From Rebecca billardiae RCC1528 (Eukaryota > Protista > Haptophyta): a stretch of 64,000 nucleotides of DNA. The translations under genes and the position numbers were made by a program. The notes beneath the pieces are model-generated. The model was not told the origin of the DNA, ran no database searches, and saw nothing but the letters and a program-made list of their open reading frames with translations. Shown here piece after piece: positions 1-64,000 of the stretch. Numbering within the stretch: the first letter of the stretch is position 1; each line of letters opens with the position of its first letter. The stretch covers positions 1,426,001-1,490,000 of the forward strand of contig OZ251224.1 of assembly GCA_965240325.2 (NCBI GenBank), read 5' to 3'.

Positions 1-4
1 CGAC

Positions 5-730
5 ATGTCGAGCTACGCCAAGGCCTTCGCAAAGTCGTGCGCCAAGGACGAGAAGTCAGCGACGGGCCCGCGGAGGGTGGGCGCGGAGGCGCAGGCCGCG
101 GCCAAGGAGCGGCGCGAGGTGGCGCTGCAGGAGCTGCGCATGATGCGCGTGGGCATGGACGGCGACCAGAAGAAGCCCGCGCCGCAGAAGGGGAGCGGGG
201 GGATGCGCTGGTCCCTCAACGGCCTCGTGCCCCAGGCGCCGTCGGAGCAGGACGCGGACTGCGAGGACGACATGCCGCGCAGCACCAGCTGGAGGCCGTT
301 CGCCAACCTCAGGCGGGGCACCTCGGCAGATCCAGAGTCCGAGGGCGCCGACGTCTCCGTGCGCGAGTTCAGCGGCGATGACGCCGACCTGCCCGGTGGA
401 GCTACGGATGGCGCCGACGCCCGACCACGCACCGCGCGGAGCGAGGACGGCGCTGCGGCGCAGAAGAAGGACACCAAGGCGGGCACGGGTCTCAGCTCGA
501 CGATGCCCGCCAAGGTTGGGGCCGCGCCGACGGCAGCCAACAAGAAGGCGACGTCCACTGGCTTGGTCGAGAGGGAGAAGACCGGGCCCGCGCCAGCGCC
601 GGCGAAGAAGAGCACGACAACGTCGACGCTCGTGGGCTCCACCTCCGGTGGCGCCACAGCGTCGACAGATGGCTCCAGGCCAGCGTCGTCGCCAGCACCC
701 AACAAGGGTAGTGCGCCAGGCAGGAAATGA
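5..730 (+). CDS. Hypothetical low-complexity protein (241 aa), possibly missing upstream exons
   Basis: ATG-initiated ORF with coding-like GC3 bias; no recognisable domain; lies at the window edge. Confidence 0.5.
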   Translation: MSSYAKAFAKSCAKDEKSATGPRRVGAEAQAAAKERREVALQELRMMRVGMDGDQKKPAPQKGSGGMRWSLNGLVPQAPSEQDADCEDDMPRSTSWRPFANLRRGTSADPESEGADVSVREFSGDDADLPGGATDGADARPRTARSEDGAAAQKKDTKAGTGLSSTMPAKVGAAPTAANKKATSTGLVEREKTGPAPAPAKKSTTTSTLVGSTSGGATASTDGSRPASSPAPNKGSAPGRK

Positions 731-1040
731 ATAGGTGACACAGGCTGTGTATGCTGACGTACCGCGGCGTTTTAGCTCGTCGGCGACCTATGTATGGTCC
801 TATTGGTAATAACACTTGCGGCACCTAAGAAGCAGCAGCGCTACTGGGCGTGCCGGCGCAGTGACGCACATCAGAAGTTTGACACATTGTTCAATGATGC
901 ATTTAACAAGGATGCCCGCGCACGCCAGCATGGTCCGCGGTCCGCCCGCAACATAAGCCCAAGTCACACTGACTCGGGCATCGAGCACGATTTGGGCCGC
1001 ACACTCGGACACAGCCGCTCCTGACCGAGCGACGATCTGC

Positions 1041-2178
1041 CTAGAACTGCGCCATCGCCTTCTTCTGCTGCTCGCGCTCGAACGCCTTCTCGCGCTTCTT
1101 CGTCGCCGCCTGCGACTTGGGGCCCATGATGTTGCCGCCCCACAGCTTGTGCGACTTGTCCGCCTGCTCCACGTTCTTCTCCTTGATCGCGGTGATCAGG
1201 TTGGAGAAGGTCTTGCGGTCGTCCTGCCCCACCTGCGTGAACGCCACCGCGGTCGCCGTCTTCTTGTGCACGAGCTTGCCGAGGCGGCTCTTGCCCTTCA
1301 CGATGGCGTACGGGACGTCCATCTTGCGGCACAGCGCGGGCAGCCACACCACCAGCTCGATAGGGTCCACGTCGTGCGCGATCACGACCAGGCCGGCGCG
1401 CTTGGACTCGACGAGCGACGTGATGTGGTTGATGCCGAACTTGATCGCGTTCGTCTTCTTGCTCTTCGCGGCCTCGCCCTCCTCGGCCTCCTTGGCCGCC
1501 TGGCCCGTGAGGCGCTCCTTCTTCTCCGCGCGCGTCTCCGGCTTGTACTTCGCCGCGAGCTTGAAGAACTCGGTGGCTGCGCGGCGGGCCGGCGTGGCGC
1601 ACAGCGGCGGGAGGGCCCGTGTGAGGCGACAGGCACGACAGGCGCGCGCGCGGGCCTGACCACGCCCCTGGCGCGGGCGGAGGCACGGGCGGCGAGGCGT
1701 GGCACGGCAGCTGCGTTCCCGCCGCGCACGCGCGGCGCGGTGCCCGCACCGAGCTGCTTGTCCAGCGTGTCCGAGAACTGGTTGATGGAGGGCGGCACCT
1801 TCAGCCGCTGGTACAGGATCTTGCGCTGCCTCTGCAGCCGCACGTACTTCGGCCAGGCGACGAAGCGGCCCATGTCCGTCTTCGGACGGATGTCACCACC
1901 AATGCCAAAGTTCTTTGGCTTCTTCTCCCATTGCGGCCCTGTCGGCTCGTCCTTGGACGCCTTTGGCGGGTCGTACGGCTGCGGCGGTGCCGCGGCCTTC
2001 TTTCCCTTCGTGGCCTTCGGCTGCGCGCGCACGGGAACGCGGGGCGCGGAGGGCGGCACGCGCACACGCGATACGATGCGCGTCAGCCACGTCGCACGAT
2101 TTGAGCCCCAGGCTGGCGCCTTGGCTGCTGCCCCGCCCTGTCGGGCGTGCGCCGTGCACGTGAGTGCGCCCGCACCAT
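1041..2178 (-). CDS. RPL7A: 60S ribosomal protein L7a (eL8); exons 2178-2176, 2020-1750, 1576-1041 (269 aa)
   Basis: Motifs [36 protein letters not shown] and [35 protein letters not shown]. Two GT-AG introns (2175-2021, 1749-1577) restore one frame of 810 nt. Confidence 0.97.
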
Positions 2179-2361
2179 GGTGGGTGAGCGACGACCACGA
2201 GGACGACTCCCGGACCCGCATCGTTGTCAGGACTCCGCGCGTCTAGTATTTTTTCAGCGGTCGTCCTTTTTCCGCGCGCGCTGCTGCTTTTTGTTTTTGC
2301 GCCGCGGTCCATGTCCCGCGATTCGAACGCTCGACAAGGCGCTCACGTCCAGCGACTCATC

Positions 2362-3051
2362 ATGGCCTCCCTGGCCTTCTACGAGCGCTCGGAGGCCGGG
2401 CAACGCGCGTCCGCGAGGGAGGCGTTCTTGATCAGCCGGCTCGCTGGCGGGCTGACTGATCGACGTGCTCGCTATGTCGCGCTCCAGCATGCAAACGCCG
2501 CTCGTGCCGACACGACCGCGGTACGCGCCGAGATGCTCGCGTGCGAACAGCTGCGCGCCCAGATCGAGCGTGATTGGGCACTCGACTCCGGCGCGCGAGG
2601 CGAGGGCGGCGAGTCGCTCAGGCCCGCAAACTCAGCGACACGTCAATACCAGGCCATGCTCGAGAGCCGTGCGGCCGAAACGGTGAGTGAAGGCACGTTC
2701 AAGCTGGGCCCCCGCGAGTTTGTCGAGTCTGTCGAGCTGCGCGAGTACAAGCTCGCAGAGGCGAAGCGCGTCGCGTTGGCCGGACCGTTTCGCATCCAGG
2801 ACGAGCAACCAGTTCGCATTGAGCAAGCTCGAGCGCTTGCGCAGAACAACCGCGCATACGTCTCGCGCATCGAGAACACGGGCCGCACGCGCGCGCCGCG
2901 TCCAGGCGCGGCTCAACTGGACGAGGCACACACGGCCGCGCAGACCTTCATGCACGCCGAACGCGTGCGTCGGGGCCGGGGGCCCGAGCCCGTGCGGGGA
3001 CGCATGCACGCGGGAAGTGGTATACGCACGCGCTTCTCGGCCGTGGTGTGA
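2362..3051 (+). CDS. Hypothetical protein (~229 aa), divergent from RPL7A
   Basis: ORF from ATG 2362 (MASLAFYERSEAG) with ordinary helical composition; no domain recognised. Confidence 0.6.
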   Translation: MASLAFYERSEAGQRASAREAFLISRLAGGLTDRRARYVALQHANAARADTTAVRAEMLACEQLRAQIERDWALDSGARGEGGESLRPANSATRQYQAMLESRAAETVSEGTFKLGPREFVESVELREYKLAEAKRVALAGPFRIQDEQPVRIEQARALAQNNRAYVSRIENTGRTRAPRPGAAQLDEAHTAAQTFMHAERVRRGRGPEPVRGRMHAGSGIRTRFSAVV

Positions 3052-3551
3052 GTTGCACAGCGCATCATATATCGCGTCGTCATCAGCGCGCATCGCCATC
3101 GTGATCGGCCGGGACCTCCGGCTCCGCCACGGCGCCAGTGACTGGCCTCCGCGACCGGGTCCGGGTGCTAGGGGTCTGGCACCGGTCCCGGGTTACACCG
3201 GCATCGACACCGTTGATCACCGCCGGGTCCAATCCAAGTAGTCTTAGTCTTAGGAGTCGTCTCATCGATCACCGCCGGAATTCTTGACTCCATGACGTCG
3301 ATGACCAGACCATTCTGATGATGATGCGTGTCTGACACAGAAGGTCATCAAGCTGCTACAGTCTGCTGCTGATGCTCGGATGCGTCGACGACGCCGAACG
3401 CGTGAGTATGTTCGTCTGAAGTCCTCCGACGACTTGCATGGAACGGTGATTACTGTACTGTGACGAATAAGGCTGAAGCTGCTGATGGCGCGCGGAGCTG
3501 GGCACCACCGCTGCCACCACTCGGAGCATGATGATTGATGTCAGAGGAGTC

Positions 3552-5720
3552 TCAGCCCCACACGTCCTGCTGGTACTGGCCGGATTTCTGCATCCGCGCC
3601 ATGCGCTCCTCGGCAGCCTCCGTGGAAGTCCCGCCGTGCTCGGCGAGTATGCGCACCAGCTCAGCGCGCACGGCGTGCGCGAGCGCGCCGCTGCCGCACA
3701 CGTACACGTGGGCGCCCTCCGCGCCCACCAGCTTGTGCACAGCCGCCGCGTCGCGCGCAAGCGCGTGCTGCACGTACGCGGGCCCGGTGCGCGGCACCTC
3801 GCGCGAGAGGGCGTACTCGACGCGCGAGAGCACGCCGCCCTCGCCACTCGCTGCCCACGCGTCCAGCTGCGCACGGAGCGGGATCTCCCCACGGGTGCGG
3901 CAGCCAAGGTACAGAAGCGCCCGACCCAGAGCGCACGCGCCGGCGTCGGCGGCCGAGACCGCCGCGCTCGCAAGGGCCGCCTCGCGCCGCTCGAAGAAGC
4001 CGAGGAACGGCGCGAGCCCGCTGCCGGCGGCGACGCACAGCATGGGCGTCGCCATGCTCGGCGGCGGCTTGAACGCCGACGCGTGCCCGCTCACCCAGAC
4101 CGAGTCCCGGCCCGGCTTGGCGCGCGCAAGGTGAGCAGAGCACACGCCCAGGGCCCCGCCTGGCCGCCGCTGCAGGGTCGCTAGGAGCGCGAGCACGGCG
4201 GTCGGCCCTTCGGCGTCGGGTTCGGCGCGCTCGGCGCCCTCCGCGTGCGCGCCCAGCGCGCGCTCGACCGCCAGCCGCGGGTCGCACGCGAGTGAGAAGA
4301 AGCGGGGCTGCAGCCGCGGCAGCGAGCCCAGCAGCCCGCCCGCGTCCGGCCGCGCGGCGGGGAACTCGGTGAGGGCGCCGAGCAGCGTGGCGCCCTCCGA
4401 GCCGCTCCAGGCGCGATACGCCTCGCCCCCTTTGGCAAGCTCGAGCAGCCGCCCCCGCTGCGCCTGCGCGCTCGCCGCCCCGCCGCCCTGCGCCTCCTCA
4501 CCCTCCGCGCCGCACGAGCGCGCGAGCACCGCCAGCGTCTCGGGCGGCGGCGGCGCGTGCGCGTCCAGCCACTCGCACAGCATGGCGCGCATGCTGCACG
4601 GGCACGGGAAGCGGTACTCGTGCGCGGCTGCGGCGCGCTCGGCGGCGGCAGCCGCAGGCCCGGGCGGCGTGATCCGCGCGCGCAGCTCGGCGACGGCGCT
4701 GAGCCGCAGCCGCAGCCGCGTCGCCAGCTGCACGGCCGTGACCGGCCCTCCGTGTGCGTGCAGACCGATGTGGTCGCCCACGTCGAGCGAGCGCGCGAGC
4801 GCGACGGGCACGCGCAGGCGCACGAGCAGGCGCTCGCTGCGCGGGGGCTCGAATGTCGACGCGGGCGGCGCGGCGGACACGCTCGCCCCCGCAGCCGCGC
4901 CCTCAGCTGCGCCGCGCGCCGCGCCGCCGCACGGCGCGAGCAGCAGGCCGGCGGTGTCGGCGCGCGCGGTGCTTAGCACGAGCGCGCGCGTTTGCTCGGT
5001 GCGATCGAGGCGCGTGGTGCCCAGCGAGGCCAGCACGGGCGCGGGCGGCGTCTCGCCCGGCCGGAGCGGCACGTACACCAGCTCGAACGCCCCCTCGGCT
5101 GCGTCGTCCCCCCCGCTCTCCTCGGCGGCGGCGTGCACGCTCGCAGGCACGCCGAGGTGTGCCCAGAGCGCCGCGCACCACGCGCCAAAGTCGGCGCGCA
5201 GGTTGCCCGCGTCGTCGCCCAGCGCGAGCGGGAGCGCACGCGTCGCGCGGCCCGAGCGCGCGAGCCGCCGGTCCACTCGGCGCGCCACCGCGTTGAAGTG
5301 CTGGTACGCGGTGTGGCCGAGGCCGAAGACGCAGAACGGCGCATGCAGCTCGACCTCGCCCGCGCGCAACGCGGCGCAAAAGTCCGCCGCGTCGGCAGGC
5401 GGCGCGCCGTCGCCATGGGTGGCGACGAGGATGATCACGAGATCCGGCGGCTCCGTCACGCACGGCTGCCCGAGCACCCCCGAGCGCCAGACTGACAGGT
5501 TGCTCGCCTCGGCTCGGAGGCCGCGCGCGCGCGCCGCGCGGCACAGCTCGCGCGCGAAACCCTCAGCCGTGCCCGTCTCCGAGCCGAAATGGATCGACAC
5601 GGCTGGCTGCCGCGGCGAGGTGGCATCTGCCGCACGTGCTTGCGCCGGTCGCCGTCGTCGCGCGAGGTATGCCAAGCCGAGCACGACGGAGAGGAGAGTG
5701 GCCGCGAGCGCGAACAGCAT
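3552..5720 (-). CDS. NADPH-cytochrome P450 reductase-like diflavin oxidoreductase with N-terminal membrane anchor
   Basis: Hydrophobic N-terminus. Flavodoxin motifs FGSETGTAEGFA, ATHGDG, VFGLGHTAYQHFN, LGDD. FAD motifs LQPRFFSLA and GVCS. NADPH motifs AAGSGLAPFLGF, LYLGCR, ALSRE, YVQH, VYVCG. C-terminal YQQDVWG. Confidence 0.92.
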   Translation of the reverse strand: MLFALAATLLSVVLGLAYLARRRRPAQARAADATSPRQPAVSIHFGSETGTAEGFARELCRAARARGLRAEASNLSVWRSGVLGQPCVTEPPDLVIILVATHGDGAPPADAADFCAALRAGEVELHAPFCVFGLGHTAYQHFNAVARRVDRRLARSGRATRALPLALGDDAGNLRADFGAWCAALWAHLGVPASVHAAAEESGGDDAAEGAFELVYVPLRPGETPPAPVLASLGTTRLDRTEQTRALVLSTARADTAGLLLAPCGGAARGAAEGAAAGASVSAAPPASTFEPPRSERLLVRLRVPVALARSLDVGDHIGLHAHGGPVTAVQLATRLRLRLSAVAELRARITPPGPAAAAAERAAAAHEYRFPCPCSMRAMLCEWLDAHAPPPPETLAVLARSCGAEGEEAQGGGAASAQAQRGRLLELAKGGEAYRAWSGSEGATLLGALTEFPAARPDAGGLLGSLPRLQPRFFSLACDPRLAVERALGAHAEGAERAEPDAEGPTAVLALLATLQRRPGGALGVCSAHLARAKPGRDSVWVSGHASAFKPPPSMATPMLCVAAGSGLAPFLGFFERREAALASAAVSAADAGACALGRALLYLGCRTRGEIPLRAQLDAWAASGEGGVLSRVEYALSREVPRTGPAYVQHALARDAAAVHKLVGAEGAHVYVCGSGALAHAVRAELVRILAEHGGTSTEAAEERMARMQKSGQYQQDVWG

Positions 5721-5872
5721 CTGAAGCGCCTGCCGTGCATCGCGTCTGCGGCGAGTGGCACAGCACCGGACCGTGCAGTGACCTCACCCGGACATGCCAC
5801 CGTTCGGAGCGGACCAAGCCTGTCGCCCTCCGCAGCCGAGCGAGCGAGCGCGACCGCTCGAGGGCTGTCAAC

Positions 5873-7009
5873 ATGGCGGACTCGCCGAGCGCCAAGGAGG
5901 AGATGCGCAAGAAGTTGGCGGCCAAGCAGGCCGAGCTCGAGAAGCTACGACAGGCGGTCGCGGAAAAGGAGAGGGCCCGGAAGGAAGCCGCGGCTGCCGC
6001 CGCTGCGGCAGCAGCCGCTGGAGCAGCAATGGCAGCGGCCGCTCCCGACCGCAGAGCGCCCGACAAGCCTGCCAAGCTGGCCGACATGCCACCGCTCGGA
6101 GGATTCCCTCCGCCGCGACGCGTGCCCCCGCCAACGTTCCCTCCGCCCGGCCCGAAGCAGCCAGCGCCCCTGGCCGCACCTTCAGCGGCTGCGGAGGCGC
6201 GCAGCGCCGCGCCCGGCGTGCTCTCGCGTCTGGGCCCGGCGCCCTCGCGGCCGGCAGCTGGAGCACCTGAGGCCGGTGGTGGGGCTGCGAAGCCACTCGC
6301 GAGGCCCGCCACTTCCGACCCGCTCACCGCTGCCGCCGCCAAGCGGCCCAGACCAGCACAGGCCACGGCCGCAGGCAACAGCAGCGGTGCCCAGCAGGCG
6401 CCAGCGCCAAAGCCGGCAGCTGCTGCAGCCAGCTTCGAGATCAAGACGTTCGAGCAGATCAAAGCCGAGCGCGCCGCTGCAGCTGCCTCTGCTCCGACAG
6501 CCGCGCCGCCGGCCCAACCAGCCCCGGCAGCGAGGCCCAAGCCGCAGCCCGCCAGGGCCGGGGCCGCAGGGCGGGCGCCTGCCGAGGCAAAGGCGAGCGC
6601 CGGGGCGAGTGCAGGGGGCCATGCAGGCAAGCAGGGCAAGGGCGCGACTGGCGCGCCATCTGCGCCCGCCGCGCAGGTGCGCATGCCCAGCTCAGCGGTG
6701 CAGGCAGCGGCCGCGGCCGCGAGCAACAAAGCTCCCGCGTCCGTCCGCGCGCAGGCCACAGCTCCTGGCGGGCACCAGGCAGCCCCGCAGGGCGCCGCGG
6801 CGAAGCCGGCAGCGGCCAAGGGTGGCGCGGCAGCAGCAGCAGCAGCAGCCGCACACCCTCCCGCGCCGCGGGCAGGCGCGGCCCCGGCCGCCCCGGATGA
6901 TGACGAGCTTCTCGAGGGCATCGACGACGCGGAGGAAGCGACTGGCGAGTACAGCGCGGAGGCCTTTGACAAGGAGATGCTCGACATGGAATCGCTGCTG
7001 GCGACGTGA
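5873..7009 (+). CDS. Ala/Pro-rich protein with N-terminal coiled coil, KTFEQI motif and acidic C-terminal helix
   Basis: ATG 5873 (MADSPSAKEEMRKKL); FEIKTFEQIKAER motif; C-terminus DDDELLEGIDD...DKEMLDMESLLAT. Confidence 0.75.
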   Translation: MADSPSAKEEMRKKLAAKQAELEKLRQAVAEKERARKEAAAAAAAAAAAGAAMAAAAPDRRAPDKPAKLADMPPLGGFPPPRRVPPPTFPPPGPKQPAPLAAPSAAAEARSAAPGVLSRLGPAPSRPAAGAPEAGGGAAKPLARPATSDPLTAAAAKRPRPAQATAAGNSSGAQQAPAPKPAAAAASFEIKTFEQIKAERAAAAASAPTAAPPAQPAPAARPKPQPARAGAAGRAPAEAKASAGASAGGHAGKQGKGATGAPSAPAAQVRMPSSAVQAAAAAASNKAPASVRAQATAPGGHQAAPQGAAAKPAAAKGGAAAAAAAAAHPPAPRAGAAPAAPDDDELLEGIDDAEEATGEYSAEAFDKEMLDMESLLAT

Positions 7010-7302
7010 CGGCTGAGACGGTCTCGCACGGACAGCAGGCTCAGACGAAGTCTCGCGCGCGCAGCAGTCAGCAGGTTCATGCCGCGCATCATCGCCAGAC
7101 ACGGACCTCAATGACAGTCCTGGCGGATTCAACGGGCAGGGCGCAGCGCCAGCCCGCGGTGCCGCGCCTGCTGACTGCGCTGCCGCCGCCGCCGCGCTCT
7201 CGGCTCTGGAGTCTGGCCGGCCGCCGCTCGTCATCGTCAGTCTTTTTCTGCTATAGCTTAGTGTTAAAGTTTCTGCTAGTCGTAATGCATATACATTATT
7301 AT

Positions 7303-7795
7303 GGCGCACGGCCCCCCCGAAAGGTCTGACTCTGAGCGTGAGCGAAAGCCGGGGGGGGCGGCGCACGCGTGCTCCGCAAAGTCAAAAAAGAGGATGCGCG
7401 CAGGATTTGGGGGATTTCTGTAGGTGGATTTAGGTGTGAAACCGCAGCATTTGAGTCCATATCGCTGCTCATGATTGCGTTTGTACTGCTCCTTAATCGT
7501 TGGATAGTAAGTAATAGAAGAATTCGGAATCAAATAGGACGAAGTCATCTGTAGCTACCATTCTGATAGTCAAGATTCGTGTGTTGAACTGACCATAAAA
7601 AAGGTGAGATATCGAACGAATTCTCTGGATAGCTGTTCACTCCTCAGATTCATCAAAGCGACGCGATATGGTATTGCGCGGGTAGCTTGAATGGACGTTC
7701 CCGCGCGCCCTGGTATCATACGGTTAGCAAGCTACTGTTGTTGATATGCTTTTGGTCATCTGTTGATACGACGTCAATGCGGGTGGCAATCCATT
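7303..7795 (+). repeat. Left ~490-bp terminal inverted repeat (partner 55011-55493)
   Basis: Reverse complement aligns along its whole length with 55011-55493, with scattered substitutions and small indels. Starts GGCGCACGGCCCCCCCGAAAGG and is preceded by ATTATTAT. Confidence 0.93.
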
Positions 7796-8455
7796 CTTGG
7801 GCCTGAAATCTCATGAGCATAAGAATTTCTATACCGCTTCACGCACGACCCTTGATTCTCTCCCATTTAATACCGGCGCGTCCAGGAGAGCTTGACGAAT
7901 ATGAACGATACTGTAAACTGGTTCCCGCGCGCGATTCATAACCGTATCCTTTCTGATTATGATAGTTATCTCCCGTTGATTAATACTGCTCGTCATCACA
8001 CGGCTTCGCGCGATGATACAAAAGCTGGCCACACGGAGCCTCTGAGAGGCGGGCAATGCGTACTCTGGGTGCGAAAGCGCGTGGCGCGTGGGGGCGAGGC
8101 GCGTTTCCGTCGCTGTATTTCCAGCTGACCATGCGCGCGCCCGCGCGCGCCACGCCGCACGCCCGCGCAGCTGAACTCTCGGCATGTTCGCGGGAAGTCG
8201 CTCGCCCAAGCCCTCACGCTCGCGCCGTCCTAATGACCATGGCCGCGCTGTGATGGCTCCGCGTGCGGAGTGCTGACCGTGAGCCTCTCTCTCTCTGGCT
8301 GCGCATGACGGCGCGGCAAGCAGCGCGCGCAGATCTGCGGGCGACGAGGCTGGGCGCCAGTCCTCGCAGCACGAGGCCGAGCGCGGACATCTGTTTTGCT
8401 CGCGACGAGGCTGGGCTTAGAACCGCTTAGATCTGCGAGCGGCGAGTCCGCGACG

Positions 8456-8968
8456 ATGGCGAGGTGGCATATGCTACGGGCGACGCCGTGCTCCTCTCTC
8501 GCCCGTGCTCGCAGTCGCCCTCGCGCTCCAGGCCGTCGGCCGACAGCACCCGCGGCGGCGCCGACGCGCACAGCGGCCCTCGCACTGCATCGATCGACGC
8601 GGCGGCGAGGCTGACAGACAAAGGTCGCAATCCAGGGTGTCACGTGCCGTGGGGAGCTCATTGTGCCCGCATTCGAGGGAAAGACGCCGAGGGCGTGCAA
8701 GGAGCGGCTGCTGCGGCTGCGGGAGGTCGGAGACAGGCTCGAGCCGCGGCTGCTCGCGACGCTCTTTCCCGCCGCCGACCGGCCGACGAGCTGCGAGCTC
8801 AGAGCTGCGAGCTCATTCATCCGACGCTGCGCCGATCCCGCCGAGCGCGCAAGGCTGTGCGAGGCTGAGACGGGCGAGCTGCCGAGCGCGATCTCTGCGC
8901 TGCGCGCGGCCCCAGCAGGGCTGCCCGAAGCGCACCGGGCGGAGGCGCTGCGGCTGCTGCGCCGTTGA
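8456..8968 (+). pseudogene. Frameshifted Myb/SANT-like gene remnant
   Basis: HVPW joins ELIVPAFEGKTPRACKERL across a 1-nt frameshift near 8652, resembling the Myb W..I...F.GRT...CK.R helix. Upstream MARW and DAVLL lie in different frames. Confidence 0.4.
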
Positions 8969-9585
8969 GTTCGACACGGCGCAGCCCCCCGACGGGCCAT
9001 CGATCGCGTCGATTACTCGCGCCCGCGCCGGCCGCGCCTCCTGCACGGCGACGTGCCGGGCGCGCGCATCGTGATCGTGATTCGGTGAAGAACGCGACAA
9101 CTACCAGGGCCGTGCGCCCTCAACTTCGTTGTTTACTACCCGAAGATCGGCGTAGCCGATCATTATCATCATTGCGCATTCGGCATGTGCGCGCAAGCTG
9201 CTTCGTCAATTTATTATATATAAGGGCTTAATTAAAGGCGCGCGCGCTATATAACTACGACGAATGATCGATATATTCGATGATGACGATGATGATGACG
9301 ATGTCGTCAGTCATGTCAGATGATGGTCGTCACATCAGTAGCAGTCACACCCTGCCGCCTGGCCGCCTGCGGCTGCGGCTGCGGCTCGGGCGGGCGTGGC
9401 CGGCGTCGCGTTGGCCCGTCCGGGGGCCCGCAGAGTCCGGGCCTGTCCGGAATCCGGATCACAGAATTCAGTAGACGATGTCATGCATCACGATGACTGC
9501 TTCATCATCAATAATGACGAGTCAATATGATGACGATCAGCAGCAGCGCAGTCTGACTGACCCCCCAGCAGCGGCCACTGGGGCC

Positions 9586-12500
9586 CTAGCAATAACAATC
9601 AGCAGCAGGGCAGCATGATGTCTGTGGGGGTGATGGACCACTCCTGAGTTGGCTGCGCCACCTTGGACGCCCACTCCCAGCTGAGGCAGGTGCCTGCTCA
9701 GGCTGCTGGTGACGATCAGCGCAACATTGCTGCCGCCGATGTCGTTCGAGCGATGCGGCGATGACACTGCCCAGTGCGCCAGACCCCTTCCGCGACGTCG
9801 AGAAGAGAGCGCTCAGGCTCTTCGAGCGCGTCTCGGCCGGCGGCTGCGGCGCGGGCCCGGGGCGGGCAGAGTCCGACAAGCGCCGCTCAGGCCGGGGCGG
9901 CAGGTTGATGCGGCCGACAATCCGCTCGGTCGCGCTCTTCCACTTGTTGCTCGCGGGCAGCATCGTGCCCGGCGCCGGCTCCCGCGCGTCGCCGAGCTTG
10001 AAGGTGGCGCGGATCATGTCCGGCAGCGTGATGACGCCGAGCAGCAGGCCGCGGTCGATGACCCACACGTGCGTGAGCCCCATAAGCGCGAAGAGGTCGT
10101 GGATCGTCGAGAAGCTGACCGCAGGGGTGACCACGACCGGCGAGTGCGCAATGTCGTCGAGCTTGGCGGCCCAGCGCTCGCGCAGGGCGCGGCGCTCGGT
10201 CGGGGCGGTCGGCTCGTGCACCTTGGAGTTGCCGCTGCTGTCGCCGCGGTCGAGCATGGAGACGCGCTCGTCGAGCGTCGCGGTGCACTCGCTCGCCGCC
10301 GGCGCGCCCGATTCCAGCGTCGCTGACAGGAACGTCCGCCTGCTGGCCGAGTTGTGCTCAGCGCTCCCGTCGCCCAGGGTCGCGTCGTCCTCGCCTGTCG
10401 TGTTCTCGACCGGCGGCGGCACGCCGTTGATGTCGAGGTACGCGTCACGCAGGTCGGCGTTGGAGACCTCGCCGACGAAGCTGAAGCCGGCGGCGGTCCG
10501 GCGCACGAGCACGCACGGCGTGCCAAAGCCGTCCTCGTTCATGCGCGTGAGCACGCGCACGACCTCGGCGTTGCCGCACGCTTCCATGTGTAGCCGCAGC
10601 CGCGCGGCGCGCTGCCGGTTGAGCAGCGCGAGCGCCGTGGCGTGCGTGCCGGCCGCGAGCTTGATGTTGGGCATGTACGGCAGCTCCTTCATCACGAGGA
10701 TCGTGTCGAAGATCGACAGCCCTGCGATCGTAAGCCGCGCCGCGCGCGCGGGGGCGCGCAGTGTGACACCCCGCGCCCCCCGCGCACGCGCGAGCCGGAG
10801 GGCGGCGCGGGCGCGCGCGCGCACCGAGGCCACACGAGACTGCGTACGAGATAATCACGACGACGAAGACGGGGGTGAAGAGCTCGAGCTGGCCGGTGAG
10901 CTCGGTGATGAGCAGCGCGGTCGAGAGCGTCTGCGTCGCGCCGCCCGAGAGCCCGGCCGCGCCGAGCACCGCGTACGCGTGCTTGGGCAGCTGCGCGGAG
11001 GCGGGGATGCGGAAGTGGCGCATCGCCGCGTGCACCAGCTCGCCGTACAGCCGGCCCACGGCGGCGCCGGTGAGGAAGATGGGCGAGAAGATGCCCGACG
11101 GGATCGGCAGGTTGGCCGCGAGCGCGCTGAAGCCCGGCAGCGCCACGCTGAACAGGAGCAGCAGCACGAGCGGCGAGCTGCTCTGCGGCGCGTACAGGAA
11201 GGACGCGTGCGAGAGCGTGCCGGGCGTGAAGAAGATGTCGAGCGCCACCTGGTCGGCGAGCTTGAGCGGCGGGAAGTAGAAGGCGAGGAGCGAGTGCGCG
11301 AGCACGACGGCCATCGGCCAGGCGAGCATCGCCCGGCCCTTCTTCAGCCGGTACCGCGCGACCGCGCGCGCGAGCGCGTGGTAGTAGCGCACCCACAGCG
11401 CGGAGAGCGCGCCGAGCAGCAGCCCGAGCACGAGCATCGCCACGTAGCTCCACGTCATGCGCGGCGCGAGGCTGTCGAACTCGGGGCGGAGCATCAGGAT
11501 GATCTCGCTGTTCGCCGCGCACAGCACGAAGGTGAGCATCGCGCACAGCACGCACAGGCACGAGCGCCAGAAGTTCGCCACGCTGTACACGATCGAGGTG
11601 ACCTCGATGCTAAAGAGAATCCCACCGAACGGCGAGCCAAACGTGCACACCACGCCCGCCGCGGCCGCGGCGCACAGCAGCCGCATCTGCGTCGGCCGGT
11701 CCTGCAGGTCGAGGCGCTCGAGCCCGCTCAGGTTGGTCGCGATCATCGCGACGCAGTGCACGAACGGCCCCTCCTTGCCCAGCGGCAGCCCCGACGCCAG
11801 CGCTGCCACCAGCCCAAGCACCTTGGCGACGAGGCAGCGCAGGTCGAGGTAGCGCGGCATCCACACGCCCGACAGCAGGCACTTGATCTCGGGGATGCCC
11901 GAGCCGACGGCGTACTTGGACACGTGCTTGGGGATGAGCACGGCGATCACGATCGCGAGCTCTGCCGCGCCGACCCACGCGACGAGGTCGAGCATGGGCA
12001 CGCCGCTCGACGCGGCCAGCTCGGTGAGCAGCCGGCGCGCACGCTGGATGTGCGTGCTCGCGACGGCGACGCCAAAGGCGAGCGCGGCGCCGCTCGTGCC
12101 CACGAGCACGAGCAGGACGCACTCGACCGCGAGCGGGTGCGCGCGAGCGGCTCGCGTCAGCCGCTCGTACAGCGCACGCGCTCGCGTGTCCTTGCGCCGC
12201 ATCTGCTCGTAATTTTGCGCGCGGCGCGCGCTCGCTTTCGACGTGCGCTGATGCCTTCGCCTGTAGCCCTCCTCGAGCTGGGCGAGAGAGTCGATCCACA
12301 CGGAGGTGCGCCTGTCCTCTGCGCTGAGCATGGGCGGCTGGAGCAAGGAGATGTCGTCGGCGGACATGCTCGCGTTCACGCTCGCGAGCGTCTGCTCCGC
12401 GCTCGCGCGGCGTGACGCTGCGATTGTTGGAAACATCTCCGTGTTCGCTCGCCTAATGCCGCCCGTGGGCACGCCGCTCCGAACCGGCCACGAGCCGGGA

Positions 12501-12832
12501 CCGGCGGTGCGCGGACTGGGTACGGAGCTCTTGCACGAGACGGACAGCGTGCCCACGCTGGGAACGCCACTGCTGAAGGAGCAGCCATCCGCACCAGGTG
12601 GTGGCGATGCGCCTGGGGCGCCCGCTCCAGGGACACGCTCGCAGCTGCCCGAGCGCGGCACCACCTCGGGCATCGCGTACACCGGCGCGTGCGCCAGCCC
12701 GTGGCCATACGGCGTCGCGGTAGCATGACCGATGGGACAGCAGGCCAGCTCGTCGCTGTGCGGGTCACTCCCCGCATCGTACCAATCCTCGTCGTCGTCG
12801 CCGGACGCCATCGTGATGTCACCACTGTACAT
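9586..12832 (-). CDS. CLC family chloride channel with CBS-type C-terminal region; exons 12832-10825 and 10721-9586
   Basis: Signature motifs GSGIPE, GKEGP, GGILFSIEVTS, PSGIFSP, ELTGQ, SIFDTILVMKELPYMP; CBS-like HVWVIDRGLLLGVITLPD; GT-AG intron 10824-10722. Confidence 0.93.
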
Positions 12833-13008
12833 CCTCGCGGACTCGCGGTTCGATCAATCGATCTGCAATCTCAAATCGTGAACAAGTCCGATCGGCACAC
12901 CTTTGCTGTGTTTGCCGGACCACTTTCGAATTGACGAGGCGGATAGGAACCTTTCTCTCATCATCTTCATCGGAATCTCACGCTTTGATTCCGACCGCTT
13001 GTCACTGG

Positions 13009-13518
13009 ATGGGGAAGGCAAGTTCCACAAAAAGGGCGGGACCGTCTCCTGAAAGCGGCAAAGCGCTCGCACAGCCGGCGTCCCGCATGACTTCCCCGCA
13101 CGCTCGTCGCTTCAAGCAGCGGCTGAGGCCAACGCTGGGCCGTAACGACTCAGCTGGGATGGTGAAGCAGCCGTCAGACATCGTGCGTGCTCGCCAGGTG
13201 CCCTCCCCGATGACATTTCGTGCGATGATGGCAGCACAGCAGCAGGCGGACGCAGTCCAGACATCGGAGCCGCGTGACGCTGACGTCCACGCCAGCTCAA
13301 TGGCCATGCGCCCGCGCAACGAATCTGGGCGCAGTCCTAGCGGCTTTCGACCCCCAGCGCGAAGTCCTGTTGGCTCGCGGCCCGCAGGGATCCGCCGTGC
13401 GCCAAGCCTCAGGCGTGACGAGTCCTCGGGCATCTTTGGTGCCGACATAGTCCAGCAACTCAAGGCACTCGACGAGGTACAGAACGCACTCGACGAAGAC
13501 CATCGGCAGGGGGCATGA
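13009..13518 (+). CDS. Hypothetical small protein
   Basis: ORF divergent from the CLC gene with a helical C-terminus (IVQQLKALDEVQNAL); no domain recognised. Confidence 0.35.
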   Translation: MGKASSTKRAGPSPESGKALAQPASRMTSPHARRFKQRLRPTLGRNDSAGMVKQPSDIVRARQVPSPMTFRAMMAAQQQADAVQTSEPRDADVHASSMAMRPRNESGRSPSGFRPPARSPVGSRPAGIRRAPSLRRDESSGIFGADIVQQLKALDEVQNALDEDHRQGA

Positions 13519-14028
13519 ACAAGGACACGCGCATCCGTTATGACTGACCTTATGATCCACGTCGTGTCGACCGGCAGCCGGTGAATAGTATGATCACCTT
13601 GTTGCGTGAGCAGCAAGGCGCGCGGGCGACCGAAATGACCGTCGGACCCGCGGTCCGCGTGTCGGCCTGAATCGCACGAATCGTCAGCGGCCGGAATCGA
13701 CTTCTCATGAACGGCCAATGCTGACGTGCACGTTCTGAAATGTTACAGTATCATAGCTAGACTCGTTGGAGTCGTATCATAGATCGACTCGTTTCGGGAG
13801 TGCGGCAGACGACTGTGATGGCACTCTCGGACCCGAGCCGGCACGGTCCGATTTATCAGTGAGGCGGTCTAAGCACAGCACTCTGAAGCGGCGTCACGGC
13901 GCAGCGGCGTGACCGAGTAACTACGGTAGCTAGCGGTTCATCATCAAATATCATCAGTATAGCATAGTATATCATGCATCATAGTCTTATTAGAGTCGTT
14001 AAGAGTTAAGACGACGACAGTATAGCTT

Positions 14029-14166
14029 ACAGTTTACTAAGAATAAGAGACGCACACAGCTCCGAAGGCAGGCGAGATTACTACTCGTCTTCGGACGAGT
14101 CTACGTAGACGTAGCAGTACAGTTTACTAAGAATAAGAGACGCACACAGCTCAGGCAGGCGAGATA
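14029..14166 (+). repeat. Two nearby copies of a ~50-bp dispersed repeat
   Basis: ACAGTTTACTAAGAATAAGAGACGCACACAGCTC-(variable)-GGCAGGCGAGAT at 14029-14078 and 14119-14166; inverted copies at 30211-30360. Confidence 0.9.
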
Positions 14167-14625
14167 GTACCGAGTCGTAGCGTAGCTAGTTATTAGCGCC
14201 GCTGATCAATGTCTGAGTGATGATGCCAGCAGCTAATAATAATTCTGCGAGTCGCGAGAGTCCCCGGCGGGCCAGCGGGGGCGTAAATAAATAACGGCGT
14301 AAATTGAAGCCACTGCCACGGCTTGGCTCGGCTCGAAGATTCACGTCCGACTGATCAGTCCGAGCACTCCGAGCCGCCGCACGGATCAGCCGGACACAGC
14401 GCAGTGACAGCGCTCTGACAGTGTATCAAAACTCACTAACTAGCTTGCCTACGCATGCCTTAAGATGGGGTGCCGGGTCGTGCAGGGTCGAGAGTCGGGA
14501 GTCTCGCGAGTCGCGTCGCGCAGCCGGTGTCTGTGTGGTACACGGAGGCTGTGGGCAGCCAGCGCACCGCACCTGCGCCAGGGCCGCTTGGCAGGGTCAC
14601 TCCTCAGGGTGGTCACGGCGGTGGG

Positions 14626-17552
14626 CTATCCTGCCCCCGCGAGTGCGCCTGCGAGTGCTGCGTGCGCCGCGTCCTCCTCCGCCCCGAGCGACGGCGTCGC
14701 CCCGGGCTCCGCAGCGAGGAGCCCCAGCGGGGCGTCCTGCGCAGCGGCGCGCCCGTCCGCCCGAGCGCTCCAGTTGGAGCTCTGCCCGCCGGGCGGCACG
14801 ACCGAGAACGCGGAGGAATTTCTGTCCGAGATGGGCGCGAGTGGCTCCGAGCCCCCAAGCCCCGTCTCAGACGCTGCGCCGCCGCTGCCCAGCAGCCCGG
14901 CGCTGGGCTGCTCAGGCGCGGGCTGCGCCGCGCTGGCCGTCGCCGTGGCACCGCTCGGCGCGGGCAGCTGCGCGCTCGCCGCCGGGGCGACCGACGGCGC
15001 TGGCGCGGGCGGCAGGCTAGCGCTGTTCGCAACGCTCGTGATCGGAGCGCCCGAGCTCGTGAGCACGGCTGACGCGTTCAGAATCCCCTGCAGGTCCAGG
15101 TCGCCGCCGCCGGTCGTGTCGTGGAAGTGCAGCCGCCCGTCCGGGCCGATCGTGACCGCGGGGCCCGGCCTGAGCCCCAGCTGGGCGCGCAGCTCGGGCG
15201 TGGCGCCCAGCGAGGCGAGCGCGGCGGGGAGCGGCATGTTGGCGCCCGCGAGCGCGCCGGGCAGCGCCGAGAGCGGCAGCTGCGAGCTCGGCGGCTGCTG
15301 GCTCGCCTGCTGCTGCTTGAGCTGAGCCGCCTGCTGCTTGAGCTTGCTCTTGATCGTGAAGCGCGCGCCGCACGCCTGGCACGACTGCTGCGCTGTCGGG
15401 TTGTAGGCCTGGCACGCCGTGCACCGCTTGCGCGGCGCGCGCAGCTTGCCCCCCGCCGCGGACGGCGCGCCCTCGGCGGCGGGCGCGGCCTCGCGCTTCG
15501 CTTTGCTCGCGTCCTTGCCCTCGCCATCGCCGCCGCCGCTGTCCAGCGCGCTGCTGCCCGCGGACCGCTTCGGCTTCATCTGGAACTTGTGCCCGCACGA
15601 GATGCAGTTCTGCCGCGCGGTCGGGTTGAGCTCGTTGCACGCGACGCACTTCTTGCGCGGCGGCGTCTTGGGCACCATGCGCGTGAGCAGCTGCGCGCGG
15701 GCGGCGCGGCGCGCGCGCGCGCGGACGGGGGCGGGGGGTGAGCCGTGCGCGGCGGCTGCGGGCGCAGCGCGCCGCGAGCGCGCATGCCGCGCGCGCCGCT
15801 CGGGCCGGCGGCTGCGCGCACATCCGCATCCGCAATCGTGTACTGCAGCCCTCCGGCCCCAAGCCCCGCGCCCAGATCCCACGACGCGTCCGCGCCCAGG
15901 CCGGCGATCAGCCCCGGCGGTAGCGTGAGCTGCCGCGAGTCGGTGGCTGTGCTGCCGGAGGGCGGCACGGCCGGCGGCGGCACGAGGTGGCTCGCCGCGC
16001 CCGAGACGGCACCGGAGATGGCGCACGACACCCCGTCTGCGGCCTCGCCTGCCGCCGACGAGGTGCCGGGCGCGAGATCGCCCATCATCATCGAGTCCAG
16101 GGGCGACTTGGCGTCCACGCCGTGCGCGCCGCCCTTTGGCTGGAAGCGGTGCATGCACTGCTTGCACTCCTGCGCGTGCGCGCGCGCGAGCGCGCGGGGC
16201 GGCGGCGCGCGGCCGACGGCGCGGGCGTGTGGGCGCGCGGGCGCGAGGCAAGCGGTGGCGGCGGCACGGCCACCCGCAGCAGGGCCTGGCGCGGGAGGGC
16301 GGCGCGGACGCACGGCGCACACCTGCTGCGTGGACAGGTTGAGCGCGCTACACTCCGGGCACTTCTTGCTCGGCGCCGCCTTGAGCAGCCCGAGCAGGTC
16401 GTCCTTGCCGTCCTCGTCCAGCTCGCCGTCGCCGGTCGGGATCAGGGCCATCAGCTGCGCCGCGTCGACCGAGCCCTCCCCGCCCGCGTCGTGCAGGTCG
16501 ACAACAGCGCGGTACAACGCCTCGGCATCAGGCGCGGCCTCGAGCGACTCGCTCGCGGGCGGCAGCGCGGCCGGCGGCTCGGCTGCGCTCGCGGGCACAG
16601 CGTTCGGCGGCAGCAGCGGCAGGCCCCCGAGCGCGGCGCTCGGCTGCGGCGGAGGCGCCCCAGACGCGCCCGCACTCGCGGCGGCGACGTCGGCGGGCTG
16701 GGCGGCACCAAGCTCCGCAGGCAGAGCGGCCGCTCCGAGCCCTGACGCGGCCATCGTCGCGCCACCGCCAGCGGCGGGCTGTCCGGTCGCGCCAGGGCCC
16801 GGCGGGGTCGGGGTGACACCCGGAGGGGCCGCAGGTGGGACAGCCGCGGCCGGCTGCACTGCGGCCACGTCACCCGCGTGCGCTCCGCCTGCGCCGTCGG
16901 GCTGCGGCGGCGCAGGGCCCGTGCTCGGCGGCGCGTGCGCGAGAGCAGCAGCGCCAAGCTGGCCACTCGCCACAGGCGCCTCGCCGGCGTGCCCCGAGGG
17001 CACCGAGGGCACCGCGCCGTGCTGAAGCGCGGCAGGGGCCGCGTGTGCGCCCGGGGGCAGCGCGGCTCGATCGGACCGCGTGACGCCATCGGATGGGGCT
17101 GCGCCAGACTGCGCGGCGGAGCCCAGCGCCGCGCCAGATAGCCACGTGTCCGCTGAGAGCGGAGCCACGCCGTGCGCCGACGATTCCGTGGCGGGTGCCG
17201 CCGCGAAAGCCTGATGCGCTTGCACGTCCGTGGCTGGCGCAGCTATCCTCGGGTCGCTCGGTCCGGCCAGGGGCGGCGGGAGGACGGGCTCACGATGCTC
17301 GTAATGCTCGGCGAGCGGGCGCTGCGACGCGCAGCCCGCCGCCGTCGATGCCAGCATCGAGGCCGTGTCTACGCCGCGATCGCCGAGCGACAGAGCGTCA
17401 TCGCTGAGACGCTCCCGTGCTGCCCTGCCAAAGAGCCAAGCGCCAATGAGAAGCGCGCCTCCACTTATTGGGCCTAATGAGTCCGGGTTGATTAGGAAGG
17501 GTGTTTCTGGAGGAGTTTCTGAGCGGCATGCCATTCCAGCCCATTTCACCAT
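14626..17552 (-). CDS. Low-complexity protein with three CxxC-x10-CxxC zinc ribbons (UPF0547-like); introns 16322-16170 and 15821-15691; start uncertain (17552 or 17357)
   Basis: KKCPECSALNLSTQQ|ECKQCMHRF is joined by splicing; also KKCVACNELNPTARQNCISCGHKF and KRCTACQAYNPTAQQSCQACGARF; phase-0 GT-AG introns. Confidence 0.78.
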
Positions 17553-17736
17553 GTACGACAGAAGGCGTGGATCGAATGCAGCTAGATACCCTCTGGTCCA
17601 GGGCTGCGTGCTCGAGACGGGTCGTAGATGACCGGCGCCTTGCCAACCGCCGAGCGGCGGGCCGCGCTATCTTTCCGCGCCGCCCTTTTTTCCCGGCGCG
17701 CAATTCATATTTTGAACGAGAAGAGCTGCAGGCGGC

Positions 17737-20700
17737 ATGCGCCCCGGCCTCGTCGGCGACTCTCGGCTCAGGTCGACGCAGCGGGCGATTCTAAGCGAGG
17801 GCTCCACGGCTACGCTCTCGGCCGCGCGCACGACACCCGCACCCAGAGCCTTCGGCGCGAGCGCGGCGACCCCCGGCGCCCGATCGACGACGACAGGCGA
17901 GCTGCTCGGGCGCGCGCGTTCGCCGCGGCCGACGTCGCCGGGCAGCGTGCGCAGCGCGCCGCCAGAGGGCGCGAGCTGGCAAGCGCTCGCGCAGGAGGCG
18001 GCCGACGGGAGGGCGGTCGATGACCGCCGCGCCGCCGCGCTGCGCTCGCCGAGCTCGTCATGGGCTGGCGCGGAGCTCGGCGCCGCGGGCCGGCCCCTCT
18101 CGTCGCCCGAGCGCCGCTTCGGCTTGGAGCGGCGGCCGGCTGGCCGCTCTCCGGACGCCGGATCCCTCGAGGCGCTGCTGCTGCGCGCGCGGATCTCCGA
18201 TGCCGAGGAGCCCGGCCTCGCCCTCGCCCTCGAGGAGGCGCGGCGCTCGGTCGACGAGTCGGCGTACACGCTCGAGCGCTGGCTCGCGCGGCCGCGCGCG
18301 CTCGGCCGGCCAAGGGACGACGCGGCCGAGGCGGAGCTCGAGACGGCGCGCGCGCAGATCGAGGAGCTCACCGCGCTGAACGACGAGCTTGCCGCGCTCG
18401 TGCCGGACTCGCCCGCCGCCCGCCGCCACGCCGCCACCTCGCCGCGCACGCCGCAGCCCAGCCTGCTCTCAGTGCCGTCGTCTGCGTCTGCGCTGCGCGC
18501 GCGCGGGCCCGCCTCGCCGCTGCGCTCGCCGGGTCGCGTCGCGCGGGCCACGTCGCCCGGCACGCCCGGCTCGCGGCATTCGGTGCTCTCCACCGCGACC
18601 GACCCCTCTGCGCCGCGCTCCGAGCTGCTCGCGCGCTGCCTCGCCCTCGAGAGCGCGGTCGAGGAGATGGACGCCGAGCTGGCGGACGCGCTGCACGCGC
18701 GCGCGGAGCTTGGGGCGGAGCTCTCGGTGGCGCACGGCGCGCTCGCCGAGCTGGAGGAGGGGTCGGCGGAGCTGCTCAGGGCGCTGCTCGGCGTGGAAGA
18801 CGGCGATCGCGCCGCCGCTGGCGCGGGCGTCGGCGGCGCCGCTGGCGCTGGCCTTGTCGGTGGCGGCTTTGGCGGCGGTGGCGGTTGTGGCTGGGCTGGC
18901 GGCGACCCAGCCGGTGGCTCGGGCGGCCTGGGCGGCGTGAGCGGCGGCGCAGCCTCTGCCGCAGCAGGCGGCACTGACGCCACCGCGGCACTGGCGGCGA
19001 GCTTTGGGCGCCCCGCAGCCGACGGGTGCGCGCAGGCGGAGGCGGCCGCGCGCGGGCGCGCGGGGGACGCGCTGGGTGTGGCGGCGGCGGCGCAGGTCGG
19101 CGGCGGCGACGTCGGCGGCGGCAGCAGCAGCGTGCACATCTTGCACGAGCTGAGGGAGAGCGTGCGCGCGACGCTGCAGCGGGGCGAGGGCATCTCGCGC
19201 GCCGCGCTGCGCGAGGCCGCACAGCTCGCACGCCAGCAGAGAGCCGCGGCGACGGCCGAGCTGCACGCTGCGCGCTCAGAAGGCTCAGAGCTGCGCGCCG
19301 TCTCGGCGGAGTTGAGGCGCGTGGCCGCTGCGCGCGACGCGGCCGCGGCCGAGCGCGATGCCGCGATCTCGCAGCTCGGCGCGGTGGCGGCGGACGCGGA
19401 CGCGCTGCGCGCGCACGGCAACCGCACGGGCGCCGACGCCGCCTCCGCCCGCGAGCTCGCAGCCGCGAAGCAGCGCGAGGCGCGCTCACACGTGCGCGCC
19501 TGCGCGCCTGCGCGCCTGCGCGCCTGCGCGCCTGCGCGCCTGCGCGCGCGCGCGCGCGCGCGCGCGCGCGCGCGCCGCTGCGGCGCGCGCCATCTGACGT
19601 GCCTGCACACGCACGCGCCATCTGACGTGCCTGCGCATGCACGCGCCGCGCGCCCGCGCGGCGGCGCAGGCATCGGCGCGCGCCGCCGAGACGCGCGCGC
19701 TCGCCATCGAGCTCGCCGCCTCCGAGTCCGAGCTCACACGCGCGCTGGACGAGCGCGCCACGGCGGTCGCGCACGCGGCTGAGCGCGACCTCGAGATGGC
19801 CGTGCTGCGCGGCGCGCTGGACGCACAGCGGGCGGAGGCGCGCGAGGCGGTGTACAAGGTGCGCGCACGGCGGGCGAGCCGCGGGGGGCGCGCGCGCACG
19901 CTCGGCCGCCGCCGCGCGCGCCGCCCGGCGGGACGGGGCCGGCTGCGCTGGCCGCCGCGGCTGCTGCGGCGCTCGGAGCGTGCACACGCGCTGCCGCCCA
20001 ACGACACGCGCCCGCCCGCCCGCCCGCCCGCGCGCGCGCGCGCGTGGGTCACGCCCGTTCGGCCGCGCCCGCACACCCGCAGGCGCGGCAGGAGGCCGCC
20101 TCCGGCTGGGAGCGCTCCACCGCCGAGCTGCGCTCGGGTGCGCGCGCGCTTGTCTCCCACCTGGACGAGGCGCGCGCGCAGCTCGCGGCTGTGGAGGAGC
20201 AGCGCGCGCGCGCTTGGGAGCACAGCGCGCAGCTGCGCACGCACCTCAAGCGGCGGCCGCGCCAGATGGCGACGGAGGAGGGCGCGGGCGCCGGGCCGTA
20301 CTCGCCTCCGCCGCGCTCGCCCGCGCACGAGCTCGAGCTCGAGCGCGATGCGCTGCGCGCGCCGTCCGCGCGCACGCCGTCACATCCGCGCACCGCACCG
20401 CCGCCTCCGACGCTGCGGTACAGCGCACCCTCTCAGGAGGAGGAGGAGGAGGCGGCGGAGGAGGCGGCGGAGCAGGCGGGCTGGGCGGCAGCCGCCGCGC
20501 TGGCGTGGGGCGCGCACGGCACCGACGCGCACGTCTCGCTCCGCCACTCCGCCGTCACCGCCACGGAGGCCGAGCTCCCCTCGTCGCCGCCCTACGCCCA
20601 GCGCGCGCGCGGCTCCGCGCGCGGCTCCCCGCCGGTGCGCGCCTCGCCGGCGCCGGCGCGCAAGGACGTGATGACGCTCGAGCGCGGCGCCGCGCGGCGC

Positions 20701-21099
20701 GTGAGCGCGCCGACGGCGGCGGACGCGCTGCTCGACGTGGCCGCGGCGGAAGAGCGCTGGCAGCACGACGCAGGGCGCATGCTCAGCGCGACGGGCGGTG
20801 CGCCCCCGCTCGCTCGCTCGGTGCCGGGCACGCCGGCCGCGCGCGCCGCCAGCGGCGGTGAGGCGCTGCGCGCGCGGCTCGACTCGCCGTATGCGGGCGC
20901 TCGGTCGCGCGCTGGGCCCTCGACTGGCACGGGCAGCATCGGCGCGGGCAGGAGCGAGGGCGCGCACGAGATCGGCGGCGGCGCGCCCCCGGCGGGAGCC
21001 TTTGCGCCTGCCGACCGCCCACCGACGCCTCCGTCTGCGCGGCTGCTGCGCGAGGCGCAGGAGCGCGTGGGAGCGTACCGGCGCGCCTCGGCAGCCTGA
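17737..21099 (+). CDS. Coiled-coil protein; exons 17737-19491, 19670-19858, 20083-21099
   Basis: Heptad-rich segments (ELETARAQIEELTALNDEL, IELAASESELTRALDER, HLDEARAQLAAVEEQR) are joined in frame by two phase-0 GT-AG introns. Confidence 0.75.
19498..19574. repeat. Intronic (GCCTGCGC)n octamer array followed by a (GC)n microsatellite
   Basis: About 6 octamer units, then ~30 bp of alternating GC. Confidence 0.9.
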
Positions 21100-22339
21100 G
21101 CCTGACCTACCATAACCACTCAGTGAGTACTACGGGCACTACCACCGTAGGCTCGGTAGGCACTCCGATTCACTAGCACGGTCACACCGTCACTCTGAGT
21201 CTGACCGACGGCGACTGGTACTAAGACTATTACTAGGCGCTCTACCTGGAAGCTGGTAGACCTAAGAACTCTACGTCCGAGGATAAAGTACTATATTACA
21301 GTAGTGCAGTGCTCCTCGGATTGCAACTCACAATGGCTGAAAATCCGAGTCCGGCCAGTCGGATCTCGCGGCCGACGGATTCAGGACGTCTGATGACCCA
21401 CCTCGGTGCGGCCAGAAAACGATGAAGGTAAAGGCCAACAGCCAACGGGACGGTCTCGTGACTCGGTTTATCTGTTACGCGTTATTCGTCGGCCTCGTGG
21501 GGCCTCGACAGCCGGGCCTCCCGTGCGACGTGCCCGTGGCTCGTCGGCCGATCGGCGGAGGCGGTAATCATGTCTGTGGAGCCTAGCTAGCTTACTAGTC
21601 TTGAAACTGAGTCGAACGTCGGTACCAGTTGTCACTGATAGTGAGTAGTGACGGGCCGCCCGCCGGCGGGACGGCCCGGCCGGCGGCAAGCGGCGCACGG
21701 AGCATAGCTGGGCCCGCTCACGTGCGGGCAAGTATGTCCGGAGCAGGCCGAGGCGGATGCGTGCACAGGGGGGTCAGCCGCGGGAGCCGGGCCGCATGCG
21801 CGTTAAGTGAGGCATGTGCTCCACCTCGTCTTCACGCTGGCGGCCTGCTCGCGCTCGTGCGTCCAGCATCCCGCGCGCGGGCTAGCGGACTGCTCGCGGC
21901 CGCCCGATCCCGCGCAGAGGATCCAGAGTGGCTTCCGGAGTTCCGGAGCTAACCACGGGAGTACAGTCCTGTACTACTAGATAGTAGTACACGGCGGTGT
22001 ATGAATGTATGATACATAGTAGTAGCAGCATACTATCATACACGCCTTAAAAGCATACTACAAGACACTAGGTGTCTCGGTCAGTGGTTTGAGGTTGGGT
22101 GAGGGTGGTGGTTGGTTGGGGGCTGGCCAGGGTAGGGCTGGAGGCTTCGGCCGCCAGCCTGATCACCCGGAGCCCGTTATAAAGGGGAATTTAAAAATCA
22201 GGACGTGTGATTCATCGGTAATTCCGTCCTACCCGCTCCAAATATTCATCACGGATGAAGCATTCCCTTCGGATTCCCTTCCTGGGGTGGAGGTCGGATC
22301 CCCGCTCCCCGACTCCTCGTCACGAACGCCCCCCCTCCC

Positions 22340-25300
22340 ATGCTCCGTGCCCTGCGCCGCCGCCGCGAGGCGCGGGAGGTCCGCGAGCTCATTCTGGTGA
22401 CCGATCCGGGCCCTGATCCGGACGACGTGAAGGTATGCGCGCACGCTCTCGCCCCGCGCGCGTGGCCTGGATCGATGGCGCGCTCACCCACCAGCGAATT
22501 TTGTTGTCCGCAATCCGCCGTCCGCCGTCGCAGGCGATCCTGATTGTGGGCACGCTGCACAGGCGCGGCGACACCCGCCTTCGGCTTGTGGTTGCGAACG
22601 GCGGGCACCAGGCGCGGCAGCGCGCTCGGCTCGCGCGATGCGTGCTCGACGCGATCGGCGTGCGCGCCGTGCCCGTCGCGATCGGGAGCGAGGGCAAACC
22701 ATACGAGCCGGTGGCGCACGAGTACGCGCTCGATGGGTACGAGGCGGTGGACGAGTCGCGGCTCGAGGCCGACGGGCATGGCGCGATGGTGCGCGCGCTC
22801 GAGAGCGCGCGGCCCAAGTCCGTCACCGTCGTATGCATCTCCAGCCTGCGCGACCTCGCCGACGTGCTCAGCGCGCGGCCCGAGCTCGCGCTCGAGAAGC
22901 TCGAGAGAGTCGCGGTGCAGGCGGGCGTCGAGTTCGACCCGAGGGTGGGCAAGTGGGTGCCGGACACGTCGGTGAACAACGGGTTCGACCCCGAGGCGGC
23001 GGCGGCCGTGTACGACTTCTGCTTCGGCCGCGGGCTGCCGCTGACCGTTGTCTCGCGTCACGCGGTGCCGCTGCTGCCGATGCAGCTCGCGCGCTCGTTC
23101 GCCGAGCGCACGGCGTCGCCGCTGATGGCGTACCTCGCGAACGCGCAGTTCCTCGGGCTGGAGGGGCTGTGGCGCAAGCTGTGCGAGGGCAAGCTGCCCG
23201 CGCGCTGCTCCAAGCAGTGGTACTTTGAGACCTTCTGCGGCGTGGGCGCCAAGACGTTTGCAGCCAAGCGCTATGCCGAGCTCGATGCCCACACCGCCAT
23301 CGTCCGGTACCTGAACGGGTACGTGAAGCCGTACGACGTGCTCGCGCTGATGGCGGTGCTGCCGGGGCGGCCGGGGCACGCGTTCGCGCGGTGCCAGCGC
23401 GCGGACGCCAAGCTGCCGCCCTCCGCCCCGCCGGCCGCGCACGCGCTGCACCTTTCGCCCGAGCACGCCATCGACGTCGCGCACGTGATCGGCCTGCTGC
23501 GGCACGTGTACCGTGCGTGCGCGCGGCCCGCGCGCGCGCGCGCTCGGGCGCCTCCGCGTGCCGAGAGCCACCGCGCGCGCGCCCCGCCCCGGCTGACTGC
23601 CTGACTGCCGCCCTCCTTTGCGCGCGCGCGCCGGCCCACGTCACCAGACGACATCGTGCTGTCGACCTCGGCCTCAAGCGCCGCGGGCGTGAACCCGCAG
23701 CTCGCGAGCGAGCGGCAGCTCGACCGCGCCGAGCTGCGCGTGTCCAAGGGCGCGGCGTTCACGAGCGCGCTCACGCGCGGCTCGCGCTCGCGCACGCGCG
23801 GCAGCGGCCCGGCGCACCCGCCGCTGCGCGACGCGGGCGGCGACAACCGGCTGCCGAGCGGCGCGATCATCGAGCTGCTCGACGGGAGCGTGCACGCGGC
23901 GCGCGCGCAGCTCCAGCACGTCACGCGCGTCACGGCGGGCTTCTGCGCGCTCGGCTGCATGGTCGGCGTGCCCGTGTACCTCTGGGCGGCCCGCCAGCCG
24001 CCGCCGCCGCCGGACGATCTGCAGCGCGCCGCCGCGCTGCACGCGATCGGGCTGAGCGGCCTCGGGCTCACCGTGGTCTCGTTCTGCCTGGGGCGGCTCG
24101 CGCTGCAGCCGATCGCGTCGCACATGCGCGCCACCGCCGCCTTCGCCGCGGGCGGCGTGGCGGCCGTGCTGCTGTACATGGCGAGCGCCGTGCAGCTCGG
24201 GCTCGCGCAGCTCGAGCGCTCGCCCGCGGCCTTTTTCTTCTGCGCCGCCGGCCAGCCCGGCGCCATGTACACGGTGAGCGCCGGGCTGATCTTCGCGCTG
24301 GTCGGTGTCGCGCTCGCGCTCACGCTCTACCTGGCGCATGTGTTCATGCGCACGGCGGGGCGGCCGCCGCTGCTCGCGCAGCCCGCGCGGCTGCGGGCGC
24401 TGCGCACGTTCGCCCTGGTCGCGATGAGCGCGGGCGTGCTGCCGCTCGCAGCGCTGATCGGCGCGCGCTGCGTGCTGGAGCGCGCGAGCGGCGTGGCGCA
24501 GGCGGCCATGGTGGTGCCGTACACGCTCACGATCATCCCCGTCGTCATCTGCCTGTGCTACGCGCTGCTGCTGCCGGCCACCGCCGCGCGCGCCGAGGCG
24601 CTGTTCGCGCGGTGCGCGCGCGGCCGCGCGGCCGGGCTCGCCTGCACACTCGCCCCTCTTGTGGGGTACGGCGCAGCCGACCGGCTCGAGCCCGCGCTGC
24701 TGGTGCCCGAGGCGCTGCGCTCGGTGGCGGTGGCGCGGCTGGACGGGCCGACGCTGCGCGCGCTCGTGCTCCCCACCGCCGCCTCGTCGGACGGCAGGCC
24801 GAGTGGCGGCAGCGACGACGACAGCAGCTCGGCGCGCGGCCTCAGCCCAGGCTGGCCTCAGCGGCGCGGCCGCAGGCGCCACCGCCGCGCGCCGGGCTCC
24901 GCCGCGTCGCGCATCCTGCCCACGCCCGACGCGCGGCGCTCCACGGTCGTGATCGACCTGAGCGACGAGCGCGTGCGCGCGCCCGAGCGCATCGACGCGT
25001 TTGTCGTGCACGCGCGCGCCGACTCGTCCGCTGCGCGCGCGGAGGCGCTCGGCGCGTGGGCGCACGCGTACCGCGCGGCGCACGGCGGCGCGTCGCCGCG
25101 CGTCTGGCTCGACGCGCTGTGCGCGGACCCGTTCCTGGACCGGCAGCAACAGCTCGCGCACGAGGTGGTGGCGATGTGCCGCGCGCGCACGCTGCTCTGC
25201 CTGGTCTCGCCCGCGTTCGTCGACAGCCTGGGCTGCGTCGGCAGGCTGCTCGCGTGGCGCGCGTCGGGTGGTGCCACGGCTGACATTGCGGTGGTGTGCG

Positions 25301-25602
25301 TGGGCGACACGGCGGAGAAGCGCCGCGCCGCCATCGCCGCGGTGGATGCGTTCCACGTGCTGTACGCCTCCGCGGCACCGCGCGGCGCAGGCGGCGACGC
25401 CGGGGAGGACGCCGAGGACGCCGCCCTGGAGGCGCGCGCGCTCGTGCACGCGGTCCGGCTGACGGGCGTCGCGCGCGCCAACGCCGAGGTGCGCGCTCTG
25501 CTGCCCGCCGTGCAGCGCGCCGCGGAGCGTGCGGACACGGCGGCGGCGGCTGCTGCTGCTGATGACGACGTCAACGACGAGGCTACGACTGATGCTGTGT
25601 GA
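22340..25602 (+). CDS. Nucleoside hydrolase-like domain + multi-pass TM region + TIR-like domain fusion (~1008 aa); exons 22340-22432, 22534-23512, 23648-25602
   Basis: LILVTDPGPDPDDVK|AIL motif, plus SVNNGFDPEAA and PYDVLA. About six hydrophobic helices. TIR-like IDAFVVHARAD...RVWLDALC...LLCLVSPAFVDSLGCV. Introns 22433-22533 and 23513-23647 give 3027 nt in one frame. Confidence 0.8.
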
Positions 25603-25805
25603 CTCTTTGGAGGCGACGATGGACGTTGGTTGTCTGCTGACAGTAGAGCAAGGGCAGTAGTAGGAGAGGCCACCCGAGCGGATCGGAAAGTTGAATGATG
25701 ACGACGAACGAAGTTGGGACCCAACCCGAGCACAGCCGGCCGTGCGCCGCCCGGACGTGCTGAGCGCTCGAGCTCCCTCGTGCGGCCGCCAGTCGGGCTG
25801 CGAGA

Positions 25806-27170
25806 ATGCCGGTCGTCGACGTGCAGGGTGCGCCGTCGTCGTCCGCCGTGTGGGTGGATGCGTCGACGCTCCACGCCCTCCACGACGCCATGGACGCCGC
25901 TCGCCGACCCCGCGACGCCGCGCAGGGCGACGATGCGCTCGAGCGGTTGCGAGAGCTCTCTGTCGGTGAGATCGCGCTGGCCGAGCCGGAGCTTGAGCTC
26001 GAGCGGCCGCTGGGCGAGGGCGCGTTCTCCACCGTATCGCTCTGCATGCTGCGCGTTGGGCAGGCCGACCCTCGCTTCGAGGCCCTCACGCGCGCGTTCC
26101 CGACCGGCATGGTGGCGGTGAAGCGCATGAAGCCGATGGAGATGGCCGCAGGCGCGGCTGGCCCGGACAAGAGCCAGCGCGGCGCGGAGGTGGCCCTTCG
26201 CATGGAGGCAACCGTGCTCAAGTCGCTCAACCACCCCAACCTCGTCGGCTGCATCGGCTGCTTCGGCACGCCCACAGCGGCTGCGCCCTTCCTCGCCCTC
26301 GAGTTCCTCCCAGGGGGCTCGCTGCGCGACGCGGTGGCGCGGAGGCGGTACGAGGGCGTGCAGGCGCTCGCGTGGACGCTCGACGTCGCGCGGGCCATGA
26401 GCCACCTCCACCAGGCCGCCGAGCTCGCCACGCCCCCCCCGCGCGCCGGCGCTGCCGCCTCGGGCTCTGGCCCGGCCGCCGGCCCGGCCGCGTCCGTGCA
26501 CGTGATGCACCGAGATCTCAAGCTGGAGAACGTGCTGCTCAGCGCGGACGGCACGGCGAAGGTGTGCGACCTCGGCCTCGCGCGGGTGGTGGTGCCGCGC
26601 GGCTCGGCGCCCACTCGCGACGACGCCGACCCGGCGCCGGCGGCGGACCCGGCGGACGTGCAGATCGCGCTGGCGGACGCGGCGCCGGCAGCTGCCGAGC
26701 AGCGCGGCCGCGGCCCGCCGGGCGGCGGCGGCGGCGGCGGCGCGGACGGCGACGTGGTGTACACGGCACCGACGGGCTCGGAGCGGTACATGGCGCCGGA
26801 GAACTGGCGCGGGCACGGGCGGTACTCGCGCAAGGTGGACGTCTTCGCCTTCGGCATCCTCGCCTTCGAGCTGCTCTCGCAGGGCCGCGCGTACGAGGGC
26901 CTCTACCTGAGCTCCGAGCAGATCGTGCGCACGGTCGCCGAGCGCGGGCTGCGGCCGGCGCTGCCGTCGCGCTGGCCGGTGCGCGTCGCGACGCTGATCA
27001 CGCGCTGCTGGGACGAGGACCCCGAGCTCAGGCCCGAGTTCGCCGAGGTGGTGCACGAGCTCGAGGCGCTGCGTGACGAGTGCCCGCGCGCAGAGCTCAA
27101 CGAGCTGTTCGGCACGGGGGCGCGCCGCTCGTCCGGCCTCGGCGGGCTGTGCACGTGCGTCGTCGCCTGA
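25806..27170 (+). CDS. Protein kinase (TKL-like) with C-terminal CaaX
   Basis: LGEGAFSTV, VAVKRM, HRDLKLEN, DLG, GSERYMAPE, DVFAFG, CWDEDPELRPEF; ends LCTCVVA. Confidence 0.93.
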   Translation: MPVVDVQGAPSSSAVWVDASTLHALHDAMDAARRPRDAAQGDDALERLRELSVGEIALAEPELELERPLGEGAFSTVSLCMLRVGQADPRFEALTRAFPTGMVAVKRMKPMEMAAGAAGPDKSQRGAEVALRMEATVLKSLNHPNLVGCIGCFGTPTAAAPFLALEFLPGGSLRDAVARRRYEGVQALAWTLDVARAMSHLHQAAELATPPPRAGAAASGSGPAAGPAASVHVMHRDLKLENVLLSADGTAKVCDLGLARVVVPRGSAPTRDDADPAPAADPADVQIALADAAPAAAEQRGRGPPGGGGGGGADGDVVYTAPTGSERYMAPENWRGHGRYSRKVDVFAFGILAFELLSQGRAYEGLYLSSEQIVRTVAERGLRPALPSRWPVRVATLITRCWDEDPELRPEFAEVVHELEALRDECPRAELNELFGTGARRSSGLGGLCTCVVA

Positions 27171-27695
27171 GTGTGTCACTGACACTTTCATGAGCATTTG
27201 GTTGAGACAACAGCATTGGCTACACACAGGCCTTGCTAATCCTGAGTCCTGCGGCCGCGTGCGGATAGTTGCCGCTAAGACTGTCAGCGGTAGGCGGGTT
27301 GTCGGGAGTTGCCAGTGCCGCGGGTAACCTCGGACTGGTTCTGCACGTCCGGAAACCAGCACGTGATTCATCTACGATTATTTACGACCCAAAGGCGGGG
27401 AGATTTTAACGTACTATGATTACGGCTTAAGCGAGATATATCGGTCTGGAGATATGGTGGCTGCTATGAAGCTCGCAATCACGTCGGCTCCTGAACCTGA
27501 TCGGAGGAAGATCAATAGATGACAGATAGCAATGACGCAAATAGCCGCCAAATACCCGCATTTGTCTAGGACCCACGGCGCGGCTTCCGGACTTTCGGCA
27601 CCCGGTCGGGCGCGCAATCGGCGTGGTGAATCTGCTCACAAAGTAGTGCAGCGCACGGCACGGCGCGGCGCGAGGCCTGACGCTTGACGCCCACG

Positions 27696-29151
27696 ATGTT
27701 CAAGGGGCTGGACACGCCGAAGAAGCGCCGGCTGGCGAAGGAGAAGGAGGAGGAGTATCACAGGAGGCGTAGGATCGCTGCTGGCTTCTGCTGCTGCTGC
27801 TGCTGCGTGCTCCTCACGGCCTTCGCCATCTTTGCCATCCTGTGGTGGACACCGCTCGGTGGCCGCAACCAGGGCCCCGGCCTCGGTGGCGGTGCCACGG
27901 CGGCGCAGGAGGTGGTGCTCTCGCCGCTTCCCCCGCCCTCCCCGCCGGCACCGCCGGCACCGCCGCCCTCCCCGCCCTCCCCGCCCTCCCCGCCCGGGAA
28001 ACCGCCGCCGCCGCCGCACTCGCCACCGCAGCCGCCGTCGATGCCGCACCCGCCACCCCAGCCGCCGTCGCCGCACTCGCCGCCCCCGCCGTCGCCGCCC
28101 GCGCCCCCGTCGCCGCCTTGGTTCAGCTCGTACGGAGGGCTGCAGTACGCGTACTCGTACGTGAACGCGGCCGGCAGCGAGGCGAAGCCGGGCGGCACCG
28201 ACAACGAGGTCTCTGTGCGCATCTTCGACGTGGACGGCAACCCGATGGAGAAGTACGTGCTCTACCCGGACGGCGTCCCGCACATGGCGAACGAGCCGGT
28301 GGAGCGGCGCGACCTGCTGATGGCGATCGACTGGTCCAAGGTGGGCGACTTCCAGTTCGAGCTGCAGGGCGTCGACGGCGCCAAGCTGGGCAAGATCTTC
28401 ATGATCCTCGTCTTCGAGCACGCCATGATCCGCGTGTTCCCCAAGTTCAGGGCGTTCCCCAAGGGCGGCGTCGACTCGATCGTCTTCGAGCCCGGCACGG
28501 CCTCCGGCGAGGGCGTCAAGGTGCCCACGTCCAAGATCAAGTGGGGCCAGGCCAAGTGCGACATCAAGCTCGTGGGCGGTCCGAACACGGCGGGGGCGAA
28601 GCTGTACGCGCAGATCCGCGGCTACCAGCCCGGCACCGAGGACGAGGACCGCAACAACTCCACCGAGACGTTCTCGCCCAAGGTGCTGGTCGCGGACGGT
28701 CTGGAGGAGTATGAGGTGTTCCAGACGGACATCCTGCCGGACATCTGGCGCACGGCGGAGGACACGGACTGGCTGTACAAGGACGATGCCGTCATCTTCA
28801 CGGCCGAGGGAGAGGGGGTGCGTGCGCGCGCACCTGAGCGAGCGATGCGCGCGGACGAGTCGGCGCGGGCGGCTTCGCTTGTCCCGTCGGCGAGCACTCA
28901 CGTGCACCTACCCTCGCGCCCTCCCCACGCGCCGCTCGCGCCCTCAGCTGCCGGACGATATCACCTATCACCAGATCCAGCTCAATCTGACCATCTTCGG
29001 CGAGGTGGAGGGGAGCGACAAGTTCGACTTCACGGTGCCCACCAAGGACGACCACCGGCACGAGTACTTCTACTCAGCCATGGAGGAAGAGACCGCCGAG
29101 GCGCGTCGCATGATGATGACGAGCGACAGTCTCTGGATGAACTCAAAGTGA
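27696..29151 (+). CDS. Type II membrane protein with poly-Cys TM, Ser/Pro-rich stalk and unknown globular domain; exons 27696-28817 and 28948-29151
   Basis: Basic N-tail, GFCCCCCCVLLTAFAIFAILWW, (SPPP)n stalk, then a globular domain; phase-0 intron 28818-28947. Confidence 0.8.
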
Positions 29152-29342
29152 GCCGCCGCATGCGGGGCTGGTGATGGCCAATCGGGCAATCGCCACCGCC
29201 GGGCGCCACGGTGCACGTCAGCACGTTCATCACTTCGGCCAGAACCGATCGGATGGCCGGCGATCGGCTACGCGCAGAACTTTGCATGCCGCCATGTTTT
29301 GACATAGTTTTGACGATATGATTCATTATTATGAATGGTCCT

Positions 29343-29910
29343 GGCTCCGGCTCCGGTCCACCCCCCCCCCAGCTCCGTTACGTCTTGGCGGTTGGCCCCG
29401 AGCCGAAGTCAACGCAACGGCTTGAAACGGACCCCGACCATGCAGCAGACTCTGCAGAGCCAGAGTCCCTTCTGTCTTACTTCTGACCCCCGATTTACTA
29501 CGATTGATGACTTCATCAACGAGAAATCTGAAATGGCGCATCCGACCACCTCCCAATAGGTTCAGACTCTATTTTTACTATGTAATTAACCGTCCCTTAC
29601 TCTAACTCATATTTCAGCACAGAATCCGGGAGCTGTTCCGGACACATGTATACATACGCAAAATGTCACCCGGGCTGGGTATTTAGTTATAGAAAATAGA
29701 GTCTGAACCTATATTGGAGGTGTGGCTGATGATCCATCTGGCATCTGCGGCCGTAAATGCGTAATAACTAATATCGTCCAAGGGACCGTCTGGGGTGGTC
29801 TATGAGCTATTGTAGATCATCAGAGGCTGCGATCCCGCCGATTGCATCATTGTCAATATATGTAACGCTCCAGTGACCGGACTGGGGGGGGGGGGACCGA
29901 AGCCGGAGCC
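29343..29910. mobile_element. Non-autonomous TIR element (MITE), 568 bp, apparent TCCT TSD
   Basis: TIR GGCTCCGGCT(C/T)CGGTCC-polyC-AG at both ends; TCCT at 29339-29342 and 29911-29914; internal inverted repeat TAGGTTCAGACTCTATTTT / AAAATAGAGTCTGAACCTA. Confidence 0.75.
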
Positions 29911-30210
29911 TCCTTGAATATTGACGATTTACAGCATTAGTGTGTCACAGCTGATCGCAGACACTGATGGCAGTGGTAGCAGGATTGCGGACTGACCGAC
30001 TAAGAGCTCAGAACTGCGCATGTGGTACGGAGTGTGCCTGTACTCATTCTATGATTTCACAACACAGGTAGCGGAACTACGCCACTGTCTTCGACTCACT
30101 TAACGTTCGGCAGACCCCTTACTAATTAACAAAACGGGGGCGAACCCCAATTTTATTGCTCAGGCGGCCGCAGAGGGAGGAGAAGCCGGGGACGGAAGTC
30201 GAACGATACA

Positions 30211-30360
30211 ATCTCGCCTGCCCAAGGGAGATTCACGGCTATCTCCCTTGGCCTGCCTGAGCTGTGTGCGTCTCTTATTCTGAGTAAACTGTTATCTCGC
30301 CTGCCCCGCTGCGCACCCGAGCTGTGTGCGTCTCTTATTCTTAGTATGGGGGTAAACTGT
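30211..30360 (-). repeat. Two adjacent inverted copies of the ~50-bp dispersed repeat
   Basis: ATCTCGCCTGCC...GAGCTGTGTGCGTCTCTTATTCT(G/T)AGTA...AACTGT at 30211-30292 and 30293-30360, matching the reverse complement of 14029-14166. Confidence 0.88.
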
Positions 30361-30425
30361 AGTCTGCCAATTTTTGCTCATCAATTTTTCCCGACGTAAT
30401 AACTCGTCCTGCATCTGCGAACAGC

Positions 30426-33400
30426 ATGGGGTGCGCCCAGTCCAAGCCGGCCGCGAGCGGCGGGGCTGGGGCCCCAGTCGTGTCGGCAGATCGACGCGAT
30501 GGGGCGCGCACGCGGACTCGTTCGCGAACAGACGTCACCTCGCTGTCTCCCGACGACATTCAGCTGAGTGAGGCTGCGGCGCCAGCCCCTGCGACGTCGG
30601 GCGCTGCTGCCCGTTCGGATTCGACTGGAGCGGCACCGTCGGCCACGACCGGCGAGAAGCCCAAGGCGCACGCGGTGCCGGTGGCGCCGAGGAAGGAGAC
30701 GCAAAGTGCTGTGTCAGCGAAGCAGCCTACGCCATCCGAGCCGCCCGACGCTCGTAGACGGCCGAGTGAAACGGTCCCGGCGCCCGCTGCTGGTGCGGCC
30801 GGTGGGCCGCCCGTGCACTCAAGGCGGCCCAAGCCCCCCAGATCGCACGGGGCACCGGCCGCGGCGCGTGCGCGCTCTATCGCCTCCGACACGTCTCCGA
30901 TGCCGGCCGCGCCGGCCACTGCCGCTCCCGCGGCGGAGGCACCCGCTGCACGCGACGTGCCCAGTGCGGCGCCGCATCCTTCCGCGGCGCCAACAGTGCC
31001 CTTGCTGGCGGCGAGCGGGCATCCTCCTGCCGCCGAGCCGCCGAGGCCAGCCTCGCGCGCCGCGCCAAGAGCGATCGGCACGGGCCCCGCAGCTCCGACG
31101 GCACCACCAGCCGCCGCCGCCCAGCAGCCCGTTGCGCCAGCGGTGCCTCCAGGAGCCACCCTTGAAGCTGAGCCAGCCGGCGGCGTCTCGCCGCGACGGG
31201 CGGCCGCGCCGCCGTTGGCGCCTCCCAGCAAGCCCGCCGCTCCGCCGGCGCCTCCTCCTGCCGCCGAGCTCGCGGCGCCGCCCGCTCGTGCCTCGCCGAG
31301 AGCGAGCGCTGCGGCCGAGGCCGCCTCGCCGTGGCCCCCAGCGCCGGCGCCGGCCGCGCCGATGCGCATCCAGACGCCCTCGCACGAGCCCGCGCGCGCC
31401 GCCGCGGCAGCAGCAGCGGCCGAGCTCGAGACACCGCCCGCGACGGTGCCCAGCACGCCGGTCGGCAGCGCGCGCGGCGCGCCGCCCAGGCGCGGCGAGG
31501 TGGTGCTCGCGCGTCCGTTCGGCGAGTGGCGCGCGCAGGCGCGCGTGCCGCCCACCCTGGCCGAGGCCCTCGCGCGCGCCAAGGCGCCGTTCACGGACCG
31601 CGAGTTTGGCGGCGAGCGCGCGCTCTACTGCCTCGACGCGTCGCGCGCGCCGCGCTCCTACCTGAAGGGCGGCACGCGCGCGGTGGCGTGGGTGCGCGCG
31701 GCCGAGCTCGAGCCTGCCCTCGAGCTGTGGGGCGCCGCGGCGGCGGCGAGCACGGACGGCGTGAAGCAAGGCGCGCTCGGAGACTGCTACTTCCTCTCGG
31801 CGATCGCTCGGCTCGCCGCCGAGCCCGGCACCGTGGAGCGGCTGCTGATCGACGCGGGGCCGGGCGCGATCGGCGTGCGGCTGTGCGACTACGACGGCTG
31901 GCGCACCGTGCTGGTGGACGACAGGCTCGCGGTCGACGAGCGCACGCGCCTCCCGCTCTTCTGCGCGCCGCGCGCCGCCGAGCGCGCGCTGTGGGCGTGC
32001 GCGCTCGAGAAGGCGTTTGCCAAGCTGCACGGCGCCTACCAGAACATCGAGGGCGGCGCGCCCTCGGACGCGCTCGCGTACCTCACGGCGGGGCACACGG
32101 GGACGATCCGCATCCGCTCGGTGGAGCACGAGGCGGAGGGGCAGGCGCCGAGCGGCACGCGCTGGCAGGACGCGCTCTGGCGGCGTGTCGTCGAGATGCA
32201 CCAGACCGCGCGCGGCGGGCAGCGGTGCGTGCTGCTCGCAAGCGACGTCGCGGGCTCCAAGGCGCGCGACATCGGCGACGAGAGCGCTGAGCCCGAGGAG
32301 GGCGGCGGCGGGCTGCTCAGCTCGATGGTGCGCAAGCACGCGCTCGTGCCCAGGAAGAAGCGCTGGCCCGGCATCGGCGAGATGAACGTGATCGCCGAGA
32401 CGGCCGACGACCCGGGGCACTCGTTTGCGGTGCTGCGCGTGCACGAGGGGCTCGGCCACCGGCTGCTGCGGCTGTGCAACCCGTGGGGGCGGCGCGAGTG
32501 GAAGGGCGCCTTCTCGGACAAGTCGAGCGTGTGGACGGCGGAGCTCAAGGCGGAGTTCGGCTGGGACGAGGCCAAGGGCGGCCACCGCGACGAGACCGAC
32601 GGCATCTTCTGGATGCCGTGGGCCGACTTCCTCGAGCAGTTCGAGTCGGTGTCGTACGCGTACGTGCCGGCCGAGGCGGCGCCGTCGGTGCACGTGACGA
32701 GCGAGTGGCGCGCCGAGCTGACGGCGGGCGGCGTCGAGGCGCTCGCGGGGTACAACCCCCGCTTCGTGCTCAGCTTGAATCGTGCGCGCGCGCCTGCGCG
32801 CGCTGCGGGCGCGCGCGACGCCGCGGGCAGCCCTGCACGCGTCGCGCCGTCGCCGCTGACGCACCCTCCGCCCTCCGGGCTGCCCTCGCGGCGCGCCCCG
32901 CCGCTCCGGACCGTGCCCTCAGGCCGCGCGCAGGTCTTCCTCGCGCTCACGCAGCCAGGCGTGCGGCACTTCGGCGGCGGCGGGCACCTCGAGATGTACC
33001 TCCAGGTCTTCCGCGTGGACACGGCGCGCGCCGAGCAGCCGCCGCGGCTCGAAGACAAGCTCGACGGCGGCGAGATTGCGATCTCGCACCGGCGCGGCTC
33101 GCTCGCCCTCGAGCTGGACCCAGGGGGCGGCGCCAAGACGTTTGTCCTCGTCGCCTCGCTGTGGGAGGCGGGCTGGGAGGGCTCGTTCGGGCTGACCGTG
33201 GTGCTCGCCGACGCGATGGGCGCGCCGGACGCGCGCATCGCCGTGCGCGAGCTCGAGCCGAGCGCGCCGCCCGAGGCGCACGCGCGGCTGATGCGCCGGC
33301 CCCCCGTCTGGGAGTCGTGCGCCACATGCCGGCAGCCGTGCCCGATCGGCCGCGGGGACGACTTCGAGTGGTTCCGCGGCGTGCGCTGGCACAGCGGCGC

Positions 33401-34271
33401 GTGCTGCAAGTGCGCAAAGTGCGGCGTCCTGCTCACCGCCGCGCGCCAGGCGCGCAAGCACACCGGCGGCCCGTCGGCGCGGCAGGGCGTGCACGCCGTG
33501 CACGCGCAAGCTGGGCGCGTGCAGGGCTTTTGCGAGGAGTGCCACCGCGCCGACTTTGCGTACCGCTGCCTGCAGTGCGGCGAGCCGATCGACGGCGCGG
33601 AGCCGTGGGTCGTGCTGGCGAGCGCCGACGAGGAGGCGGCCGGCGGGCATGGCGCCGCCGCCGGCGCGGACGCGACGCCGCGCCCGTTCCGCAAGGTGCA
33701 CGCGTCCTGCCGCGATGCGTACCGGCAGGCGAGTGCGGACGTGTGCGTCGCCTGCCAGCAGCCCATCCTCGAGAGCTCGTACTACCAGAAGGAGGAGGGG
33801 CGCGTGCACCACTCGGGGGACTGCCTCGCGCGGTACCATGAGGCGCACGCCGACAGATGCGCCGGCTGCGGCCTCGCCATCCTGGGCAAGTATGTCGAGC
33901 TCGAGCTGGAGGACGGCGGCGGGACGATCCAGCTGCATGCCGATGCCGAGTGCAAGCAGCGGTACCTCGCGCAGCACGGCCCGCGGTGCATCGTCTGCGG
34001 CGAGCCCGTGCTTGGCAGCACGTTCTACTCGGTGGCGGCCGAGGACGGAGGCGGGGCCGCGGCGAAGGTGCACTCCGAGGCCGAGCGCGCAGACTGCATG
34101 CGGCGCCACAAGGAGAGCCGGGCGCCCAAGTGCGCCGTGTGCAGCAAGCCGATCTTGGGCGCGTGCTATGAGATGGACGGCGCAGACGGCAGCACGGTGC
34201 GCGTGCACGCAGAGTCGGAAGTGCCCGACTGCATCGGCGAGTATGATCGCGCGCAGGCCGCGCGTGCCTGA
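30426..34271 (+). CDS. N-acylated calpain (CysPc + domain III) with C-terminal LIM and half-LIM zinc fingers; probable in-frame intron 32782-32922
   Basis: MGCAQSK acylation motif. Catalytic triad QGALGDCYFLSA, GHSFAV, LCNPWG; also LEKAFAKLHGAY, DGIFWM, YNPRF. Repeated CxxC..PI...H..C fingers at the C-terminus. Confidence 0.92.
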   Translation: MGCAQSKPAASGGAGAPVVSADRRDGARTRTRSRTDVTSLSPDDIQLSEAAAPAPATSGAAARSDSTGAAPSATTGEKPKAHAVPVAPRKETQSAVSAKQPTPSEPPDARRRPSETVPAPAAGAAGGPPVHSRRPKPPRSHGAPAAARARSIASDTSPMPAAPATAAPAAEAPAARDVPSAAPHPSAAPTVPLLAASGHPPAAEPPRPASRAAPRAIGTGPAAPTAPPAAAAQQPVAPAVPPGATLEAEPAGGVSPRRAAAPPLAPPSKPAAPPAPPPAAELAAPPARASPRASAAAEAASPWPPAPAPAAPMRIQTPSHEPARAAAAAAAAELETPPATVPSTPVGSARGAPPRRGEVVLARPFGEWRAQARVPPTLAEALARAKAPFTDREFGGERALYCLDASRAPRSYLKGGTRAVAWVRAAELEPALELWGAAAAASTDGVKQGALGDCYFLSAIARLAAEPGTVERLLIDAGPGAIGVRLCDYDGWRTVLVDDRLAVDERTRLPLFCAPRAAERALWACALEKAFAKLHGAYQNIEGGAPSDALAYLTAGHTGTIRIRSVEHEAEGQAPSGTRWQDALWRRVVEMHQTARGGQRCVLLASDVAGSKARDIGDESAEPEEGGGGLLSSMVRKHALVPRKKRWPGIGEMNVIAETADDPGHSFAVLRVHEGLGHRLLRLCNPWGRREWKGAFSDKSSVWTAELKAEFGWDEAKGGHRDETDGIFWMPWADFLEQFESVSYAYVPAEAAPSVHVTSEWRAELTAGGVEALAGYNPRFVLSLNRARAPARAAGARDAAGSPARVAPSPLTHPPPSGLPSRRAPPLRTVPSGRAQVFLALTQPGVRHFGGGGHLEMYLQVFRVDTARAEQPPRLEDKLDGGEIAISHRRGSLALELDPGGGAKTFVLVASLWEAGWEGSFGLTVVLADAMGAPDARIAVRELEPSAPPEAHARLMRRPPVWESCATCRQPCPIGRGDDFEWFRGVRWHSGACCKCAKCGVLLTAARQARKHTGGPSARQGVHAVHAQAGRVQGFCEECHRADFAYRCLQCGEPIDGAEPWVVLASADEEAAGGHGAAAGADATPRPFRKVHASCRDAYRQASADVCVACQQPILESSYYQKEEGRVHHSGDCLARYHEAHADRCAGCGLAILGKYVELELEDGGGTIQLHADAECKQRYLAQHGPRCIVCGEPVLGSTFYSVAAEDGGGAAAKVHSEAERADCMRRHKESRAPKCAVCSKPILGACYEMDGADGSTVRVHAESEVPDCIGEYDRAQAARA

Positions 34272-34492
34272 GGACGGCGCGACACCCAACCGGTGGACTG
34301 GCCACTTGGGGTGGCGCGGCGTGGGCCTGGGGGGGCCGCCATCATTCTCATCGTATTAGGCTATTAGCAGTCGTCGGATTTTACGGTAGTAAAGTACGTA
34401 GCTGCAAATCGGCCAATCACGGCACAGGCGGGCGTGCCCGAATCCCTTGCTGCCGATCGCTCGCCAGCGCGGGGCGCGCTGATGAGCTAGAG

Positions 34493-35656
34493 ATGCTCGC
34501 CGCGGTCCTAGCGTCGGCGCTGACGCTCGCTGCATCCGTCGCGCTGTACTACTTCGACCGAGCATGGACTGAGGCGCGAGGGACGCTGAACGTGTGGCTC
34601 TGGCTTCGATGGGAGCACCGCGTTCTCGTGTCGGCTGTGCTGAGCGTCGTGGATGTGGCGGCCGACGTGCTCGTCGCTGTGACATGGATGCGTGAGCGCC
34701 ATGCACTGTGGGCGACGGCTGTGCTCGTGATCTTCGTCGCGAGTGGTGTGGCGAGCGGTCGGATGGTGTGGGTGACCAAGGATCGCAGGAATTCATTCGT
34801 TGGGGACGCATCGGCCTCTTCGGGCGAGCGATGGGTGCTCGCCGCGCTCGCGTGTGTGCACGTGAGTGTGCCGTTCATGGCGCTACGCCAGCTACTCGGC
34901 GGCGACCAGCCCAACATGTCCCTCATCCCTGGCAATCGGCGGTGCCTCTTTGCCGTGCTCAAGACGAGCGACGTTGTGCTTCGGTCGTGCCCCATGCTGT
35001 ACGTGCAGGCGCACTTTGCTCTGGAGCACGGGCTGGCTGGCGCACCGTTGCCACCGACGCTGTGGCTTGGACTCGTGTCGTCGCTGGCGTGCGCGGCGCA
35101 CGCGCTCAGCACGGTCGAGCTGAACAGCTGGTACCTGCGCGAACGCGTTGCAGAGGGCCGCTGGCAGGTGGCCGTCGCCACGGCGATGTACTTCGTGGTC
35201 TCACTGGCGCTCCGCGCGATGACACTCGCGGCTGCTGTCTGTGCCCTTGGCCGACTGCCTGTCGCGGCGATGATGGCGTTGGCCTCGGCGCTGACGTTTG
35301 GCATCAGCCTCACGGTCGACCACAAACGAGGGCGTGTCGAGGGCGCGATCGTCGACACCATCTTTGGCAGCCTCACCCCTCTGTACGATTACTCCTCCAA
35401 CCCATCCCGGCCGTCGCTGCAGCTGTCGTACTTTGCCACCTGCGCCAACGCGCAGGCCGTGCCCCTCGCGATCAGCACCTTCAACGCTGCGTGGCTGCAG
35501 GCACAGCCGGCGCTCCCCTGGGTCGCGTGGGCCTGCTGCTTCATCTCGCAGGTGCCGCTGTGGTTGGTCTACGTCAAGGCCAAATACAGCAGCTCGTCCA
35601 CAGCTGACTACGGACAGGGCAACCAGCACGCCGGCACGTTCCTCGAGCTCTTCTGA
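34493..35656 (+). CDS. XK-related (Xkr/scramblase family) multi-pass membrane protein
   Basis: Many TM helices; VVDVAADVLVA resembles the XK D..SD motif; LKTSDVVLRSCPMLYVQ is a divergent form of the E..LES.PQL.LQ motif. Confidence 0.62.
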   Translation: MLAAVLASALTLAASVALYYFDRAWTEARGTLNVWLWLRWEHRVLVSAVLSVVDVAADVLVAVTWMRERHALWATAVLVIFVASGVASGRMVWVTKDRRNSFVGDASASSGERWVLAALACVHVSVPFMALRQLLGGDQPNMSLIPGNRRCLFAVLKTSDVVLRSCPMLYVQAHFALEHGLAGAPLPPTLWLGLVSSLACAAHALSTVELNSWYLRERVAEGRWQVAVATAMYFVVSLALRAMTLAAAVCALGRLPVAAMMALASALTFGISLTVDHKRGRVEGAIVDTIFGSLTPLYDYSSNPSRPSLQLSYFATCANAQAVPLAISTFNAAWLQAQPALPWVAWACCFISQVPLWLVYVKAKYSSSSTADYGQGNQHAGTFLELF

Positions 35657-35981
35657 CTGACTCGCACCAGCGTCTGACACCGGCCGATGAGACAACGACT
35701 GTGTGGCGGCCCGGGGCGCCCGCCGGCGCCCGGGCCCTGGTAATAACTAGGCGGTGCCGCGGTGGTATAATGACCGCGTTCCGCGGTCCTTTTCCGTAGA
35801 ACCAACGCAGTTGGGGGCCCGCGGCGCAGTGGTTGAGAATGAGACCGTGACGTCGTCAATCCGCACGGTCTGGCGTCTGCCTGGCAGTCAGACAGGCAGC
35901 CGCACCGTCTCGGAGAGTGAGTGAGAGTCAGACCCGTCCGTCGGACTCGCGGCGCGTGAATGGGCGCGCCGACGGCCAAGG

Positions 35982-36780
35982 GTGGCCGGCACGGGACACC
36001 AGCGGACGGGCCGCGCGGGGAAGCGGGGCGGCGCGCGCGCAGGGCGAGAGGCGCGGACGGGCCGCGCGGGGAAGCGGGGCGGCGCGCGTGCAGGGCGAGA
36101 GGCGCCGCGCGGCGCGGGCCGGCGCGTGCGCGCGCGCGCGCGCACCTGCTTGAGGTGCTCGCGCTGCGCCATGCGCTCGACGAAGGGCCGCTGGTCGCTC
36201 AGCCGGCGCGCCTCGGGCCGGCATAGCGAGAGCGCGCGCCACTGCTGCCCGCCCACGCTGCGCAGCCACGCGCAGACCGAGCGGAGCTCGGGGTGGGACG
36301 AAGCGAGTGGCGTGTCGCGCCCGCCGCCAGGCGCACGCGTGCCCTGCTCCGCACCGCGCCGCCGTGCTCGCCCGCCGCCTGCTCCGCCGCGTCGGCCTCG
36401 AGGATGGCGGCGGCCAGCGGCAGGCTGAGTGGCGCGCGCTCGCCCACCGTAGCTTCGAGGGCCGTCCACACCTGCTCGAGCTGCTGCAGGGCGTGGACAA
36501 GGGCAGCGCGCGCGCCCAGCGCATCCGTGCCGCGTGACGCAGCGCGTCGAGCTCGGCGTCTCGCTTCGCCAGCTCGGCGCCCAGCGCCTCTGCGCGCACG
36601 CGTCGAGCTCGGCGTCGCGCTTTGCCAGCTCGGCGCCCAGCGCCTTCACGCGCACGTGCTCGTGTATCTGCGCGCGCACGGCCTGCGCGCCGCCGCCCAT
36701 CTGCGCGCGCAGACTCGGACTCGTCGCGGCTGGCTGCTAGGGAGTGCTAGGGTGCGCGCCGCGTAGTCGATGGCCAAGGC
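35982..36780 (-). pseudogene. Degenerate gene fragment with internal duplications
   Basis: Duplicated ALGAELAKRDAELDA coding segment (36541-36645) in shifted frames; ~50-bp tandem duplication at 36002-36105; no coherent ORF. Confidence 0.35.
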
Positions 36781-37414
36781 CTGCAGCCAGCGCGCCTGCA
36801 CCGAGAAAAGAAGGCGCGGCACGCGCGCTATAACCCAGTCCACGCAGACACGCGAGCGCGTGCTCGAGCGGCGCGCCGGGGGCGACCGTCCACGTCGGCC
36901 GCGCGGGAGCCGCAGGTACTCTCGCGTGCCTGCGCGACGCAGCGCGCACGCACAGCGAAACGGGCGCGGGGTAGAATTCAGGAGAGCGCCGCCGCCCGCG
37001 CACCACCCCACCGAGAGTGCGCACATGCGCACGCCACGACATGGCACGACATGGCGCACGATTGACGCAACGCCCGACAGACAGAAGCCTTCATCGACAA
37101 TCCGCGCGCGCCCGCAAACGCGGCCGCGCGCGCGGGCGGGCGCGCGGGCGTGCGTGCGCCACCCGCGCGGGAGGCGCCCGCGGCCGCGCGGGCGGCGCGC
37201 GCGCGGCGCGCGCTCCGCGCGGTCGTCCACACCGATGGCGGTCGATCGAGGGCTCGCCCCGTTTGGCGGTCGATTTTGATCGAGGGCTCGCCCCGTTTTT
37301 GGAGCGAGCGCGTGCCGCGCGCCCCCTGGCTCCCAACTGGGTATGATAATACCCACAATTACCCAAAATGACCTTATGCCCCCAACACCGTTATCATAGC
37401 GAGCCAATGTACTG

Positions 37415-38272
37415 ATATGATAGACTGAACGATAGTACCCACAATTACCCAATCAAGAGGCGATACAGCCCTTGCCTTGCTCGCTATGATATGATAGACT
37501 GAACGATAGTACCCACAATTACCCAATCAAGAGGCGATACAGCCCTTGCCTTGCTCGCTATGATATTACCGATTTCAGGCACCCGTGGAAGTCAATCGTC
37601 GAAGTCAGAATCAGTTCGGATCAGTTCTGCTTTGGTCCTTCATCCGAATCGATCGCGATCGAAGTGGGTCGCTTGCGATCGATTGTGATTGGCCAGATCA
37701 GTTCGCCGATCCAATCTCGATCCGAACTGAGTTGAACAGCTCATCATTCTGATTCGATCTCGATCGATCGGCGAACCTCGATTGATTGGGATCGATCGCG
37801 TTTGAGATCGAAACGATCGATTTACGAAACACATTCAACGAATCGATCGATACCTCATCATGACGCCTATGTATCACTTACAAAATTGCGACCGATTTAG
37901 CTGGTATCAGTCATCACAAAAGGCGAGCCATCGATTTGCTTCTTCGTGATCGATTGCGATTGATCACGATCGTTTGTGAATCGGAGTAGATGATCGATCA
38001 TGATCGAACGCACCCGCTTTGCCGATCGATGTCGATTATCGTGAGTTGTGATCGGGTTCGCGATCGGCAAATCGATTCGCGATCGAACTCGTGATCCACA
38101 AACGCGATCGATCTCGATCGATCTGAGCGGCACGATCGAAGAGGGTCAAAGTGAATCGCGATTGACTTCCACGGGTGCCTGAAATCGGTAATATGATAGA
38201 CTGAACGATAGTACCCACAATTACCCAATCAAGAGGCGATACAGCCAAAGGAAATACAGCCCTTGCCTTGCT
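37415..38272 (+). repeat. 74-bp tandem repeat, 3 units, third unit interrupted by a MITE
   Basis: Unit ATATGATAGACTGAACGATAGTACCCACAATTACCCAATCAAGAGGCGATACAGCC... at 37415, 37489 and 37563/38192. Confidence 0.9.
37566..38191 (+). mobile_element. MITE copy A (626 bp), 33-bp perfect TIR, TA TSD (Tc1/mariner-type)
   Basis: TTACCGATTTCAGGCACCCGTGGAAGTCAATCG with its reverse complement at the other end; TA on both sides; the empty site is visible in the neighbouring tandem-repeat unit. Confidence 0.92.
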
Positions 38273-38651
38273 GAATGTCTCGCACTATTGGAGTTGGTTG
38301 GACTCGGCTATAATGTTGATCAACTGTCGTTCTAGTGATGGCATCTTGCGGCCATATTATTTTACTATGGTCACACTACATTAAGGAGAGTCTACCCACA
38401 ATTACCCTGCCTCGCACACTTGGGCGTGGGTTTCGTTGATTCCTCTGTTCACTATTCAAGACGGCGGACGCGCCCTTTTTCGACGCTAATGCACCTGTAA
38501 GGGAGTCTCAAAATCGAAACTCGGTCTCCTCCAGCCCTAAAAAATCGCCCCCCGTCCCTTTTTTCTTGATCAAAGATCTTTTTGAAATGTGGTTCGGGCC
38601 CGCTGGTGCGGGCTCCACGCTGCGCGCTCCGCCCTGCACCGCGGGCCATTA

Positions 38652-39279
38652 TTACCGATTTCAGGCACCCGTGGAAGTCAATCGCGATTCACTTTGACCC
38701 TCTTCGATCGTGCCGAGCAGATCGATCGAGATCGATCGCGTTTGTGGATCACGAGTTCGATCGCGAATCGATCTGCCGATCGCGAACCCGATCACAATCA
38801 CGATTCGATTGGCTTCGATCGACAAAACGGATGCGTTCGATCGCGATCGATCATCTACTCCGATTCAACAAACGATCGTGATCGATCGCAATCGATCACG
38901 AAGAAGCAAATCGTTGGCTCGCCTTTTGAGATGACTGATACCATCTAAGTCGGTCGCAATTTTGTAAGTGATACATAGACGTCATGATGAGGTGTGAATC
39001 GATTCGCTGAACGCGTTTCGTAAATCAATCATTTCGATCTCAAACGCGATCGATCCCAATCAATCGAGGTTCGCCGATCGATCGAGATCAAATCAGAATC
39101 ACGAGCTGTTCAACTCAGTTCGGATCGAGATTGGATCGGCGAACTGATCTGGCCAATCACAATCGATCACAACCCACCCACTTCGATCGCGATCGATTCG
39201 GATGAAGGACCAAAGCAGAACTGATCCGAACTGATTCTGACTTCGACGATTGACTTCCACGGGTGCCTGAAATCGGTAA
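38652..39279 (-). mobile_element. MITE copy B (628 bp), inverted relative to copy A
   Basis: Same 33-bp TIR and TA flanks; interior is a slightly diverged reverse complement of 37566-38191. Confidence 0.92.
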
Positions 39280-39447
39280 TATATTGATTCCACCGTGTGA
39301 TTCGGCGGTCTGATTCTGGCAGCGTCGGATGCACTATGCCGCACACAGATGGCTGCGTAGTCGTACCGTCAGTCAACCATAATTCATAATCTCATCTAGT
39401 CATAGTCATAAGACATTAAAACCCCGCCGGGACGACTTGTCTAAATG

Positions 39448-40055
39448 GCGGACGAATCATCGCGTCTAAATTGTCGTCATCATTTATTCTGACATTATTC
39501 CATAAGTAGCAGTGCCGCGCGCCGTTCCGGGCGTTCGGGCCCGTTCGCCGGTTCGGCGGCCCCGACTGCCCCCCCGACTCCGAGGCCCGACCGGCCGACC
39601 GGCACCCGCCGTGATGCGCGGACGGGCCCGCGTGGGCGGTTCACGACTCGAGTGTGACACTGTCAAGTGACGACTAACTACATGGTGAGTGAGTGAGAGT
39701 CTTAAAACTGACTATAAGTATATAACGAGTGCGCGCGATCCCGCGATATGCGGACGAATCATCGCGTCTAAATTGTCGTCATCATTTCTGACATTATTCC
39801 ATAAGTAGCAGTGCCGCGCGCCGTTCCGGGCGTTCGGGCCCGTTCGGCGGCCCCGACTGCCCCCCCGACTCCGAGGCCCGACCGGCCGACCGGCGCCCGC
39901 CGTGATGCGCGGACGGGCCCGCGTGGGCGGTTCACGACTCGAGTGTGACACTGTCAAGTGACGACTAAGTACTCGACGACTAACTACATGGTGAGTGAGT
40001 GAGAGTCTTAAAACTGACTATAAGTATATAACGAGTGCGCGCGATCCCGCGATAT
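39448..40055. repeat. ~300-bp tandem duplication
   Basis: GCGGACGAATCATCGCGTCTAAATTG...GATCCCGCGATAT at 39448-39749 and 39750-40055, differing mainly by short indels. Confidence 0.93.
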
Positions 40056-40738
40056 TCGGATGTGAGTGTGTCATAGTGGGGGCAGAGCTCCGACCGTTAC
40101 ACGTTCCCGAGTGACACAATCTCCCGAAATCTCGAAATATGAAATATATCTCCTCGGTTTGTAACTGTTTGAGTCCGTTTAAGTTCGTTTAGGCTTAATT
40201 CCAGGGTGTAGAATCCGCCTAGGTGCCAATTTCAGACTGCCAAAGTGTGATCTAGACGGTGCGATTCTGGTGCAAATAGCGAGATCACCTTGGAGATCGT
40301 GTATCTCCCCTATACTAATGTTGCCGAGATCGCGTCGAGATTGAGGTCGTATTACGTATATCTCCAGTATGCTGTGACATTTTTTCGCAAAACTTGTCAT
40401 TGACAGCGTGACCCCAGGTCATTAATTCAGGCGAATATTGACATCCCGAAGTTTGAGAGCCTCATATCAAGACGACAGGAAGTTGGATTTTGGGCCACGC
40501 ACCCCCCAGTGGGCGGCTCCGTGACCCCTCCGAGTCAAGTCTCAAGACAGACAGACAGTATGTCTATGAGACTGCCAGTCACTCAGTCAGTGACGCAGCC
40601 GAACTGTTGATATACGCTGCATGATGCTGACGCCATACTTGCTGCTTGATTCCATATGAAATGCGCCCGGCGCCACCCGACGCTGCGAGCCCAGATGACG
40701 CTGCTTCATGCAGTCAACTCAGCGATGTCCGACACCGT

Positions 40739-41500
40739 TCACTTTGACTTCGCCTTGTCTGACGAGATGCACGGGGCACGACGCCGGTACGCAAACGAGT
40801 CCTCGCCCACGGCGTCGAGAAGGAACGAGGCGACATCCGCCCGAGAGATCGACCCCGCCTCGCCAGTGATCACCTGAATCGAGCCAGTCGGCGGTCCCAT
40901 CGTGAGGCCACCCGGCCGCACCACTGTCCACTCGAGTTCCGAGCCTGGCCCACTGAAGAAGAGCTCTTCCTGCTTGTTCTTATCCACAAAGGCGTCGCGC
41001 AAGATCGTCATCATGAAAAGCTTGAAGGCGATGGGCGCCTGGTTCTCACTGTCGCCGGCACCAATCGATGTCATCACCGCGACTCGCTTCACGCCGGTCG
41101 CCTTCATGGCGTTGATGATGTTTGTCGTGCCATCGGTCAGCATGGTCTTCCCGACGTCACCTGTCCGGCCGCCCAGGGCCACGACGACGCCGGTGATGTC
41201 GCCTCCGCCGTCCGCGAAGACCTGGTTCACGTCTGATGCACGCGTGACATCGCCCTGGCATACCCGTAGCCGATCAGAGGCCAGTTTCGATCCGGCCGCT
41301 GCTCCACCTGAGCCCTCCGGCACGACAAGACGTGACGGGGTACGCACAAATGCCGAGACTTTCGAGCCACGCTCAAGAGCCTGGTAGCAGGCCTCGAGAC
41401 CCGTTGCGCCAGTCGCGCCAAAAACAGCAATGTGGCCAGGGCCGCGTGCGCTGCTCATGAGGACGCCCGTGCCGAGCACGGTCAGGAGCGCGATGGGCAT
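40739..41500 (-). CDS. NAD(P)H-binding atypical SDR, flavin reductase/biliverdin reductase B-like
   Basis: IAVFGATGATG, AFVRTPSRL, QGDVT, WTVVRPGGLT, SISRADVA; short hydrophobic leader. Confidence 0.9.
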   Translation of the reverse strand: MPIALLTVLGTGVLMSSARGPGHIAVFGATGATGLEACYQALERGSKVSAFVRTPSRLVVPEGSGGAAAGSKLASDRLRVCQGDVTRASDVNQVFADGGGDITGVVVALGGRTGDVGKTMLTDGTTNIINAMKATGVKRVAVMTSIGAGDSENQAPIAFKLFMMTILRDAFVDKNKQEELFFSGPGSELEWTVVRPGGLTMGPPTGSIQVITGEAGSISRADVASFLLDAVGEDSFAYRRRAPCISSDKAKSK

Positions 41501-43284
41501 GATGCGCGGGTGAAGGGCGCCCGGCGGCGTGACGAGGTCGACAATGGCGGAGACCCCTGCTCTGCAAGTCTGCAGCCTTGTCCGGCGTTGTGCATCCCCT
41601 CGGGGAAATTGAATAACTCGAGGAAAAGGATCCGCGGCCCGGCCGTGCTACGCAAACGATATCCGCCTCTTCTGATCATCAACACCCACGGGTGACTGCG
41701 GCTACTACTCTGTCTCAGTGTCTGAATCGAACAGTGACTCAGTGACCAACTTAGCAACCAGGCATCTGATGAGGAGACTGACGATGTGCCCATGCGTGAC
41801 GACCAGCCGGGTTCATCGTGCGGCGCTGCAGCCTGGCCAGACCTGTGACTCCCACTGGGGACACGGCACCCAGGGTCGGAGAAAATCGGCGCGCTTTTTA
41901 TTTCCGCCTTGCATTTATTCCGCCGCGCGCTTCGCGGCGGCCGCGCGCGTCTTGGGCGAGCGGGCGACGGCGCCGCGCTCCCGTGCGTGTGGACGATCCC
42001 GCGAGCGCAGAGCCGGCGAGCTAGGCCGGGCAGTCGTGTTGAAGTGCCATTCGCCGCTTCGCCCGCGCTTTGCATTCGGCTGTACTTGCCTCGGGCGAGC
42101 ATGTCTGTGCACACCGCCACACGGCCAGCCTCCCCCGCGTGCGCCATGCGAGGCGAGACAAACACGGAGCATGCGCTTCCGCGTGGCGAGAAACTACACT
42201 GTACTCACTGCGCTGCCTTGCGCCGCCGCGCATGAGCGCGGGTCCGAACAGCTGCGTTCAGGTGTGCTGATTGCATCATACGATTCGATTGGTCGAACAA
42301 ACAAGCGCCCTGGCCCGACGACGACGTTGCAGCGCACGCCATGCTGATCTGCGGCGACGCGCAGCATGTGCGCTCGCACGAAGTCGCCGCGCACGTGGCT
42401 GTTGTTCCGCTCTGCCTCGGCACTGACCTCCCTGACGTGTGCTCCGACGTCAATCTTGGCCCGAGGCAGTACGAACATACATGCGTGCAATGCAAAACAT
42501 ACCTGAACGAGGCCCATGGCCTGCGTGTATGTGCCTCTTCGGATGACACGGCGCGTGTATGAATGTGTGTACTACCTTGTCAAGCAGTAGCTCACGCCTG
42601 GACGTTCCTGTCGAACTTCACGGTGCGCATCGCGCACACACGGTCAGCCTTGATGGACGCACCCGTGCAGCCGGAAGGAGGCATCAGCCTGCCCAAGACG
42701 TGAGCATCCAGCCCCGACGCCGCGTCCGGTGCCTGAATGGCGCGCGCTCCTTTCACGCGGAATGTGCTCACTACATCACTATGCAGAAGGGCGCATGTCA
42801 GTGCTTTTCATGCTCACACGACCCTCGCCGTAGGTCGATGCCAACGGCTGCGTGATGCTCGATCATGCCTTTTGACGGCTGTGTGACCCGTGCAGATGCG
42901 TATGCCAGGCAGCGTACTGTGAAGAGCGATGACGCGTGCATAAACTACCTGGACATCGCCCAGTGCAACCAAGTGCCGGACGCCGACGCCGCTGCTCGCG
43001 GCACGCGTGCAGTCAGCCGAGGAATGCACACGACTTCCTTGTTGGTGCGGCGCACGCGATGGCCTGAGGCGCGGCGGATGAAGTGACTCCGAACGGCGAG
43101 CGGCGGAACGACGCAAATGGCTGCTCTTCAGCCGCGCTCAACCACGCGCACCGCCTTCGCGGGCACGCAACTACCGCAGGAGGGCGCGCAGTCGGCGCCA
43201 ATCTCGCCCCTCCAGCGCCGCCCAGCGCGCTGTCAGCGCAGCCGCCAGCGGCAGAGGTTGGTGGTGCTCTGACGGCATCACCAA

Positions 43285-43609
43285 TGTCAAAGGGTGAAGA
43301 GAGCGACGGGGCCGTGAGGCCCGAGGCGTGACGCTGAGGCTCGTCGATGCGAAGGACGAGGAGCTAGGAGTTCGACTCGAGGTGCGGTGAAGCGACACGG
43401 AACTGAACTGCCCTGGCGAGGAAGGAATCCCGAGCCGTCTAAGACTGTGCTGGAGGCACTGATAGCCATCAACGGGTAAGTCGGGAAAGTGGCCATGATG
43501 GGCGCGTGTATGATCCCGACTCGATAATGAATGTCGGTGTAGTGTGACGGTTGGTGATCCGGGTGTGTACGCACGGGAGAGCGAGTCCGGGTAACGTTGG
43601 ATCTTGACA
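43285..43609 (-). repeat. 3' LTR of the Copia element
   Basis: 325-bp direct repeat of 47384-47708. Confidence 0.97.
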
Positions 43610-43875
43610 CCCCCACCCAATCGCAGCGGTGGTCGTACGAAACCTGGTCGACCCGAAGGGACTGGGTGTAGACGTGCGACCATCGTGTGATTGTAGATGA
43701 TGCGATGTTGCCGTATGGGATGCATGCGTCGGAGCGGTTGTCCGAGTAGACGATGTAGAAGTCGGGCGAGTCGGTGCCGGCAGCGTCTCCGTTCAGAAGA
43801 GACAACGTGAGGTCAATGTGCGTCCGACGAGCGGCGACCGATGTAGCACTGGGACTTCGTGTATGCGGCGAGGCC

Positions 43876-46800
43876 TTACATGCCCAGGATCTGAGCACGA
43901 AGTTTGAGGAAGGCGGCCGGGCCGAGCGGCTTGGTCATGATGTCGGTCGGGTTCTCGGTGCCGGGGATCAAGAAGAGCTTGAAGGTGCCGGCGCGGGCGT
44001 GCTGACGGTTCCAGTGGTACTGGACGTCGATGTGCTTGGTGCGGTTGTGGTACTTCTCGTTGTCCGTGAGGTCCACCACCGCCTTGTTGTCCTCGAAGAG
44101 CTTGGTCGGCGCGAGCTGCGGGTAGCCGAGGTCGGTGAGCAGCTTGCGCATGAAGATGATCTCCTTGCCGGCGGAGGTGACGGCCATGTACTCAGCTTCG
44201 GTCGAGCTCAGAGCCGTCGTGCGCTGCTTCTCGCGGCGGCCGCTCACCGTCGAGCCGCAGAGGTGCATCACGTAGCCGGTGACAGACTTGCGCTCGTCGT
44301 GGAGGTCGTTGGCGTAGTCGGCGTCCACGTACGCGACGAGCATGACGTCCGAGCCCGAGCGGAAGAAGAGGCCGTGGTTCGGCGTGCCGGCGAGGTAGCG
44401 GATGACGCGCTTGGCAGCCTCGAGGTGCTTCTTGCCCGGCTTGGACATGAAGTGGGTGAGCGTGCCGACGGCGTAGGCGATGTCCGGGCGAAACTGCGTG
44501 ATGCGGATGAGCGAGCCGACCACGGAGCGGAAGAACGTCGTCGTCTCCGCGTCGAGCGCGTCTGACTCGGAGCACGGGCCGAGCTTGAGGCCCTCGGTCA
44601 TCGGCGTGTCGGACGTGTTGCAGTTCATGAAGCCCGTCTTCTCGAGGAGCTCGAGGATGTTCTTGGTGACGGTCACCATGATGCCGTCCTTGGAGCGCGT
44701 GAGCGTGGCCGACAGGTAGCCGTCGATGTCGGCCGTGATGGTCATCTTGTACGAGGATGTGATCTTCGAGATGAAGTGGTCGCAGGCGGTCGGGTCGTCG
44801 CTGTCGTCGAGGATGAGCATGTCGTCCACGTAGATGCACACGGCGATGATGCCCGACTGCGTGTTGAGGACATAGAGGCACGGGTCGGCCTGGCTCTGCG
44901 CGAACCCGTACTCCTTCATCCAGTCGTCGATCATGAGACGCCAGTTGCGGCCGGACTGCTTGAGACCGTAGAGGCTCTTGAGGAGGCGCAGCACGACGTC
45001 GCCCTTCGTCTTCGGCTTGTACCCGAGCGGCAGCTCGAGGTAGATCTCGTAGTCGATCGGCGCGTTGAGGTACGCCGTCGTGAAGTCGCCGTGGAAGAGG
45101 CGGCGCTGCTTGGCCGCGGCGATGGCGATGATCATCTTGAGGGTCTCGTAGCGGACGACCGAGGAGAAGGTCTCGTCGTAGTCGATGCCCTCGATCTGCG
45201 TGAAGCCCTTGCCCACGACGCGGGCCTTGAACCGCTTGATGTTGCCCTTCTTGTCGCGCTTGATGTTGAACACGGGCGCCGCCTTCAGCGTGCGCATCCC
45301 CGGCTTGCGCGGCACCTCCACCCACGTGTCGTTGGCCAGGATGGAGGCGTACTCGGCGTCGAGAGCGGCGGCGAACTGCGTCGCATGCGGGCCGTTGAGT
45401 GCTTGCACCGCCGTCGGCGTGTCCGAGAGTCCGATGGCGAGCAGGAGCGCGTAGATGCGCGGCAGCTTGGAGTAAGTCGGCGACGCGACCGAGTTGACGT
45501 GTGCGCGCGCGCGCGTGCGAGATGAGGGCGGGTCGTCGTCGTTGAGCGCGTTGTCGACATCGAGGGAGTCCTCGGCGCCGGCGGCGTCGTCGTCAGCGTC
45601 TCCGACGTAGGCGTGCGGTGCGTCCCCCACCCGCTCAGCGTGTCCGAATGCGCCAGCGCCATCGCGGCGCCGGACGGCGCCGTGGGAACTTCCCCCATTA
45701 CCCACATCGGCAGCATGGAGGTCGAGCGGCGGCGGCGACGTCGGCGGCAGCTGCGGCGCGGCGGCGAGCGGGTCGCGCGCGATGTGAGCGGCGTCGGGGT
45801 GGTCGACGTAGAGCGTGTCCTCGTCGAAGCGCACGTGGTGCGAGATGATGAACATGTCCGGGACGATCTGGCCGTCGCCGGGCACGCGTACGATGATCGC
45901 CTTCGTGTAGCGCGTGCGGTTCTTGGGCGGGACGTTCACCATGTGGCCGTCGTCGCCGTGGCCGACGTAGACGCCCATGACGGCGCGCGGGTCGAGCTTC
46001 TTGAAGTGCGTGTTCGGCGGCACGACGTAGGCGACGCAGCCGAAGACACGCAGCTGAGCGAGATCTGGCGGGAAGCCGCGCAGCAGCTCGAACGGCGTCT
46101 TGTCGAACGTCACCGGCGTGGCGATGCGGCGGATGATGTACGCGGCGTGGCGCAGCGCGTCCTTGGCGTAGGCGTCGATGCGCAGCTTGGAGTGGAACAG
46201 GATCGAGCGCGCCGCGTTGAAGAGCGTCTGGATGAAGCGCTCGGCGATCGGGTTGTGCTGCGGCGTGTCGGGCGGCGTGACCTGGTTGGGGGCGATGCCG
46301 TGCGCGCGGCAGATGCCCTCCCAGTCGGTCGAGTTGAGCTCGGGGGCGCCGTCGACGCGGAAGCGGCTGACGGTGTGGCCGTAGACCGACATGTCGTCGA
46401 TGAAGCGTCGCATCGCCTCCGGTGCGTCCGAGCGGCGGTCGAGGAAGTAGATGAAGCCGGCCCGGGTGTAGTCGTCGACAAACACGATCACGTAGAACTT
46501 GGCAAAATCGTCCGGGTTCACGATGAACTTGCCGTCGACGTAGCCGGCGACGTCGACATGGACGAGCACGAACGCCTTCTCCGAGCGGGGCGACGTGGAC
46601 GTGAACGAGTTGCGCTTCATCTTGGCGAGCGCGCACGAGCAGTCCGACTTGAGGTTGCGCGCGCCGAGGTGCTTGGATGCGGCGAGCGTGCGGTTGACGG
46701 CAGCTGCGTGAGCGTGGCCGAGCCGGAGGTGAGCGACGCGCGAGAGCTCGTCGGTGTCCTTGAACTCGACGCAGCACTCGTCGCAGAACGTGTCGTCGTC

Positions 46801-47217
46801 CGGCGCGAGGTCGGCGGTCTGCGAGGCCTGGTCCATGGTCACGATGACGAGAGCGCCGTCGGACGTGGGCGGCTGCGCCGGCGGCGGCGGCAGCGAGGAC
46901 TGGAGCGGGGCGGGCGGCACGTGGAGGCCGGACGCGGCGATGGTGGGCGACGGCGAGTCGTCGTCCGGGATGAAGACGGCGCATGCGAGATCGCGGCCGT
47001 GCAGAGGAACGAGCTTGTCGCCGTACAGCAGGTACCGGCCGCCCTGCGCGTGGATCGGGGTGGCGCCGGACATGAAGGTGGTCGGCGCCGCGAGCGAGAT
47101 GAACGAGATGCCGAGGCGGGTCAGCCAAGTGTCGCTCATGTAGAAGCCCGGGACGTCTGGAGAGAGTGGGACGTCCATGAGCGGCAGCGTGATGAGGTCG
47201 CCGTCGATCGAGCGCAT
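43876..47217 (-). CDS. Copia Pol polyprotein (protease, integrase, RT, RNase H); frame is open upstream to ~47385 and includes IDTGAD
   Basis: Integrase HLRLGH, VHVDVAG, VDDYT, RVDGAPEL, NPIAERFIQTL; RT KARVVGKGFTQIEGIDYDETFS and YVDDML; RNase H YVDADYA, SSTEAEY, RTKHIDV. Confidence 0.96.
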   Translation of the reverse strand: MRSIDGDLITLPLMDVPLSPDVPGFYMSDTWLTRLGISFISLAAPTTFMSGATPIHAQGGRYLLYGDKLVPLHGRDLACAVFIPDDDSPSPTIAASGLHVPPAPLQSSLPPPPAQPPTSDGALVIVTMDQASQTADLAPDDDTFCDECCVEFKDTDELSRVAHLRLGHAHAAAVNRTLAASKHLGARNLKSDCSCALAKMKRNSFTSTSPRSEKAFVLVHVDVAGYVDGKFIVNPDDFAKFYVIVFVDDYTRAGFIYFLDRRSDAPEAMRRFIDDMSVYGHTVSRFRVDGAPELNSTDWEGICRAHGIAPNQVTPPDTPQHNPIAERFIQTLFNAARSILFHSKLRIDAYAKDALRHAAYIIRRIATPVTFDKTPFELLRGFPPDLAQLRVFGCVAYVVPPNTHFKKLDPRAVMGVYVGHGDDGHMVNVPPKNRTRYTKAIIVRVPGDGQIVPDMFIISHHVRFDEDTLYVDHPDAAHIARDPLAAAPQLPPTSPPPLDLHAADVGNGGSSHGAVRRRDGAGAFGHAERVGDAPHAYVGDADDDAAGAEDSLDVDNALNDDDPPSSRTRARAHVNSVASPTYSKLPRIYALLLAIGLSDTPTAVQALNGPHATQFAAALDAEYASILANDTWVEVPRKPGMRTLKAAPVFNIKRDKKGNIKRFKARVVGKGFTQIEGIDYDETFSSVVRYETLKMIIAIAAAKQRRLFHGDFTTAYLNAPIDYEIYLELPLGYKPKTKGDVVLRLLKSLYGLKQSGRNWRLMIDDWMKEYGFAQSQADPCLYVLNTQSGIIAVCIYVDDMLILDDSDDPTACDHFISKITSSYKMTITADIDGYLSATLTRSKDGIMVTVTKNILELLEKTGFMNCNTSDTPMTEGLKLGPCSESDALDAETTTFFRSVVGSLIRITQFRPDIAYAVGTLTHFMSKPGKKHLEAAKRVIRYLAGTPNHGLFFRSGSDVMLVAYVDADYANDLHDERKSVTGYVMHLCGSTVSGRREKQRTTALSSTEAEYMAVTSAGKEIIFMRKLLTDLGYPQLAPTKLFEDNKAVVDLTDNEKYHNRTKHIDVQYHWNRQHARAGTFKLFLIPGTENPTDIMTKPLGPAAFLKLRAQILGM

Positions 47218-47359
47218 GCCGAGGGCGAACGAGGCCGAGGTGTTGATCTTGATCCGCGTGCCGTTCGCCGCGCGCGCCTCCGAGAACTGGCGGAAGGACT
47301 TGGCGGCAAACCGAGAGAACGCGGTCGAGGCGATGGTGGTGTCCGCGCCGGTGTCGATA

Positions 47360-47383
47360 GTTCGACACCCCGCGGCTCCACCA
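47360..47383 (-). promoter_or_regulatory. Primer-binding site complementary to a tRNA-Ala 3' end
   Basis: Plus strand GTTCGACACCCCGCGGCTCCACCA fits tRNA positions 53-76 with U70 and A73. Confidence 0.75.
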
Positions 47384-47708
47384 TGTCAAAGGGTGAAGAG
47401 AGCGACGGGGCCGTGAGGCCCGAGGCGTGACGCTGAGGCTCGTCGATGCGAAGGACGAGGAGCTAGGAGTTCGACTCGAGGTGCGGTGAAGCGACACGGA
47501 ACTGAACTGCCCTGGCGAGGAAGGAATCCCGAGCCGTCTAAGACTGTGCTGGAGGCACTGATAGCCATCAACGGGTAAGTCGGGAAAGTGGCCATGATGG
47601 GCGCGTGTATGATCCCGACTCGATAATGAATGTCGGTGTAGTGTGACGGTTGGTGATCCGGGTGTGTACGCACGGGAGAGCGAGTCCGGGTAACGTTGGA
47701 TCTTGACA
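47384..47708 (-). repeat. 5' LTR of the Copia element
   Basis: 325-bp direct repeat of 43285-43609, followed on the minus strand by the TGG-initiated PBS. Confidence 0.97.
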
Positions 47709-50413
47709 ACCAACATATTCGGAAAAGAAAATCGCCACCCGAAATTCCTGCGCCCAGTGGGTGGTCACGGCACCTGCCCTCGCCTCACGCGTGACGCGGC
47801 CGCACGGGCGTCTGTACAGTAGTGCGTCCGACCAGGGCGCCTCCAGCTAACGAGCCGCACGTTAAGGTGGCGCGCTCCTTCCGCTTCCCTGCCGTGACAC
47901 CTGGCATCAATGGTCCAGTGAGCTGCGGCTGCTGCAGCCGCAACGTGCTGGCACGGCGAGACAGTGGTGAGGGGACCAAGACCACTAAGCACCGTCGGGC
48001 TGGCAACTCGTGCCGCATCCGCAGCGCGCGCGCACAAAGAGTTCAGAGCGTAACGCAGGGCGACGCGCGCGCGCGCCGAGCGAGCCGGGCAACCACCGCC
48101 CGCCTGCACATGCAGCCCCCGCGCGCGCGGCGCGCACCATGACCATCCGCCCCAGTGCCAGTTGCGCGCAGCGCACGGCAGTGCGCGGTCGCACCTGGGA
48201 CTCGGGGTCGTTGGACGCATGCCGTGGCGCGGGCGCGGCGCGGCGATGCCGCGCTTGCTTCTCCCGGGGGCCCGAGGCCCCCACGCGCGGCGGACTTCGC
48301 GCGCGCCCCGCCTGATGTGCGCGCGGCGCGCGGCGCAGCGCAGCGCTGGCCATCGAGCCTCCATGCGGGGGGCTGTTGCGCGGTGGGGGCGTGGGGCGGC
48401 AGTGCTGGGTGCACACCTGCTGTGCGTATTCGGTCTCGTCAGATGCGTGCTCGGTCTCGTCAATCGTTACCCGCGTCGCTTGCGGCAGCCCCCCCCCCCC
48501 CTCTAGCGGTTCTCGAGGCCAACCATCGACGCTTGGACGCCTACGGCCGCGCGAAGCGACGGCGCCGAGCGGGCGCGCGCGCCTGGTACGAGAGGTAGAC
48601 TCCCACATCGTGCCTCCACACCCCGCCCGCGCCAGCGCACCCGCCCCTGGCGCTCTTCCCGCTCGTCGGCGGCGCTCGGCACCCGAGCCGAGCCGAACGC
48701 GTGCACGGTGCACGCCGCAGCGCGGCGCGACGGGCGCGGCGCGGCGCGCTCGGAATTTTCCTGAAGAGGGCTCCGAGCGTACGGGCCGACGCGCCCACTC
48801 GCGGCGCGCTCCGCGCGCGCCCCGCCAAATGCGAGGTGACGTTCGAGGCGCGTCGGTCGAGACGCTCGGGTGCTCGGCGCGGTCGTCAACAGGGCCCCCC
48901 CCCGCGAGTTGAGGAGCGTCCCCGGATTCCATTTTCCGGACTCTCCTTGCCGATGCTACGCAAAGCCGCGCGGGGGGGCGGCCGTCCCGTCGAAACGGAC
49001 GTGCCCCCCCCGCGGAAAAACGTCCTGTTCTATTATTGTATTCTGTCGAGGTCGCGGGCTTGCGCGCGGCTCCACTCCACTGGCGTCTGATGAGGTCGCA
49101 CCTGATCAACACCTCAGGCGCTCCGCCCGCGGCCGTCTGAGGTCTGATCTCCACATACGGGAAAGCGCGAGATAGTAGGCGCCGCGCGCGCCGAGGCGCC
49201 TCGCGCTTAGGCCTCGCACGTCGCACCGTAACGCGTGGCACGCGACTCGCGCGGCTGCGGCATCGGCGCTGAGGTATAAGGGTCTGGACATCCGCGCCGA
49301 TCACGCGCGTGCGCACGCCCTTCCTCGCCGCTACGGCGTGCGCACGCCGCTCGCGAGCCGCAAAGCGCACGCGCGCGGCGAGGCACGTTGAACGCCCGCC
49401 AGACGCAGCGATGTGGCGTATGGCGTAGCACATGTCACACACGTGCCCTCAGCTTCGCGTGGCGCCGCGCGTGTGCACGGTCTCGGCGGTGCACGTCGCG
49501 CGCGTTGCGCAGCTGCTAGCACACAGCCAGCTGACCCACGTGCGCCCGGCGTCGTCGAGTGGGCTGTGCACTGCGCGCACGAGGCGTAGCGCTGCGTGCG
49601 TGGCTCGTAGTTAGGATGATGACCGCGCTCTGCGCCCCGCCTGGCGCTTGGCCAGCGATGTGTACCTCCGCGGCCAAGCTGTTCCGCGGCGTGGCACACG
49701 GTGCGATCGCAGGGTGCGTCGGCGCGACCGGTTCCGGCTGCCGGCCCGCCGGCCGTGCGCACCGGGACATGAGGTGCCATGGCGGCCTCGCGAGCGTGCG
49801 CGGATATTCTTTGGAGGCGGCAGCGGGTGGTTAGACCGACCGGTTGTCACCTCACCGGTCGCCAGTACAAGTACTCCGGTTTACTTACTCCTCCTGACCG
49901 GTGACTGGTGAGAGACTACCGGTGAGTTGAGAGTATTGTGGGAATGTACGCGCCGCCGGCATCTATTAGCAATCACACACATACATATGATAATGGTGTG
50001 AATGGAGGTTCAAAAGTTGGAATGACCCAAACCCCCAAAAGCTCAATATTTTACTCACACCACCGAGATATATATGTGCTGGACTTTTCCAGTGTGCTCT
50101 CACTACTCCGTTTCGAAGGTAGCATGATAAGTGGTTCCGTAACCAGATATGGTTGAGGAAATTTTCCCGGGCTTCGATCCCTGTATCTGTAGCATCTGGG
50201 TTTTTTTCGCTATATCTTACTCGCGAGATTGCCACTCGTGGCTTCGAGAGTTACCCAATGTTCATTCACGACGTTTGGAGCCAATTGTGGTGAGCGGACA
50301 CTTGCAACTTGTTCCCTCCTCCAGATGCGTAGTTAGGAACCTCCTGCCCATCCCCACCCCCACCACCACAGCCTCCGCCGCTCTCACCCACCACCACAGC
50401 CTCCGCCACTCTC

Positions 50414-51520
50414 ATGGGCCCAGCTCCCCGCTCCGAACACGTGTCCGACACGGACGGACCCGAACGCCGCCGCAACCAGCGGCGCACATGGTCGACGGAT
50501 GAAGACGACCGCTTGCGGGCGCTCGTGGCGCGCCACGGCACGAACGCGTGGGCGGTCGTGTCCCGCCATCACGGCACGCGCTCGCACGCGCAGTGCCGCG
50601 AGCGATGGCAGACGTCGCTGAGCCCCGACCTCAACCGCGACCCGTGGTCGGACGACGAGGATGCCCTCATCCTGCACGGCGTCGCCACGATCGGCAAGCA
50701 CTGGTCGCGGCTGCAGCGGCTGCTTCCAGGTCGGTCCAGCCACGCGATCAAGAATCGCTTCCGCGCCATCCGCGCGACCAACCTCCGCGCAGTACCAGCG
50801 CTGGACGAGAGCGTGACGCAGCTCCGCGCAGAGCTCGCGCAGGGCGGTCTGTACGGTGGCGCGAGCAGCCAAGAGCCGCTCCCTCGGCTCGGCTCGATTC
50901 CGGCCATGGCACTTTCGGCACCACCCCCACCGTGGCAACAACAACCTGCGACCAGCAGCGCCGCCGCCGCCGCGGCGACTGAAGGGCTGTACCCCGGCAT
51001 GGCTGCATTCGCACAGCAGCCACCGGGCGCCGGTGACGATTCTTCCCTCGTCAACCAGCTGGTCGAGTGGATCCAGCTTGTCGATTCGGCATCCGTGGAC
51101 TCGTCGTGCCACGCGAGACTTGTCGAGCTCTGGCTCGGACAGCTGCGGACGTTCGCGCTCGATCCCTCGCGCGCAATGCACGCGCAGCGGCAGCGGCAGC
51201 CTGAGCCCCAGCTGCGCATGGGCGAGCCTCAATGGCGAGGCCCCGCCTTCAGCGCAAGGCTAGAGCCGACGCAGAGCGCGATGTACCTGCTCAACGGCCT
51301 GCCGACGCTGGACACGCCGGTCCCTGCCACGCTCTCCGCGCTCAACAACTGCCACAACACGGCGTACGAGCACGAGCTGTTCAGGATACGCTGCGACCAG
51401 TCCTTCATGGCGCCGGCGCTGCTCGACGCGTCTGGCATGTCCACTTTTGGCGGCATGTCAAGCAGCGATCTCGCCCGCCGCATCGCGCAGGGACCAACAT
51501 GCGCAGTCGTGCAGCCATGA
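50414..51520 (+). CDS. Two-repeat (R2R3-like) MYB transcription factor
   Basis: WSTDEDDRL...AWAVVS...RSHAQCRERW and PWSDDEDALI...HWSRLQRLLPGRSSHAIKNRF. Confidence 0.92.
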   Translation: MGPAPRSEHVSDTDGPERRRNQRRTWSTDEDDRLRALVARHGTNAWAVVSRHHGTRSHAQCRERWQTSLSPDLNRDPWSDDEDALILHGVATIGKHWSRLQRLLPGRSSHAIKNRFRAIRATNLRAVPALDESVTQLRAELAQGGLYGGASSQEPLPRLGSIPAMALSAPPPPWQQQPATSSAAAAAATEGLYPGMAAFAQQPPGAGDDSSLVNQLVEWIQLVDSASVDSSCHARLVELWLGQLRTFALDPSRAMHAQRQRQPEPQLRMGEPQWRGPAFSARLEPTQSAMYLLNGLPTLDTPVPATLSALNNCHNTAYEHELFRIRCDQSFMAPALLDASGMSTFGGMSSSDLARRIAQGPTCAVVQP

Positions 51521-51900
51521 TGTCAGCCACGCTTGCCGCGCGAACCGTCTCGGCTGTCGGCAGAGTGGCAGTCGACCGGCGGCCTGACGAGTTTGGTCTG
51601 ACAGTACAGTACTCATCTGATGTGTCTCAGACTGCACCTTACACTGGGCCGCTATCCGGTTGGCTGTGACGACACTAGTGTCCGATGCTAAGGCAGTGAT
51701 GCTCGGCCGTCAGACCGCCGCGGGCGGGTGCCGCCCGGGCGGCCCGCGCCCGCGAGTAAAAATGCGGCGCCGTCGCCGCCCCGGGCCCGGCCGCGGGCGC
51801 GGCGGCGGGCGCGGTCAGTGAGAGCGTCACTGATGCGGAGTGAGTCGTGATGATGACTGAATTTAAAACACGCAGTGATGGTATACGACTGCCGACTGCT

Positions 51901-52043
<143 letters not shown>

Positions 52044-52461
52044 CGCACTACGGCAACTTGATCATCCGGTGATGAATCATGATTGACGATGATGCGCCGC
52101 GGACTCGCAGAGTCACACGTACCGGTCGCTAGCTCAGGCCGATGTGAGTATAGCAGTCACTCAATCGTCACTAGTTACGCGCGACACCGTCTAGCAGCTT
52201 AGAGCTAGAGTGCAGGCTCGCACGGCAGCTGAAAGGACCTCGCCTTTTTTGACAACGTGAACGGTGACGCGAACGTGAACGGGCCACCCTGGGCGAGTCT
52301 CGGCCCGCGTGGGGGGCCGTAGTCTCGGCCCGCGTGGGGGGCAGTAAGCTAGCGGGGGCTAGCGCAGGTGATGCGGGCCGAGAAGGCACCAGCCGCGCCC
52401 CCTTGCGCTCCTGAGTCCTGGCGTTTCTTGACGACGTATGTAGATTTATACTACCGTCGTC

Positions 52462-52570
52462 ATTTACGATCGCGCTTCACTGAGTTCACTAGGGATGTTG
52501 CACGCAATTTGTGGTCGCGTCCAGCACCGCATGCGTCAAGTTGCAGCCCAAGCGGCAAGCTTGCTGCCCG
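52462..52570 (-). pseudogene. Degenerate copy of the 3' end of the gene at 55698-56924
   Basis: ATTTACGATCGC...AGGGATGTTGC...CAATTTGTGGTCGCGTCCAGCACCGC...GCTGCCCG matches 55731-55820 with several short indels. Confidence 0.8.
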
Positions 52571-53230
52571 GCGTTTTGTCGACCACTGACTAGAACGGCA
52601 ATATAATCAGGCATGACGCCAAGTAAGTCAGCACTGCCTCGAGGCCAGACGACGGGCGACGTCAGTCATCGTCGTAGCAGTCAGAATTACAACACGCCCG
52701 CGGTCCTAATGTACGACACTCCGACTCCGACGGCGGGCGGCAGCGCTGACAGGCGTGTCATTAGACGTGAAGTGGTGCCAGCACTGCTGGCGGTAGTCCG
52801 GTAGAGAATATTGGCGACCGCCAGCAGGTGGTCTATTCTTGAGTATTGCTGAGCTCGTAGCTATGGTCTTACTAGTGGCGGACGACTCGACTCCGGCGGA
52901 CGACCGCAGCAGCGGCGCGCGCCGGTCAGCTCGACTTCGTCGTTTATATAATTATAATTCTTTATTGACGGTGGAATAATGGAAACGGTCGTCGAGTCGC
53001 GGAAGATTATTATTATTGTTGTTATTATGATCGGCTACGCCGATCTTCGGGTAGTAAACAACGAAGTTGAGGGCGCACGGCCCTGGTACAGTTGTGAGTC
53101 TAGTAGTTGTCGCGTTCTTCACCGCCGAATCACGATGCGCGCGCCCCGGGCGCGTCGCCGTGCAGGAGGCGCGGGCGCAAGTAATCGACGCGATCGACGG
53201 CCTCGGGGGGCTGCGCCGTGTCGCGGCTCT

Positions 53231-54640
53231 TCATTCAGTCTTCACGCAGCCGGCGTGCCCCTCGAGCGCGCGCACGCACTCTGACTCGGCGGTGTCCCAC
53301 GCCCACAGCCGCACGACCGCGTCGCTGTCGTCGCCCGCGCTCGCCGCGACGCGCCCGTCGGCCGAGAGTGCGACCGCCTCCACCCAGCCGGCGTGCGCTA
53401 GCAGCACAGCCTCGCACGGCCCGCGCGCGGCGAGCAGGGGCGCTCGCGCGCAGTGCTCGCGCCCGCGCGCCCAGCTGGCGCGGGCGGCCGGGTGCGCGGC
53501 GCGCGGCGCGCGCCGCGCCCACGCGGACTCGTGCGGCGCCGAGCCAACCGGCTGCTCGAGGCACAGCGCGAGGCAGCGGCCCGGCGCCGTGGCGGCGGCG
53601 GAGGCGCTCAGCCGCGCAAGCTGCAGCCAGTCCGCGACGCGCGCGCGCAGCGCCGCAGCCTCCGCGCGCGCGGCCGCGCCCGGCTCGCCGCCGCCGCCGC
53701 CGCGCGCGTCGGCGTCGGCGAGCGCCGCGGCCGTGTCCGCGAGGTCGCGCACGTACTCGGTCTCGAGGCCGTGCCGCGCGCGCGCCTCCCACCCGTCCGC
53801 GCCCGCGTCGGTGAGCTCGCGCGCCGCGTCGGCCGCGCGCCCGGCCGCGAGCAGCGCTTGCACTAGCTCCTCGCACCGGCGCACATTGAGCACGGCGGCG
53901 TCGCGGCCGGCGAAGGCCGAGGCGCGCGGCAGAGAGGAGCAGGGGCTGCGGCGCGACGCGCCGCCGCCCGTCCTCGCCGCCGGTGGCCTTCGGGTGGCGC
54001 AGCGGTTTGGCGGCCTCGCCCGCCCACGTGCCAGCCCAGAAATCCGCGAGCGCGTGCGCGTCGGCCGCGCGGGCGTATCGTGCCGCCGCCGCCTCGGCCA
54101 CCTGATGACGGTGGTACCAGCGCAAAGGGCCGTCGCCGCCGGCGAGCAGCGAGCCGAGCGCGTCGCGCACGGCGAGCCACACGGGCAGCCGCACCACCGC
54201 CGGCACCCAGAACTCGAACACGGACGCCAGCACGTCCTCGTGCAGAGAGAGCGAGCCTCCTCCAGCTCGGCACTCGAGAGGCCGCGGCGCGACGCGCAGA
54301 TGGCGCCGCAAGCGCGCCGCACGAGCATCGCGCCGTGCAGCCGCTCGACGCGCTCGAAGGTGGCGGCGACGGCGGCGCGCGCGTCGGCGGGCAGGTGCGC
54401 GGGCGGCGGCTCGCCCGAGCGCCACTCCGCCGCCGCGTCGGCGAGCAGCACGGCGTGCAGCGCGCTCGGCGCCTCTCCGAGTGCCGAGCGCACCGCCTCG
54501 GCCTGCCGCGCGTCGAGCGTGCGCCCCGCCGCGCCGAGCCGGCCTCGCACCACCGCCTCCGCGTCCGCCGCCGAGAGCCCGCCGAGCTGCAGCGCGGGCA
54601 CGCCCAGCTGCGCGAGCCGCGTCGCGCACCCGTAACGGTA
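53231..54640 (-). pseudogene. Truncated, frameshifted NACHT-WD40 (NWD1/TEP1-like) gene fragment
   Basis: FERVERLHG...ICASRRGLSSAELEE shifts frame near 54255 into LSLHEDVLASVFEFWVPAVVRLP...LRWYHR...AAAARY and shifts back near 53935. One WD40 repeat (HAGWVEAVALSADGRVAASAGDD...VRLW) precedes the stop. Confidence 0.75.
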
Positions 54641-55010
54641 GCCGCCAGCGTCACCGCCAGTGTCACCGCCAGCGTCAGCTCCCGAGTCGATCTGCGCCAA
54701 AAAGGACAGAGTCAAGAAGCGTGTCGAGCGGCGCGGTGGAGACTCACCGTGGAGAGCAGCGCAGAGTAGCGCACGCGCTCGCCGCGCAAGCACCTGGGTA
54801 TTTTTCGACCACTTTTGTCCCTAAGTGCGGCAGCTCAAAAAATGGCGTTTCGCTTCAAAGAATAATCAAAGATCCCGCGCAATGACATCTCGCGTGTATG
54901 AATCAAGGGTAATCAAGGGGCTTAAACCCGCCACTGAGAAGCTGACGGTTCATGACTTCATATGCCGGCATAATACTTTAATTCAAGCGACATAAAAGCC
55001 GACCCAACTT

Positions 55011-55493
55011 AATGGATTGCCACCCGCATTGACGTCGTATCAGTAGATGACCAAAGTATATCAGCAAGTGTAGCTTGATAACCGTATGATACAAGGGCGC
55101 GCGGGAACGTCGATTCAAGCTACCCGCGCAATACCATATCGCGTCGCTTTGATGAATCTCAGGAGTGAACAGCTATCCAGAGAATTAGTTCGATATCTCA
55201 CCTTTTTATGGTCAGTTCAACACACGAATCTTGACTATCAGAAAGGTATCAGAGATGACTTCGTCCTATTTGATTCCGATTTCTTCTATTACTTACTATC
55301 CAAGGATTAAGGAGCAGTACAAACGCAATCATGAGCAGCGATATCGAGTCAAATGCGGATTTCACACCTAAATCCACCTACAAAAATCCCCCAAATCCTG
55401 CGCGCATCCTCTTTTTTTTTGATTTTGCGGAGCACGTGCGCCGCCCCCCCCGGCTTTCGCTCACGCTCAGACCTTTCGGGGGGGCCGTGCGCC
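55011..55493 (-). repeat. Right ~480-bp terminal inverted repeat (partner 7303-7795)
   Basis: Reverse complement of 7303-7795; ends GGGGGGCCGTGCGCC and is followed by ATTATTAT. Confidence 0.93.
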
Positions 55494-55697
55494 ATTATTA
55501 TGTTATTATTATATTATTATTATATATAATTGCAGCCGAGTGGAGTCCAGTCCGCGACCAGTCGGACCAGTGGCGGACGCCGACTGTGAACATGCAGTGT
55601 GACAGCTTTATAAGATGATCGGGCGCCCCTCGTCACAGGCTTTCTCATTCAAGGACTCAGTCCGACGGGCAGCAGGCTGCTCACTCAATGATCAGGC

Positions 55698-56924
55698 TCA
55701 GCTCAGCACACTTGCCGAGCGGTCGTGCAGATTTACGATCGCCTTCACGAGGGATGTTGCGCGCACCGTGCAATTTGTGGTCGCGTCCAGCACCGCGTCA
55801 AGCTGCCCAAGCTGCCCGTCGAGAAGCTGCCCGATACCGCGGTGCACACCTTTGAGCTCGTGCAGCAGCGCGCTGATGTGCTCATGGACAGCTTCTGGTG
55901 AATGTGTCGCCGGGCCTGCGCGGTCGGCGGCCGCAGCGGTGTCAGGGAGCTCGTGTGGCATCACCGGCGGCAAAAGATCGACCGGCGGTCCAGCTGCCCG
56001 CTTGCCCTGCGGCCTCAGGAAGTCGATGGCGAGGAGCTGATCGGACATCGACTCGACGTACTCATGGAATTCGACCAGCTGCCGGTTCTGCAGGATCGTG
56101 CGGTAGTCGGCGCACAGCTGCTCGTGCACAATGTACGCCATGTCTGCAGCGTTGGCGAGCTGCTGCGCCACTTGGCCCTGCACCGTCGAGTCGAGCCACA
56201 CGTCCGCGGAGCGAGCGACCGGGTCGGTGAGGGCTGCCTCGCGCTGCTCTGTATGCTGCGCGTCGAGCAGCCGCCCATCCGCAGAGACGCGCTCCCGCTG
56301 CTCGCGCACCTTGCGCACGGCCTCGTCAATGGTGCGGAGCGATCGGCGCTCGATCGCGCGTGCAGTGAGAGCGCCGGTCACGCCAACGACGCTGCTGCCG
56401 ACGGCCACGCCGCCGGCGAGCCACGCGCCGATGCCACCGACGGCGATACCAACCGGACCACCGACCAGTAGCCCGATCCCCGCACCGGCCGCGGCGCCCG
56501 TCCATCCCGCCTTCCACGCCCACGCCTTGACGCGCCGACGCTGGGCATCTGCGAGGCACTCGTGCCCGCGCTCAAAGGCATCGGCTGTCTGCTCGTTCTT
56601 GCGTGCGGCGTACTGCAACTTCTCGGCATCAGATTCGACGATCTGCACCAACATCTCGGAGAGCGCCGAGATTTCGGCGGCCCCTTGTGCACATCGGCGC
56701 CACTCTTGCTGCTCCTCCGCCTCCGTGCGCAATCGGTCGCGCTCCTCGTGCACCTGGGTCGTCTCGAGTAGCATCCAGGCGGCCGGCGCGTCGGCCACGG
56801 GGGAAGCCGGCTCATTCGAGACCGCCGCTCCGGCCGAGCGCAAAGGCACCCGCACTGGTTGCCTGTACCGCTTCATCCAGGTGTCGACGGCGGAGGAGCC
56901 GTTGATCTCGTTGAGCGCCGCCAT
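55698..56924 (-). CDS. SNARE-motif protein with syntaxin-17-like Gly-rich hairpin TM and additional C-terminal SNARE-like helices
   Basis: EISALSEMLVQIVESDAEKLQ...FERGHECLADA, then GAAAGAGIGLLVGGPVGIAVG, then ISALLHELKGVHRGIGQLLDGQLGQLDAV. Confidence 0.6.
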   Translation of the reverse strand: MAALNEINGSSAVDTWMKRYRQPVRVPLRSAGAAVSNEPASPVADAPAAWMLLETTQVHEERDRLRTEAEEQQEWRRCAQGAAEISALSEMLVQIVESDAEKLQYAARKNEQTADAFERGHECLADAQRRRVKAWAWKAGWTGAAAGAGIGLLVGGPVGIAVGGIGAWLAGGVAVGSSVVGVTGALTARAIERRSLRTIDEAVRKVREQRERVSADGRLLDAQHTEQREAALTDPVARSADVWLDSTVQGQVAQQLANAADMAYIVHEQLCADYRTILQNRQLVEFHEYVESMSDQLLAIDFLRPQGKRAAGPPVDLLPPVMPHELPDTAAAADRAGPATHSPEAVHEHISALLHELKGVHRGIGQLLDGQLGQLDAVLDATTNCTVRATSLVKAIVNLHDRSASVLS

Positions 56925-57038
56925 CTCGCCCCTTGAACCGGCTGTCTTGCCCACCGCCACCGGATTGAGAAGGGCAAGAAGGCACCGGACTCATCATCAT
57001 CGGCACGGACAGCATGGCGCGTTGGCGCCAGGCACGAC

Positions 57039-57904
57039 ATGTTTGACGATCGCGACGAGGACCGACCGCGACCGGTGCTGCCGGTCGAGGCTGCGGCGCG
57101 GCGCCCGCCCTCTGCGCCGGGGCAGCCACCTGTCGACGGTGTGGAGTACCTGCTCAACGTCAGGTCTGCGCGCGCCCGCGTCGTCTGCTGTTGGCTGCAC
57201 GCCCGCTCTCGGCGTTCACGCGTCACCAGTGCGCGCGCACCCGTGTGCACAGGCAGGAGGCGGAGGCGTTGCCGGAGGTGATGACGCGGCAGCTCCCTGC
57301 TGCTGCGGCCAGACGCTCGGTACTTCAGACACTTCGCACGCAGCCCGAGGTGGAGGAGTGCCTCGCGCCGCCGCCCGGCTTGGCGCCAGACTCTGAGTGG
57401 CAGACAGACTTCCTCTGCCAGTTTGCCGACGTGCGCCAGTCCCTGCGCAGGTGGAGCGCCCGCGGCCCGCCGCAGGTGCACCCACGCAAGCTGCCGGCTC
57501 GGACAGACGTGCAGGCGTGGCGCCGGATCTGCGGCTGGGAGCCTGAGCGTGATGGCGCGCGGCCGTCACTCCCGCAGCTGAGCGCGTGCACGGCGCTCGA
57601 GCAGGTGGACGTGCAGCACCTCGTGCAGCTGCACGCGCACTGGCTCGACGACGCGTGGGAGGAGGAGGGTGCGGAGGCGCTCACGGACCAGCGCGCTGCG
57701 TGGCTCTTTGCGCTGCTCGCACGGCTCGACGCGGACCTCCTCGCCGACACCGCCGCAAGCCTGCGGCACATCTTCCGAGTGCTCACGCGCGTTCGAGCGC
57801 GCCATTCTGCGAGCGAAGCGGCCAGCGCTCGAGTGGCCTCGGTCAATGTTCTCATCACGATCATCGCCCGCTACTTCAAGCAGGCAGGGCCTGGGGAAGG
57901 ATGA
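57039..57904 (+). CDS. GEMIN2: Gemin2/Brr1 (SMN complex subunit); exons 57039-57163 and 57253-57904
   Basis: PPVDGVEYLLNVR|QEAEALPEV, WQTDFLCQFADVR, WLFALLARL, NVLITIIARYFKQ; GT-AG intron gives 777 nt in frame. Confidence 0.88.
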
Positions 57905-58473
57905 GGCGTTCGCCTCCCCGGCGGCAACACCCTGTCTCGGCAGCAGCATCACGACGCGACTTTGATCGCGGCCGATGGCGATACGCATGCGAAGCCGCCA
58001 TGATCACCGCCGGTGAATCGGTGATCGGCGCGCTCCGCGCTGCCATCGTCAACAGCAACTCGTCACCGCCGCGCGACCGCCGCTAGTCTCAGCAGCAGCA
58101 TCAGAATCATGTATATATCGCGGTCATCGTCGCGTAGTACGCCGTCAGCATGAAACGTACATATATATATATATCAAATATATATATATATATATATATA
58201 TCTGATATCACATATGCGTCGCCGTACGACGCGTGTGTGTGTATTTCCGATGCAGCCGCCGAGGCTACATCATTCGTCGCCTCGCGGGCTCGCGGGCCAT
58301 CGGCATCGCGACGCGTCCGCGACGCGACGCGATTTCGACAGCATCGCCGTGGGCGTCTCGGGACGCAGGAGCGGGTTACGAGCCCGTGTGGTTCAGCGGC
58401 TAGCGGGGCCGGCTGCGAGCAATCGCCCGGTCCCGCCCTGACCCTCGACTGAGACAGCGGCCCCACGCCGCCG

Positions 58474-59453
58474 CTACGCGTCGAGCGCCAGGCGCATCGC
58501 GGCGTCGACATCGCCCGCGTCGTCACTGTCGAGCATATCGGCACCGCCGGCCTGCAGCGAGTCGCGCGCGCGCGCGCACGCAGAGGGCAGAGGTCCGGCG
58601 GTCGGCGCGCGCGCGCGGGAGGCTGCGCGCCGCCTGCGCTCGGCGCGGCCGCGCGTCGCACCTGCGCCTCCGCCTCGTCGAGCGCGAGCAGCACGTTGTC
58701 CATCGAGCGCTGCAGCGCCTCGTCCATCGACTGCCGCAGCTCCTCGTCCGCGCGCATGTCCATCTCGAGCTCGAGATCGAGCAGGTGGTCGTCCGCGCCC
58801 GCCGCGGCGCCGCTCAGTGCCGAGGCGATGTCGGGCGGTGGTCCGAGGCTCGCCGCGGCGCCGACGGCGGGCGCCGTGGGCAGCGCGCCGCCGCCCCACA
58901 GGCTGGCGCCCGCGCCCGCGCTCGACGAGCTCGGCACGCCCCTGCGCGGCGCCGGGCCGGAGCGGCGCGGCGCGGAGGGCGCGCGCGTCAGCCTCGCCGG
59001 GCGCGGCGGCGCGGGCGCGGCGGCGCGGCGGCGCGCGGCGCGCGGCGCGCGGCGCGCATCGCACGTGGACCAGAGGGAGGAGGAGCCCGCGCGCACGCTG
59101 CCGCCGAGGGGCGGCGCCGGCTGCAGCAGAGGGACGGCAGGGACAGCCGGCGTGGGCGCGAGGCCGGCGCCGAGCGCGCCTGCGCCGAGCATGGGCACGC
59201 CGCTCGCCGAGTGCGGAGGCAGCACGGCGCGCGCGGGCTGCGAGCTCGGCGTCCACTCGCGCGCGCGGGGGTCGAGAGATCCGGCCGCGGCCGCGTCGGG
59301 AGCGGGCGGCGCCTTTGGCGCGCCGCGTGACGGCGGCCCGGCCGCCGCCGCGGCGACGGGCGGCGGGGGCGGCGGGGGCTGCTGCTGCTGCGGCTGCTGC
59401 TGCTGCTGCGCTGAGCGCATGGGCGCCGCGCCTGCAGCGGCGCTCGTGCCGGC

Positions 59454-59492
<39 letters not shown>

Positions 59493-60149
59493 GCCGGGCG
59501 GCAGCGGCGGCCGCAGCATCGGCGCGCCCGCCGCCGCCGCCGCCGCCGTGCGCACGCGCGCCAGCCAGCTCTGCGTGAGCGCAGCCTCGTACGCCCGGCA
59601 GTTGGACACGTCGGACGCGCGCGCGGTCGCCGCGAGCGCCTGCGCTGCCTCCGCGCCCGCCAGCACCGAGCCCGGCGCGTCGGCGGCGGGGGCGCTCACG
59701 AGCAGCAGCCGCTGGGAGTTGATCGCTCGGCCAACGGCGGCGGCGACCGCTGGGCTCTCCCACCGGGCCAGGTACCACAGCCCCGCGACGGCGGGCGGGA
59801 GCCAGACGAGCTCGCGCACGCAGAGCGCGCCGCCGAGCGCGCCGAGCGCGCCGCCCGCCGCCTCGGCCGTCAGCGCGTCGAGGGCTCGCAGCACGGCCTC
59901 CGGCCGCGGCGCACTCGGAGCGTATAGCTCAAGCAGCAACGTGCGCGCCGCGGGCGTGTCGGCGGGCGCGGACACGAGCGGCGGGGCGAGCGCCTGCCTG
60001 TAGTCGGCGAAGCTCAGCCCGCCATCCGCTCCGAGTGGCAGGAGGCCGCGGCCCAGACTGTCGGCCAGCGGCAGCCTCGCCCACTCCGGCGTGCACAGCG
60101 CCCCGCCGCCGCCCTCGGCAAGCGCGGACGCGTCCGCGCGGAACACGCT

Positions 60150-60207
<58 letters not shown>

Positions 60208-63047
60208 AGCGCGGCGAGTGAGAGCGCGTGGGCGCTCTGCATCGGGCTCGGGCCCTCGGCGACAGAGCCGAGGGCAGGCTGCGGCGGCGGCGGCGGCGCG
60301 GCGGCCTGGCCCGCCGCCGCGCCGCCCTGCGCACTCGAAGGCTGCGCCGCGGGCTGCGCCGCGGGCGGCGGCTGCGGCGGCTTGTGAGCGCCCAGCGCCG
60401 CGCCGCCGCTGTTGCCCCAGGCGTTGGCGCCGCCGTGCGCCGGCGCCGGCGCCACCGGCTCTCGCGCGGGCATCGAGGCCGAGCGCAGGAGGGGCGCCGC
60501 GGGTGGCCCCTGCGCACCGGGTGCGCACGCGCCGCCGGGTGCGCCGCCGCGCGCGCCACCGAGGGCGCCGCACACAACCGCTGGGCCCCAGGCCCCGCCC
60601 GGCGGCGCGGCCGCGGATGCCAGCTCGGCCGAGATCGAATCTGCCGAGGGCGCGCGGCGCGCGCCCTGCGGCGGGCGCTGCTGCGCGGCGCGCGCGCCCT
60701 GCGGCTGCGCGTGCGCGGCGGCGGCTGCGCCGTTGCACGCATAGCCGCCGCCGCCGCCGCCGCCGCCCGCCGCAGCCCCGTTCGCGCCCGCGCCGCCGCC
60801 GGCCTGCGCGCGCGCCCTCGCGCCCGCGCCGCGCTCTGCGCCCGCCGCCGCGCCGCCGCCGCCGCCGCCCTTCGCCGAGCCGCCCTCGGCGCCCTTGGTC
60901 GGCGCGCGCCCGCCCGCCTGGCCGGCGAGCTCGCGCATCCAGCGCGAGTGCTCGGCCGCCTCCCGCCGCTCGCGTTCGCTCGCGCCGTCCGCGCCCGCGA
61001 GCACGTCAGCCGCCTGCGGCGGCGCGGAGGCGCGGCGCGCGGAGGCCGCGTGCGCGCCGCCGCCTCTCGCGCCGCGCGCGCCGCCGCCCGCGCCGTTCAC
61101 GCCGCCAGAGCCACTCGTCGCGGCGTGGTGCACCAGCGAGGACGCGGCAAGCTGCGCCTTGAGCCCCGGCGCCGCCAGCTTGAGCAAGTCGTCCATGCCG
61201 TCGGAGTCCGAGCACGAGGAGACGTCGTCGTCGTCCGACTCGGCGGACTGGCCGCCGCCGCGCCGCTCGTCCGTCGCGTTGGCGACGGCCGCCGCCGCGT
61301 CGGTGGCGGCGTCGGCGTCGGCGACATCGCCCGAGCTGCGGCCGGCGCGGCCGGCGGCGGCGGCCCCGCCGCCGCCGTTCCCTCCTCCGCCGCCGCCGCC
61401 GCTGCTGCTGCCACGCTGCTTGCTCAGCGTCGCCCCCGCCGCACCGGCGGGCCGGCGCGCGCTCGGCTCTGCGGCCGCGCCGCGCGATGCGGCCGCGGCG
61501 CGCCCCGCGCCGCGCGCCTCGGCGGCGGGCGCAGCCGCGCCCGCGGCGGCCGGGCCGTCTCGCTTCGCCTTGGCGCGCTTGCGTCGCGTGGTCGTGCTCG
61601 GCTTGCGCGGCGCGCCCGCCGGCTCGGCGCTCACCGTCGACACGACCGGCGCCGGCTCGGGCGCGACGGCCGGCGGCGACTCGGACTGGCGGCGCGGCGC
61701 CGCGCGCGCGGCCGCGGGCGCGGGCTGGCCGGCGCCGAGGGCGTCGACGGCGCTCGGCGCGGGCGCGGGCAGCGGCGCGGCGTGCGCGGCGGGCGCGCTG
61801 GGCGGCGGCGGCTGCGGCGCGGGCGCGGGCGCCGCGGCGGGCGCCACCGCGGCGCGCACGCGCCCGCTCAGCGCCACCCACTTCGCCTGCAGCTTGGCGA
61901 GCGCGGAGTCGTCGATGCCGCCGCGCGCCGCGCGCTGCTGCGCGAGCGAGCTCTCAAACGCGTCGAGCTGCGCGCCGAGCGTGGCGGCGGTGGGCGGGTG
62001 CGCGGCGTGTGCGGTGCGCAGCGCGGTGCGCGCCACGTCGCACGCGCTCGCGAGCCGCTGCACGCCGTGCGCCGTGCGCGCCTCCTGCGCGAGCGCGGCC
62101 GCCAGCACCACGTGCTTCCGCTGCTTGGAGATGGCGAGCGGGGACTTGCCCGTCGCGTCCTGCACGTCCGGCGAGGCGCGCGCGGCGAGCAGCGCGGCGA
62201 CGGAGCCCTCGCAGCCGACGAGGCACGCGGCGTGCAGCGCGGTGCGCCCTGTGCGACTCTCCTGCCAGTTCGGGTCGAGCCCCGTCGCGAGCAGCAGCCG
62301 CACCACGGAGGGCTGCCCGCCCGCCGCCGCCTTGAAGACGCGCTCGTGCACCGCCTCCGCGTCCGCTCGCGCGTCGTACGCGACGGAGTCGAGCTCGACG
62401 ACCACCTCGAGCGAGGGCGGGCGGGCGGAGTCGGCGCGCGCGCGCGCGCACGCGCGACCAAAGTCCGCGCCGAGCAGCGCCTCCGACTCCGCCGCCGCCG
62501 CCGCCGCCGCCGCCGCCTCGGCCGCAGGCGCGAGGCTCGTCGGCGGCGGCGGCGCGGCCGCGAGCTCGGCGCGCGCGGCCGCCGCGCCCGCGACTCCGCC
62601 CGCCGACTGCGCGGCCGCGGCCGCGGCCGCGCCGCCGTCCGCGCCGTCCGCCGCCGCGCCGCCGGGCACGGGTTCCGGCACCGCCGCCGCCGGCCGCGCG
62701 GGCGTGACGAGCGCGATCGGCCCCGCGCGCGCCGCGGCCGCGAGCTCGCGCACGCGCGCCGCGCCCGCCGCGCTCACCGCCGCGACCAGCGTGTCACCGT
62801 CCTGCACCCCGAGGTCGAGGGGGCAGTGTGAGGCGCGGATGCGCTCGCCGCGGCGGTACAGGTGGACGCGGCCGCCGCAGGAGGTGGGCGGGAGCCGCTT
62901 CGCGAGGGAGGAGCACAGCGTGCCGAAGCGCGTCGTCTGCAGCATCTTGAAGTGGAACTCGGCGGGCGCGGCCGCGCCCGGCGGCAGCGCGCCCGCCCCC
63001 GCGCCGGCCGCGGGCGCGCCCGCGGGCGCGCCCGCCGCCGCGCAGCT

Positions 63048-63078
<31 letters not shown>

Positions 63079-64000
63079 GGCGGCGAGGGCGCCGCCTCGG
63101 GCGGGTCGGCGGGGGCGGCGTCGGCCGCCGCCGCGCCCCGCGCCGCCGCCGGCTGCGCGGGCGCGTCGGCGGGCGGCTGCGCGAGCGCGGCCGCGGCCGC
63201 GGGCGCATCCGCCGACGGCGCGCCCGCCGCGCCCGCCGGCGGCGCGGGCGCATCGACAACTGTGACTCGCACTGAGAGCACGGCGGCGGTGCCCTTGACA
63301 AAGGCGAGGCCGAGGCGCGTGCGCGCGGCGCCGAGCGCGTCGAGGTCGCCCGGCCCGCATTCCGCCAGCCACGTCGTCACCGGGTCCGCCGCCTCCTCCG
63401 CCGCCGCGGCCAGCGCGCTCGCGGGCGCGTCCGCGCCCGGCGCGCTGCCGTCTGCGCTGACGTCCGCGCCGCCGCCCGCGCCGCCCGCGCCGCCCGCGCC
63501 GCCCGCGGCGCGGCACGCCGGGCAGGTCCAGTCCCACAGCGCGCCGAGCGCGACGGCCTCGGCGCCCGGCTGCGCCGCGAGCGCGTCCGCGCGCGCGAGC
63601 GAGCTCGCGGGCACCAGCCTCGCCAGCTCCGCCGCGGGCATGCACGCCGCGTGGAAGTGGACGTGGCAGCGGCGCGCGGCGCAGCGGATCATCATGTGGG
63701 GGTGGCCGTCCGAGCCGGGCGAGGCGCCGGCGGAGGCGCACGCCGCCGCGGCGCCGCCGAGCGCGCGCGGCGGCACGGCGTCGCGCGCGGACGCGGGCGG
63801 CGCCGTCGAGTCGCCGCACAGCGCGCACAGCACCAGCTGCTCCCGGCGCAGCACCTGCCGCCAGCCCCAAGACTCGCCCGGGTTGAACAGGTGGTCGGTC
63901 GAGAGTCGCACGAGCTGCTGCGCCGCGCCGCCGTGCGCGCGCACGCTCGCGCCCACGCGCAGGCGCACGCCCGCGGCGGCGGTGCCGGCGAGCATCTTGA
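58474..64000 (-). CDS. Large multidomain protein, 5'-truncated by the window: MATH C-terminus with inserted PHD, SUMO-like domain, ankyrin repeats, PAM2-like and UIM-like motifs; introns 59064-58942 and 58661-58552
   Basis: HLFNPGESWGW; CALC...MIRC...CHVHFHAAC...WTCPAC; FHFKMLQTTRF...GERI...LGVQDGDTL; TGRTALHAAC...DATGKSPL; SLDPRAREWTP; spliced last exon ends DVDAAMRLALDA. Confidence 0.82.
60150..60206. repeat. (CCG)n trinucleotide repeat encoding poly-Gly
   Basis: About 19 CCG units within the minus-strand CDS. Confidence 0.9.

What the first reader, a model, noticed from the sequence alone, without database searches (positions are those of the whole stretch)
22340..25602. Nucleoside hydrolase - multi-TM - TIR-like fusion protein
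Seen: two GT-AG introns join an IU-nucleoside-hydrolase-like domain (TDPGPDPDD aspartate motif), about six TM helices and a C-terminal TIR-like fold into one 1008-aa frame. The position equivalent to the TIR catalytic WCxxE reads GCVGR. Known: TIR domains are NADases or scaffolds, and they pair with nucleotide-processing effectors in bacterial and plant immunity. Inference: a membrane-anchored nucleotide signalling or defence module in which the TIR is probably catalytically dead and the hydrolase is the enzyme or sensor. I do not recognise this architecture as a described family.
Basis: partly seen in the sequence, partly recalled or inferred. Interest (0 to 1): 0.75.

Follow-up and report, generated by a model that had tools for sequence, protein, structure and literature searches.

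The report
XopQ-like hydrolase, membrane, dead-TIR fusion
This algal gene encodes one membrane protein joining an enzyme like bacterial XopQ, recently reported to destroy a TIR-made immune signal, to a TIR-like domain that has lost its key catalytic residue; it is one of over 50 such genes in this genome, and I found no paper describing the family.

Summary
Three exons (22340-22432, 22534-23512, 23648-25602) give a 1008-aa frame. No RNA run was listed, but six intronless paralogs read '...LLRxVY-H-DVVL...' across the intron-2 junction, exactly the predicted spliced product.

- **N-terminal domain:** a XopQ/HopQ1-type ribohydrolase. It has the non-canonical TDPGPDPDD motif and the Asp equivalent to XopQ D399.
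- **Middle:** six TM helices with N-in/C-in topology.
- **C-terminal domain:** the model has pLDDT 93. Its best solved matches are TIR domains (VIA Z 8.5-9.4; Foldseek top hits nearly all TIR). It fails Pfam TIR thresholds.
- **Catalytic Glu:** the position reads Arg. This copy belongs to a 12-member clade that lost the Glu once. About half of the 63 sampled paralogs keep WCxxE, as do 146 of 188 public relatives.

By my pairing of hits, the genome holds at least 50 such genes. Relatives occur in Diacronema lutheri, Pavlovales sp. CCMP2436 and Pavlova gyrans transcripts.

Best reading (inferred): a membrane-anchored breaker of a TIR-made nucleotide signal, docked by a non-catalytic TIR-like domain.

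The scan has noted this family before on other DNA of this genome. I found no paper describing it.

The parts
22340..22432 (+). Exon 1: start codon and first strand of the hydrolase domain, with the Asp motif TDPGPDPDD at 22400-22426
   Evidence: The motif aligns with XopQ 'TDPNKDPDD' through intronless paralog L013.
22433..22533 (+). Intron 1 (GT..AG, 101 nt)
   Evidence: Paralog L013 has no intron here and reads DPDDVK|ALLIAGTLH, matching the window's DPDDVK|AILIVGTLH.
22534..23512 (+). Exon 2: bulk of the XopQ/HopQ1-like IU-nucleoside-hydrolase-fold domain. NN at 22975-22980; YD at 23332-23337, where the D is equivalent to XopQ D399
   Evidence: PF01156 2e-12. PDB XopQ 4kl0/4p5f 1.2e-16. 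NCBIfam XopQ 1.7e-24 but 86 bits against a 500-bit cut-off. Motifs checked.
23513..23647 (+). Intron 2 (GT..AG, 135 nt); contains the in-frame stop at 23602-23604
   Evidence: Six intronless paralogs read VY-H-DVVL across the junction.
23648..25602 (+). Exon 3: linker, six TM helices, juxtamembrane element, disordered linker, TIR-like domain, stop codon
23857..24618 (+). Six-helix transmembrane bundle (exon-3 residues 70-323)
   Evidence: Hydropathy peaks. AF2 helices 70-115, 124-151, 156-188, 204-234, 240-279, 288-323 at pLDDT about 90. Only generic helical-bundle fold matches, Z up to 8.5. It is the fastest-evolving structured part.
24619..24777 (+). Conserved juxtamembrane element (exon-3 residues 324-376; consensus LAPLxGxG...EPxxLVPEALR)
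   Evidence: Invariant A335 and G341 in alignment A2. Modelled at pLDDT 78-94. Function unknown.
24967..25599 (+). TIR-like domain with a C-terminal helical extension (exon-3 residues 440-650)
   Evidence: AF2 pLDDT 93.3. Foldseek top 50 nearly all TIR, best E 2.9e-3, prob 0.99. In VIA wide the top nine are all TIR, Z 8.5-9.4. No Pfam hit for this copy.
25231..25245 (+). GCVGR, in place of the family's WCxxE; the Arg sits on the TIR catalytic Glu column
   Evidence: Column counts E 32, R 9, Q 6, A 5, L 3, G 3 of 63. Register supported.

Best explanation
**Shown.** The locus is a real three-exon gene for a 1008-aa membrane protein.
- The cytosolic N-terminal domain is a XopQ/HopQ1-type calcium-dependent ribohydrolase with all checked catalytic motifs intact.
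- Six TM helices anchor the protein, followed by a small conserved juxtamembrane element.
- A cytosolic C-terminal TIR-like domain follows. Its catalytic Glu is Arg and the neighbouring Trp is lost.
- The gene belongs to a family of at least 50 paralogs in this genome. Relatives occur in pavlovophyte haptophytes.
- Its 12-member clade lost the Glu once.

**Inferred.** The hydrolase domain cleaves a ribose-linked, NAD-derived nucleotide made by TIR enzymes. Bacterial XopQ is reported to do this to 2'cADPR. The dead TIR-like domain would serve as a docking or assembly module. It would bring the hydrolase to active TIR assemblies, either Glu-bearing paralogs or the genome's separate Pfam-grade TIR_2 proteins, at a membrane. 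There it would end or dampen the signal. In Glu-bearing paralogs, one chain could both make and break the signal.
For: **Gene model:**

**One-gene architecture:**
- All 20 fully fetched paralog loci show hydrolase, then membrane region, then TIR-like domain on one strand.
- 55 public proteins carry both domains. They include complete MMETSP ORFs and a Pavlova gyrans transcript.

**XopQ type:**
- Best PDB hits are XopQ, at 1.2e-16 for exon 2 and 9.7e-23 for the intact domain of L013.
- The TDPxxDPDD motif is shared with XopQ.
- The Asp residues that correspond by my alignment count to D120 and D399 are both kept. Mutating those two inactivates XopQ (bioRxiv 10.64898/2026.06.15.732069).
- TDPGPDPDD was found in 14 of 21 sampled copies, and the upstream search found no match in the other seven. 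NN is kept in 20, the D of NNxxD in 21 and YD in 18, whatever the Glu state.

**TIR-like domain:**

**Single loss of the Glu:** the 12 Arg/Gly copies form one clade, SH-aLRT 95. Glu is the majority state outside it.

**The Glu-less domain is still constrained:** dN/dS is 0.3-0.8, against 0.5-1.3 for the TM bundle.

**Topology:**

**Possible signal makers:** ten loci in this genome pass the Pfam TIR_2 cut-off.
Against: - There is no biochemistry and no expression data for this gene (one search listed no run).
- The alga's hydrolase reaches only 86 bits against the 500-bit XopQ equivalog cut-off. XopQ tells 2'cADPR from 3'cADPR, so the substrate cannot be read from homology.
- The TIR assignment rests on a predicted model with middling scores. 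Z is 8.5-9.4, where unmatched models typically reach 7-8. Foldseek E is above 1e-3 and the hhalign probability is 19.7%.
- The docking role of the dead TIR-like domain is pure inference. The homodimer prediction gave no answer.
- The immune role rests on family size and analogy only.
- dN/dS values are inflated by extreme GC3 bias, so only their ranking is informative.
Confidence: 0.45

Rival explanations
1. Sensor-effector. The hydrolase domain mainly binds a nucleotide signal. Binding rearranges or oligomerises the six-helix bundle into a pore or channel, giving ion flux or cell death, as membrane effectors of bacterial TIR and cyclic-nucleotide defence systems do.
For: The six-TM bundle lies directly between two cytosolic nucleotide-related domains. 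Family size of at least 50 copies suits a conflict system. In the solved XopQ structure the product ADPR stays bound in the pocket (PDB 4p5f).
Against: The full catalytic motif set is kept, which argues for turnover rather than mere binding. The TM bundle is the least conserved structured part, at 31-36% identity to paralogs against 70-73% for the hydrolase. It matches no channel fold above generic helical-bundle level.
Confidence: 0.2
2. HET-like self/non-self or cell-death module. The C-terminal domain acts like the fungal HET domain (a TIR relative), triggering death on encounter with an incompatible partner. The hydrolase would be an accessory.
For: Three of 63 paralogs give weak HET hits, best E 0.06. 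By my recollection, unchecked here, the VWLDxxCxDP motif resembles the HET WIDxLCINQ motif. The family is large, variable and lineage-specific.
Against: The HET model finds nothing in this genome at E <= 0.01, though that control rang nowhere. TIR_2 hits are stronger, 9e-4. All solved-structure matches are TIR. No HET structure or profile was available to compare.
Confidence: 0.1
3. Housekeeping purine/pyrimidine salvage. It would be a membrane-tethered nucleoside hydrolase, with a C-terminal domain that is only a structural scaffold.
For: The PF01156 hit is above the cut-off. Weak hits to RihA and RihC.
Against: The domain carries the XopQ/HopQ1-type motif rather than the canonical DxDxxxDD. 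Its best matches are XopQ by many orders of magnitude. XopQ and HopQ1 show no activity on standard nucleosides. A salvage enzyme would not be expected in 50 or more fast-diverging copies fused to a TIR-like domain.
Confidence: 0.1
4. Decaying copy. After loss of the TIR Glu this clade is drifting towards pseudogenes and has no function of its own.
For: Glu and Trp are lost. The TM region has dN/dS near 1 against paralogs. Some family members carry in-frame stops.
Against: The 1008-aa frame is intact with canonical splice sites. Hydrolase motifs are intact. Hydrolase dN/dS is 0.32-0.47 and TIR-like 0.3-0.8. The Glu-less clade expanded to 12 copies after the loss, and nine of them keep Arg.
Confidence: 0.05

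Closest known systems
XopQ / HopQ1 (type III effectors of Xanthomonas and Pseudomonas syringae; PDB 4kl0, 4p5f, 7jlu)
   Same: Same fold and the same non-canonical motif (TDPNKDPDD against TDPGPDPDD). NN..D and the C-terminal YD Asp are kept. These are the best solved relatives, at 1e-16 to 1e-22. XopQ is reported to hydrolyse the TIR product 2'cADPR to ADPR (bioRxiv 10.64898/2026.06.15.732069).
   Different: Only 86 bits against the 500-bit equivalog cut-off. It is eukaryotic and intron-bearing. It has no secretion leader. It is fused to six TM helices and a TIR-like domain. Its activity is untested.
Algal HopQ1-like proteins (HLPs) of Piechocki et al. 2018 (PMC6019455)
   Same: That paper reports an algal clade of HopQ1-like hydrolases with the modified calcium motif (Aureococcus, Thalassiosira, Emiliania). 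This domain fits that description.
   Different: The paper trimmed the sequences to the hydrolase domain. It never uses the word 'transmembrane', and my search of its text did not ask about TIR. Pavlovophytes are not among the algae named in the passages I read.
Catalytic TIR domains (plant RUN1/RPP1/RPS4, SARM1, bacterial ThsB/SpbK/AbTir)
   Same: Same predicted fold. The family consensus D.FVSHS / VWLD / LLLL.GP / RLWCV.EL mirrors the TIR strand A, strand B, strand C and helix C with SxWCxxEL. Glu is kept in most relatives.
   Different: This copy has Arg at the Glu position and Gly at the Trp. It fails Pfam TIR and TIR_2. It carries an extra C-terminal helical extension.
Non-catalytic adaptor or regulatory TIRs (MyD88, MAL/TIRAP, SIGIRR, RRS1)
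   Same: A TIR fold used for assembly rather than catalysis. The best sequence-profile match in the PDB is SIGIRR. MyD88 and MAL are among the top fold matches.
   Different: No evidence here of assembly (one search gave no answer). The domain partners are different.
Multi-TM TIR proteins of Gephyrocapsa huxleyi induced during virus infection (PMC12489294)
   Same: Haptophyte proteins with several N-terminal TM helices followed by a cytosolic TIR domain. The ESM Atlas holds haptophyte clusters matching the six-TM plus TIR-like module (TM-score 0.58/0.80).
   Different: Those proteins were reported to have the Glu and no further domains. No hydrolase fusion is described. Homology to this family was not tested.
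Fungal HET domain (PF06985)
   Same: A TIR-related death domain in large, variable gene families. Weak hits in 3 of 63 paralogs.

Membership tests
IU_nuc_hydro superfamily (PF01156) | Sequence match above Pfam's gathering score | tested here: met
   Exon 2 scores 47.8 bits against a 34.2-bit cut-off, E 2e-12.
XopQ/HopQ1-like clade of nucleoside hydrolases | Non-canonical calcium/Asp motif (TDPxxDPDD instead of DxDxxxDD) | tested here: met
   The window reads TDPGPDPDD. It aligns to XopQ TDPNKDPDD through paralog L013.
XopQ/HopQ1-like clade of nucleoside hydrolases | Closer to XopQ than to canonical hydrolases | tested here: met
   XopQ 1.2e-16 against 2.8e-4 for the best canonical hydrolase. 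NCBIfam XopQ 1.7e-24 against RihC 4.9e-5.
XopQ/HopQ1-like clade of nucleoside hydrolases | Residues whose mutation inactivates XopQ (D120, D399) are present | tested here: met
   Both Asp residues are conserved in the alignments. The mutants are described. The numbering correspondence is my own count, assuming a 13-residue tag in 7jlu_B.
XopQ equivalog (NCBIfam NF041355) | Score above the 500-bit curated cut-off | tested here: not met
   86.3 bits. It is a relative, not an ortholog.
XopQ function | Hydrolysis of 2'cADPR to ADPR | not testable with these tools
   Needs an enzyme assay.
TIR domain (PF01582 / PF13676) | Sequence match to a Pfam TIR model | tested here: not met
   No hit for this copy even at E 10. 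Three of 63 paralogs hit TIR_2 weakly, best 9e-4. hhalign against this genome's TIR_2 domains gives E 0.0012, probability 19.7%.
TIR domain (fold level) | Flavodoxin-like TIR fold | tested here: met
   Model pLDDT 93.3. The Foldseek list is almost all TIR. The top nine VIA wide rows are TIR, Z 8.5-9.4, 95-144 residues aligned. The scores are middling, so this is fold-level support only.
Catalytic TIR (NADase) | Glu in helix C (WCxxE) | tested here: not met
   The window has GCVGR. Glu is present in 32 of 63 paralogs and 146 of 188 public relatives.
HET domain (PF06985) | Sequence match to the HET model | tested here: inconclusive
   Three of 63 paralogs at E 0.06 or worse. The genome search found none, but the control rang nowhere.
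Known anti-phage defence proteins (PADLOC) | Match to any PADLOC model | tested here: not met
   No hit for any of the three pieces.

The most novel reading that the evidence does not exclude
XopQ-type hydrolases are native partners of TIR signalling in eukaryotic algae. This family would then be a self-contained, membrane-bound unit that makes a cADPR-like signal (Glu-bearing copies) and breaks it. The Glu-less clade that includes this gene would have specialised as pure signal terminators or decoys. That would imply 2'cADPR-like immune signalling in haptophytes. It would also point to host immune regulators as the kind of protein from which the bacterial effector XopQ arose, or the reverse.
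Probability: 0.3. Interest if true: 0.85.

Novelty: new variant of a known kind. Interest (0 to 1): 0.7.

Why it matters
A June 2026 preprint reports that XopQ is a specific hydrolase of the TIR product 2'cADPR. Here the same type of enzyme is fused to a TIR-like domain in one polypeptide, in dozens of copies, in a eukaryote far from land plants. Such a fusion is independent, 'Rosetta stone' evidence that this enzyme type and TIR domains work on the same molecules.

It gives a direct way to ask three things:
- whether haptophyte algae use cADPR-type immune signals;
- how such signals are switched off by the host itself;
- where the bacterial effector came from.

The repeated loss of the TIR Glu beside a constant hydrolase also offers a natural series for separating the maker, breaker and scaffold roles.

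Tried and rejected
**Searches and tests that gave nothing**
- RNA evidence: no RNA run was listed for 22200-25700.
- The word-indexed protein search found nothing with exon 3 or with the TIR-like region of L013. Exhaustive HMMER found 3170 relatives, so those two blanks reflect the limits of that index.
- NCBIfam and PADLOC: nothing for exon 3 or the TIR-like piece.
- ESM Atlas by features: scores up to 0.76, uninformative.
- Viral contigs: the TIR-like alignment was too variable to search. The hydrolase alignment found no viral relative.
- Complex prediction on two copies of the TIR-like domain: no answer. This is neither for nor against binding.
- TM bundle fold: only generic helical bundles, plus weak cytochrome b561 and TRP S1-S4 rows at Z 6.8-7.5, below the level that means anything for helical proteins. 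I rejected a channel or b561 assignment.

The exons were searched by reference one by one. Intronless paralogs (L013 and others) served as full-length proxies.

**Readings considered and rejected**
- Two separate genes: rejected.
- An extracellular hydrolase domain: rejected because there is no signal peptide and the number of TM helices is even.
Full report
**1. Is it there?**

Yes. The + strand from 22340 to 25602 gives three exons separated by two GT..AG introns.
- Exon 1 is 22340-22432 and ends '...LVTDPGPDPDDVK'.
- Exon 2 is 22534-23512.
- Exon 3 is 23648-25602, with stop TGA.
- The split codon C|AC encodes His.

No RNA run was listed for this stretch, so I could not test the junction with reads. 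Comparative evidence does the job instead.
- Six paralogs in the same genome carry the region as one uninterrupted frame. They read '...LLRxVY H DVVL...', exactly the window's exon 2 end 'LLRHVY', the split His, and exon 3 'DIVLSTS'.
- Paralog L013 also lacks intron 1 ('DPDDVKALLIAGTLHKRGD' against the window's 'DPDDVK|AILIVGTLHRRGD').

The exons were searched by reference, and intronless paralogs served as full-length proxies.

**2. The N-terminal domain**

- Exon 2 passes Pfam IU_nuc_hydro at 47.8 bits against a 34.2-bit cut-off.
- Its best solved relatives are XopQ, 4kl0/4p5f, at 1.2e-16. The next class, canonical hydrolases, starts at 2.8e-4.
- NCBIfam ranks XopQ first at 1.7e-24, but with 86 bits against a 500-bit equivalog cut-off. 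It is a relative, not an ortholog.
- With the intact domain of L013, the alignment to XopQ (7jlu_B, 9.7e-23) pairs 'lvlITDPGPDPDDV' with 'LLFTDPNKDPDDV'. This is the non-canonical motif that defines HopQ1-like proteins (PMC6019455).
- 'PDTSVNNGFD' pairs with XopQ 'PDTRAYNNATD', and 'KPYDVLALMAVLPG' with 'NLYDPLTLLAALPG'.
- By my count, assuming a 13-residue tag in 7jlu_B, the Asp residues correspond to XopQ D120 and D399. Mutating those two abolishes activity.
[quoted passage not shown] It reports no activity on ordinary nucleosides.

**3. The middle**

- Hydropathy gives six segments. The loop charges fit N-in/C-in.
- The N-terminus has no signal peptide, and the hydrolase fold starts at about residue 17.
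- AF2 on exon 3, with 20 aligned relatives, gives mean pLDDT 79.7. It shows six long helices at pLDDT about 90, a small conserved juxtamembrane element (residues 331-373), a disordered linker (377-432) and then the C-terminal domain.
- The bundle matches only generic helical bundles, Z up to 8.5.
- The ESM Atlas holds haptophyte clusters with the same six-TM plus C-terminal module (TM-score 0.58/0.80, 282 members).

**4. The C-terminal domain**

No Pfam, NCBIfam, PADLOC or PDB sequence hit was found for this copy. Evidence for a TIR-like fold comes from several directions.
- *Model:* with 63 paralogous domains as the alignment, AF2 gives pLDDT 93.3.
- *Foldseek:* the list is almost entirely TIR domains, best E 2.9e-3, probability 0.99.
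- *VIA search (does not lean on Foldseek):* TIR domains fill the top nine rows, Z 8.5-9.4, with 95-144 residues aligned. These scores are middling, so they support the fold only.
- *Sequence, same direction:* TIR_2 is hit weakly in 3 of 63 paralogs, best 9e-4. SIGIRR TIR is the best PDB profile match, on 'rLLlLaGp..rlWCvve'.
- *hhalign:* against nine Pfam-grade TIR_2 domains of this same genome it gives E 0.0012 and probability 19.7%.

The hhalign register puts the window's Arg on the invariant TIR_2 Glu.

The family consensus 'D.FVSHS ... VWLD ... LLLL.GP....RLWCV.EL' mirrors the TIR core. The window reads 'GCVGR' at 25231-25245.

**5. The family**

*In this genome.* The TIR-like domain has at least 98 matches and the hydrolase at least 139 exon-level matches. 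Pairing rows by contig, strand and distance gives more than 50 loci with hydrolase upstream of the TIR-like domain. This is a manual pairing, so the number is approximate. All 20 loci that I fetched whole have that order.

*In public data.*
- A profile of the TIR-like domain finds 3170 cluster representatives at E <= 1e-3.
- 55 of the 194 proteins I retrieved carry both domains.
- Named sources are Diacronema lutheri, Pavlovales sp. CCMP2436, Pavlova gyrans and MMETSP transcripts with complete ORFs.
- Those transcripts are mRNA-level evidence of the fusion in relatives.
- None is more than about 63% identical to L013's hydrolase domain, so this genome itself appears not to be in those collections.

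**6. The Glu**

- Among the 63 sampled paralogs the column reads E 32, R 9, Q 6, A 5, L 3, G 3, others 5.
- Among public relatives, E is found in 146 of 188 and R only once.
- On a tree of the domain, the 12 Arg/Gly copies form one clade (SH-aLRT 95) whose sister has Gln. At least eight changes between Glu and non-Glu are needed overall.
- These 12 are the same copies that share a recognisable TM region with the window gene.
- The hydrolase motifs are largely constant. TDPGPDPDD was found in 14 of 21 sampled copies, and the upstream search found no match in the other seven. NN is kept in 20, the D of NNxxD in 21 and YD in 18, whatever the Glu state.

**7. Constraint**

Nei-Gojobori estimates give:

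| Part | dN/dS |
|---|---|
| Hydrolase | 0.32-0.47 |
| TIR-like domain | 0.3-0.8 |
| TM bundle | 0.5-1.3 |
| Linkers | about 1 or more |

. Extreme GC3 bias depresses dS, so only the ranking is safe. The hydrolase is the most constrained part. The Glu-less TIR-like domain is still constrained. The bundle is the most variable structured part. That favours an anchor or a diversifying surface over a conserved channel.

**8. How it most likely works**

*Shown:* a membrane protein with an intact XopQ-type active site and a Glu-less TIR-like domain, both on the cytosolic side, in a large and varied family.

*Inferred:* the hydrolase cleaves a TIR-made ribosyl nucleotide, and the dead TIR-like domain docks it to active TIR assemblies. 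This copy would then act as a signal terminator, and Glu-bearing paralogs could make and break the signal. I put this at about 0.45.

*Rivals:*
- a ligand-gated membrane effector (0.2);
- a HET-like death module (0.1);
- salvage (0.1);
- a decaying copy (0.05).

**9. Known or new**

- HopQ1-like hydrolases in algae were reported in 2018, but only as trimmed domains.
- Multi-TM TIR proteins of Gephyrocapsa huxleyi were reported in 2025 without further domains.
- Searches for the fusion found no paper.
- UniProt auto-labels some Diacronema members 'TIR domain-containing protein' or as an inosine/uridine-preferring nucleoside hydrolase; the second name is truncated in the output.
- This scan has already noted the same family on other DNA of this genome. 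19 notes hold the search words, and three of the eight shown carry follow-ups that reached the same reading. I did not rely on them.

**10. Surroundings**

A protein kinase gene starts 204 nt downstream (25806-27170), and a calpain-type protease ORF lies at 30426-34271. I saw nothing that links either to this gene.

Noticed in passing
window 25806-27170 (+): Intact 454-aa protein kinase ORF (PK_Tyr_Ser-Thr 1.9e-37) starting 204 nt after the stop of the fusion gene, on the same strand.
   Followed up: partly
window 30426-34271 (+): 1281-aa open frame with a calpain-family cysteine protease domain (Peptidase_C2, 1.5e-46).
   Followed up: no
G000, e.g. C7:2969159-2970163, C12:2177212-2178141, C7:1392288-1393043, C16:1320666-1321523, C27:158151-158966: About 20 further loci have the XopQ-like hydrolase domain with no nearby match to the TIR-like domain, often in open frames of about 2000 aa. 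The hydrolase seems to be combined with other partners too. One public relative (P0186) joins it to TPR repeats.
   Followed up: no
G000 C13:293189-293515, C5:1949398-1950210, C34:1015527-1015853, C13:1545244-1546164, C10:3069773-3070066 and others: Ten loci pass the Pfam TIR_2 cut-off and all nine aligned ones keep the Glu. None belongs to the hydrolase fusion family. They are candidate signal makers.
   Followed up: partly
G000 C17:1153380, C1:1215273, C7:2748049 (L009-L011); C3:2337465 and C17:1277951 (L014, L015): Family members about 95% identical in the TIR-like domain lie on different contigs, so recent dispersed duplication is going on.
   Followed up: partly
G000 C12:125052-133437: Three short open frames (284-295 aa) with weak matches to the TIR-like domain lie within 8 kb. 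The basal all-Glu clade of the tree consists of other such weak matches, several in shorter open frames and none with a nearby hydrolase match.
   Followed up: no
window 60001-64000: G+C reaches 0.83-0.84, well above the window's usual 0.6-0.75.
   Followed up: no

Follow-up and report, generated by a model that had tools for sequence, protein, structure and literature searches.

A Pavlovales membrane protein joining a predicted syntaxin-17-type Qa helix, a hairpin anchor and a predicted SNAP-25/29-type Qc helix: a candidate single-chain t-SNARE

Results

A complete single-exon gene encoding a 408-aa protein

The window, a 64,000-nucleotide stretch of contig OZ251224.1 from Rebecca billardiae RCC1528, contains an uninterrupted minus-strand ORF spanning 55698..56960, in which the ATG at 56924 gives a protein of 408 aa. 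Among the long ORFs at this locus it is the only one with homologues. An earlier note, made from the letters alone, had tentatively proposed that the ORF encodes three SNARE helices of the Q type and a membrane hairpin in one polypeptide, and had recommended looking for this architecture in related algae. It is conserved there: full-length homologues with 45-61% identity occur in Pavlovales, among them NCBI gene models for Diacronema lutheri (387 aa) and Pavlovales sp. CCMP2436 (385 aa), and the helices are almost unchanged among them. The gene encoding the 408-aa protein is real. An assembly or annotation artefact was considered as the source of the fusion and rejected, because nothing interrupts the ORF in the window and this protein is called at full length from two further Pavlovales genome sequences and from public sequencing runs that have been assembled. 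The features of the locus are as follows (window coordinates; residue numbers refer to the 408-aa protein).

55698..56924, minus strand: complete single-exon CDS, 408 aa plus stop codon (stop 55698-55700), from translation and Pavlovales homologues
56703..56924, minus strand: N-terminal region, residues 1-74, short, poorly conserved and mostly of low confidence
56544..56702, minus strand: helix 1, predicted Qa-type SNARE motif, residues 75-127 (layers -7 to +8), from hhalign, family profile, alignment and layer table
56628-56630, minus strand: zero layer D99 of helix 1, from alignment to syntaxin-17 and layer table
56505..56543, minus strand: basic/aromatic juxtamembrane stretch, residues 128-140, from sequence
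56361..56504, minus strand: predicted Gly-zipper hydrophobic hairpin, residues 141-188, from sequence
56229..56360, minus strand: helix 2, Arg-rich "return" helix, residues 189-232 (AlphaFold2 helix 179-232, pLDDT 74-90)
56022..56183, minus strand: helix 3, putative "Qb" position, residues 248-301 (AlphaFold2 helix 248-299, pLDDT 81-85)
56106-56108 and 56088-56090, minus strand: candidate central residues D273 and Q279 of helix 3, respectively
55887..56021, minus strand: Pro/Ala-rich disordered linker, residues 302-346 (45 aa; pLDDT mostly <50 for 303-340)
55728..55886, minus strand: helix 4, predicted SNAP-25/29-type Qc SNARE motif, residues 347-399 (layers -7 to +8), from hhalign and the PDB matches of relatives
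55812-55814, minus strand: zero layer Q371 of helix 4, from layer table

All three peptides quoted in the earlier note occur in the translation: residues 148-164 hold the Gly-zipper, residues 256-277 the "Qb-like" and residues 350-378 the "Qc-like" peptide. AlphaFold2 predicted four long helices (49-154, 179-232, 248-299 and 343-407) around a low-confidence Gly-rich hairpin, with pLDDT below 50 at residues 1-9 and 22-47. Searches with Pfam Syntaxin and STX17_N detected no Habc/STX17_N domain in the N-terminal region, and Pfam gave no SNARE, Syntaxin or STX17_N match for the whole protein, any of the seven members of the set A1 or the three isolated helices. On the 408-aa protein itself, Pfam matched only C19orf12 (E = 1.4). 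Nor did anything significant come from searching solved-structure sequences directly with the protein, A1 and the Pavlovales-only helix profiles.

Helix 1 and the hairpin resemble syntaxin-17

The proposal that the first helix is syntaxin-17-like was borne out by profile comparison. The Pavlovales profile aligned to helix 1 of distant hairpin-bearing relatives in hhalign (96.7%, P = 4.3e-10), and the combined helix-1 family profile matched syntaxin-17 in the PDB at 9e-13 and 3e-11, along with syntaxins 13, 1A and 7; these four fell between 1e-13 and 1e-10, and the syntaxin matches as a whole between 1e-13 and 1e-8. With the Pavlovales-only profile, syntaxin-17 ranked second of 177,635 sequences, at an E of only 0.42. 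In a residue-level alignment to human syntaxin-17 (7bv6_B), W75 pairs with a Trp near the start of the SNARE motif, and D99 lies opposite the zero-layer Q. The suspicion that the zero layer of this helix is D rather than Q was therefore correct, and the glutamine of a syntaxin-17-type Qa-SNARE is replaced; D was invariant at this position in every Pavlovales sequence aligned over helix 1, and most distant relatives have Q there. In the layer table, layers +2 to +4 of helix 1 are polar (A106, N110, T113). Syntaxin-17-type Qa motifs of about 53-60 aa stand immediately upstream of the membrane anchor, and helix 1 has this size and placement.

The predicted hairpin after helix 1, which had also been proposed, consists of two Gly/Ala-rich segments flanking a GGP motif. 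Residues 141-188 thereby correspond in sequence to a hydrophobic hairpin domain of about 44 aa with two Gly-rich segments; neither Lys nor Arg occurs anywhere from residue 141 to residue 188. In each of the ten family members examined, 29-30 aa separate the +8 layer from the GxP motif of the hairpin. An exhaustive phmmer search, with matches covering residues 58-212, returned solely hairpin-bearing proteins. In several of these a Pfam SNARE domain lies directly N-terminal to the hairpin; one of them (relative P0016) scored 27.6 bits, over the cutoff, and a Chromera relative carries the name t-SNARE. Weak Pfam similarity to C19orf12 and Gly-zipper was also seen among the relatives. These sequence comparisons place helix 1 and the Gly-zipper hairpin in the syntaxin-17-type Qa-SNARE lineage. 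Helix 2, which follows, is highly conserved in Pavlovales, and its length roughly equals that of the juxtamembrane stretch plus the C-terminal half of helix 1. Judged from structural neighbours of the three-helix-bundle and chemoreceptor-like kinds, helix 2 probably packs antiparallel to helix 1.

Helix 4 resembles the Qc motif of SNAP-25 and SNAP-29

The C-terminal helix, which the earlier note took to be Qc-like, aligned to the C-terminal helix of the relatives in hhalign at 91.9% (P = 7e-7, Pavlovales profile). The top of the PDB list for the relatives' C-terminal profile contained Qc chains only, with the C-terminal motifs of SNAP-25 at 1e-8 and SNAP-29 at 2.7e-5, and further Qc matches to syntaxin 8 (2.7e-4) and syntaxin 6 (3.6e-3). 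A mixed helix-4 profile likewise had Qc chains at the top of its PDB list, syntaxin 8 being matched at 8.6e-5, and the Pavlovales-only helix-4 profile had no match in the PDB. Q371 and L375 are nearly invariant family-wide. Nine residues separate the +8 layer of helix 4 from the stop codon, and the helix ended within -2 to 9 aa of the C-terminus in ten family members examined. Helix 4 is accordingly placed as in the SNAP-25 family, whose Qc motif has a zero-layer Q and finishes at the C-terminus. As in that family, a long flexible inter-motif linker comes before helix 4, 45 aa here and mostly of low pLDDT; the linker sequence is poorly conserved and its length is kept (36-65 aa in all ten family members examined). 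On sequence grounds, helix 4 is classed as a SNAP-25/29-type Qc motif.

The Qa and Qc assignments are transitive via the distant relatives, because the Pavlovales-only profiles were insignificant against the PDB. Cross-type and reversed controls in hhalign all gave P >= 0.036. Neighbours in protein-language-model space belonged to SNARE, STX17_N, SNAP-25, STX6 and V-SNARE_C clusters, with scores of 0.79-0.89 that serve as leads only. These results bear on whether the protein is related to SNAREs at all. It could instead be a Gly-zipper hairpin protein, C19orf12-like or similar, whose generic coiled coils resemble SNARE motifs by chance or composition: C19orf12 is the only Pfam match on the protein, Gly-zipper bias may inflate phmmer matches, and the structural neighbours are generic helical bundles. 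However, with the hairpin excluded helix 1 still matched the Qa family (P = 4e-10) and helix 4 the Qc family (P = 7e-7), the cross-type and reversed controls were flat, and the PDB matches were type-specific, Qa chains for helix 1 and Qc chains for helix 4. We regard a SNARE-unrelated origin as largely refuted and highly improbable.

Helix 3 occupies the putative Qb position

Helix 3 is nearly invariant in Pavlovales, and the proposed Qb assignment of this middle helix drew no support from the searches, as no SNARE signal was obtained for it in Pfam, PDB profiles or hhalign. Its scores were at the level of reversed-sequence controls with the mixed profile (A8), with the Pavlovales-only profile (A11) and in hhalign against the middle helix of the P0022 group and against the Qa and Qc profiles; comparisons of the full C-terminal halves stayed at that level too. 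The second zero-layer D suspected in the earlier note would be D273, a conserved central residue of this helix, whose SNARE layers are putative. D273 lies within an h-x-x-D-x-x-x-h pattern common to relatives P0010 and P0014, with which its register is also common (z = 5.05 and 3.4, respectively), and in that register the putative layers +2 to +4 of helix 3 are polar in the layer table.

A word-indexed search with P0022 yielded three more relatives (P0027, P0028 and P0029), and in the sister group formed by these four the middle helix matched a SNARE chain, 5buz_C, at 6.7e-5; the best match of the P0022-group middle helix is a Qa chain. The word-indexed homologue search with alignment A2 gave nothing new, and a scan of JGI metagenome contigs and IMG/VR found no relatives. 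Helix 3 retains candidate Qb status because of its position, the SNAP-25-like linker of 45 aa and the sister-group middle helix that is detectable as a SNARE motif.

The same observations bear on a narrower fusion, in which only Qa and Qc motifs share the chain, helix 3 is a spacer or regulatory element, and a separate Qb-SNARE of the Vti1, Sec20 or membrin type would complete the bundle with an R-SNARE. That helices 1 and 4 alone pass the homology tests, helix 3 failing all of them, agrees with such an arrangement, as does the prediction that helix 3 is packed with helices 1 and 2 near the membrane, out of register with the helix 1 layers. It is harder to reconcile with the location of helix 3 exactly at the SNAP-25-type Qb position with a SNAP-25-like linker after it, with the recognisable SNARE motif at the same position in the sister group, and with the h-x-x-D-x-x-x-h centre that P0010 and P0014 have in common. 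On balance we consider a two-motif fusion improbable.

Structure models are antiparallel

A parallel bundle of the Q-helices, as the earlier note implied, did not appear in the AlphaFold monomer models, which place the helices antiparallel and within the molecule. In AlphaFold2, helix 1 (98-154), helix 2 and helix 3 form an up-down-up bundle whose three-helix neighbours reach Z 9-10, and helices 3 and 4 modelled in isolation form an antiparallel hairpin (pLDDT 86-92, neighbours at Z 10-11), the helix orientation being deduced from the kind of structural neighbour. In the full AlphaFold2 model, a superposition at 3.5 A on the 20S-complex SNAP-25 chain takes in 144 residues from the 47-303 region, which we read as a parallel orientation of helices 1 and 3. 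Shape searches with Foldseek against the PDB, VIA-align and ESM-Atlas returned generic helical bundles only (BAR domains, chemoreceptors, dynein stalk).

These models count in favour of a SNARE-derived scaffold that does not fuse membranes, with a hairpin anchor, a permanent antiparallel bundle of helices 1 to 4 on the cytosolic face acting as a docking platform, and SNARE motifs that are relics. The D for Q at the zero layer of helix 1, the polar core positions after it and the signal-free helix 3 fit such a scaffold. So does the invariance of nearly every residue of helices 3 and 4, which extends beyond core positions and suggests several binding surfaces, and non-fusion scaffold roles of syntaxin-17 itself are documented in mammals and nematode, namely in mitochondrial fission and lipid-droplet growth (PMC11864666). 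Against this, Q371 and the heptad core of the Qc motif are kept across very divergent groups, the relatives have the canonical Q in all three helices, and the linker of 36-65 aa and the C-terminal end of the last motif are SNAP-25 hallmarks that an antiparallel hairpin would not need. SNARE motifs in isolation are also known to take up off-pathway arrangements, and a hetero-complex is beyond what a monomer AlphaFold2 model can show. We judge a permanent scaffold to be somewhat unlikely.

Discussion

A Qa-hairpin-X-Qc fusion

The Qa-hairpin-X-Qc fusion is a new domain architecture among SNAREs, and it is natural and present in several protist lineages. At least two further protist groups, both very divergent, have this layout too, and in one of these the middle helix is detectable as a SNARE motif. 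These groups are known from metagenomes, assembled sequencing runs and, for one group, MMETSP transcripts. The membrane protein described here descends from a syntaxin-17-type Qa-SNARE that was extended by a return helix, helix 3, a linker and a Qc helix. Of the idea that three Q-helices sit in one chain, the Qa (P = 4.3e-10) and Qc (P = 7e-7) parts stood, but Qb was at the level of reversed controls.

Whether the protein functions as a single-chain t-SNARE is, in our estimate, an even call. In such a t-SNARE, helix 2 would head away from the membrane, helix 3 would come back, and the long linker would let helix 4 come back too. Helices 1, 3 and 4 would then all be directed towards the membrane by chain topology, so that one polypeptide could supply the target-SNARE Q-helices. 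An R-SNARE of the Ykt6, VAMP7 or Sec22 type on the opposite membrane would be sufficient to zipper the four-helix bundle and drive fusion, and the ionic layer in Pavlovales would be formed by D99, D273 (or Q279) and Q371 instead of Q/Q/Q. The antiparallel bundle of the monomer models may be a closed resting state, standing in for the Habc domain of ordinary syntaxins. Purely by analogy with syntaxin-17 and SNAP-29, the likely sites of action would be autophagosome-lysosome/vacuole fusion or ER-organelle contacts. The fullest form of this reading, in which a hairpin-anchored chain with Qa, Qb-position and Qc helices, needing one R-SNARE and closing on itself at rest, replaces syntaxin-17 plus SNAP-29 in several protist lineages, is tentative and open to real doubt.

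Speaking against a single-chain t-SNARE are the signal-free helix 3, the insignificance of the Pavlovales-only helix 1 and helix 4 profiles against the PDB, the D zero layer of helix 1, the polar core layers, the antiparallel models and the lack of any Pfam SNARE match on the protein.

SNARE fusion machines are described as bundles of three or four separate proteins. If the single-chain t-SNARE is real, evolution reached an arrangement that protein designers reported only in 2026, and it would constitute a minimal two-component fusion system in which stoichiometry, acceptor-complex assembly and the need for SM/Habc control are hard-wired. It would also provide a way into the organisation of syntaxin-17/SNAP-29 functions in haptophytes and in other protists that have been little studied, and its D/D/Q ionic layer would probe the weight of the 3Q:1R rule. 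A closed scaffold, if that is what the protein turns out to be, would document the recycling of SNARE motifs into non-fusion roles.

Comparison with known systems

Apart from Qbc proteins of the SNAP-25 type, no natural multi-motif SNAREs are known to us. The literature on natural three-motif or Qabc-fused SNAREs and on haptophyte syntaxin-17 yielded no description of such a protein, an absence that is not proof.

Syntaxin-17 is the hairpin-anchored Qa-SNARE of autophagosome-lysosome fusion, with SNAP-29 as its partner. Like STX17/Syx17, the Pavlovales protein has a Qa-type helix followed at fixed spacing by a Gly-rich, two-segment hydrophobic domain of about 45 aa, after which the chain is predicted to return to the cytosol, and no natural PDB entry matches the helix-1 family profile better than STX17. 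In syntaxin-17, the C-terminal hydrophobic domain of about 44 aa comprises two Gly-rich segments arranged as a hairpin, and K254 of human STX17, between these segments, is needed for autophagosome targeting (PMC11864666). The Pavlovales protein differs in missing a Lys at this place, which nematode SYX-17 likewise lacks (PMC11864666). It also differs from STX17 in having D99 at the zero layer where STX17 has Q, in carrying just 74 mostly disordered residues before the motif without an N-terminal Habc/STX17_N domain, and in replacing the short variable C-tail with a conserved extension of about 220 aa that holds three long helices and ends in the Qc motif.

This extension recalls the SNAP-25 family (SNAP-25/23/29/47 and Sec9), in which one long helix and then a long disordered linker come before a Qc helix that has a zero-layer Q and finishes at the C-terminus. 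Unlike in that family, the Qc module is covalently fused to a Qa-SNARE and membrane anchor, the linker has no Cys cluster for palmitoylation, and the Pavlovales helix at the Qb position is unrecognisable as Qb.

Among bacterial proteins, Chlamydia IncA and the Legionella SNARE-like effectors also have cytosolic SNARE-like helices that come after a bilobed hydrophobic hairpin. They are fusion inhibitors that carry SNARE-like helices after the hairpin only, and no sequence relationship to them emerged; IncA was among the structural neighbours at Z 7.3, within noise, and relative P0010 had a weak IncD match.

A further counterpart, and a precedent for a single-chain t-SNARE, is man-made. The designed sc-t-SNARE-5.s.8 (PDB 9Y5F/9Y5G; bioRxiv 2026) fuses membranes with a single v-SNARE, has one antiparallel helix and can dispense with the ionic layer for single-turnover fusion (PMC13174531). 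Its syntaxin-derived part makes it the top PDB match for the helix-1 family profile. Both chains are membrane-anchored and place three non-v-SNARE helices in one polypeptide, putatively so in the Pavlovales protein. The order differs: in the design, SNAP-25-derived helices are followed by syntaxin with a single-pass TMD, whereas the Pavlovales protein begins with the Qa helix, continues with a mid-chain hairpin anchor and then adds the remaining helices.

Gene and Pavlovales homologues

The window is GC-rich (61-84% GC in 2-kb bins), and the SNARE-like gene lies in it among three other coding features:

53231-54793, minus strand: NWD1-like winged-helix and WD40 ORF
55698-56924, minus strand: SNARE-like ORF, uninterrupted, 408 codons and a stop when the ATG at 56924 is taken as the start
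57039-57904, plus strand: Gemin2/SIP1 (SMN-interacting protein 1) gene (Pfam SIP1, 1.7e-37), on the other side of the SNARE-like gene from the NWD1-like ORF
58107-63995, minus strand: Ala/Gly/Pro-rich low-complexity ORF of 1962 codons with ankyrin repeats

All three peptides cited in the earlier note were present in the translation of the SNARE-like ORF. The Gemin2/SIP1 gene is a divergently oriented neighbour unrelated to the finding, and its apparent split across two reading frames probably reflects an intron near 57165-57250. At the end of the 1962-codon ORF lies a TA-rich microsatellite, translated as I-Y-I-Y repeats (~58150-58230). Just downstream of the SNARE-like stop, at 55400-55540, the otherwise GC-rich sequence contains a T/C homopolymer patch and some 45 bp of nothing but A and T, in ATT/ATA repeats (~55487-55530); both may be signals of the 3'-UTR or terminator region.

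Among 5.8 billion proteins, a word-indexed search found six relatives that are full-length or nearly so, at 53-57% BLASTP identity. Two of them are NCBI gene models, one from Diacronema lutheri (KFE25_008999, 387 aa) and one from Pavlovales sp. CCMP2436 (385 aa). A further member, P0008 (46% identical), came from an exhaustive phmmer search. These relatives place the window in a pavlovophyte haptophyte. Helices 3 and 4 of the four predicted helices are almost invariant among these homologues, while the N-terminus and one linker are free to vary. Conservation in related algae, proposed earlier as a check, was thereby found in Pavlovales, and the gene is real and strongly constrained.

Helix 1 and the hairpin

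Pfam detected no SNARE domain in the window protein. In the exhaustive phmmer search, 16 distant proteins (E 1e-9 to 1e-3) all aligned to residues 58-212, comprising helix 1 and the hairpin that follows it. Several of them carry a Pfam SNARE domain immediately before their own Gly-zipper hairpin, scoring 27.6 bits, above the gathering threshold, in P0016 and more weakly in P0012, P0015, P0020, P0023 and P0024. The Chromera velia member is named a t-SNARE coiled-coil homology protein in UniProt, and the remaining relatives include Tetrahymena, a diplonemid and a choanoflagellate. The sources of the non-Pavlovales relatives were metagenomes, MMETSP transcripts and sequencing-run assemblies (Logan), and the alignments are shallow (4-18 sequences).

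Helix 1 was excised alone for profile tests, to take out Gly-zipper bias. Its Pavlovales profile matched that of the distant relatives over 71 columns (hhalign 96.7%, P 4.3e-10), and the combined profile matched syntaxin-17 in PDB (7bv6_B, 9e-13; 4wy4_B, 3e-11) as well as syntaxin 13, syntaxin 7 and syntaxin 1A, all ahead of non-Qa SNAREs. The Pavlovales-only profile is weak alone, with syntaxin-17 second among 177,635 PDB sequences at E 0.42; its ungapped 62-residue alignment placed W75 on the STX17 Trp and D99 on the zero-layer (central ionic layer) Gln. In each of the ten family members examined, 29-30 residues separate the last layer, +8, from the hairpin GxP motif. The syntaxin-like helix followed by a Gly-zipper hairpin, with D rather than Q at its zero layer, was thus recognized correctly in the earlier note, and by these profile matches helix 1 and the hairpin are assigned as a syntaxin-17-type Qa-SNARE.

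In the helix-1 alignment of the hairpin-SNARE family, most members have Q at the Qa zero layer; all Pavlovales and P0012 have D, P0011, P0024 and P0025 have A, and P0010 has S, so the ionic Gln has been lost several times in the lineage. P0011, P0012, P0013 and P0021 (148-184 aa) are minimal proteins of a SNARE helix and Gly-zipper hairpin only. In a protein-language-model search, the clusters nearest to the window protein included some of ~146 aa labelled mostly Nucleocytoviricota; an IMG/VR scan with P0012 as query found no viral relative.

Helix 4

Five distant relatives (P0010, P0014, P0015, P0017 and P0022) are long and extend beyond the hairpin, and all except the truncated P0017 have a terminal helix with an E-[LI]-D-x-Q-type centre. 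Searching with P0022 added P0027, P0028 and P0029.

L003:3001-4860: coding locus of P0022

For the profile of the relatives' C-terminal helix, which contains no Pavlovales sequence, the leading PDB hits were exclusively Qc chains (SNAP-25 C-motif, E 1e-8; SNAP-29 C-motif, 2.7e-5; syntaxin 8, 2.7e-4; syntaxin 6, 3.6e-3). Pavlovales helix 4 aligned to this profile without gaps across 57 columns, Q371 falling on the zero-layer Gln (hhalign 91.9%, P 7e-7), and a mixed helix-4 profile matched syntaxin 8 at 8.6e-5. The Qc assignment is transitive, as for helix 1, because the Pavlovales-only helix-4 profile had no PDB match. The layers are I350, L354, L357, H361, I364, L368, Q371, L375, V378, T382, C385, A389, L392, I396 and L399. 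Nine residues separate +8 from the stop in the window protein, and in all ten members the chain ends -2 to 9 residues from +8, close to it as in the Qc motif of SNAP-25.

A chance resemblance to SNAREs is very improbable against the controls: in a 3 x 3 matrix helix 1 had a match in the Qa profile alone and helix 4 in the Qc profile alone, and cross-type and reversed-Pavlovales-alignment comparisons all gave P >= 0.036. The last helix, already called Qc-like, can accordingly be classed from its sequence as a SNAP-25/29-type Qc motif.

Helix 3

In the window protein a 52-residue helix is followed by a 45-residue disordered linker and then the Qc motif, an order of parts shared with SNAP-25. The linker between helices 3 and 4 is 36-65 residues in all ten members, so its length suffices for helix 4 to lie parallel to helix 3. 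Pfam and PDB profiles did not recognize residues 236-306 as a SNARE motif, and by hhalign helix 3 was unmatched against the P0022-group middle helix, the Qa profile and the Qc profile, its scores being at the level of reversed controls. The Qb-like middle helix proposed earlier therefore holds by position, with no SNARE signal in these tests. In the P0022 group, a SNARE motif centred on Q-G-E-Q-I can be detected in the helix at the Qb place (5buz_C, 6.7e-5), but its best match is a Qa chain, not Qb.

D273 lies within an h-x-x-D-x-x-x-h pattern. In an ungapped profile scan, Pavlovales helix 3 fell on D350 in P0010 (z 5.05, ahead of the second offset by a wide margin) and on D243 in P0014 (z 3.4, best among ~200 offsets); for P0015, P0017 and the P0022 group, other offsets scored higher than this register. 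Two zero-layer candidates leave the heptad seam ambiguous: D273 suits the conserved apolar residues N-terminal to it (L256, A259, A263, V266, L270), and Q279 better suits those C-terminal to D273 (L283, F286, V290, M293, L297, I300). Helix 3 is conserved and occupies the Qb place, as a putative Qb by position only. A Qa and Qc fusion requiring a separate Qb would agree with the missing signal and sits less easily with the SNAP-25 layout; we consider it unlikely.

After the hairpin and ahead of the middle SNARE-like helix, P0022, P0027, P0028, P0029 and P0010 carry a Trp-rich domain (~130-150 aa; invariants W...W...GW...W.Y...RRR.W). Its sole family hint is that the longer isoform P0033 has a very weak match to Pex24p, a dysferlin-motif peroxin (E 0.13). 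An N-terminal region of 140-175 aa is a further feature of the P0022 group that is absent from Pavlovales.

Architecture and predicted structure

A Qa helix and hairpin of syntaxin-17 type and a Qc helix of SNAP-25 type are thus fused in one ORF. Of the three Q-helices tentatively placed in one polypeptide by the earlier note, the Qa and Qc helices hold and the putative Qb helix gave no SNARE signal. The fusion is present in three very divergent groups; the putative centres of helices 1, 3 and 4 are D/D/Q in Pavlovales, Q/D/Q in the P0014/P0015/P0017 group, Q/Q/Q in the P0022 group and S/D/Q in P0010.

AlphaFold2 (14-sequence alignment; mean pLDDT 68.6, pTM 0.54) predicted long helices at 49-154, 179-232, 248-299 and 343-407, with low confidence at Gly-rich 154-180 and the linker (~303-340). 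Helix packing was inferred from the type of structural neighbour. In the full model, the neighbours of residues ~98-303 are up-down-up bundles of three helices, BAR domains among them (Z 9-10), and those of 45-252 are chemoreceptor hairpins, which suggests that helix 2 runs back along helix 1 and helix 3 forward again, parallel to helix 1. In keeping with this, 144 residues within 47-303 superpose on two parallel helices of a SNAP-25 chain in a 20S complex (9ojz_I; Z 7.7, rmsd 3.5 A), a Z within helical-protein noise. In the 236-408 fragment model both helices are confident (pLDDT 86-92), and the structures it resembles are coiled-coil hairpins with antiparallel arms (dynein stalk, IpaB, FliJ, prefoldin; Z 10-11, rmsd 2-3 A).

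Taken at face value, the four helices of the predicted monomer pack antiparallel to one another and do not form a parallel Q-bundle. This counts against a single-chain t-SNARE and favours a non-fusogenic closed scaffold, yet the model also fits a closed resting state, and the prediction covers the window protein alone, a complex with an R-SNARE being beyond its reach. We judge the scaffold possible but doubtful, and give the single-chain acceptor (t-SNARE) an even chance. In such an acceptor, the hairpin would bring the chain back to the cytosol, helix 2 (44 residues after the hairpin) would lead it away from the membrane, and helix 3, then helix 4 past the long linker, would both head membrane-ward beside helix 1, giving a self-contained acceptor for one R-SNARE. 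Self-closure of helices 2-4 on helix 1 may substitute functionally for the absent Habc domain.

Comparison with known SNAREs

Natural multi-motif SNAREs described in the literature consulted are Qbc proteins (PMC9546365; PMC11344281). No description of a natural Qa motif and Qbc-type helices in one protein was found in the literature searched, whose coverage is incomplete; the Qa-hairpin-Qc fusion would be a new domain architecture among SNAREs, an absence from such literature not being proof. Syntaxin-17 is described as an ancient Qa-SNARE of patchy distribution with a variable short tail (PMC5399786; PMC11864666); its Qa motif is accompanied by a hydrophobic domain of 44 aa in two segments, and its C-tail is variable (PMC11864666). 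The window protein shares its Qa motif and two-segment hydrophobic domain. The zero-layer Gln of syntaxin-17 is missing, as are its inter-segment Lys, its Habc domain and its short tail. In a designed single-chain t-SNARE, one v-SNARE suffices for fusion and the ionic layer is dispensable in single-turnover fusion (PMC13174531).
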